NCBI GenBank assembly: GCA_965206695.1
Contig: CBDBKM010000003.1
Location: forward strand, 95,825 to 159,824
Direction: 5' to 3'
DNA: 64,000 nt
Source: Chlamydiales bacterium
GTDB lineage: Bacteria; Chlamydiota; Chlamydiia; Chlamydiales; JAAZZY01
Position 1 is the stretch's first letter. Each line of letters opens with the position of its first letter. Both the position numbers and the translations under genes were made by a program. The notes below the pieces were generated by a model. It saw nothing but the letters and a program-made list of their open reading frames with translations, ran no database searches and was not told where the DNA came from. This document shows positions 1 through 64,000 of this stretch, piece by piece.

Positions 1-420
1 CATTGTAACGGGTTGTAAGAATAAGAAGCTCTTAACAAGATCGGGTGAACGAGAACTTAACATTCCTCAAGTTAGAGGAACTTCCTTCTATCCTAATTGT
101 TTAGAACAAGGAGAGAGGGTTGAAAGTGCGTATTGACGGTTCTGTATAAATCCGTAGCGATATTGAAAGCTGTAGGAGTTAATAGAAACGGTATAAGAGA
201 GATACTTGGTATGTCATGCAATCTTTCTGCAGCAGAGCTTCATTAGGTTTTTTTTTAGAAAGCTTGGTGACAAAAGGACTTTGCAGTGTAGGATTAACAT
301 TTTTTGATTTTCCGAAAGAGCATTGGGTGCGGATTAGAACGGTAAATGTTATAGAAAGGATCAAACAAAAACAATAAGGAGAAAAAAATCTCAACTTTTA
401 CGGAAAAGATGTTGCTTAAT
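1..420 (+). mobile_element. Degenerate IS256-family transposase relic (runs off left edge)
   Basis: Disjoint frames give IS256-like motifs: KKLLTRSGERELNIPQVRGTSFYPNCLEQG, AVGVNRNGIREILG, FFDFPKEHWVRIRTVNVIERI. Stops and deletions are present. An IR-like tttacggaaaagatgttgc lies near 397-415. Confidence 0.75.
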
Positions 421-518
421 CTAATCCTGTTCGGCTTCCAATGTGAATGAGGATATTTGCTTGTTTAAAACAGAGTGGCAATTATCAAGTTAATATGATT
501 GGAACTTCTTTCCAAGAG

Positions 519-1931
519 TTATTCTTCTATTGTTTTTGCCATTGTTACATCATCCGGAATGAGCTCAATAGATTTCCAGTTGCCTTGTCTATAACGCCGG
601 AATAGGACGGAAAATAAAATCATGCCATATAAGACGCTAATCACTTCTGCCGTAATGACTCCATGTTGAGCTATTAATGTGAAATAGTATGTCGGAGCTA
701 CTAGAAATATCCAGATGCTAATCGATCCTAAAAGGGCCGGGAAGAGGGTATCACCGGCAGCTACTAAAACACCTGTTATAATCCAGCGTAAACCCAGGAA
801 AAAAAGACAAAAAAATTCAAGACTTAAAACGATTTGCAGCGTTTTTTGTATATATGGTATGAGAGTTGGTATGTTGAACGATTGATTAATAAATGCATCG
901 TTTAAAAACTGTTTTACGAGCCATTCCGAAAATAGAATAAAGAAAAAGGAAGCAATAAAACAGAAAATAAGATTCAGCCAAAATCCTGATTGTAAGACTT
1001 TATAAATCTGCTCTTTTTTGTTATCACCGATTAGATTGCCGGCGATAACGATGATTCCTTGCTCTAACGCTTCTCCAAAAAATAGAAAAAGAATGACAAT
1101 ACTATGACAAATACCCATCACGGTAATGTGGATGAAGCTGGCTTTTTCCATAATTAAGAGGAAAATACCCCAACCTAAAACTTCGATGGATAACATTGCC
1201 GCTTGAGGTAAGCCGACTTTAATGCATTTATTAAAAAGAGGTTTACTCCACTTACACTTACTCGTTCCAAACTGATGACGATTTTTTCTGCTTAAAAAAA
1301 TAGCTGCTAATATCATAGTTTCGACGATTTGACCACAGCCGGTAGCAATAGCAGCTCCTTGAATACCCATAGAAGGGATCAATCCTTCTATTCCAAAGAT
1401 TAAAACCGGATCCAGTATAATGTTAATGATATTAGCTACAATGGCGAGTACCGTTACAACGCGCATTTTTCCCCGGCCAATAAAAAAAGCTGAAAGAGCC
1501 GCTATTATGGCAAGATTTGGGCCAAAGAACAGTAACCATTTAAAGTAAATAGATTCCATTTCTTGATAGGTGGAATGTAAAAAGAACCAATGGCTACCTA
1601 TAAGGGCTAGAGGGATAAACAATATAAAAGAAAATAAGGATAAATAGATCATTTGCCAAACAGGCTGTCCTAACATGCCCGGCTTGTTAGCCCCATTATA
1701 TTGAGCAACAAACACTTCAGCGATACTCGCTAATATCATCCCAAAGGATAAGAATGCCCAGGCGATCGTTCCGGCTTTAGCGGCGGCATTTAAAGCTGAG
1801 CCGGAGTATTTCGCCAGGAAAAGGCGATCACAAAAAATCATGAACACATATGAGAAAATGGTGATCATTAAGGGAAATGAAATATGCCATAACTCTCGAA
1901 TGCTTCCGGTTTTATATTTGGTTAATCGCAT
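519..1931 (-). CDS. MATE family efflux transporter
   Basis: 470 aa, about 12 TM segments, motifs DRLFLA, VAQYNGA, NIILDPVLIFG..GIQGAAIAT. Confidence 0.9.
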   Translation of the reverse strand: MRLTKYKTGSIRELWHISFPLMITIFSYVFMIFCDRLFLAKYSGSALNAAAKAGTIAWAFLSFGMILASIAEVFVAQYNGANKPGMLGQPVWQMIYLSLFSFILFIPLALIGSHWFFLHSTYQEMESIYFKWLLFFGPNLAIIAALSAFFIGRGKMRVVTVLAIVANIINIILDPVLIFGIEGLIPSMGIQGAAIATGCGQIVETMILAAIFLSRKNRHQFGTSKCKWSKPLFNKCIKVGLPQAAMLSIEVLGWGIFLLIMEKASFIHITVMGICHSIVILFLFFGEALEQGIIVIAGNLIGDNKKEQIYKVLQSGFWLNLIFCFIASFFFILFSEWLVKQFLNDAFINQSFNIPTLIPYIQKTLQIVLSLEFFCLFFLGLRWIITGVLVAAGDTLFPALLGSISIWIFLVAPTYYFTLIAQHGVITAEVISVLYGMILFSVLFRRYRQGNWKSIELIPDDVTMAKTIEE

Positions 1932-2122
1932 GGTAGGTTGTTTTATCCTGAATCGGTTGTTTTTTATTAAAAGGAAATTATTGAAAAACTGATAATATAT
2001 CTATATTTTTACCCGTTTTTCTATTAAACATTTATAATTTACCTTACTCCTTCAGCGCAAGGGATAGTTAAAATTTACTTGACAGCGTTCAGTTAGTTTC
2101 TCATATAGAAGCTTAAAGAAGG

Positions 2123-2875
2123 TTGTGCATGCGTCGTAATTTAATTGTTTTAGCTAGTGTTATTTCTATTATATTAGCAAGTTGTGCTTTTACACATAAA
2201 AGAACGTATAAGTTAGCTATTGATCCCTCTTTTTATCCTGCTAATGTAGGGGAGAATACGGATCAGGTTTATGGGTTTTCTATAGATCTTATTCAAGCGA
2301 TGAAACGCACTAAAACAATGAATTTTCAAACGCTTGAATCCGGAAGTGCCGACTTATTTTCCGGATTAAGGCAAGGGGACTATGAAGCGGTTTTATCTCC
2401 TCTTATGCCCGTCGGTGTTGATCAGAAAACTTTAATTGATTCAAATCCTTATCTTTTGACAGGGCCGGTCCTTGTTGTTACTGCGGAATCTAAAGTCTCT
2501 TCTATTAAAGAAATAGGCAATGCGACGGTTGGAGTACTCATTAATTCCGATGCTATTTTAGAAGTTCAAAAATTCCCGAATATCCTCATGAAGACTTACC
2601 CTTCTCCTGCATTAGCTCTGCGCAGTCTTTCACGTGGTGAAGTGAGTGGAGTTGTAATAGATGCTCTTATTGCCTATGCTTTTTGTCATAATATGTTCAA
2701 AAGTGAGATACAGATTGTAGGTGAGCCATTAACTAATAAAGGGCTTAGACTAGTTACCTTAAAAGGTAAATCGGAAGGCATGGTTAAAAAATTTAATTCG
2801 GCTCTGAAGGAACTAAAAGATAAAGGGATTTATCAGAATCTACGTAAGAAATGGAGACTTACGACTTGTCCGTAA
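2123..2875 (+). CDS. Amino-acid ABC transporter substrate-binding lipoprotein (SBP family 3)
   Basis: Lipobox-like LASC, D..YP, GFSIDL, C-terminal G.Y..L.KKW. Confidence 0.85.
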   Translation: MCMRRNLIVLASVISIILASCAFTHKRTYKLAIDPSFYPANVGENTDQVYGFSIDLIQAMKRTKTMNFQTLESGSADLFSGLRQGDYEAVLSPLMPVGVDQKTLIDSNPYLLTGPVLVVTAESKVSSIKEIGNATVGVLINSDAILEVQKFPNILMKTYPSPALALRSLSRGEVSGVVIDALIAYAFCHNMFKSEIQIVGEPLTNKGLRLVTLKGKSEGMVKKFNSALKELKDKGIYQNLRKKWRLTTCP

Positions 2876-2886
2876 GATTAACTATT

Positions 2887-5529
2887 TTATTTTTTTTTAA
2901 ATAGACGTTTAAAAAACCCATCTTTTTTGTCTTCTACGCCTCCGGATTGTATATTTGCAATTTTCGGTCGGATGCGACACTTGTCATATTCGTTATATTC
3001 TTTATTTATTTGTCGAAGGATCTTTTTATCAATGGGTAAGGGTTGCAGATCCCATATATTTTTGGCGTATGTTTCTATAGCGACATCAGCTGAAAAATTT
3101 CCGGATCCTGCTATATTGTGAATAGCATATTCTGCCCATTTCGAAGGATTTTGATATAATTCTTCTACCTTTTTTTGTGTTTCATAATAGGAGTTAAGAT
3201 CTTTTAAGACAAAGTAGCGATCGGGCACATGGCCATGTTCAGATTTTATTAGCTTTGAAGCACATTGGGTCAATACATGATGCTCTAGATCATTTGTGGC
3301 AAAAGTACCGTCATTCAAAGCATTAAGTGCTTTTCTTATTTTTTCATCGTTAATATATATGTCATTTGGACAATAGGAATTGTCCATTTTCATAGCATGA
3401 ATGTCATCGGCAGTGCAACCAAAGCGAAAAGGCCACCATTGATCGGTTATATCTTCACGCATTTCGATATTAGCTCCATCCTCCGTACCGATTGTTAAAG
3501 CACCGTTCATTGCTAATTTCATATTTCCTGTTCCGGATGCTTCCATCCCGGCTGTAGAAATCTGTTCTGATAAATCAGCGGCCGGGATAATAATTTCTGC
3601 TTTAGAGACATTGTAATTTTCAATGAATATAACATTTAATCGTCGGTTGACTTTTTCATCATTATTGATCTTTCTTGCTAAGCAATAGATCATCTGGATG
3701 ATATGTTTGGCTGTTTCATAACCGGGAGCTGCTTTACCGCCAAAAATGACAGTTCGACTCACTGATCGAGAATTGGGATCTAAAGTTAATTCTTGATATA
3801 GGATAATAAGATGCAATGCGTTTAATAGTTGACGTTTATATTCATGGATCCTTTTAATTTGCATATCAAAAATTGAGTTAGTATTCAAAATGGGGTGGCA
3901 TGAGTATAATGATCCGGTATGATCACGACAAAGGTTAGAGCGATTGATAAAATCTACTAATTTTTGTTTGTTTTGATTCTTAATATCTAAAAATTCTTGC
4001 CGGGAGGCTTCATCAGATGCAAAGTCTTCCAGTTTTCGAATATTTCTTAGATCCTTTATCCAATCATCCCCGATGCGTTTGGTAATAAATTCTCTTAAAA
4101 GAGGATTGCAATGCATTAACCATCTTCTTGGTGTTACGCCATTTGTAACGTTTAGAAATTTTTCCGGATACATCTCTGAAAAATCTTTGAAAACAGATTC
4201 CTTCAATAGTTTTGAATGCAATTTAGCCACGCCATTGACATGCATAGAACCAAAAATAGCTAAATGAGCCATTTTAATTTGTCCGCCTTCAATGAAGGAC
4301 ATGCGTCTTAACTTCTCTTCGTCATGAGGAAATTTTTTTCGAATAGCATCGCAAAAAGCTTGGTTCAATCGTTCAATAATCCGGTATTGCATTGGTAGTA
4401 AATGACGTAGGCGTTTTTCGTTCCACTCTTCCAAGGCTTCTTTTAAGATGGTATGATTGGTGTAATTCATACAATGCCGGGTGATATCTAAAGATTCTTT
4501 CCATTTGAAATTATAGTCTTGTGTAAGTGTTCTCATTAATTCAGCTACAATTAGAGCAGGGTGTGTATCATTAATTTGAATACGAACTTTATCAGGCAGA
4601 TTTTTTAAGCTTTGGTTGTTTATTAGATGGCGTCTTAAAATATCTTGTAGCGAGGCAGACACTAATAAAAATTCTTGCTTTAAGCGCATTCGTTTACCCA
4701 TGTCATGGTTATCATTGGGATACAATACATCGGTAAGGGTCATGTTTTCAGCTGCTTGATCCAATTGTCCTGCATTGAAACGCTGTAATTGAAAATTCCT
4801 TGGAGATTCTTTAGTGGACCATAATCTTAGGGTCACGACCGGAAAATCAGCGCCTTTGCTATAACCGACGATGGGTGTGTCAAAAGCAACTGCACGAACG
4901 GTTTCATAGTCATAAAGCTCTGAAATCTCTTCTCCTGCTTCATTTTGCTTTTGTATTATGCTGCCGTTAAATTTAATGTTAAAGGCGCGAAAGTCTCGCC
5001 TAAATTCCCAGGGGTTGGGTCTTAATAGCCAACCATCAGGTCTTTCAATTTGAATCCCATTCCACAATTCTTGTTCAAAAGTGCCATATTGATATCTTAG
5101 GCCATATCCAAATGCGGGCATATAAAGTGTAGCTAAGGAGTCTAAAAGGCAAGAGGCTAGGCGACCTAAGCCTCCATTTCCTAAACCGGGTTCTATTTCT
5201 TGTCTAAGAACCGCCCTGTAATTCCGGTGCATTTTCTTTGCGACCCTTTGAATTAAGCCATGCGCATTTAAATTAGTGATATTATTGCTGAGAATTCTAC
5301 CGGGAAGATATTCCATAGAAAGGTAATAGAGAATTCTTGTGTTGCAGGATTGATGAGTATGTAAAAGAGCGGTCCAGTTAATCATAATCTCTTCTCGAAG
5401 CGTCAAAGATAAGGCTTCATAGAACTCTTCATCGGAGATTTCGTATTCTAAGCGACCGAGCTTGGTAATTAAGTAATGTTTGATTTTATGAACGAGCATT
5501 TCTGCTTGCCAATCAAGATCGTCGTTCAT
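2887..5529 (-). CDS. glgP: Glycogen/alpha-glucan phosphorylase
   Basis: LGNGGLGRLASC, QINDTHP, KRIHEYKRQLLN and the PLP-site EASGTGNMK. Confidence 0.97.
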   Translation of the reverse strand: MNDDLDWQAEMLVHKIKHYLITKLGRLEYEISDEEFYEALSLTLREEIMINWTALLHTHQSCNTRILYYLSMEYLPGRILSNNITNLNAHGLIQRVAKKMHRNYRAVLRQEIEPGLGNGGLGRLASCLLDSLATLYMPAFGYGLRYQYGTFEQELWNGIQIERPDGWLLRPNPWEFRRDFRAFNIKFNGSIIQKQNEAGEEISELYDYETVRAVAFDTPIVGYSKGADFPVVTLRLWSTKESPRNFQLQRFNAGQLDQAAENMTLTDVLYPNDNHDMGKRMRLKQEFLLVSASLQDILRRHLINNQSLKNLPDKVRIQINDTHPALIVAELMRTLTQDYNFKWKESLDITRHCMNYTNHTILKEALEEWNEKRLRHLLPMQYRIIERLNQAFCDAIRKKFPHDEEKLRRMSFIEGGQIKMAHLAIFGSMHVNGVAKLHSKLLKESVFKDFSEMYPEKFLNVTNGVTPRRWLMHCNPLLREFITKRIGDDWIKDLRNIRKLEDFASDEASRQEFLDIKNQNKQKLVDFINRSNLCRDHTGSLYSCHPILNTNSIFDMQIKRIHEYKRQLLNALHLIILYQELTLDPNSRSVSRTVIFGGKAAPGYETAKHIIQMIYCLARKINNDEKVNRRLNVIFIENYNVSKAEIIIPAADLSEQISTAGMEASGTGNMKLAMNGALTIGTEDGANIEMREDITDQWWPFRFGCTADDIHAMKMDNSYCPNDIYINDEKIRKALNALNDGTFATNDLEHHVLTQCASKLIKSEHGHVPDRYFVLKDLNSYYETQKKVEELYQNPSKWAEYAIHNIAGSGNFSADVAIETYAKNIWDLQPLPIDKKILRQINKEYNEYDKCRIRPKIANIQSGGVEDKKDGFFKRLFKKK

Positions 5530-5635
5530 AAAAGTCTGCCTTTTGTAAAAATGAGTCCATATAAAAAGATATACTTTTTTTTTATTTTTTTTGTTATACT
5601 TTCCGGTTTTTTTTTGTGCTGAAAAATAAATACAC

Positions 5636-5898
5636 TATCGGCCGTCGCTATTTCTTTTTAACTCTCGACAAACGGTAGACCTGCTTACTTTAATTTCTTT
5701 GCCTATGCAGTTAATGGAATCTCCTCTTTTTTTTAAAGTATATATTTGGCATCTTTGTTCATAGGTTAAATTCCGGTAGCCTTTCAACATAAAAATCTTT
5801 CCATAATATTTTTTATCAAAAATTTACTATAGATAGCTTAACGGCATTTGGCCATTTTCAAATTTCTCCTATTTATCGCACTTCAGTGTTGAAAGGGC
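5636..5898 (-). mobile_element. IS30-family relic (left IR plus N-terminal HTH fragment)
   Basis: Minus strand reads MLKGYRNLTYEQRCQIYTLKKRGDS..SRSTVCRELKRN. The IR gccctttcaacactgaagtgc resembles the ends of the IS30 relic at 39197-39773. Confidence 0.8.
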
Positions 5899-7271
5899 GA
5901 TATAAAAAAAGAATGATTCAGAGCTTCAGTTGGAGTAATGCGATCTTCATATTTTAGCATTTGCGTAATAAGATCAAAAAATTGCCTATGTTTTGCAATA
6001 ATAGGAGCTGCTTCTAAATCTGATAAATGTACTGTTGATTGTTTAATCTGATCCATTCGTATTGTTACCAAGTTTTCCCAACTTGGTAATTTGTCAATAT
6101 TTGCAAGAGTATTTTTTAAACGTCTAGGGAGTGCATTTCTATCTACCGGAACCTTAAGTTGATACCTCTCCTCTCCGGTAGCGTTAGTTTCTTTATTAAA
6201 TAGGTGATTTTTGTTACTACTTTTTTCAATTAGAGGTTTAGGTAGTGGTCCAAAGCGTTGTTCCATAGCATACAAAAATTTCATACTAATCTGATATTCA
6301 TTTTGATCTTCTTCTTCACAGTAAGGGAAAAGAGGGACTTTACTAAGGCACTCATACATGGTAGCTCCTAAACTGAACATATCGATAGCAAAGGTATAAG
6401 CCGGCTTACCTTCCTCATCACTGATTCTTAAATGAACTTCAGGAGATCGATAAAAAGCAGTTTGAACGAGAGGGTCTTGAGATCCTAATTCTTGCAGAAA
6501 AGCTAGGCCAAAATCGCCGATGTGTGCTTGACCTTGAGCATTTAACAGAACATTTTCAGGTTTTAAATCAGTATGAACAACTCCGGCATTTCTTAATCCT
6601 GCCAAAGACAATAATAGTGTTTGAAATAGATGAGAAAGTTCATCTAATGATCTGATCTGATCAAGTTGTTGCATAAGAAGTTGATTTAGATTACCTTTAA
6701 ATACCGCAAAAACCAAGCCTACTTGATGTGAATTTCCCAATGTAATAGTATTGAGTAACTCAGTAACAAAAGGAACTTTTTCTGTACGTAATCTCTGTAA
6801 AATAGCGATCTCGTTTTTAGCAGCCTCAAAGTAATTTTGCGATGCTTTATTGACTTTGATAGCGACTGTTTTGACTCGTGAGCCGGGTTCTGATAAATTT
6901 TCTTTTTCCGTTGCAACTAACACAAGAGCATACTTACCCTGTCCTAAAATTTGTGGCCGGCCATCTGCGGCGCGTACGGGTCTATAGCCTGTTTGCGAAA
7001 AATTAAAGACACCTATAGGGGTTTTTATGAAAGAAGAATAATAATCTTGTTGCTCCTTATTATAATAATATTGGAATGGATTATTATTATAATAATCTAG
7101 TACCGGATTATAATAATCTCGTACCGGATGACCCTTTAGAAGGGTAGTGGTGGCATTGTTAGCACCGGTTAAGACACTACTATCAGCAACAATTGCCTGT
7201 TCTATCCGAGAAGGTTCGGCTATCTGCCGGTCTAAATTCCCGGTTATGTGTGTACCGGTGTTTCTTATCAT
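5883..7271 (-). CDS. Eukaryotic-like Ser/Thr protein kinase, CMGC (CLK/SRPK/DYRK)-like; putative effector
   Basis: LGQGKYALV, VAIKV, HTDLKPENVLL, GDFGLA, VQTAFYRSPEV, IDMFSLG, RITPTEALNHSFF. Confidence 0.9.
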   Translation of the reverse strand: MIRNTGTHITGNLDRQIAEPSRIEQAIVADSSVLTGANNATTTLLKGHPVRDYYNPVLDYYNNNPFQYYYNKEQQDYYSSFIKTPIGVFNFSQTGYRPVRAADGRPQILGQGKYALVLVATEKENLSEPGSRVKTVAIKVNKASQNYFEAAKNEIAILQRLRTEKVPFVTELLNTITLGNSHQVGLVFAVFKGNLNQLLMQQLDQIRSLDELSHLFQTLLLSLAGLRNAGVVHTDLKPENVLLNAQGQAHIGDFGLAFLQELGSQDPLVQTAFYRSPEVHLRISDEEGKPAYTFAIDMFSLGATMYECLSKVPLFPYCEEEDQNEYQISMKFLYAMEQRFGPLPKPLIEKSSNKNHLFNKETNATGEERYQLKVPVDRNALPRRLKNTLANIDKLPSWENLVTIRMDQIKQSTVHLSDLEAAPIIAKHRQFFDLITQMLKYEDRITPTEALNHSFFISPFQH

Positions 7272-7471
7272 TTTTATTTTCCTTATAATATAAATTTATT
7301 AATAATTTGTACGAATACGTTTATTATGTCGATTTCCTTAATTAATTAAAAGGTTTTTTTATTAACAATTGCTTCTTAACTATTATGTTTAATGGGTTTT
7401 TTAAAATATTATTTATTAAATGGTAAATTCGATAGTATTTGAATATAAGAAAATAAATGGACTTACATTAA

Positions 7472-7606
7472 GAAGAGATGGATTCTGAATCGAAATTAGG
7501 AAGAATTTATCAAGAGGAAGAGATGGATTCTGAATCGAAATTAGGAAGAATTTATCAAGAGGAAGAGATGGATTCTGAATCGAAATTAGGAAGAATTTAT
7601 CAAGAG
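7472..7606. repeat. Perfect tandem repeat, 3 x 45 bp
   Basis: gaagagatggattctgaatcgaaattaggaagaatttatcaagag at 7472, 7517 and 7562. Confidence 0.97.
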
Positions 7607-8879
7607 TTTTATGCGACAGAAATGCGTTATTAAAATGATTGTTTAAATCAAGGGATACTTTTTCTCTTTTGTTGGGGAAAAATGTCGTTACATTAATGCA
7701 CAAAGGGATGATATAGCGCCTTCATTCAAGCAAGCAGTATGAGATATTCCGGGCTCGCGATGTCAGAAATTTGCCCTGATAAATTGTCACATAACAGCAT
7801 TAGCCGCCGGTTAAAGGATAAACAATTTCAACCTAAAGAAATTTTTGAAATCATAAAGCATTCTGTCGATAGGGATAAGCCGGGTGTACTTATTGTAGAT
7901 GATACCGGTCTTTCAAAAAAGCATACCTTAAAGACTCAGGTTATAGTAGATAAAAAAACACGACAGATTATTTGTACTGCATTTTCTAATGGTAGGAGAC
8001 ATGACTTTAGACTGTTTAAGGAATCAAAAATAAAAATTCATCCGGGAATAAGCGTATTAACGGATACGGGATATCAAGGACTAAAAAAGCTTCATGCTAA
8101 TACCAATATGCCAAAAAAGAAAAGTAAGAAGAAGGCTCTATAGTCATTTAATTTTATATTGATAAGATTGCTTGATCAATGGCGAATTTAAAATTCGTAA
8201 CTTTTCGTAATATCTCTCTAACTTTATTTTTCATATTAGCCCAATATTTTTCTATAGGATTTAAGTCCGGAGAATATGGAGGAAGAAACATAAGCTTACA
8301 ACCGGCAGATTCTACTATTTTCCTGCTTTCCGCTGACTTGTGAAAACCGGCATTGTTAAGAATAAGAACACTACCGGGTGTAAGCTGAGGAGTCAAAACT
8401 TCCTTAAGCCAAATATTGAATAACCCGGTATTTCTTATAAGCATATTTTCTGCGGATTGGTTTTAAATGTCCTTTTTGCTTTTTTTGCAAAATCCATCGA
8501 TATATTGTTGCAATACCTACTTGAAAAATATGGCCGGCTGTTTTTTTATCATGATGTTTTTCTATATGTTGTCATACTTTCTCTCGAAGATCTACTGAAT
8601 AGGCTCTAGGCATTGTTTTGTCCTTACTGTTTGTATAAAAAAAGAAGGATAACATATTATCAAATAAAAATTAAAATACTATAACTAAAGAAGATAAGAA
8701 AAATAATAGACAATTATCAAGGGAAGGTGTTCTGAATGAAAATGTGATAGGAATGATCAAACGCTTTAAAATCATTTCCGGTCGTTATCGGAATAGACGA
8801 AAAAGATTTGCATTGCGATTCAATCTTATTGCGGGAATCGATCATTTGGAACTCATATGATGCATTTCGAAAGAAGTCT
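7601..8879 (+). mobile_element. Chimeric relic: IS701-like left part fused to IS5(ISL2)-like right part, interrupted by a deleted IS630
   Basis: SMRYSGLAMSE..SH.SISR..GVLIVDDTGLSK (IS701-like) joins KHTLKTQV..HDFRLFK..DTGYQG and, after the IS630, ENVIGMIKRFKIISGRYRNRRKRF (IS5/ISL2-like). Confidence 0.75.
8141..8681 (-). mobile_element. Internally deleted IS630 type A (541 bp), TA duplication
   Basis: Ends match the 935-bp copies at 48489 and 54470. Removing it restores the IS5-like frame KAL-TKEDKK. Confidence 0.9.
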
Positions 8880-8972
8880 AATCTTTTATGGTATGGGATA
8901 AACTCGGAGTCATACGTGCCTGTGAATGATCAATGGATAAGGATAGTGACGGCAAAACGAAGAAGAGTGGTT

Positions 8973-9007
8973 TAATCTAACCTTCTAAATTTGGAAGGTT
9001 AGATTTT
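8973..9007. terminator. Hairpin terminator downstream of recD2
   Basis: aatctaaccttc-taaatttg-gaaggttagatt inverted repeat. Confidence 0.7.
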
Positions 9008-11155
9008 CTAAAGGTTTTTGATGGCAAAATTAAGACCTGTATAACGTCTTTTAACCTCGTCATTTTTTATAGCAATAGCTAGAGCTTGCTTAGTTCCCAC
9101 TAAAATAACCAGTTTTTTCCCTCTTGTAACACCTGTGTATAAGAGATTGCGATTAAGTAATTTAAAATGATGAGTATGGATAGGTATGATAATACAAGGG
9201 GCTTCACTACCCTGGTATTTATGAATAGAAGCAGCGTAAGCTAATACCAGCTCTTCTATTTCTGAAAAACCGTAAGAGACCGGTTTATTGTCAAAGTTAA
9301 CGATAAGAGTTTGCTCGATTTCATTGATATCTTGGATGATTCCCATATCTCCGTTAAAGATTTCCTTTTTGTAATTATTCCGTATCTGCATAACCTTATC
9401 TTTGGGAGCAAAGGCTCTACCGGAAAGGACGAGGTGATCCTTTCCGGGGTTGAGGGTTTGTTGAAGAGTAGCATTAAGGTTTTCAGAGCCGATTATCCCT
9501 TTTTTCATAGGGGAGAGCACTTGAATATCGTGGATAGGGTCAAAGTGATAAGATTTAGGTAAGCGTGTTTTAACAAGATCTTGTATAATAGAGAGTACTT
9601 CAGCAGGTTCTTTAGCTAATAAGAAGAAAAAATCAGAATGTTTTCCGCCTTTAATATCGGGAAAGATCCCGTCATTGATACGATGGGCATTGGTTATAAT
9701 TTTGGAGCCCCTAGCTTGCCTGAAAATTTCTTTAAGGGTAATATACGGGATTTTTTTGCTTAAAATCATATCTTGTAAAACATTACCGGGTCCTACACTA
9801 GGTAACTGATCGATATCACCAATTAAGATAACTCTTGCATGATTTGGAATGGTTTTAAGTAACTGATACATTAAATAGGTATCGATCATACTCACTTCGT
9901 CGATGATGATAAGATCGCATGTTAAAGGGTTATCTCTATTGCGCTTAAAACCTCCTTTTTTAAAATCAAATTCCAATAGGCTATGAATAGTAGAAGCAAA
10001 ACAACCGGTAATCTCTTGCATTCTTTTAGCCGCTCTACCTGTTGGCGCTGCTAAAAGGATGTGGTCACTTAATTTTTTTATAATCGTTAATATGGCTTTC
10101 GTAATCGTGCTTTTACCGGTACCGGGACCACCTGTAATGATAAGAAGCTTTTCTAAAAGAGCTTTTTCTACAGCCTGATGTTGATTGACAGCAAGTTTAA
10201 GATGAAGGTTTTCTTGAGCCCAATTAATAGCTTTAGTTGTTTCTATGGATCGAAGGGCGTCCGGATTGTCTTGGAGTCGAGCAACTTCTTTGGCGATACC
10301 AATTTCAGACATATATAAAGGCTTTATCCAAACATAATAGCCATCTTCTAATTCAGAAATAATGATGCGCCGCTCAGCATGTAGAGCTTGTAGTTGTTGC
10401 TCTATTAATTGTTCGTTGACTTGAATGAGATTGTGAGTATACGTCGTTAACTCTTCTTTAGGATAGCAGACGTGGCCATCTGATGAGAGTTCACCTAAGG
10501 CAAATTCCACCCCGGCATTAACCCGTTCAGGAGAATCGAAGGAAATATCCAGTGAAGAAGCTACTTTATCAGCCATTTTAAAACCAATGCCAAAGACGTC
10601 TCTTGCTAAGCAGTAAGGATCGTGTTTGACGACTGCAATGCTTTTGTTACCATAACATTTATATATTCTTTGTGCATATGCCGGACTAATATTATGAGAT
10701 TGCAAGAAGATCATTACTTCACGCACGGATTTTTGCTCTTTCCAGCAGGTGATAATCCCTTGAATACGTTTGTCGCCTAACCCGGGGACTTCTGATAATC
10801 TATTAGATGTTTGATCTAATATGAGAAGAGTATCCATTCCAAAGGTGTCAATGATTCGTTTGGCATAGGCGGCACCAATCCCTTTAATCAAGCCGGAACT
10901 TAAGTATTTTTGTATGCCTATAAGGTCAGCCGGGGCTTGTACTTGATAGTGATCTACTTTAAATTGTCTGCCATGAGAAGGATCGTGATACCACGTACCA
11001 TAGCATTTCAGTGTTTCACCCGGTTGAATAGAAGGAAGTGATCCGACAATGCAAGTAAGATCTCTCTTTCCTTTTTCTTTTAGTTTAGCAACAGTGAATT
11101 GATTTTCTTGATTTTGAAAAGTAATGCGTTCTATATATCCGGTAATATCTTCCAT
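9008..11155 (-). CDS. recD2: ATP-dependent RecD2-like DNA helicase
   Basis: N-terminal OB/HhH region, Walker A GGPGTGKS, APTGRAA, DEVSM, GDIDQLPSVG, SIHKYQGSE, YTGVTRGK. Confidence 0.95.
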   Translation of the reverse strand: MEDITGYIERITFQNQENQFTVAKLKEKGKRDLTCIVGSLPSIQPGETLKCYGTWYHDPSHGRQFKVDHYQVQAPADLIGIQKYLSSGLIKGIGAAYAKRIIDTFGMDTLLILDQTSNRLSEVPGLGDKRIQGIITCWKEQKSVREVMIFLQSHNISPAYAQRIYKCYGNKSIAVVKHDPYCLARDVFGIGFKMADKVASSLDISFDSPERVNAGVEFALGELSSDGHVCYPKEELTTYTHNLIQVNEQLIEQQLQALHAERRIIISELEDGYYVWIKPLYMSEIGIAKEVARLQDNPDALRSIETTKAINWAQENLHLKLAVNQHQAVEKALLEKLLIITGGPGTGKSTITKAILTIIKKLSDHILLAAPTGRAAKRMQEITGCFASTIHSLLEFDFKKGGFKRNRDNPLTCDLIIIDEVSMIDTYLMYQLLKTIPNHARVILIGDIDQLPSVGPGNVLQDMILSKKIPYITLKEIFRQARGSKIITNAHRINDGIFPDIKGGKHSDFFFLLAKEPAEVLSIIQDLVKTRLPKSYHFDPIHDIQVLSPMKKGIIGSENLNATLQQTLNPGKDHLVLSGRAFAPKDKVMQIRNNYKKEIFNGDMGIIQDINEIEQTLIVNFDNKPVSYGFSEIEELVLAYAASIHKYQGSEAPCIIIPIHTHHFKLLNRNLLYTGVTRGKKLVILVGTKQALAIAIKNDEVKRRYTGLNFAIKNL

Positions 11156-12201
11156 TAGAATACATAAACAATGTTGAGGGTCAAAATGGTATCAAGACGC
11201 TTCATCTCTTTAGGTAATACTGAAGTATAATTGAGCATATTATTCAATTGCGCTACCCAATGTTTGGCTAAAGGAGCTTCTAAAATTGTTATCATGGTCC
11301 AAATATAGTTGCTAATATCACTAATGTCAAATGACCAACACATGGAATTATTTAAAATGAGATCTTTAGAAAAGTTCCGGTTAAATGTATAGCCGGGGGA
11401 GACACCAAAAAAACCGTTATGTTTTTCAGCTTGAGTGATGACATTATAAAATGAATCACTTCGAGTGATCCCCAAATTGATAGATGCATTCAGGCCTTCG
11501 TGTTGGAGAAGTTCATATTCAATTCCGGCTTTTTCATTAAGACGTATGATAAGACTTTGAAAACAATTAAAACGTATATGCTCTGAGTTAAACCAGTTCA
11601 AGCGATTTTTAAAATAGTGACTATATTTGATAAGCAATTGACCTTGATTAAAGGTGCTTTTTTTTCTCGCCGGAGCCAAATTATAAGAGCAAAAAACATC
11701 GAATTTTTGTTTAGGGTAACCATATTTTTTTATACAAAATTGTGCTCGTAAACGGTTGTTTAGCGTTAGCTTTTTAGCTCCACTAGATATAGCAGCTGTT
11801 CCTACACCTATTTGAGCATCCCAATTAAAAGAAGAAGGTTTTAATGCATTGGTATTAATCTGTCGTATTTTATCTTTCGGAATATAAAGAGGGCCATGCT
11901 CTAAAGGCGCTTTTATCGTCGCTTTCGTCTCTCCTGATTCTATGCTGATCGTTCCTTTTAAGATACGACCGTCATTAATTTCTATAGGCAATTGTTCGTG
12001 GATTAAAAGAGAGTTTACTTCAGACCAATTAATGATAATAACACCCATAGCATTTGTCTTTAAAAGCAACTTCTTATCCTTTAGGCTGATGATTTTTCCG
12101 TGCAGAATATCTCCATTATATAACGTGATTTTGTCTGCATCGATATAAGAAAAAAATATTAAAAAAATAATAAGAAGAATAGGATTAATAAACCGGCTCA
12201 T
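11155..12201 (-). CDS. Putative outer-membrane beta-barrel protein (DUF481/YdiY-like)
   Basis: Signal peptide, D.I.L.NGD.L.G.I motif twice, alternating beta-strands, C-terminal YVF. Confidence 0.7.
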   Translation of the reverse strand: MSRFINPILLIIFLIFFSYIDADKITLYNGDILHGKIISLKDKKLLLKTNAMGVIIINWSEVNSLLIHEQLPIEINDGRILKGTISIESGETKATIKAPLEHGPLYIPKDKIRQINTNALKPSSFNWDAQIGVGTAAISSGAKKLTLNNRLRAQFCIKKYGYPKQKFDVFCSYNLAPARKKSTFNQGQLLIKYSHYFKNRLNWFNSEHIRFNCFQSLIIRLNEKAGIEYELLQHEGLNASINLGITRSDSFYNVITQAEKHNGFFGVSPGYTFNRNFSKDLILNNSMCWSFDISDISNYIWTMITILEAPLAKHWVAQLNNMLNYTSVLPKEMKRLDTILTLNIVYVF

Positions 12202-12323
12202 AATATTTTGAGTGTATTATTCTATAACAACACAACGGTATCATGTGTCTTGGTTTCATGTAAAGAATCTGCGAGCTTTTTAAAAAGGATACTTTAGGCT
12301 TATTGCGGATTCTTAGAAGGTAA

Positions 12324-12615
12324 TTGACAGCTCCCTAAAGGGAAGGGATTCCTAATTCAACGGTTACCGCCCCGGGAAAAAACTTGGTTTTCGCAATAAA
12401 AATTCTCAAAGGGAAACTTTTACGATTTTCAAGCAACCCACTCTACCCGGGCCTGACATAATCTCTAAAGACTCAATTAACCGACTGTCCCACGGTAGCT
12501 CTAAAAGATAGGAATCGTATACGAAATATGAGAATTAACACGAATACAACACAATACTTTAATCGCGGCGCTCTCATCCCAATGCTAAAGCAAAGGGTTG
12601 CCTCGCTTAATTGTC
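12324..12615 (-). mobile_element. IS200/IS605-derived miniature element (292 bp) with expanded omegaRNA-like region
   Basis: Minus strand begins gacaattaagcgag (IS605 left end, cf. 15101) and ends gaatcccttccctttagggagctgtcaa (right end, cf. 20572). Colinear with 26406-26703. Confidence 0.85.
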
Positions 12616-12619
12616 ATAG

Positions 12620-13000
12620 CTATCTTGAACACAATAATCCGGCGCTTGTTTCACCGGCTCTTCCGTGATCTAACATGACATATATTTTTGAAGCTAATGC
12701 TTCTTCACTCCTTTTAAGAAGTCACTAACTTCACCGGCTCCAATCGTGGAGTATTCTTCTGACGTGAGTGTCTGATCCTCCCTTGGTACCATGCCGAATG
12801 TTTCCTTCTGATTGAAATTTCTTCAAATACTCATAAACACTCGACCGGTTTAAGCGCAGAACATGAGCAATGAGGGCAGGTCCGGAGCGTCATCTCGTGC
12901 AAGAAGCACACACAAACGATTACGTTCATTTATATCACGGGGCTTGTTTATCTGAAATTCAAAAGTGCTTCTTTGATTGGGAGTTAATTGCTTCATATAA
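12620..13000 (-). pseudogene. Decayed IS630-like transposase fragment
   Basis: Minus strand gives MKQLTPNQR..ERNRLCVLLARD..IAHVLRLNRSSVYEYL..KGGS, resembling the N-terminus of the 340-aa IS630 transposase. Confidence 0.6.
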
Positions 13001-13160
13001 AATTAATGTCATATTTATACTTTTTTGTGTCACTTTTAAGTAGTGAAGAGTATATGCTTCTTAATGGTCTTCATTTTCGGATAAAGAAGTCAAACAAGCT
13101 TTGACTTTGCTAAAAGAAAGGGAAGAAATATCTGTTGCTTTAATTAATAGAGGTGAAATC

Positions 13161-13826
13161 ATGGAAATATGGTTAGATACTGTTAGTCCGAGCACCATCT
13201 TAGCAGCCGGTGATTACAATTTTTTTTGGGGAGTGACAACTAATCCTACTCTCGTTGCAAATGCCGGAGAGGATATTGAAGAATTATTGACTAAGATATT
13301 GGAACTGCAAGAAGGGCCGGTTGCAGTGCAACTCAAAGGGTCAAGCGAACAAACTATGATGCAGGAAGCTAAAAAGCTTTATAGTTTTTCGGATCGTTTT
13401 ATTATAAAAGTGCCTGTTTCTCAAGAAGGGTTGATTGCACTTAATTACCTTTCTTCAAAGAGGATCCCAACAATGGCAACCGCTGTTTTTCATTCTAATC
13501 AGTACCTTCAAGCAGCTTTAGCCGGAGCTGATTATGTAGCTCCGTATTTAGGGCGTATGTTTGATGCAGGCTTACAAGGATTTTCCATTTTATCTTCTAT
13601 GATCAAGATTAAATCCGTGAATGGATTTAAGACTAAAATTTTAGCGGCAGGTGTAACGGAAGTAGAACACATTTCACAATGTGCTGAATTAGGTATAGAT
13701 GCCATTACGTTAAAAGATGAGATATTACGTGAATTTATGAGTAATCATCCTTTGACGACACAGGCTGTGGAGATTTTCAATCACGATTGGGATCGAATAG
13801 AAGAAAGTAGAATTTTTATGAGTTAA
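13161..13826 (+). CDS. tal: Transaldolase / fructose-6-phosphate aldolase family
   Basis: MEIWLDT, GVTTNPTL, IKVP, AGADYVAPYLGRM. ATG at 13161 follows the RBS gaggtg; the ORF track extends to 13101. Confidence 0.92.
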   Translation: MEIWLDTVSPSTILAAGDYNFFWGVTTNPTLVANAGEDIEELLTKILELQEGPVAVQLKGSSEQTMMQEAKKLYSFSDRFIIKVPVSQEGLIALNYLSSKRIPTMATAVFHSNQYLQAALAGADYVAPYLGRMFDAGLQGFSILSSMIKIKSVNGFKTKILAAGVTEVEHISQCAELGIDAITLKDEILREFMSNHPLTTQAVEIFNHDWDRIEESRIFMS

Positions 13827-13853
13827 TACCCCTTCTGAAAGAGAAGGGGTATT
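13825..13853. terminator. Bidirectional terminator
   Basis: aatacccc-ttct..agaa-ggggtatt hairpin between convergent genes. Confidence 0.7.
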
Positions 13854-13863
13854 ATTATGAATG

Positions 13864-15005
13864 TTACCGGCCTCCGGCAAAACGTTGCACGACATCGAAT
13901 TTTGGCTTACCGGCTCCCATATTTTTATTTAAATTATGTTGAGCGACTAAGATATCATTTATATCTTTTTCAACAGCATCCTTATCACTCGGCCACTTGC
14001 CGGAAATTAAGTCATCAGCTAATTGTTTGCCTGTATCTAATAAAGAACCGAAAGCGTTAGCAAGAGATTCTAAGCGATCTATTGTTTTATCCATTAAATC
14101 CCTTACAACAGGACCGTAATAACGATTGGAGCTCTTAAACTCTGCGATTAGCTCGTTTAATGAATTCAGTTTTGGCGCCATCTTACAAATTGTATCAAAA
14201 ACAGGAGTCGGACCTTGATAAACATCAACATATCTGAATTGAGTTGGCATGAACCAAGTTAAAATATCATGAACTTTTTGTAATTCTTTAGAGTATTTCA
14301 CAATTCCAACTTTATCATCTTTATGTCCGGTTGAGATGAGATTTCTTATCTCATCGACTAAATCACATGAGAATCGGTTGATAGCAAGAGCAGCATTATA
14401 TTGATGCTCGGCTCTTAGAGTAGCGCGATTAACGCCTTCATTAGCAGGATAGTCATGAAGTGTATGATCTGCTTGTAATTGACGCCCTTGATCTAAAAGT
14501 TTTTTCTAGAGGTTTTAGGGTAGATTGAATAATTTCTTTGATATGAGAGGCAAATTGATAAACAATAGGTTGGATTAGAATTTTTCCGGCTAGAACCATT
14601 TCGACTTTGTGATAAAACTCTTTAAGCTTCTCTGCATGCGGCTCTAGCTTAGCAATAACATCAGCTACTTCAGATGCTTTATCATAAATAACCCAATAAG
14701 GAGCCTGTAAACCGTGCATGGTGGATAATTCAGCTTTAAATTCATCCTAAGCGTCTGTTAATTCTCTTAAAGAATGACAGCGATCAGTTTTATCCGGCCC
14801 GGCCAACCACAGAAATGGGCCCGGTATGATGTGTATCAGGTTGGTCGATAATTTCTTTAGCAAGATCAGTAATCTCAGCAGATTTATGCTGATCAACGGG
14901 TGACTTATTATTTACATCTAATTTGGTAGTGTCTGCATTAGCAGTGTTCACATTGGCAGTGATAGTATCGGTTGGAATATGTGCGTTTGAGCTTGAAACT
15001 AGCAT
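13864..15005 (-). pseudogene. Fragmented hypothetical gene with S/T/N-rich effector-like N-terminus
   Basis: Three consecutive same-strand ORF pieces (71, 88, 145 aa) behind one RBS (aaggag) and separated by stops or frameshifts. Confidence 0.55.
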
Positions 15006-15148
15006 ACAATTCTCCTTAGTTTTTTATTTGATTTCAAAATCCGCTTTAGATAACTCTAATAGTATCTTTATAGTTTCTTAATATTATAAAGGCTATTTAT
15101 GACAATTAAACGAGAAAACCCGCCTTTTTAAGAGTGGGATGAAAGTGT

Positions 15149-15553
15149 CTATTTGTTTTTTTGATTCCGTATATACTTTCTGATTGTATATTCATTTAAT
15201 TTTCCAACACTATCAACATAATAAGACCGTGTCCACAGTGTGGGTAACCCGGATCTTAAGCTTGAAAATTCTTGCCTTAATATTCGGCGTGTATATCCCT
15301 TAAGTTGTCCTATGAAAAATTGTGGCGAATATATAGGCTTGGTATTTAAAAAAATATGTACGTGATCAGGCATAATATTCAGTTCGTGAATCTCTATATT
15401 TAGTTGTAGAGCTTTTAATTTTAATAATTCCTTTAAACGAACAACAATATCACCTTCAAGAACCTTTCTCCTATATTTAGGACACCAAATAACATGGTAA
15501 CTAAGGTTAAAAACTGCTGTTTTAGAGGTTTTCCGTCTTTCCGGATAGACAAT
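15149..15553 (-). CDS. tnpA: IS200-type HUH (Y1) transposase TnpA, no ATG start
   Basis: YHVIWCPKYRRKVL, MPDHVH, LWTRSYYV, IRKYI. The frame is open to ATT at 15553. Confidence 0.85.
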   Translation of the reverse strand: MVYPERRKTSKTAVFNLSYHVIWCPKYRRKVLEGDIVVRLKELLKLKALQLNIEIHELNIMPDHVHIFLNTKPIYSPQFFIGQLKGYTRRILRQEFSSLRSGLPTLWTRSYYVDSVGKLNEYTIRKYIRNQKNK

Positions 15554-16876
15554 CTATATATACCGGACATATAATGCAATACATGATGATCAAAAAAGCA
15601 TATAAATTTAGATTCTATCCAACGAAAAAACAAAAGGAGTTGCTTACAAAAAGCTTTGGATGTTCCGGAGTTGTATATAATCAAGCTTTAAATTTTAAGA
15701 TCAAGAAATATCAGGAATACAAAGAGAATGTAAGTTATTCTAAAACATCGGCATTCTTGACAAGTCTTAAGCAAAACAAAGAGTTTCTTTGGTTAAACGA
15801 AGTTTCTTCTGTTTGTCTGCAACAAAGTCTTAGAGATCTTGATAGAGCTTTTTTAAACTTTTTTAAAAAAAGGTCAAATTTCCCTCGCTTTAAAAACAAA
15901 CACAGTACGCAGGCAATACGATTAACTAAGTCAGCATTTAGTTGGGATGGGGTTAATCTTAAGATTGCAAAATCTAAAGACAGATTAAAAATACATTGGT
16001 CAAGGTGTTTTTTAGGTACACCAACAGGTATAACAATCACAAAAGACTCTTGTGACAGGTATTTTGTGAGCCTATTAGTAGAAGAAGAAGTGATCCCTTT
16101 TGAGAAGAGAAATAATTCTGTCGGTATAGATTTAGGATTAACGACATTCGCAACTCTTTCTACAGGGAAAAAGATTACGGCACCTAAACCTTTTAGATTT
16201 CATAAGAAAAGACTAAAAAGAAAACAACGTTCTCTTAGCAAAGCTAAAGTCAAAGGTAAAAACAGACTCAAAAAAAGAAGATCGGTGGCTTCGATACATT
16301 CGAAGATAAAAAATATAAGGCAGGACTTTCATCATAAACTTTCTACAAAGTTGGCTCGTGAAAACCAAACGATCACGATAGAAGGGTTAAATATTAATAA
16401 GATGTTAAAAAATAAAAAACTTTCCAAGCATATATCGGATGCAGGATGGAGCCGGTTTTTAACATTTTTAAAGTATATAGTATTTTAATTTTTATTTGAT
16501 AATATGTTATCCTTCTTTTTTTATACAAACAGTAAGGACAAAACAATGCCTAGAGCCTATTCAGTAAATCTTCGAGAGAAAGTATGACAACATATAGAAA
16601 AACATCATGATAAAAAAACAGCCGGCCATATTTTTCAAGTAGGTATCGCAACAATATATCGATGGATCTTGCAAAAAAAGCAAAAAGGACATTTAAAGCC
16701 AATCCGCAGAAAATATGCTTATAAGAAATTAGATGATGAGTTGTTATCTAAATATGTAGAAAAACATCCGGATTATTTTTTATCGGAAATTGCTGATTAT
16801 TTTTCAGTCACTCCGCAAACGATTTTTTATGCCCTTAAAAGATTAAAAATTACACGAAAAAAAAAACTACTCGCTA

Positions 16877-17970
16877 TACTCATCACGAATAAACCTCCGG
16901 ATATTTTGTATTCGTATAGTGTAAATTATTTTGTATGAATTCATTTTTAACACTATCAGAAGAAAAGCATCTCAGACAGCAACATAAACGAGAAAAGAAT
17001 GGTCGTATACGAGATCGTATCAAGGCTGTTCTATTGTCGAATAAAGGTTGGAGTAATACTCGTATTGCTGAAGCTGTGCTTTTAGACGATGAAACAGTGT
17101 CTCGTCACATTAAAGAATATCAAAATAAACAGCAATTGCATGTAGAAAGCGGTGGTTCAGTCAGTAAACTTCTTGCGCCACAGTCAGAAGAATTCATTAA
17201 ACATTTAACAACTCATACCTATGTCAAAGTAGAAGATATCTGTTCTTATGTTCTCGCGAAATATGGCATTGTTTATACGATTTCAGGGATGACTTCTTGG
17301 CTACACTCACATGGTTTTTCCTATAAAAAGCCTAAAGGTACACCGGCTAAGGCAAATTCTGATCAACAAAAAGCTTGGATGCAATTTTACACCAAGCTTA
17401 TGGCATCTCTGCCTAAAAATGAGCCTGTTGAATTTGCTGATGGTGTGCATCCAACTATGGCAACTAAAATTTCTTATGGTTGGATTCGACCGGGAACAAG
17501 TAAATTAATCGCAACAACAGCTTCTAGAACTCGAATGAATCTTATGGGGTCTATCAATTTAAACAGTATGAAGGTAACAATAGATGCTTATGAAACATTA
17601 AATAGCGGTACCATGGCAAAGCATTTTGCTTTGCTACGGTCAAAATACCCCTCAGCTCCAAATATCCATCTTATTTTAGATCAAGGCCCTTATAATACAA
17701 GTATTCAGACCAAACAAGAAGCAGAAAAACAAGGTATTATTCTCTATTATTTACCTTCTTACAGTCCTAACCTCAATCCCATTGAACGATTATGGAAAGT
17801 GATGAATGAATATTGTCGCAATAATCGGTTTTTTAATTCTGCTAAAGAATTTCGGAGATCGATTACCGGATTTTTTGAAAATACTTGGCCCTCTATTGCT
17901 CAATCAATGAGGACACGAATCAATGATCATTTTCAAGTCTTAGAATCGGCACTTTGATTCATAAGGGGTA
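16877..17970 (+). mobile_element. IS630 type B (1094 bp, single 340-aa transposase 16935-17957)
   Basis: DDE motifs FADGVHP, ILDQGPY, LPSYSPNLNPIERLW; TA duplication. Confidence 0.93.
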
Positions 17971-18015
17971 TATAAGGAAAGAGATGAAAAGAAACGGGAA
18001 GCTTTTATGAAAGAT

Positions 18016-19783
18016 CCGACATTCCTAGACCTCTAAACAAGTTTTTCTAATTAAGCCATACATCCTCATTGCAGTCTTTCCAAACAAAACAATAATCTTT
18101 TTCCGAAGACGGGTTAAATTTGTGATCATTTCTTTACAAATTCTCCGGGAAGTCTTCTGAAAAAAACGGATTATTCCGATACCTTCCATAATTTGGAAAA
18201 TCCATCTTAATGTTGGATTTTTGACTTCCTTTCCTAATTGGTTGGGTAATGTCTCTTCTGTTTCTATCAATTTTTGTCGAAGTTGATATTGTCCGATATT
18301 ATAAACCATTAAACACAATGTCATAACCATCATTAATGCTTCAATGCGTCGAGGGGTTTTTAAAAAAATAGAATCAACCATAAACCAAGGATCTTTTAAA
18401 AAGCGAAACCCTCCTTCAACCTTTTGCTGTTCTTTATATTCTTCTAACATCATCTCATCTTTATAATTTTCTCTATCGGTGTCATTCGCAGCTAAAATAA
18501 ACCGTCCTTTTCTATTCATCAGTTTATTAATTTCTTCTTCTTCCCTTTCAAAGCTAGCATGAATCTTGTATCCAACAACTTGTTTTTCCTCTCCTTGTTT
18601 AGGTTTGCCTAATTTACCATATTTTAGAATCGGCAATATCTCACTATTCATGGAATATAAATGATTTTTTTTAGTCAATCTGCCCCAAGCTTTTTTAGCA
18701 TCACTTTCGCATTTAAATTCCTCATTACCCAAATGCCAAAGTTGTTTCTTGAGCTTTTCTTCTGCCTTGGTCAATTTTTTTTCTAATGATTTTATCTCTC
18801 TCTGATAGGCTTGCTCTGAAAAAACCAAAAGCCATCTTTGTTTAATCCCTCCATAAAAAGAGGTGAAGCTGCATGTTTTATATCCTTTCTCCTGATCAAT
18901 CCAATCAATTTCTTCTTCCGGTTTTTCTACTAATCTTTTTGCTTCTCCTATTATCTCGGGAACTCGGGTGAGCCATTTATAATCATTATTTTTTAAGAGC
19001 TTTTCTTTTGTGTATAACGCTGAATCGGCAACCCACTTCAACTTTGTTTTTACATCAATCTGTTGTTGAAATTCACTGATTTTTTTGAGCGTCTCATGAA
19101 AACTTGCTTTATCAGAACTATTGCCGTCTAAGGCTTCCATCCATAGAGGCATAGAACTCGGACCATTGGTAACGAGAGAAAGTACAACTTGTTTCAAATC
19201 AGGTCTATGATCTTTAGAATAACCCTGCTTAATCTCAATCACTTGCGGATCATCTTTCACTTCATACGACCCATGAACGGAAAAGCTTGTTGTATCTAGA
19301 TGATGCGTTTTTTGTAGTAAATCATGGTCTAGGGCTATTCCAAAAGAAACTTCAGCAAATAATTTACTGCTCCCATATTTCGCAATATCATCCAAAGCAT
19401 GACCTAAAGTATAATCTGTGAGATCTTCTGCTCGAAGATCGTTGCCAAGTAAATTCTCTATCGATTTAGAAGCAAAAAATTGATGTGTTAGGTAGAGACG
19501 TCTATTAGTAAACCCTAATCCATTCAGAATCATTGCAATTACTGCCTGTCCCGCACTTACTTTTCTTTGTGGATGATTTTTTAATCCGGTATCAATCCTT
19601 TCCGCTACTTTTAGATCGCTGCAAAGTGCTGCAATTAATCCATGGTGATCCATGTTCACTGTTTGAATATTATCTCCTGCAACTTCCGGCATAACTTTTC
19701 TCCTTGTATCAAATAAAAAGTAACAGGATAGGCAATCTATAATTCTAATTCAAAAAAAATATCTTACGGTCTAGGAATGTCGG
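18016..19783 (-). mobile_element. IS1634-family element (1768 bp; transposase 18025-19692)
   Basis: 16-bp IR ccgacattcctagacc, 6-bp TSD AAAGAT, motifs HLDTTS, GYSKDHRPDLKQ, VADSALY, VEGGFRFLKDP. Confidence 0.95.
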
Positions 19784-20439
19784 AAAGATTTAAAAAATAT
19801 TCCCTTTGACAAGAGAATTTATCTCGATGAAACCGGGATTCATCAATTTTTATTTCGTGAGTCCGGAAGAAGCTTACGCGGCAAAAGAGTTTTTGGAGCG
19901 GTTTCAGGAAACCGCTTTATAAGGCAAAATATTATTTCAGCCCTATCTAAAGGGCAGTTTTTATCTCCAATGTGTTTTGAAGGTACTTGTAATACCGGGT
20001 TATTCAATATTTGGCTTAAGGAAGTTTTGACTCCTCAGCTTACACCCGGTAGTGTTCTTATTCTTGACAATGCCGGTTTTCACAAGTCAGCGGAAAGCAG
20101 GAAAACAGTAGAATCTGCCGGTTGTAAGCTTATGTTTCTTCCTCCCTATTCTCCGGACTTAAATCCTATAGAAAAATATTGGGCTAATATGAAAAATAAA
20201 GTTAGAGAGATATTACGAAAAGTTACGAATTTTAAATTCGCCATTGATCAAGCAATCTTATCAATATAAAATTAAATGACTATAAGTGTAAATGGTACGG
20301 AAGAAATATAGTGGAATTAGATCAATTTTTTGCCGGTTCAAAACTATGCTCTGCCTGCCGGTACCAAATAGAAATTTTAGATTTAAGTGTGAGAAGTTGG
20401 CAGTGTCCAAACTGCAAAGTAACACACGATAGAGATCTT

Positions 20440-20592
20440 AATGCATCTATTAATCTCGATACCGCAGGGCAGTCGGTAATTTAAGCCTTTGGAGATCATG
20501 TTAGACTAGCTTGTTTGTTAGCAGTGGTCGATGAATTAGGAATCCCTTCCCTTTAGGGTTGGGAGCTGTCAAGATATTCGTCAAGTTAAATA
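20440..20592 (+). ncRNA. Putative TnpB omegaRNA (scaffold overlaps tnpB 3' end; guide from the flank)
   Basis: Position at the tnpB 3' end and right end, and conservation in other copies. Boundaries are approximate. Confidence 0.65.
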
Positions 20593-20685
20593 AGATACAT
20601 AAGATTAATGGATTTTTTAAAAATAATAGAATCCTATAAAGTAATATTTTGTTTAGTCGATTATTTTTTAAAAAGAGGAGTTTAG

Positions 20686-22023
20686 ATGCGTCCAAAGAGC
20701 ATTAAAGAATTACGGACATTTTTAGGTATATCAAGTTTATCTGAAGCAATTATTCATGATTTTGCTATCGATAGTCGCCGGGTAAAAAAGGGTGATCTTT
20801 TTTTCGCTCTGAAGGGAGAAAAAGTCGATGGTCATAAATTTTTAAAAATGGTGAAAGCAAAGGGAGGTGTTGCAGCTGTTATTCATCATTCTTATCAAGG
20901 ACCTGATTTCGGTCTTATATTATTAAAGACAAATGATGTGTTGGAAACTCTACAAGTTTTTGCTAAAACAGTTCTGATTAATAGAAAAACAAAGGTTATC
21001 GCTATAACCGGATCATTAGGCAAGACAACGACGAAAGATTTTATCTATACATTGTTGAAAGAAAAATATCGTGTGGCTAAAACGCCCGGTAATTACAACT
21101 CTCAAATTACGTTACCTTTAAGTATTTTAAAAAGTGCCGGGGACGAGGATTTTTTGATCCTTGAGTTAGGTATTAGCAAGCCTAATGAAATGGCTAAACT
21201 AATGGAAGTAGTTACGCCTTATATAGCTGTTATGACAAGGTTAGCTCATGTTCATATTGCGAATTTTTTAGATTTTAGGCATTTGGCAAATGAAAAAGGG
21301 CTTATATTTTCCAATAACAACACGATAACAGGTTTTATTAATAGAGATGCTCCATTTTTTGAAGAAATGTTGGCAATAGGTAGCTGCTCCAAAATAAGTT
21401 ATTCAGTTGCAAATTCTACCGGCCCTTATTATTTAAAATCCATTTCTGAACATGAGATCGAAATTTACCGTTATAATTGTTTAAAACTTAAAAAAAAGAT
21501 TTCTATTCCCGGTTTGCATAACCATCAAAATTTGTTAGCGGCTATTGCTGTAGCTATTGAACTCAAACTTGCTTTTTCAGAAATTGATAGAGGGATTGAT
21601 ATGCTTGAGTTACCGGAAAGTCGTATGCAGTTTATCCGTAAGAAAGGGGCGGTATTTATTTTGGATGCTTATAATGCGAATGCGGATTCAATGATAGCAG
21701 CCTTAAATAGCATGCCTGACCCTAAGTTAAAAGGACGAAAAATAGCGATATTATCAGATATGGTTGAGCAAGGGAAGTATTTAGAAGACAACCATTCTCT
21801 TGTTGCTCTGCATGCTCTTACTTGTGTTGATCATCTTTTCTTAATTGGTGAAGGTTGCAAGGTTATGAAAGATATATGGGTTCAAGCAGGCAGAAAAGTT
21901 GATTTTTTTGATGCATTTAATGATTTAAAAAAACGAATAAAACAAGTTATCCTCCCGGAAGATGTAATATTAATAAAAGGTTCTAGGCTTAAAGCATTAG
22001 AGCGTCTACTGGAAGTATTTTGA
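20686..22023 (+). CDS. murF: UDP-MurNAc-tripeptide--D-Ala-D-Ala ligase
   Basis: DSRR, ITGSLGKTTTKD, DAYNAN, IKGSR. Confidence 0.95.
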   Translation: MRPKSIKELRTFLGISSLSEAIIHDFAIDSRRVKKGDLFFALKGEKVDGHKFLKMVKAKGGVAAVIHHSYQGPDFGLILLKTNDVLETLQVFAKTVLINRKTKVIAITGSLGKTTTKDFIYTLLKEKYRVAKTPGNYNSQITLPLSILKSAGDEDFLILELGISKPNEMAKLMEVVTPYIAVMTRLAHVHIANFLDFRHLANEKGLIFSNNNTITGFINRDAPFFEEMLAIGSCSKISYSVANSTGPYYLKSISEHEIEIYRYNCLKLKKKISIPGLHNHQNLLAAIAVAIELKLAFSEIDRGIDMLELPESRMQFIRKKGAVFILDAYNANADSMIAALNSMPDPKLKGRKIAILSDMVEQGKYLEDNHSLVALHALTCVDHLFLIGEGCKVMKDIWVQAGRKVDFFDAFNDLKKRIKQVILPEDVILIKGSRLKALERLLEVF

Positions 22024-22024
22024 A

Positions 22025-23182
22025 ATGATTTTAATTATCCTGGATTTTTTACGCGAAGGGTTGGGTCTAAAAGTTCCCTTAGCATTTGAATATTATTCAA
22101 CTCGAATGACTTTAGCTGCCTTAACATCTCTTTTATGCACCATATTATTTGGGCCAAGATTTATAAAAAAATTATACGAGTTTAAAATAGGCCAGACTAT
22201 CCGAATGGAAGAATGTCCTCTTTTAGGAAAACTACATGAGAAGAAAAAAGATACACCAACAATGGGTGGTCTTCTCATTCTTTTCTCGATGTTGGTTTCT
22301 CTATTCTTATGGATGGACTGGTTCAGTCCATTTACGATTATTCTTTTGATCACGACAGTTTTTTTAGGTTTTTTAGGGGCATATGATGATTTCTTAAAAC
22401 TCAAACATCATAATACAAAAGGATTGTCGGGCAAAAAAAAAATGTTGGTACAGGTCATTTTTGCTCTGGGGATAGCTTTATATCTCCTCTATTCTCATCT
22501 CAATATAGAAATTAAATCCTTAGGTGTATCTCATTTGAGTATGATGAATTACATGTCTCGTTTGTATATTCCTTTTCTTAAAGAGCCCCTTTTCTTTTTT
22601 AAGGGCCCCTTTATCATTCTAATGATAGTATTTATTATTATTGTCATCTGCGGTTCTAGTAACGCAGTCAATTTAACAGATGGCTTAGATGGTCTGGCTG
22701 CAGGCAATGCGGTTTTGGTAGCCGGTACTTTAGCTATTGTTGCATTTTTTTCGAACAATGTTGATCTGGCTCGTTATCTTAATATTCTATATGTGGAAGG
22801 AAGCGGCGAGATAGCAATTTACCTTTGTGCTCTAGCAGGTGCTTGTTTAGGCTTTTTGTGGTACAACGGACATCCGGCACAGGTTTTTATGGGAGATACC
22901 GGTTCTTTATCAATAGGTGGTATTATCGGTGTCAGTAGTGTGTTGATCAAACGTGAAGTCTTATTAGCTTTGATTGGCGGTATATTTGTGGCTGAAGCCC
23001 TTTCTGTTATTTTACAGGTGGGTAGTTACAAACTGCGTAATAAAAAAAGGATCTTCCTCTGCTCTCCTCTTCATCATCATTTTGAATATAAAGGATGGCC
23101 TGAAACGAAGGTGGTATTACGTTTTTGGATTGTAGGTTTATTTTTAGCGGTAATTGGATTAGCTTCACTTAAATTACAATAA
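22025..23182 (+). CDS. mraY: Phospho-MurNAc-pentapeptide transferase
   Basis: TPTMGG, NAVNLTDGLDGLA, FMGDTGS, PLHHHFE. Confidence 0.97.
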   Translation: MILIILDFLREGLGLKVPLAFEYYSTRMTLAALTSLLCTILFGPRFIKKLYEFKIGQTIRMEECPLLGKLHEKKKDTPTMGGLLILFSMLVSLFLWMDWFSPFTIILLITTVFLGFLGAYDDFLKLKHHNTKGLSGKKKMLVQVIFALGIALYLLYSHLNIEIKSLGVSHLSMMNYMSRLYIPFLKEPLFFFKGPFIILMIVFIIIVICGSSNAVNLTDGLDGLAAGNAVLVAGTLAIVAFFSNNVDLARYLNILYVEGSGEIAIYLCALAGACLGFLWYNGHPAQVFMGDTGSLSIGGIIGVSSVLIKREVLLALIGGIFVAEALSVILQVGSYKLRNKKRIFLCSPLHHHFEYKGWPETKVVLRFWIVGLFLAVIGLASLKLQ

Positions 23183-24498
23183 TGAATAGCTATACAGATA
23201 AAAAGGTACTGGTAGTTGGTCTCGGATCAAGTGGGAGAGCTGCGATTTCTTTATTACTAAGCCAAAAAGCCAAAGTATTTGCCTATGATGATAGGATCAT
23301 TTCATTGGAACAGAAACTTCAGTTTGAAGATCCGTTCTTTAAAGGTCTTAATTGGCACAATATCGAGTCATCTATCTTACCGTATGACATGATTGTCATG
23401 TCTCCCGGTATTTCAAAAGTACATCCCATCTATAAACAAGCTTTAAAGATTCATAAAGAAGTGATTGGAGAGGTTGAACTAGCGGCTCAGATGATTGTTA
23501 ATCCTTGCATCGGTATTACCGGAACAAATGGAAAAACAACCGTTACGAGTCTAGTCGCTCACATTCTAAATCAATCTAATAGAAAGGCTTTGGCAGTAGG
23601 AAACATAGGTGTGCCTCTTTGTGATTTGGTTCAAGAACCCTCAGATACGATTTTTATTATTGAATTGAGTTCGTATCAGTTAGAAACATTAAAAACACCT
23701 TTTTTAGATCATGCGATGATTTTAAATATAACTCTCGATCACCTTGATCGTTATCCTTCTTTTGAAGCTTATGTTGAGGCAAAATGTAATATTTATAAAG
23801 GTTTAAAATCTAAAGGAAGCTTATATCTGGATGAGGATTTTTTTGATGGTTATGCCCATAGCATTCCTTATCCTTATTTGAAAAGATTTGGATATCAAAA
23901 GGATTTGATACAGTTAGATATTTTAAATTGCAATAAAGAAAAAGTTGAATACATTTTACCTGTAAGTTATAGAAATAAAAATATGATTGAAAAAGATAAT
24001 ATTTTATCTGCTTTTGTAATATGTTTTGAATTGGGATTGACAGAAGAAGAATGTGTGCAAGGCTTAAAGAGTTTTAAACGACCGGCGCATCGTCTTGAAT
24101 GGGTTAGGGAATTGAATGGGGTTCATTACTATAACGATAGTAAGGGGACCAATATTGCGAGTGTTTCTAAAGCTGTGCAAGCTTTTGATAACCCGACTAT
24201 TTTAATCGCAGGGGGTGTTGATAAGGGATTAGATTTTTTACCATGGGGTAGTTATTTTAGAGATAAAGTTAAATATTTATGCGTCATTGGTGAAGCCGGT
24301 GATAGAATAAAAAATGAACTTTCGCCTTATGTAAAAGGAAAAAAATTTGATACACTAGCTTCGGCTTTGCACTTTGCTAAAGAAACTGCTATAACCGGAG
24401 ATGTGATATTGTTATCTCCCGGTTGTTCTAGTTTTGATATGTTTAAAAATTATGAACACAGAGGAGAAGTGTTTAAACGGTTAGTGGAGTCATTATAA
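23182..24498 (+). CDS. murD: UDP-MurNAc-L-Ala--D-Glu ligase
   Basis: ITGTNGKTT, ELSSYQL, NDSKGTN, LSPGCSSFD. Confidence 0.96.
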   Translation: MNSYTDKKVLVVGLGSSGRAAISLLLSQKAKVFAYDDRIISLEQKLQFEDPFFKGLNWHNIESSILPYDMIVMSPGISKVHPIYKQALKIHKEVIGEVELAAQMIVNPCIGITGTNGKTTVTSLVAHILNQSNRKALAVGNIGVPLCDLVQEPSDTIFIIELSSYQLETLKTPFLDHAMILNITLDHLDRYPSFEAYVEAKCNIYKGLKSKGSLYLDEDFFDGYAHSIPYPYLKRFGYQKDLIQLDILNCNKEKVEYILPVSYRNKNMIEKDNILSAFVICFELGLTEEECVQGLKSFKRPAHRLEWVRELNGVHYYNDSKGTNIASVSKAVQAFDNPTILIAGGVDKGLDFLPWGSYFRDKVKYLCVIGEAGDRIKNELSPYVKGKKFDTLASALHFAKETAITGDVILLSPGCSSFDMFKNYEHRGEVFKRLVESL

Positions 24499-24549
24499 AG
24501 AAGTAAAATGAGAGATATTATTTCTTTTCAGTCAAAAGGGGTGTTTTAA

Positions 24550-25233
24550 ATGAGTCGCAGGGATACAATTTTAATTGCAGTACTAGTCAATGCAGGGTTA
24601 TTGATTATTTTATTCGCTACAGCAATCAATACCAATGATAAAAAAAATGTCATTAAAGTTGAGAAAGTAGCGCCAAAAACGGAAGTGAAGAGAACGATAA
24701 CTGCCGCTAGTCAAGAACAGGCAAAGCCTTATTATAGGCCACAACTAAGTGCGCCTATCAAAGAAACACCAACTTTTACATACAAACCACCGGCTAAAGT
24801 GGAAGCGCCTGTACCTAGACCTATCGCTGTAAAACATGAAGCCAAGCCGGTTGTTAGATATGAAACACCGGTTGAATCCAAGAAGCTTAATTTCGTGGAA
24901 GTGACAGTAAAAAGTGGGGATACTCTCGATCGTTTAGCCCGAATAAACGGAACATCTGTCAAAAGAATCATGACTGTGAATAATTTATCGATTACACGTC
25001 TGCAAGTTGGTCAGGTTCTTCGTATCCCGTTTGAAGCTGATGGAGATTCTGAGAATCGCAATGAGGAACGTAGTAAGTTATTTAAAAAATATTATACTGT
25101 AAAAAGCGGGGATACCTTATGGGATATTGCTGTTTCTAATAATATGAGTCTTGATAAATTATATGAACTCAATCATCTTAATCATGATAGTGCACGTAAG
25201 TTACAGCCCGGGGATTCTTTAAGAATCCAATAA
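24550..25233 (+). CDS. Membrane-anchored protein with two LysM domains (chlamydial NlpD-like)
   Basis: N-terminal MSRRDTILIAVLVNAGLL; VKSGDTL twice. Confidence 0.9.
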   Translation: MSRRDTILIAVLVNAGLLIILFATAINTNDKKNVIKVEKVAPKTEVKRTITAASQEQAKPYYRPQLSAPIKETPTFTYKPPAKVEAPVPRPIAVKHEAKPVVRYETPVESKKLNFVEVTVKSGDTLDRLARINGTSVKRIMTVNNLSITRLQVGQVLRIPFEADGDSENRNEERSKLFKKYYTVKSGDTLWDIAVSNNMSLDKLYELNHLNHDSARKLQPGDSLRIQ

Positions 25234-25276
25234 AGTGATTTTATACTATTTAAAGAGCATTTGAACATCCTATTCC

Positions 25277-26599
25277 ATGCAACGATTAGTTTTTTTTAAA
25301 CGAAGGTCTTTTAACTATTCTTCGATTCAACTGCATTGTGCCGCATTGATTATTAGTATCGCTTTAATTTTCGTTTTAGGTCTTACCATGGTATTTAATA
25401 CCTCTTCTGCAGAGGTATTGGATTATGATATCAGTGGAGATACGCACCAAGCTCTTTTGAAACAAGGGCTTTATGCTTTTTTAGGTCTTTTAATTAGCTT
25501 GATTCTTTGGTTTATAGGATATCAAGAGATATTGAAACTAAGCTTTCCTATTTTAATTGCTTTAACTTTTTGTCTTATATTGGTTTTTCTACCGGGGATT
25601 GGTTCAGAGGTTAATGGGGCGCATCGATGGATTTTCTTGGGCAAATATTCTATCCAGCCTTCAGAATTTGTCAAATTTTCACTTCCGTTATTCTATATTT
25701 ATTCCGTTATTCTAGGAGGAGTAAAGCCCAAATCTTTTTTTAAAATTTTAGGGTGTATCATTGTTCCTTTATTTCTTATTCTTATCGAACCGGCTAATGG
25801 TACGACAGCGATTATTATAATGACCTTGATCATGTTATTTATTTTAACAAAAGTGGATTTCAAATTATGGCTTTTCCCTATTATCATCATCCTTATGTTA
25901 GGAGGAATTGCCGCGTATAATATGCCTCATGTTTCTGCAAGGTTAACATCTTTTGCCAATCCCGAAATGGATATTAGAGGGAAAGGGCATCAGCCCTTTC
26001 AAGCTAAAATCGCAGCGGGCTCCGGAGGTCTTACGGGAAAAGGTCTGGGGCAAAGTATGCAAAAGCTTCATTACCTTCCTGAAGCTCAAAATGATTATAT
26101 CGCAGCTATTTTTGCAGAAGAATTTGGATTCATCGGTATTTTTTTTTTAATTGTCCTGTATATGATTATGATCTATGCAGGATTTTATATAGCAATTCAT
26201 GCTAGGACTACTCAAGGATATTATATGGCAAGTACTATAGTTTTTTTAATTGGGATTCAGGCTTTTTTAAATTTGGCTGTTGTTTCCGGCCTTTTACCCA
26301 GTACAGGTTTAAACCTTCCCTTTTTTTCACAAGGAGGATCTTCTCTTATAGCAAACTTTATGGGATTGACACTATTGATTAACATTGCTCAAGATACAAA
26401 AGACTTTGACAGCTCCCAACTCTCAAGGGAAGGGATTCCTCATTCAACAACCACTGTCCGGGGAACAAAGCCGGGTTTTCGCAATACAAATTCCCAAAGG
26501 GGAACTTTCACGGTCTTTAATCAACCCATGCTCCCCGGGTCTGACATGATCTCCAAAGGCTTAACTTACCGACTGCCCCACGGTAGATCTAAAAGATAG
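25277..26599 (+). CDS. ftsW: SEDS peptidoglycan polymerase FtsW with a mobile-element-derived 64-aa tail
   Basis: GAHRW, QPSEF, LPEAQNDYI, LPFFSQGGSS. Residues 377-440 are read from the miniature element. Confidence 0.93.
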   Translation: MQRLVFFKRRSFNYSSIQLHCAALIISIALIFVLGLTMVFNTSSAEVLDYDISGDTHQALLKQGLYAFLGLLISLILWFIGYQEILKLSFPILIALTFCLILVFLPGIGSEVNGAHRWIFLGKYSIQPSEFVKFSLPLFYIYSVILGGVKPKSFFKILGCIIVPLFLILIEPANGTTAIIIMTLIMLFILTKVDFKLWLFPIIIILMLGGIAAYNMPHVSARLTSFANPEMDIRGKGHQPFQAKIAAGSGGLTGKGLGQSMQKLHYLPEAQNDYIAAIFAEEFGFIGIFFLIVLYMIMIYAGFYIAIHARTTQGYYMASTIVFLIGIQAFLNLAVVSGLLPSTGLNLPFFSQGGSSLIANFMGLTLLINIAQDTKDFDSSQLSREGIPHSTTTVRGTKPGFRNTNSQRGTFTVFNQPMLPGSDMISKGLTYRLPHGRSKR

Positions 26600-26703
26600 G
26601 GATAGTATACAAGATATGAGAATTAACAAGAATACGAAATAACGCTTTAATCGAGACGCTCTCATCCCAATGCTAAAGCAAAGGGTTGTTTCGCTTAACT
26701 GTC
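26406..26703 (-). mobile_element. IS200/IS605-derived miniature element (298 bp) with expanded omegaRNA-like region
   Basis: On the minus strand: TTAT then gacagttaagcga (left end), ending in gggagctgtcaa. No TSD. Excision restores the ftsW/murG ATGA overlap. Confidence 0.9.
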
Positions 26704-26722
26704 ATAAAAGAAAAACAGTACG

Positions 26723-27835
26723 ATGATTGGTAAAAGAATATTAATAACAACAGGAGGCACAGGTGGTCATATTTTCCCGGCTCACGCCCTTGCTGTCAGT
26801 ATTAAAAAAAAATGTCCTGAATGCTCTATTCTTTTTGTCGGGGGCAAATTAGCTTCCAATCCCTTTTTCAATAAGAGGGGTTTTTCTGTTAAGGAAATTT
26901 CTTGCGCTACCTTATCCCTTTCTCGGCCACTACAGTTATTGAAAGGCATATTTCATATTATTAAAGGTTTTTTTCAATCTAGGGGAATTATCAAATCATT
27001 CAAACCTGATTTTATCATTGGCTTTGGCAGTTTTTATACTTTTCCGCTTCTTTTGTGTGCTGTTTTTAGAAAAATTCCTTTTGTATTGCATGAACAAAAT
27101 GTTTTGCCGGGTCAAGTTAATTGCCTATTTTCCCGTTATTCAGAACTGACAACTGTTAACTTCTCTCTTTCACGATCCTATTTTATTACGAAGGTTAAAC
27201 CGGTTCAAATGCCTCTTAGAGACTCATTTAGAAATCTTGAACTAACAAAACCAATGGCAAAAAAACAATTAGGATTAGATATTAATTATCCTACCTTACT
27301 GGTTTTTGGAGGTTCGCAAGGAGCTGTTTCTATTAATCGTTGTTTTTTAAAAGCGATTAAAAAAATCGTAGCATCTTTTCAACACTTTCAAGTTATCCAT
27401 CTCATTGGCCGGGTAGAGGACTTGTCTATTGTGCAACAATTATATCAAGAGCTACCTATTAAATCCTATATCTCTAGATTTGAAGAAGATATGGCGTCGA
27501 TCTTTTTAGCCTCGGATTTAACAATCGCTAGAGCCGGAGCTCTTAGTATCGAAGAGCACATTGCAATAGGAGTTCCTGCTATACTGATTCCGTATCCCTA
27601 TTCTAAGGATAACCATCAAGAATATAATGCGGATTTTTATATTAAAAATGCCAAAGGCGCAGTCAAAATTCTTCAAAAGGATTTAACTGAAGAAATGCTC
27701 TCAAAACTTGTGTTAGACTTATTAATGCGTTATCCTGATAAGTTAAATGAAATGAGACAAGGCATTTTAGCCTATAAAAAGCATGAAAATAAGCAAGAAC
27801 TTGTAGATCTGGTATTGGATTTAATCGGAGTATAA
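26723..27835 (+). CDS. murG: GlcNAc transferase MurG
   Basis: GGTGGHIFP, HEQN, FGGSQGA, HQEYNA. Confidence 0.96.
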   Translation: MIGKRILITTGGTGGHIFPAHALAVSIKKKCPECSILFVGGKLASNPFFNKRGFSVKEISCATLSLSRPLQLLKGIFHIIKGFFQSRGIIKSFKPDFIIGFGSFYTFPLLLCAVFRKIPFVLHEQNVLPGQVNCLFSRYSELTTVNFSLSRSYFITKVKPVQMPLRDSFRNLELTKPMAKKQLGLDINYPTLLVFGGSQGAVSINRCFLKAIKKIVASFQHFQVIHLIGRVEDLSIVQQLYQELPIKSYISRFEEDMASIFLASDLTIARAGALSIEEHIAIGVPAILIPYPYSKDNHQEYNADFYIKNAKGAVKILQKDLTEEMLSKLVLDLLMRYPDKLNEMRQGILAYKKHENKQELVDLVLDLIGV

Positions 27836-27837
27836 AT

Positions 27838-30276
27838 ATGAAAAAGAAATATCATATGATCGGTATTGGTGGTATTGGGATGAGCGGACTTGCGCGAATT
27901 GCTTTAAAACAAGGCCATGAGGTATCGGGAAGTGATATAGCAAAGAAAGACAATCTTAATGTTCTAATAGATCAGGGAGCTTTGATATCTAACGAACAGG
28001 TTAAAGAGAATATCAATCAAGAAATGAGCATTGTCTATTCAAGTGCTGTAAAAGAAGATAACCCTGAATATCAGCAAGCTAAAAAATTAGGATGCGAATT
28101 ACTTCATCGTTCTGATTTACTTGATTTATTTACTCGGAATAAGAAAACCCTCACGGTTACCGGCACTCATGGGAAAACCACAACGAGCGCTCTTCTAGCA
28201 TCTGTTTTTCTAGATGCCGGATATGATCCGGGTTATGCTGTGGGGGGTATTTTAAAAAATGAGGATAATAATGGTTCAATAGCTACAAGCGATTATTTTA
28301 TTATAGAAGCTGATGAAAGCGATGGTACACATGTCAAATATCGCTCTTTTGCAGCGATCATGACGAATTTGGAAGCGGAGCATCTAGATCACTACGGTGC
28401 CTTAGAAGCGTTAGAACAAAGCTTTCACCAATTCATTAATAATATTGAATCAGAAGATCATTTTTTTTGGTGTGGCGACTGCAAAGGTTTGCGATCTTTA
28501 GATTTAAAGAAAGGTATCAACTATGGCATGGATACACACAATGAGCTGATGGCAACAAACTTTAAACAAATAGGATGGAAAAGTTATTTTGACGCACGTT
28601 TTGAAGGCAAAATTTATAAACAAATTGAAGTGTCGTTAGTAGGGAAGCATAATGTTTTGAATGCACTTGCTGTGTTTGGTCTTTCTTTAAAATTAGGTTT
28701 AGACGAGAGCGATATTCGCAAAGGACTTGCATCCTTTAAAGGCGTATTAAGGCGTTTGGATATAGTCGATGAGGTTAATAGTATTTTAATCATAGATGAT
28801 TATGCTCATCACCCTACTGAAATTGAAGTGATGTTACATTCTTTAAAAGATGCCGTTGGTGAGAGAAGGTTAGTGGCTGTCTATCAGCCTCATCGATATA
28901 CAAGAACTCAAAATTGTATAGATTTATTTAAAAATGTATTTGATTATGCTGACGAGCTGATTGTTACCGATATATATTCTGCAGGAGAGAGGCCTAACGG
29001 CGTCACTCATCAGGATATTTTAGATAGGTTAAATGAAAGTTCTTCTCTATCGAACCGTCATGTTCCACGAAATATTCTTTTAGATTTTTTAGGTGATTTT
29101 CTTCGTCCCCACGATGTTGTTGTGACAATTGGAGCAGGAGATATCACAACGGTAAGTAGAAACTTATCTATGGATTTGAAAAAAAAAAGTTCTAAAATAC
29201 GAATAGGCCTCATTGCCGGTGGTCGCTCTCAAGAACATGAAGTGAGCCTATCGACTGTTAATTTTTTTTCCGGTGGGCTTGACCCTAATCTCTATGAGGT
29301 AACAAAATTCGGTATTACCCACCTGGGGATGTGGGTTATGGGTGACAATATTTTTGATGCTAATAAAATAGTCTCTGATCAAAAAAAATCCAATCTTTGT
29401 CCTGAAATATGGCAGGCACTAGAAGCCTGCGATTGTTTTATTCCCGTATTGCACGGGCCTTATGGTGAAGATGGAATGCTTCAAGGTTTTTTAGAAACCT
29501 TAGGAAAGGCTTTTGTAGCGTGTAATCGCAATGCTTCTGCTCTTGCCATGAACAAAGCATGGACTAAAAAAATTCTTCAGCATCATGGGATATTAACGAC
29601 AAAGTTTTTAGATTTTTCCGAATTTCAATGGCAGGAAGAGAAGGAGAGGGTATTATCTAAGATTAAAAATACTTTATCATTACCTCTTTATGTCAAACCC
29701 GTTCATCTAGGATCTAGTATCGGAGTTACTAAGGTGAGCCATGCAGAAGAGCTTTCATCTGTTATAAAACAAGTCTTACAATTAGATACGCATTTTATGG
29801 TTGAAGAGGAAGTGATAGCCAGAGAAATAGAAGTCTCTATCGTAGGCGATCAAATTCTTGATATTGCCAACCCGGGAGAAGTTGGGATAGACTCTTGCTC
29901 GTATTCTTATGAAGCTAAATATGGCTTAAGCCCTATCAAAAAGAAAGTACAAGCAGACCTAAGTGAAGATGTAGTGATTAAAGTAAAAGATTTCGCCAAG
30001 AAGGTATACCGTATAACAGATTGTTCGGTATTAGCAAGAGTTGACCTTTTTATCGATTCAAAAAATAGAATCTTTTTAAATGAGATTAATCCTATGCCCG
30101 GCTGTGGCCCGAACAGTTTATATCATCGTATGTTATTACAATCAGGTTTTACTCCTTATTCCTTATTGAATCGATTAGTTATCGCAGGCTTAGCTCATTT
30201 TAGAAGATTAGAAAGAAAAAATCACCGGAGTTTAAAAAAAATAGGGAAAGAGGTAGTACCTCATGCATTTAAATAA
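27838..30276 (+). CDS. murC-ddl: Bifunctional MurC-Ddl fusion
   Basis: GIGGIGMS, GTHGKTTT, DDYAHHPTE, then GGRSQEHEVS, LHGPYGEDG, NEINPMPG. Confidence 0.96.
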   Translation: MKKKYHMIGIGGIGMSGLARIALKQGHEVSGSDIAKKDNLNVLIDQGALISNEQVKENINQEMSIVYSSAVKEDNPEYQQAKKLGCELLHRSDLLDLFTRNKKTLTVTGTHGKTTTSALLASVFLDAGYDPGYAVGGILKNEDNNGSIATSDYFIIEADESDGTHVKYRSFAAIMTNLEAEHLDHYGALEALEQSFHQFINNIESEDHFFWCGDCKGLRSLDLKKGINYGMDTHNELMATNFKQIGWKSYFDARFEGKIYKQIEVSLVGKHNVLNALAVFGLSLKLGLDESDIRKGLASFKGVLRRLDIVDEVNSILIIDDYAHHPTEIEVMLHSLKDAVGERRLVAVYQPHRYTRTQNCIDLFKNVFDYADELIVTDIYSAGERPNGVTHQDILDRLNESSSLSNRHVPRNILLDFLGDFLRPHDVVVTIGAGDITTVSRNLSMDLKKKSSKIRIGLIAGGRSQEHEVSLSTVNFFSGGLDPNLYEVTKFGITHLGMWVMGDNIFDANKIVSDQKKSNLCPEIWQALEACDCFIPVLHGPYGEDGMLQGFLETLGKAFVACNRNASALAMNKAWTKKILQHHGILTTKFLDFSEFQWQEEKERVLSKIKNTLSLPLYVKPVHLGSSIGVTKVSHAEELSSVIKQVLQLDTHFMVEEEVIAREIEVSIVGDQILDIANPGEVGIDSCSYSYEAKYGLSPIKKKVQADLSEDVVIKVKDFAKKVYRITDCSVLARVDLFIDSKNRIFLNEINPMPGCGPNSLYHRMLLQSGFTPYSLLNRLVIAGLAHFRRLERKNHRSLKKIGKEVVPHAFK

Positions 30277-31135
30277 AAAAATTCCCTTTTTTCAAGCACT
30301 TCTTTGGATCTTCCTATCGATTATTATGGTGACGGGAACAACCATGATGGTGTCATATTATGTTCGCTATAAACAAATTCTAAAAAAAGAAAATCCATTC
30401 TATAATATAAAAGCTATTGTTCAAACAGGGCCTGTTAAAGAAGCTTTAAAAACGGTCTATTTAGCTGAAATTTTGGAGCTATCGGTAGATCAACCTGTTA
30501 ATCTTTATAGCTTCGATTTAAAAAAGGCAGAAGACACCTTATTGCAATGTCCTATTATTGAAAAGGCGTCTGTCCAACGTTGGCCACCTGATGCTCTCTA
30601 TGTCGATTACACCCTTTTTTCTCCTATTGCTTTTTTAGCAGAGTATACGAATACGGCTTTAGATTCTCATGGTTATGCCTTTCCTATTCATCCCTTCTAT
30701 ACTCCTAAACGATTACCTGAGATTTACTGGGGGAGTAATAATAATTTGAATACAAGCGAAATTTGGGGACATTACTTTGTTGATGAGCGTATGGAATTAA
30801 CTTTAGAAATTCTTGCTATTTTGAGCCAACCACAATATCGTGATATTTTTGTTATTCAAAGGATAGATGTATCTAAAAGTTTTGAAGAAAGCCCGGGTCG
30901 TAAAGAAATTGTTTTGATTGTTGAAGATTCTTTAGAAATCGATAATAAAATAATTACTTTGCCTTGTACTCTTCGATTAAGTCCCAAAAATTATCTTCAG
31001 GAATTAGGAAACTATTTAGCCTTACGTAAAGATTTTAAAAACAGAAAAAATATTTTAAAAATTGATGAAAATCTAAATGCGTCAAATCTTACTATCGATC
31101 TTAGGATCCCACAAGTAGCCTATATGTCCTACTAA
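30263..31135 (+). CDS. ftsQ: FtsQ/DivIB-like cell division protein
   Basis: Single TM segment, POTRA-like ASVQRWPPD, C-terminal IDLR; last gene of the dcw cluster. Confidence 0.7.
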   Translation: MHLNKKIPFFQALLWIFLSIIMVTGTTMMVSYYVRYKQILKKENPFYNIKAIVQTGPVKEALKTVYLAEILELSVDQPVNLYSFDLKKAEDTLLQCPIIEKASVQRWPPDALYVDYTLFSPIAFLAEYTNTALDSHGYAFPIHPFYTPKRLPEIYWGSNNNLNTSEIWGHYFVDERMELTLEILAILSQPQYRDIFVIQRIDVSKSFEESPGRKEIVLIVEDSLEIDNKIITLPCTLRLSPKNYLQELGNYLALRKDFKNRKNILKIDENLNASNLTIDLRIPQVAYMSY

Positions 31136-31256
31136 ACTCATTAATGTAAGAGATATCGGCTTTAAGCGGTTTTATAATTGGTGTCCTTAATGGGGGTACA
31201 ATGCGTAAAGAGATGCGAAAGTCGTCGTAAGGATCGTAAACAATAAATTTTAATGA

Positions 31257-31292
31257 TCCCCCGGGGTTTTTAAAAGAATCCGGGAGTTTTTG
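31257..31292. terminator. Probable terminator after the dcw cluster
   Basis: Imperfect GC hairpin cccccgg..ccgggag followed by a T-run. Confidence 0.45.
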
Positions 31293-31564
31293 TGTGTATT
31301 TATTTTATAGTTTTAGGCTTTGCTAGTAGAATAGTCACGTATAGCTGTAGCGCTATAAATACCTGTTACACCTACTGCCACCCCTACATACGGCCCATGC
31401 AACACTTTGAGCCTTTTCACTGATAGTTTTACTATTTGAGTAATCTTCAATTCCTTTTTTAACAAGATATGTAGCTGCTTCACCAACGGCTACAATCGCT
31501 CCAAGCCCTGAATATGATAAGCTTGCTTTTGTAGGCTCTTTATCTGGTGGTTTAATAGGCTTAT

Positions 31565-33332
31565 CCGACATTCCTAGACCGTAAGATATTTTTTTTGAAT
31601 TAGAATTATAGATTGCCTATCCTGTTACTTTTTATTTGATACAAGGAGAAAAGTTATGCCGGAAGTTGCAGGAGATAATATTCAAACAGTGAACATGGAT
31701 CACCATGGATTAATTGCAGCACTTTGCAGCGATCTAAAAGTAGCGGAAAGGATTGATACCGGATTAAAAAATCATCCACAAAGAAAAGTAAGTGCGGGAC
31801 AGGCAGTAATTGCAATGATTCTGAATGGATTAGGGTTTACTAATAGACGTCTCTACCTAACACATCAATTTTTTGCTTCTAAATCGATAGAGAATTTACT
31901 TGGCAACGATCTTCGAGCAGAAGATCTCACAGATTATACTTTAGGTCATGCTTTGGATGATATTGCGAAATATGGGAGCAGTAAATTATTTGCTGAAGTT
32001 TCTTTTGGAATAGCCCTAGACCATGATTTACTACAAAAAACGCATCATCTAGATACAACAAGCTTTTCCGTTCATGGGTCGTATGAAGTGAAAGATGATC
32101 CGCAAGTGATTGAGATTAAGCAGGGTTATTCTAAAGATCATAGACCTGATTTGAAACAAGTTGTACTTTCTCTCGTTACCAATGGTCCGAGTTCTATGCC
32201 TCTATGGATGGAAGCCTTAGACGGCAATAGTTCTGATAAAGCAAGTTTTCATGAGACGCTCAAAAAAATCAGTGAATTTCAACAACAGATTGATGTAAAA
32301 ACAAAGTTGAAGTGGGTTGCCGATTCAGCGTTATACACAAAAGAAAAGCTCTTAAAAAATAATGATTATAAATGGCTCACCCGAGTTCCCGAGATAATAG
32401 GAGAAGCAAAAAGATTAGTAGAAAAACCGGAAGAAGAAATTGATTGGATTGATCAGGAGAAAGGATATAAAACATGCAGCTTCACCTCTTTTTATGGAGG
32501 GATTAAACAAAGATGGCTTTTGGTTTTTTCAGAGCAAGCCTATCAGAGAGAGATAAAATCATTAGAAAAAAAATTGACCAAGGCAGAAGAAAAGCTCAAG
32601 AAACAACTTTGGCATTTGGGTAATGAGGAATTTAAATGCGAAAGTGATGCTAAAAAAGCTTGGGGCAGATTGACTAAAAAAAATCATTTATATTCCATGA
32701 ATAGTGAGATATTGCCGATTCTAAAATATGGTAAATTAGGCAAACCTAAACAAGGAGAGGAAAAACAAGTTGTTGGATACAAGATTCATGCTAGCTTTGA
32801 AAGGGAAGAAGAAGAAATTAATAAACTGATGAATAGAAAAGGACGGTTTATTTTAGCTGCGAATGACACCGATAGAGAAAATTATAAAGATGAGATGATG
32901 TTAGAAGAATATAAAGAACAGCAAAAGGTTGAAGGAGGGTTTCGCTTTTTAAAAGATCCTTGGTTTATGGTTGATTCTATTTTTTTAAAAACCCCTCGAC
33001 GCATTGAAGCATTAATGATGGTTATGACATTGTGTTTAATGGTTTATAATATCGGACAATATCAACTTCGACAAAAATTGATAGAAACAGAAGAGACATT
33101 ACCCAACCAATTAGGAAAGGAAGTCAAAAATCCAACATTAAGATGGATTTTCCAAATTATGGAAGGTATCGGAATAATCCGTTTTTTTCAGAAGACTTCC
33201 CGGAGAATTTGTAAAGAAATGATCACAAATTTAACCCGTCTTCGGAAAAAGATTATTGTTTTGTTTGGAAAGACTGCAATGAGGATGTATGGCTTAATTA
33301 GAAAAACTTGTTTAGAGGTCTAGGAATGTCGG
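31565..33332 (+). mobile_element. IS1634-family element (transposase 31656-33323), no matching TSD
   Basis: Same 16-bp IRs and protein as the other copies; flanks are GCTTAT and TTAAAA. Confidence 0.95.
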
Positions 33333-34186
33333 TTAAAACCATGTAAAAGACTTTTTAATATTTTAACGCATTCAGTAGCCGGTAATAATAGGGTATTTAA
33401 CCCAAGTATTTTCAAATGATTTCGATAAAAATAGAGAAGATCAAAAGAAAAGGTTGGGGGAGTTGCCGGGTTGGCGATGACAATCATTGAGCCGTTCATA
33501 GCGAGTATTTATAAGGCTTGTTCAAAAACAGAGCCTCCAATTGAATTGAGCACTAGATCAAATGGCTTTTTATCTATAAATTTTTTTTTGAAACTTAAGC
33601 TGTTTATATTAACAACTTGATAACCCTCCTTTCTCAAGGCCTTAGCTTTATTATTATCCCGAACACCGCCTATAGGGTGAGCCTTTTTCCATTTAGCTAT
33701 TTGCATCGCAGCTTTTCCCACCAGTCCATTAGCGCCATAGATAAAAACATGATCCCCTTTTTTTATATTTCCGACTTGTACTAAAGCCGCAAAAGCTGCT
33801 GTAAATGGCACGCCAACAGAAGCAGCCTCTTCTTCACTTAAAAAAGATGGTTTTAGAATAAATTCATTTTCGGCAAGTAAAAGATATTCAGCATGAGAAC
33901 CGTGTCTTTCGAAGCCCAAATCACCACCTGTTCCAAAGACTTTTTCCCCTATTAAATGCTGAGGACCCTTTACGACTATTCCGGAAAAGTCACTACCCGG
34001 AACCATAGGAAGATGAACATGTGGCATCATCCCTGTTGCTAGTTTAGGATCTCGTTTATTTACGCTTGAATAGGCAATTTGGATTAAACACGTACGTTTT
34101 TTTAATCCGGGAGAGGGGATATGATGAAGAGCAAGATTTTTTTTATTTAAAGAAGATGAAAATTTGGTAATTTGAAGAGCTTGCAT
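33333..34186 (-). pseudogene. Zinc-binding dehydrogenase/NADPH:quinone reductase, premature stop and IS-truncated
   Basis: VPGSDFSG and GANGLVG. The frame continues past the TAA at 33509 (ILAMNGSMIVI..) up to the IS1634 end. Confidence 0.8.
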
Positions 34187-34307
34187 GATCTTTTAAAAGG
34201 TGGTTTTCACTTTTTTAAAGTATTTTTTAAATGATGCAAAATATTTTTAGTAGGCTTTTGATTAGTATAATGCAAGCTATAAAAAACCGAATACACTTTG
34301 ATTAGAG

Positions 34308-35027
34308 TAGTTTAAATTATAAATTTTATCAACAACTCGTTCATTATTAATCCGATAGAATAGCGAATGCATGGTTAGTAGCATCGGCCGGCCCTATCCT
34401 TCTGATTGCTTCCGGTAACCTCCGGATTGTTTTTTTCAAATGTGCCCAAAATCGCTCAATAGGATTCAGATCCGGTGAATAAGCCGGAAGAAAGAAAATC
34501 CGACAGCCTGCTTCTTATATAAGCCTTTTCGTGTCCTGCGATAACAAAAAGGTGATAGAATTTGAGCATTTCTTTGTGTTGCAATAAAACTTTCTCTTGC
34601 ATATCTCATACCGGATACCGCTCCATATACTTGAGCTCCCTTTAAGGCTCTTGCACGCTCCTTGCTCTGATATCTATTGATTTCACTTTCATCGAGGTAG
34701 GCCGCGATCTTTTTCATTATCTGTTTGATTTCTTCAATACATTCTCTTCTTGTTTTATCATCCCGTTCTTTGTAGTACGGTGTCTTTTTTTAGAGAAATT
34801 TTGAGCCTCTTACAGGCATAGACAACGGTTTGGAGAGTTCTTTCGTGGTTTGGGAGCTAAGCAATTTTGCCGCTTCCTGCGCATCCGGTGCGCTAATGTA
34901 CGTAATGTAATCCCGAAAGCCTCTGCAACCTTATCGAGATATTTGAGAGCTGTGTTTCTTAAATCAAGTGAGCAAGCCCTTCGTGCATGATACATCATCA
35001 TAATGAAAAACAACATTTAATTCACTA
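34308..35027 (-). mobile_element. Decayed IS630-family element
   Basis: Fragments SLDLRNTAL, YLDESEIN, GAVSGMRYARES, NPIERFW with many disruptions. Confidence 0.8.
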
Positions 35028-35029
35028 TG

Positions 35030-35103
35030 ATATCCAAAATCCAAAAACAAATAAACGCTTTCATTTCAATGCTAAAGCAAAGGGTTTTCTCGCTTATATT
35101 GTC
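35030..35103 (-). mobile_element. Isolated IS605-family left end overlapping the ribH stop codon
   Basis: caatgctaaagcaaagggtt..cgctt..tgtc matches the left ends at 12615 and 26703; TTAT adjacent on the minus strand. Confidence 0.8.
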
Positions 35104-35552
35104 ATAAGATTGACCATTTCAATAGCACCTAATGCACAGTCATATCCTTTATTCGTATTTTTCGAATCAGAACGCTCGAAAGCTTGCTGTGCATTATCAC
35201 AGGTAAGTACTCCAAAAAGTATCGGAATATCAAAATCCAGATTTAGTTTAGCTATCGAGTCTGAGACTTGTGAACAGACATAATCAAAATGAGAAGTAGC
35301 TCCTTTAATAACAGCTCCTAGACAAATGATGGAATTAAACGTCTTACTAATGGCCAGTTTTTTTGTCACTATGGGTATTTCACAGGCTCCCGGAACATGC
35401 ACTACTGTGATATCTTCACTTTTAACACCCAGAGATTTTAAACCATATAGTGCACCTTCGAGCAGTCTTTTGGTAATCACTTCATTAAAACGGCTCACTA
35501 CAATAGCAATGGAAATATCATCTACTTGATGATCCCCTTTGTATTCTTTCAC
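35094..35552 (-). CDS. ribH: 6,7-dimethyl-8-ribityllumazine synthase
   Basis: SRFN, VPGACEIP, GAVIKGATSHFDYV. Confidence 0.96.
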   Translation of the reverse strand: MKEYKGDHQVDDISIAIVVSRFNEVITKRLLEGALYGLKSLGVKSEDITVVHVPGACEIPIVTKKLAISKTFNSIICLGAVIKGATSHFDYVCSQVSDSIAKLNLDFDIPILFGVLTCDNAQQAFERSDSKNTNKGYDCALGAIEMVNLMTI

Positions 35553-36766
35553 TATTTTTCTCCTTGTATTTCAAGTATATGACCCATTTTCATCTTCTTG
35601 GTTAAAAGATACCGGATATTTTCTTTATTAGGATTAGATATAAGAGGTACTCTTTTAGTTATCTTAAGGCTATAGCCTTCTAATCCACTATATTTAGAAG
35701 GATTATTTGTCATAAGACGTATGGTGCTTATTCCTAAGTCAACCAATATTTGAGCTCCTATGCCGTATTCTCTTGAGTCTACTTGAAACCCTAATTCAAT
35801 ATTCGCTTCTACGGTATCTCTACCTTGATCCTGTAGATTATAAGCGCGTAGTTTGTGTTTCAATCCAATACCTCGCCCTTCATGACCTCTTAGATAAATA
35901 ACAATTCCCACTCCTTCTTCAGCGATCTTTTCCAAAGCATGTTCTAACTGAGCGCCACAATCGCATCTAATCGAACCAAAAATATCTCCGGTAATACATT
36001 CTGAATGAACTCTTACCAAAACATTTTCCTTCTCAGTAATATCTCCTTTAACAAGAGCGACATGCTGAACACCATCCAATATAGAGCTATAAGCATGAGC
36101 AGTAAAATCACCAAATTTTGTAGGGATTCTTGCTGAGGAAGATAATTCTACTAACTTTTCTGATTGCCTTCGATATTTGACTAAATCAGCTATGGATATC
36201 ATTTTAAGTTGATGTTTTTCAGAAAAAGCTTGTAAATCCTCAAATCGAGCCATCGACCCATCTTCTTTCACTATTTCACATAACACTCCGGCCGGTCTTA
36301 GACCGGCTAATTTCGCTAAATCTACAGCGGCTTCGGTATGACCTGCTCTTTTTAATACGCCACCATTTCGATATCTTAAAGGAAAGATATGACCGGGACG
36401 CAATAGGTCATTGGATTGAGTATCGGGATTCGCTAAAGCTTTTATTGTCTTAGCCCGATCGCTTGCTGAAATACCGGTTGTTGTTCCATATTTAAAATCC
36501 ACAGAAATTGTAAACGCTGTATCATGCCTCTCCGTACTATCTGAGACCATTAATGGCAGACGCAAACGATCTAAATCTTCACCTAAAAGAGGTACGCAAA
36601 TAACCCCGCTAGTATGTTTAACCATAAAAGCAATTGATTCGTCTGTTACAGTCTCTGCAGCAAGGATTAAATCCCCCTCATTTTCTCGATCGGCATCATC
36701 TACTACTACAACAAGTCTACCTTGCCGGATCTCTTTTATTGCTTCTTCGATACTAGAAAATGTCAT
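35552..36766 (-). CDS. ribBA: DHBP synthase / GTP cyclohydrolase II
   Basis: DRENEGD, RAGHTEA, RVHSECITGD, EGRGIGL. Confidence 0.97.
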   Translation of the reverse strand: MTFSSIEEAIKEIRQGRLVVVVDDADRENEGDLILAAETVTDESIAFMVKHTSGVICVPLLGEDLDRLRLPLMVSDSTERHDTAFTISVDFKYGTTTGISASDRAKTIKALANPDTQSNDLLRPGHIFPLRYRNGGVLKRAGHTEAAVDLAKLAGLRPAGVLCEIVKEDGSMARFEDLQAFSEKHQLKMISIADLVKYRRQSEKLVELSSSARIPTKFGDFTAHAYSSILDGVQHVALVKGDITEKENVLVRVHSECITGDIFGSIRCDCGAQLEHALEKIAEEGVGIVIYLRGHEGRGIGLKHKLRAYNLQDQGRDTVEANIELGFQVDSREYGIGAQILVDLGISTIRLMTNNPSKYSGLEGYSLKITKRVPLISNPNKENIRYLLTKKMKMGHILEIQGEK

Positions 36767-36767
36767 C

Positions 36768-37376
36768 CTATACTCTTACTTGATTTCTGAAATGTTCCAA
36801 ACGCTCTACATATTTTGCAATAAGATCTACTTCAATATTGACAGTATCTCCTACACCGCTTTCTCCTAAAGAAGTTCTTTTATTAGTTAAAGGGATAATA
36901 GCGATCGAAATACTCGATGGGTTTACAGACATAATTGTTAAACTTATTCCATCAATTGCAACTGACCCTTTATGAACCATATAACGCAATAAATTTTCCG
37001 GAATAAGAATCTTTATTTCCTTTGATCCGTCGCTTAATTTTTCAATTCCCTTTATCGTCCCTACGCCATCAATATGTCCTTGAACAAGGTGACCATCTAT
37101 TCGTCCATTAAAGGCTAGAGGCCTTTCTAAATTCACAGAAGCCTTAAAAATAAGTGTTTTTAAATTCGTTAAGCGAAGAGTTTCTTCTACCACATCAAAA
37201 GAAGCAAGATTATCTTTTAACTCAACCAAACTTAAACAAACTCCATTTACAGCAAAAGAGGCTCCAATAACCGCTTCTTTAAAAATAGTCTTAGCCTCAA
37301 TAAGAATCCTGGCACCATCTATCAACTTGTCAACTTGATGAATAATCCCTTTTTCTTCGATAATCCCCGTAAACAT
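36768..37376 (-). CDS. ribE: Riboflavin synthase alpha chain
   Basis: MFTGIIE, NGVCL, GHLVQGHIDG. Confidence 0.97.
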   Translation of the reverse strand: MFTGIIEEKGIIHQVDKLIDGARILIEAKTIFKEAVIGASFAVNGVCLSLVELKDNLASFDVVEETLRLTNLKTLIFKASVNLERPLAFNGRIDGHLVQGHIDGVGTIKGIEKLSDGSKEIKILIPENLLRYMVHKGSVAIDGISLTIMSVNPSSISIAIIPLTNKRTSLGESGVGDTVNIEVDLIAKYVERLEHFRNQVRV

Positions 37377-38513
37377 TTAATTCCTCTTTATAATCTCGTA
37401 ATCCAAACGAATATCCTGATCAAATTGTTTTGATTTAAGAAGCCTTAGTCGTTTTGCATCAATAATGTCCTCTAGATGTAAATCTGAAAAAAGAGGTAGC
37501 CCGCTATCGCCTAATAAACATGCCGCTTTATACAGAATCAAACGATCTACTAATCCATATCTCAAGAAACTACTAAACATTTTACTACCCCCTTCAACCA
37601 TCACCTGTATGATATCTCTTTTTGCCAGCTCTTGAAGTAATGCTTTTAAATCTATAAATAAGGATGCATCTATTGGTAATTGTATCACTTCAACACCTAT
37701 CTCTGAAAAAGAGTGAAGCCATTCATCAGATGCTTGACTACCCGTTACCAATAAAGTCGGTGTCCGCTTGCTCCGGAAAACCTCATCATAAGGAACCATT
37801 ATCTGTGATGAGTCTAAAATCACCCTTAGCGGTTGGTTGAAATAGGGTAAATCTACATCTCTTACAGTTAAAGAAGGTTGATCTTTAAAGGCCGTATGGG
37901 CCCCTACTATAACAGCTTGAGATGCCGCTCTTAGAAGGTGAACATCTTTTCTGGCTGACTTACCCGTTATCCAAAATGAAGATCCGTTTTGGGTCGCGAT
38001 TTTTCCATCTAAACTCACTGCTGCTTTTAATAAGCAAAAAGGTCTATTTTTCTTTCGGTGGTGTAGATAAGGACATAAGGATTCTTTGACCTCATCTTCT
38101 AATACACCCACATCTACTTGAATACCGGCTTTTTGCAAGACTTCAATGCCTTTTCCGGACACTCTTGGATCAGGGTCTTTCACAGCAATAACGGCTCTTT
38201 TTACTTTAGCTTTTATCAAAGCTTCGGTACAAGGAGGCGTTCTTCCCTGACAAGGACAGGGCTCTAATGTCACATATACAGTAGCTCCTTCAGCCTTACC
38301 TTGAGCTTGATTCAAAGCTTCTATTTCAGCATGGTTTTTACCCGGCAAATTAGTATAGCCTTCTGCAACAACAAATCCTTGATTCACAATAAGGCAACCC
38401 ACCCAAGGGTTAGGAGGAGCGAGATAACGAGCTTGGTTACTTATTTCTAAAGCCCTTCGCATCATTAAGTTATCATGCAGCGTACTTGGCATATTAGTCT
38501 CAAATTTTTCCAT
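37377..38513 (-). CDS. ribD: Riboflavin biosynthesis deaminase/reductase
   Basis: PNPWVG, HAE, TLEPC..TPPC, SLDGKIA, VEGGS. Confidence 0.96.
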   Translation of the reverse strand: MEKFETNMPSTLHDNLMMRRALEISNQARYLAPPNPWVGCLIVNQGFVVAEGYTNLPGKNHAEIEALNQAQGKAEGATVYVTLEPCPCQGRTPPCTEALIKAKVKRAVIAVKDPDPRVSGKGIEVLQKAGIQVDVGVLEDEVKESLCPYLHHRKKNRPFCLLKAAVSLDGKIATQNGSSFWITGKSARKDVHLLRAASQAVIVGAHTAFKDQPSLTVRDVDLPYFNQPLRVILDSSQIMVPYDEVFRSKRTPTLLVTGSQASDEWLHSFSEIGVEVIQLPIDASLFIDLKALLQELAKRDIIQVMVEGGSKMFSSFLRYGLVDRLILYKAACLLGDSGLPLFSDLHLEDIIDAKRLRLLKSKQFDQDIRLDYEIIKRN

Positions 38514-39044
38514 AAATTAAGATAAGAAGCTTACGTAATTGATTAGACCGGTTGCGTAATAAAAGTTGTATCAGTTTAACTCGTTTTAAAAGTTCTTTAA
38601 TCATCTGCTTGCCTCTGTAGTGTCCTAAAAAACTTATTAGAAACCACTAAAAATTTAAGTCGCAACAAGTCTATTGATCGATTATATAAGTAAGATGATT
38701 TGCTTCTCAACTTATTATTAGCAATGCTTAAATTAAGTATGGTCTTATCAAAGTTAATTTATGACTTCTTAGCTTGATAAACTCTTACTTATTATACACA
38801 ATATGTTTATTATGAACAACTTAATTACTTAACTTTTTGCCGGTTTTCGGATATTATTTAATATGGAAGCTAATCTGGTGAGCTTATATTATCCTTTAAA
38901 AAGGAGTTTAATGTGTCAGATTTTTCAATCAATCCTTCAATATATAACCCCTATTTTAATTCGACAGACCAACTGTCAACCAAGGATCAAGCCTATACCG
39001 GGACTGTTTCGTTCTGTTAAAATTTTAAGAAATGAGTTAATATA

Positions 39045-39196
39045 AGAGTCATTTTTTTGAAGGATATAGTTATGCACCGGGTAAAGATGATAAGTTTGGA
39101 AGATATAATTTCCGAAACCCATAATTATCGTAAATTTGATCAAGTGTGTTCTTTTAAATCCGTAAAAAAAGATTGAAAAAATCAGAAAAGGATAAG
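39045..39196 (+). mobile_element. IS5/IS1182-like transposase N-terminal relic
   Basis: MHRVKMISLEDIISETHNYRKF resembles the starts of such transposases; truncated at the IS30 relic. Confidence 0.5.
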
Positions 39197-39773
39197 GCCT
39201 TTTCAACATCGAAGTGCAAGAAATAGGAGAAAATCGAAAATGGCTAAATGATGGCAAAATATCTATAGTAAATTTTTTATAAAAGACAAAACTATGGAGG
39301 ATTTTTTATGCCTAAAGGCTACCGATATTTAATCTATGAACTAAAGATGCGAAATTTCAATATTAAAGCAAAGAGGAGATACGGCTCGTTGTATAGCAAA
39401 TGAAATCCAAGTTGACATATCTGCAGTCTACCGAGCAGTAAAAAGGAATAGCTTTGAAAATAGGTATATTCATTATAAATGAAAAATAAGTTTAGACAAT
39501 CAGTGGGTTTTAAAAAATATTATCAAGTCAGTTATGCAGAAGTCTTGATAGGAGATTTTGAATGAGCATATTAATGGATTGGTAAGACAGTACCTGCTTT
39601 AAAAAAACGGATTTGTTACAAGTAGCGGATGAGGAGACAAAAAGGATAGAAGATTTATTAAATAACAGACCAAGAAAAAGTTTAAATTTTAAAACACCTA
39701 TAGAAGTTTTCAATCAAAGAAAATTGAGTGATAATGCAGTATCTATTTGTTGCACTTCAACAGTTGAAAAGGC
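39197..39773 (+). mobile_element. Internally deleted IS30-family element
   Basis: IRs gccttttcaac..gttgaaaaggc; MPKGYR.L.YE N-terminus; GLVRQY..LNNRPRKSLNFKTP C-terminus. Confidence 0.85.
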
Positions 39774-39794
39774 ATAGGTTCTATATCCATAATG

Positions 39795-41351
39795 TTAAGC
39801 TCTTAATATAATCGTAGCTCCTAAGGGTAGATGATCAGAACGATGAGCAGCATTAGGTAGAAGGGGTAAAATATCGAGAGGCTTATTGTCAAAGCCAAGG
39901 TGTAGATCCTGCACAAGGGGGTGGTGGTGATCTGTTGTCGCTTTCAGATAAATAAGAAAATCCTCTTCATCAGCTACGCGTTTACCCGCTTTATGGTGTT
40001 GTACGGTTGCCATACGTTTTTTTATGGTTGTTGGTCCTAAAGAGCCTGTTTCCAGCCCTTTTTCTTCCAGTAAAGCTTTAAGAGCTTCTACATCTTGTTT
40101 CTTTTTGGTATTGGCATCGATACCTATAAGTAAGCGGAGCTTTTCGTAACCTTGCCTACATCTGTTTTCATGATATTTTTCTACAATCAACGAGATCTGA
40201 TCTCTGCCGTCTTCGGCATCATTAGAGCTGCCGTGTCCTGTTGCTAAGAGAAACTGTTCTTTGGTCTCTTGATGTGTCGCGATGATAAGGTTGAGAGTCC
40301 CTTTTTCCCGATGCGAATAAGCCTCTATATTAATCAGCTCGTACTCTTTTTCCCATACATCTTTCTTTAAAAAGATAAGGGTGCCATCACTCTTGTTTTG
40401 CTTGTCTATAGGATGAAAGTCTGTTTCTAAAGCCTTCATAAGCAGAGCATCTGCTTCTTGAGTAAAAAAGAGAGAGGTATTAGAACGTAAAAGGTCATTT
40501 TTTAGTTGCAGAGCTTTGTCTTGAGCATTGCCTATCGTTTCAGCAAAAATTTCCTTAACCCTGTTCACCTCGGAAATCAGTTTGTTATCTTGAGCGATAA
40601 GGTGAAGGTTAAGGCTTTGATATATAGCATAAGCAACAAGCTGACCAAAAGAAGTGCAAAACGGTTCTAACTCTTCAAGCTTAGCTTCACTATCGAGAAG
40701 GAGCAAGTCGGTAAGTGGCATGCGATACAGCATGTTTTTAAGAACACTCTCTTTTTTTGTAAAAGGTAGATGTGAGGGTAGCAGCAATTTATTAAAAAGA
40801 TCTTTTTTTAATTGATAAGAAGTTGTCCCCTCTTGCAGGGAAGTTGTGGAACCTACGATAGGTAGATCAAAAAAGGTGAACATCTTGAGGTTCTTCTCAA
40901 TATTTGTAAAAAGGTTGGCGATAGAACTTCTCAAAAACTTAAAACATGCCTGCCGGCTGTGCTTGGTGATGAATGCTTTGATTTTCTGATAATCGGCACC
41001 CGCATCGGTAAAATGTTCCTGTTGTATGCGATGAAGATAATCTAGAAGATCGGAGTCTATAACATCTTGTAATGTCGGTTTCTGTTGATCATGACGTTGG
41101 GCAAGCAGCAGCATCGTTCGGCGGTAGCTGTCAATTTGAGATTTATTATCTGTTGCTTTCAAAAGAGAGATCTCTGTATCACTCAGTTCCTTGGTATATT
41201 GTTCTTGAGCAACAAGGAGATGGAAAACTTTCTCTCTAATACAGTTGAGCTTGCAAGTAGCATCTAAAGCATTATAATCGCCTTCAAATTCAAAAGGATC
41301 ATTACAGATACCGCCATAATTTTCTGTATAAACATTGATCATAGTTGACAT
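39795..41351 (-). CDS. Endonuclease/exonuclease/phosphatase (EEP) superfamily protein
   Basis: Ordered EEP motifs YTEN, FTQE, GHG, GIDAN, DFLI, SDHLP. Confidence 0.75.
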   Translation of the reverse strand: MSTMINVYTENYGGICNDPFEFEGDYNALDATCKLNCIREKVFHLLVAQEQYTKELSDTEISLLKATDNKSQIDSYRRTMLLLAQRHDQQKPTLQDVIDSDLLDYLHRIQQEHFTDAGADYQKIKAFITKHSRQACFKFLRSSIANLFTNIEKNLKMFTFFDLPIVGSTTSLQEGTTSYQLKKDLFNKLLLPSHLPFTKKESVLKNMLYRMPLTDLLLLDSEAKLEELEPFCTSFGQLVAYAIYQSLNLHLIAQDNKLISEVNRVKEIFAETIGNAQDKALQLKNDLLRSNTSLFFTQEADALLMKALETDFHPIDKQNKSDGTLIFLKKDVWEKEYELINIEAYSHREKGTLNLIIATHQETKEQFLLATGHGSSNDAEDGRDQISLIVEKYHENRCRQGYEKLRLLIGIDANTKKKQDVEALKALLEEKGLETGSLGPTTIKKRMATVQHHKAGKRVADEEDFLIYLKATTDHHHPLVQDLHLGFDNKPLDILPLLPNAAHRSDHLPLGATIILRA

Positions 41352-41899
41352 ATTTCATAGTTGACATATTATTTTACCTCTTGTAAGACAAAAGCTTAAA
41401 TTATAAATATTAAGATATCATAAAGATTAGGCGAGTGTCCGGAACGACACAAGTAAACCTTGACCCTCTAGAATTAAGCTGTTTGAGATGTATGGGAAAC
41501 AAAGGATAATCGCGTTTAATAGCACGGATAAAACCATTAAAAAAATATTAATAAGATAATAATAAGATAATAATAGAAATATTTTTGTTGAAAAAAAAAC
41601 CTGATAAACACATTCCGAAAAACTCCGCTTTAAAAAGTCCCGGGGGTGTTTACGGAGTTCTTAACGTACAGTATTATGATGAAAGATTTAAATCAAGCAC
41701 ATCGTTTCAATATTAGAAAAAAAATTGTTTAATATGCTCAGGATAAAGTAGGCCGGCCGTAAGAAATGGGGCGTAGCCGGAAATACCGGTCGTCTTTAGT
41801 TGCGGCGTCTTTTCAAAATACTTAATTGAATGTTGAGACTGTTGTTATGAGTTAGTTACATCGAATTTGGGTAACTTATTATTATGGATTAGAGAAAAA

Positions 41900-42065
41900 A
41901 AACAGACTGGATAGTTTCGTCAAATTCAACCTAAAGAGGTTTTTGAAACCGTAAAGCACTATGTGACTATCGATGAGCCGTGTGTACTGATTGTAGATGA
42001 TACCGGTCTTTCAAAAACGCATAGTAAAAAGATAGAGCTTGTCAATTATCAATATTCCGGAAATG
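41900..42065 (+). mobile_element. IS701-like transposase fragment
   Basis: QPKEVFE..CVLIVDDTGLSKTHSKKIELVNYQYSGN, homologous to 7830-7920. Confidence 0.7.
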
Positions 42066-42067
42066 TA

Positions 42068-64000: not shown

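Follow-up and report, generated by a model that had tools for sequence, protein, structure and literature searches.

PATEs, described in G. stearothermophilus, are protein-less elements whose omegaRNA would need a TnpB encoded elsewhere (Meers et al. 2023; PMC10055086). The use of such an RNA by TnpB in trans is an idea already published for PATEs; the passages of that report consulted describe no PATE-specific RNA domain and no dedicated promoter. For the related TnpB-omegaRNA complex of ISDra2, structures are available (PDB 8H1J, 8BF8/8EX9/8EXA); stem 3b of its omegaRNA is unresolved in the structure, and its deletion improves editing (PMC10097598). A gene-less element of H. pylori, miniIS605, carries the sRNA HPnc0580 (Rfam RF02269), listed as an uncharacterised sRNA (PMC8322730), and the searchable papers naming HPnc0580 yielded no link to TnpB. 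With a length of 105 nt, the Rfam model of HPnc0580 stops within the long arm described below, so the public annotation does not show an RNA reaching the guide.

We analysed a 64,000-nt stretch of a Chlamydiales genome (the window) that holds two loci of this kind, at 26406-26703 and 12324-12615, both on the minus strand (Table 1). The first-pass annotation had presented them as two colinear non-coding elements, and the coordinates were borne out: in a repeat search of the window, 12374-12618 pairs with 26462-26706 at 84% identity over 245 nt. Both are IS200/IS605 derivatives without an open reading frame, 298 nt (the copy at 26 kb) and 292 nt (the copy at 12 kb) long, and in both a TTAT or CTAT target is followed by a left-end hairpin, a spacer containing a -10-like box, the omegaRNA scaffold and finally TCAA. 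An ORF check found no transposase or nuclease gene inside either of these mini-elements, the sole long frame being the tail of ftsW, which enters from outside. In the copy at 26 kb, the 5′ scaffold half still contains the final codons and the stop of a tnpB that has been lost (ACC GTG GGG CAG TCG GTA AGT TAA). Judged from its sequence, this copy looks intact, and the copy at 12 kb, with its TATACG box, weakened arm and a right-end hairpin that has lost 5 nt, is probably decaying. At the insertion at 26 kb, the end of ftsW is rewritten and the ftsW-murG overlap is split.

Table 1. Coordinates of the two mini-elements and of the tnpB-associated elements in the window
Feature	Position	Strand	Remarks
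TTAT target site, presumed TAM	26704..26707	-	directly 5′ of left end
Left end, GACAGTTAAGCG..., with imperfect subterminal hairpin	26650..26703	-	repeat family in window; element begins at G 26703
-10-like box TATACT, TTG directly before	26604..26609	-	read from sequence; kept in most genome copies
Small 5′ hairpin ATCT-TTT-AGAT	26587..26597	-	read from sequence
omegaRNA scaffold, 5′ half	26539..26585	-	~91% identical to tnpB-linked scaffold
82-nt arm, long irregular hairpin	26457..26538	-	fold and covariation; probable ISDra2 stem 3b position
Scaffold 3′ half and right-end hairpin, closing in TCAA (26409-26406)	26406..26456	-	90% identical to tnpB-linked right ends
Flank, candidate guide AGUCUUUUGUAUCUUGAGCA	26386..26405	-	ftsW 3′ end, antisense; assigned by position, by analogy with TnpB omegaRNAs
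Second copy, more decayed	12324..12615	-	CTAT target; starts at 12615; TCAA 12327-12324
Second copy: TATACG box	12521-12516	-	final T of box missing
Second copy: 81-nt arm	12370-12450	-	from alignment
IS-A left part, autonomous IS605-group element	15097..16488	+	LE, divergent tnpA, tnpB N-terminal part
IS-A tnpA	about 15161-15514	-	divergent from tnpB
IS-A tnpB N-terminal part	15574-16488	+	ORF/repeat evidence
IS-A tnpB 3′ part and short-form omegaRNA/right end, same copy	20289..20572	+	scaffold 20460-20572; 15-nt hairpin at arm position
Further short-form right end, loop TAACCTTTTTGTTAG	50138..50299	+	86% identical to IS-A; aligned part 50184-50299

The same window carries an autonomous IS605-group element, IS-A, in a copy split by nested IS630/IS4-type insertions. 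Aligned with the two tnpB-type right ends of the window, the mini-elements are ~91% identical over 47 nt in the 5′ scaffold and ~90% identical over 51 nt in the 3′ scaffold; at the arm position, the tnpB-linked copies have the 15-nt TAGCTTGTTTGTTAG and the mini-elements 82 or 81 nt. For the left end (LE) of the copy at 26 kb, identity reaches 95% over 43 nt with an LE at another place in the genome (C3:164685), where a tnpB homologue follows. Genome-wide, TTAT stands directly before 28 of 31 LEs of this type, and intact mini copies finish in TCAA. The genome yields 51 matches to TnpA (PF01797), many with open frames, and 83 stretches matched by TnpB in tblastn, ~20 of them full-length at 98-100% identity. 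Both loci have the make-up of non-autonomous IS200/IS605 elements: the ends, no gene, the target/cleavage motif, and a Y1 transposase in trans. Their omegaRNA scaffold is complete and, by alignment, homologous to the RNA at the tnpB 3′ end; it ends at the right-end boundary, where the flank would supply the guide. Like PATEs, they are protein-less, carry an omegaRNA and share their ends with resident IS elements, and here the TTAT target is likewise common to the mini-elements and the resident autonomous IS605-group elements.

We therefore read both loci as copies of a protein-less IS200/IS605 derivative of the PATE/miniIS605 type that works through a guide RNA used by TnpB in trans, a reading to which we give a probability of about 0.6. 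The RNA would be made from the element's own promoter, the -10 box lying 5-7 nt before the start position of the HPnc0580 homologue (position 1 of the Rfam model aligns at 26598), and would continue past TCAA, so that the flanking sequence supplies the guide. It would then be loaded in trans onto TnpB from resident IS605 copies, which include ~20 near-identical intact tnpB genes. After TnpA-mediated excision, the TnpB-RNA complex would cut the empty TTAT-plus-flank site, and the mini-element would thereby be restored by recombination; mobility would likewise be supplied in trans, by TnpA.

ISDra2 shows where the arm would sit in such a complex. The resident TnpB has intact Pfam domains and, as a close homologue, matches the ISDra2 TnpB structures at E = 1e-64. 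Counted back from the 3′ end of the short-form scaffold (113 nt), the two strands of the stem that bears the hairpin or arm occupy about -79..-73 and -51..-44, and ISDra2 stem 3a pairs -77..-71 with -48..-42; given this match, the arm probably takes the place of stem 3b (-70..-49). ISDra2 stem 3b is 22 nt long, flexible and dispensable for cleavage, whereas the arm is 81-82 nt long with conserved sequence and covarying helices. As an expansion of a stem that is solvent-exposed and dispensable in ISDra2, the arm should not block TnpB binding. It may help a stand-alone RNA to fold or remain stable, act in competition for TnpB, or bind a second partner. The presumed TAM also differs, being TTAT here and TTGAT for ISDra2.

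The promoter-like spacer noted in the first-pass annotation stood in part. Its TATACT and TATACG boxes are present in the two copies, and 21 of 44 family representatives have an extended -10 motif (TGnTAnnnT) at the fixed distance expected, compared with 1 of 44 in a control window. Several other representatives combine a -10 box with a TTGACA-type -35 box. Conversely, the TATACT box was not among the calls of a consensus sigma-70 scan, which also found no -35 box and no terminator, and TATACG in the copy at 12 kb lacks the final T. In this genome, TG abuts the hexamer and is not one base away from it. These data support a promoter-like element that is conserved in position across the family, as far as can be read from sequence.

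Within the arm, we distinguish a basal helix (CCGGGGAGCA/UGUUCCCCGG), a middle helix, CGUGA/UUGCG, and an apical part (AAGUUCCC/GGGAAUUU). The three nested stems drawn in the first-pass annotation proved to be the unconstrained minimum free energy (MFE) fold, both for the whole scaffold and for the arm alone, and the matching insert that it had claimed for the diverged copy is present (81 nt). Compared with dinucleotide shuffles, the arm has z-scores of -3.7 (copy at 26 kb) and -1.3 (copy at 12 kb), and for the whole scaffolds the MFE z-scores do not stand out (-0.3 and -0.15). Taken by itself, the arm gives the nested hairpin with z < -2 in 19 of 21 sequences from other taxa.

Covariation, suggested as a check on the insert, was found across phyla and not within this genome alone. 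For an alignment of 32 sequences from many phyla, the paired cells amount to 82.6% compared with 73.8% in shuffles, and the covariation score of 0.302 (shuffles, 0.172) was reached by none of 500 shuffles; slid controls gave 0.05-0.09, and CM-fitted alignments are biased towards the model's structure. Arm helices 5 and 7 contain 3 and 4 pairs, respectively, that changed on both sides in this alignment. Among the copies of this genome, the score was not significant (0.174 vs 0.159, matched by 40 of 500 shuffles). RNAalifold, run on a MAFFT alignment made blind to structure, preferred to pair arm strand 1 with strand 2, an alternative fold, and on alignments including partial copies it recovered the apical hairpin only. 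The MAFFT alignment places the basal helix in different registers, and the column-wise count there was abandoned. Outside the arm, the small 5′ hairpin has variants in other genomes that, by eye, keep its pairing (ACCT/AGGT, GTCT/AGAC, ATC/GAT). Taken together, the fold and cross-phylum covariation support the extra segment as a real, conserved RNA domain.

This genome contains 15 arm-bearing copies and ~24 copies of the spacer, numbers that speak against a chance resemblance, and a 12-16-nt loop or hairpin follows 66 of 89 5′-scaffold pieces. Where an arm copy retains its upstream part, the LE lies ~118 nt upstream. Mini copies differ by 13-18% among themselves and many are truncated, whereas autonomous IS-A copies are ~99% identical; for this reason, the mini-elements may be old and idle in this genome. 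One could go further and regard them as inert relics, decaying transposon debris whose arm is retained only by descent, as their divergence, the truncation, interruption or internal deletion of at least 8 of the 15 copies, the TATACG box and weakened arm at 12 kb, and the nonsignificant within-genome covariation would all suggest. We consider this unlikely: seven copies are full length with both ends, the arm at 26 kb keeps a z-score of -3.7, and arm and promoter persist in many phyla with compensatory changes, unlike what decay would leave.

The mini-elements are not confined to this genome. A model built from this genome's copies (R1) matched 17 of 150 genomes of the same order; five of the 17 contain long forms, which are mini-elements wherever upstream DNA was seen. 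The same model scores a short-form scaffold with the loop TAGCTTGTTTGTTAG, as in tnpB-linked copies, at 89 bits, which fits the homology of the two scaffolds. We also searched with a motif derived from the arm, which yielded 53 loci in reference genomes and 38 in metagenomes, spread over Chlamydiota, Dependentiae, Treponema, Endozoicomonas, Psychromonas and others; the motif required exact matches and could miss diverged tnpB-linked forms. The arm is conserved at 72%, compared with 63% and 52% for its flanks, the arm figure being inflated by the arm-derived motif. A perfect-hairpin test was positive upstream of 20 of 74 loci, a crude measure because LE hairpins are imperfect. In five further genomes, all 23 R1 matches examined are mini-elements; an autonomous right end in one of the five shares the 3′ scaffold with that genome's own mini-elements and has a different arm (~50 nt).

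By sequence and layout, the window elements belong to the family of H. pylori miniIS605. Like them, miniIS605 is gene-less, with IS605-type ends and the same scaffold order; its extended -10 box (TGGTATAAT) precedes the RNA start by 7 nt, and its long arm (CCUGUAGGGA...UCCCUACGGG, UUGG/CCAA, apical hairpin) is homologous to theirs. R1 scores the H. pylori copy on pUM157 at 36.4 bits (E = 2.8e-8). In the other direction, RF02269 scores 30.6 bits on the window at 26502-26598, below the gathering score of 37, and 29.4-30.6 bits on the three best copies in the genome; the same model gives 50.7 bits for mini-elements of Pseudobdellovibrionaceae (G156), 39.4 bits for one copy in a second relative (G155) and 120.2 bits for H. 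pylori miniIS605. On these scores, the window copies are homologous to HPnc0580 without being formal members by the Rfam cut-off. They differ from the H. pylori elements in target and scaffold. The target is TTAT here and TTTAA at the pUM157 copy, and the scaffold outside the arm closely resembles the resident tnpB-linked omegaRNA here, which is not so for the H. pylori full-length IS605 compared. In the Helicobacter sample, which consists of plasmid records, R1 had no match in two full-length IS605 elements and RF02269 none in the one tested; by BLAST, full-length IS605 and mini-element share only ~40 nt of the LE, and their right-end hairpins are similar by eye.

These comparisons bear on another reading, in which an autonomous IS605 lineage not yet sampled has the arm as the normal form of its omegaRNA and the mini-elements are plain internal-deletion derivatives of it. 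Such an origin would account for the tnpB stop-proximal codons that they retain, and the exact-match motif search leaves it some room, but we hold it to be improbable. The first-pass annotation had itself named a long form native to an autonomous element in this genome as the finding that would overturn its reading, and none of the 15 arm copies here adjoins tnpB. Nor does tnpB appear upstream at any of the 74 arm loci for which 230 nt or more of preceding sequence could be read. A Pfam check of upstream ORFs at 20 genome and 5 metagenome loci found no TnpB, those with hits being ordinary flanking genes, and the H. pylori full-length IS605 elements lack the R1 and RF02269 matches as described above. 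Moreover, BLAST finds no match to the spacer/promoter segment beside any tnpB of this genome, which gives no support to an origin by plain internal deletion from a resident element. One copy (C11:402k) was considered as a tnpB-linked arm and rejected, its upstream region consisting of IS630-type genes without tnpB. The arm is thus conserved across many bacterial phyla and was seen only in gene-less elements among the loci examined. The element type was known before, from H. pylori; the conserved arm itself is previously unreported.

The RNA might instead work without TnpB, as a regulatory or antisense sRNA reading into flanking genes or through an arm that recruits a different protein, an option raised in the first-pass annotation, which named a TldR among the candidates. 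The two loci themselves gave no hint of a TldR. The conserved unpaired arm motifs CAUGRGUUG, CGUAAAAG and AAAACCAAGC suggest a specific contact, the RNA at 26 kb would read antisense into the ftsW 3′ end, and the H. pylori mini scaffold is unlike that of the full-length IS605, so that pairing with that TnpB is not obvious. We nevertheless regard such a role as very improbable: here, apart from the arm, the mini scaffold and the tnpB-linked one are ~90% identical, all five of the other genomes checked also carry TnpB (and TnpA), and insertion sites differ between copies, which leaves no common antisense target. IS200/IS605 elements move as single strands, as established for IS608, and the arm could in principle be a DNA-level structure on the transposed top strand that aids TnpA excision or insertion of short elements, the RNA sense strand being the one that carries the LE and right-end hairpins and G-T pairs being equally tolerated; with a conserved promoter directly upstream, an annotated sRNA as homologue, and the arm inside the RNA scaffold ~50 nt from the cleavage site, this is scarcely credible.

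Beyond the preferred reading of a guide RNA used by TnpB in trans, we tentatively entertain a broader possibility, to which we give clearly less credence. The HPnc0580-type arm could be a dedicated functional RNA module of protein-less 'hyperparasite' guide-RNA genes that form one lineage across phyla. Through it, an omegaRNA standing on its own would persist and, competing with the guides that tnpB loci encode, recruit TnpB or a second partner in trans. Under this proposal, the cassette of promoter, 5′ hairpin, scaffold and stem-3b arm would be conserved from Chlamydiota to Treponema, Endozoicomonas and Helicobacter, and the transposon termini, sometimes with the scaffold flanks, would match the host's own IS605. 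The four co-varying strands of the arm may act as a co-transcriptional switch.

If the trans-acting mechanism holds, the mini-elements would be natural, self-promoted, trans-acting TnpB guide-RNA genes and would offer a simple system for studying how an omegaRNA is made and loaded without processing from tnpB mRNA. They also provide a concrete hypothesis for HPnc0580, the H. pylori sRNA. The arm marks a tolerated insertion site in the omegaRNA, of possible interest to genome-editing engineers. For the family itself, a conserved 80-nt expansion on a stem that is dispensable in ISDra2, present in gene-less elements only, suggests an adaptation of a parasite's parasite.

Two elements in the window, 26406-26703 and 12324-12615, are colinear, carry no ORF, and both lie on the minus strand. 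A repeat search of the window paired them at 84% identity across 245 nt. The first-pass annotation had described them as non-coding and built from a left end (LE), a spacer, a scaffold, and a terminal TCAA, and the read-through of their parts together with the repeat pairing bore this out, as it did the TATACT box of one copy and the TATACG of the other. The 5′ scaffold of these protein-less IS200/IS605 derivatives (minis) retains the final codons and stop of a tnpB, ACC GTG GGG CAG TCG GTA AGT TAA; the corresponding codons of an intact element are ACC GCA GGG CAG TCG GTA ATT TAA. Both scaffolds hold a long hairpin insert, the arm, and we refer to such scaffolds as long forms.

Features of the two minis and of other loci in the window
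Feature	Position	Strand
Element 1, target TTAT	26707-26704	minus
Element 1, LE, begins GACAGTTAAGCG, imperfect hairpin	from 26703	minus
Element 1, spacer of ~70 nt, includes TATACT	TATACT 26609-26604	minus
Element 1, small hairpin ATCT-TTT-AGAT	26597-26587	minus
Element 1, 5′ scaffold, 47 nt	26585-26539	minus
Element 1, arm segment, 82 nt	26538-26457	minus
Element 1, 3′ scaffold, 51 nt, right-end hairpin, terminal TCAA	TCAA 26409-26406	minus
Element 2, same part order; CTAT for TTAT; 81-nt arm segment; 5-nt deletion in right-end hairpin	TATACG 12521-12516	minus
45-nt unit, three perfect repeats	7472-7606	
IS-A copy, two pieces	15097-16488, 20289-20572	
IS-A tnpB region	15574-20572	
IS630-family element	~16476-20288	
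IS4/DUF4277 element	18016-19784	
ftsW	25277-26599	
murG	26723-27835	
Mur ligase fusion ORF, 812 aa	27838-30276	
Solo LE-like stretch	35055-35096	
187-nt direct repeat	43240-43426, 57023-57209	
SET-domain/NUMOD3 gene	50393-51829	
Three diverged repeats of 114-134 nt in that gene	51262-51638	
Integrase	55889-56968	
tRNA	57165-57237	

The insertion point of element 1 (26405/26704 junction) is eight codons ahead of the inferred native stop of ftsW. Without the element, the ftsW frame would end at a TGA overlapping the murG ATG as ATGA; as it stands, ftsW extends 65 codons inside element 1, and these neighbors in the cell-wall gene cluster are now 298 nt apart. The ORF that follows murG joins MurC-type Mur ligase domains to D-Ala-D-Ala ligase domains, a fusion typical of chlamydiae.

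The genome (2.46 Mb, 13 contigs) is rich in IS605-group elements. Its resident autonomous element, IS-A, has divergent tnpA and tnpB genes; the 367-aa TnpB has OrfB_IS605, Cas12f1-like TNB, and HTH Pfam domains, all intact, and its match to the ISDra2 TnpB structures has E = 1e-64. Besides many diverged copies, a tblastn search with this protein returned ~20 that are full-length and 98-100% identical, and the Y1 transposase gave 51 matches. The window copy of IS-A is parted by nested insertions: an IS630-family element breaks its tnpB and is itself broken by an IS4/DUF4277 element, with identical copies of both elsewhere in the window. TTAT stands directly 5′ of 28/31 mini-type LEs in the genome and of all three IS-A LEs recovered by a strict pattern search. 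Minis diverge from one another by 13-18%, versus ~99% identity among IS-A copies. Next to the ribH end of a riboflavin operon is an isolated stretch with 88% identity to the mini-type LE. Elsewhere in the window, the 187-nt direct repeat (98% identical) flanks ~13.8 kb containing a toxin-antitoxin pair, a type I restriction S subunit, several IS elements, the SET+NUMOD3 protein, and an integrase adjoining a tRNA; this region looks like an integrated island.

The 5′ scaffold occurs 89 times in this genome; 66 of these copies are followed by a 12-16-nt loop (the short form; TAGCTTGTTTGTTAG in 26 of the 66), and seven have 55-83 nt up to a recognizable 3′ scaffold. Fifteen more lacked a BLAST-paired 3′ scaffold; six of these are long forms whose ends have diverged. 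A BLAST search using just the arm as query found 15 loci. Alignment sorted them into seven full-length minis, four minis that carry deletions or an insertion or have lost the 3′ end, and four truncated 5′ by other IS elements. The LE lies ~118 nt ahead of the scaffold in every arm locus whose upstream part survives. The long form might have been native to an autonomous element of this genome, as the first-pass annotation had allowed, but none of the 15 arm loci has a tnpB upstream, which argues against this. One doubtful case, C11:402k, was rejected as tnpB-linked since IS630-type genes lie upstream. Minis with the same spacer and a short loop also occur (e.g. C3:82544-82764). Variant minis lie at C6:7908-8263, C5:49387-49565, and C13:87833-88017: the 5′ scaffold of one contains a 73-nt insertion, another has its spacer joined straight to the 3′ scaffold, and a third is missing most of the arm.

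To follow the arm across other genomes, we used R1, a covariance model of the mini scaffold and arm built from nine copies of this genome and one from genome G026. Among 150 genomes from this order, at least 17 had an R1 match (17 candidates scored per genome); five of the matched genomes held long forms, which were minis wherever upstream DNA was visible, two ending at contig ends. A wider search with the exact arm motif CATGRGTTG...CGTARAAG...AACCAAGC returned 53 loci in reference contigs (one genome per species), with hosts among Chlamydiota including Waddliaceae, Dependentiae/Babeliales, Treponema, Pseudobdellovibrionaceae, Psychromonas, Endozoicomonas, Halorhodospira, Vreelandella, Desulfobacteraceae, and others. 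Metagenomes contributed 38 more; L186, one of these, was judged a chance match. Upstream DNA extended for 230 nt or more at 74 of the 91 motif loci (44 groups below 90% identity). Inspected by eye, nearly all showed a target, LE hairpin, promoter-like spacer, small hairpin, scaffold, and ...GTCAA. IS-A TnpB matched four motif loci by tblastn, none on the same strand and adjacent to the RNA, and Pfam assigned 25 upstream ORFs to unrelated flanking genes or to no family, with no tnpB. In five further genomes reached through the motif, R1 gave 4, 10, 26, 3, and 6 matches. Every one of the 23 loci examined was a mini, although TnpB and TnpA genes were present in all five. The autonomous right end of one Endozoicomonas genome is near letter-for-letter identical to the local minis in the 3′ scaffold but bears a different arm of ~50 nt. 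The arm is thus widespread and confined to gene-less elements in everything sampled.

The insert had been proposed to fold as nested stems, and the arm folded alone does give a nested hairpin (mean z -2.4 in nine copies of this genome). Unconstrained folds from other taxa agree, with z < -2 in 19/21, two of the 21 being shortened by anchors. The covariation check suggested at first pass came out differently at its two scales. Within this genome, whose copies are too similar for covariation to tell, 84.5% of cells were paired (shuffles, 83.3%), and 40/500 shuffles reached the covariation score of 0.174 (shuffles, 0.159). Across 32 sequences of many taxa, retrieved by the arm motif and fitted to R1, every measure exceeded all 500 shuffles, a control that ignores relatedness: paired cells were 82.6% versus 73.8%, 29/52 pairs had changes on both sides, and the covariation score was 0.302 versus 0.172 (slid controls, 0.05-0.09). 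Double changes occurred in 6/6 pairs of the arm-carrying stem, 3/7 of the arm basal helix, and 4/12 of the apical helix; the UUGG/CCAA helix is invariant and therefore uninformative. RNAalifold on a structure-blind MAFFT alignment (A5) instead paired arm strand 1 with the 5′ strand of the apical hairpin. Because this pairing likewise shows double changes, the four G-rich/C-rich strands co-vary as a set. In alignments A4 and A5, strand 1 of the element 1 arm has two possible partners, strand 4, which gives the nested fold, and strand 2; such alternatives could represent a switch or a co-transcriptional intermediate. A U-run follows the apical hairpin in many taxa.

In the short form, a predicted stem flanks the hairpin at about -79 to -73 and -51 to -44 from the 3′ end, close to the position of ISDra2 stem 3a, described in passages of PMC10097598 as -77 to -71 paired with -48 to -42. 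The same passages give stem 3b (-70 to -49) as unresolved in the structure and report that its deletion increases editing activity. By position, the arm would correspond to an expanded stem 3b.

These RNAs had been proposed to be self-promoted. The box TGnTAnnnT occurs 70-110 nt ahead of the arm motif in 21/44 representatives versus 1/44 in a control window. A consensus promoter scan of the window made no call at the TATACT box. Other representatives carry TTGACA or TTGACC 16-17 nt from TAAACT or TATACT; the box in this genome is TTG-TATACT.

RF02269, the Rfam model of the Helicobacter pylori sRNA HPnc0580, scored 30.6 bits over window positions 26502-26598, against a cut-off of 37 and with E = 0.0025 in a search of 411 nt; the first position of the model falls 6 nt past TATACT in element 1. 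Three copies of this genome scored 29.4-30.6 bits, Pseudobdellovibrionaceae minis 50.7, and one Psychromonas copy 39.4. BLAST of one RF02269-matching mini against plasmids led to a copy on H. pylori pUM157 (L193 2425-2690) with a TTTAA target, in contrast to TTAT at 28/31 LEs here, an LE hairpin, a scaffold, a homologous long arm, and a TGGTATAAT box 7 nt ahead of the RNA start. It scores 120.2 bits with RF02269 and 36.4 bits with R1 (E = 2.8e-8), and copies or fragments occur in 17 Helicobacter plasmid records. A full-length H. pylori IS605 (L197 2601-4480, strain 7C plasmid) matched neither R1, with filters off, nor RF02269 at E up to 1; judged by this single full-length copy, the arm is mini-specific in H. 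pylori too. A second full-length H. pylori record (L196) had no R1 match. The tnpB frame of L197 spans the whole guide-RNA scaffold and reaches into the right-end hairpin; BLAST similarity of both records to the mini is limited to ~40 nt of LE, and the right-end hairpins of full-length H. pylori IS605 and mini are alike by eye. A 2021 review (PMC8322730) counts HPnc0580 as one of the sRNAs from Sharma et al. 2010 that are not characterized, and papers found to name HPnc0580 in the searchable literature carry no mention of TnpB.

Two results were not found in print in the literature searched. The arm is a covarying domain common to several phyla and restricted to gene-less elements in all contexts sampled, and HPnc0580 is, judged by sequence, the 5′ part of such an omegaRNA-like RNA. 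Both window loci belong to an already known kind of element (PATE or miniIS605 type), to which this analysis adds a predicted dedicated promoter and a conserved stem-3b arm.
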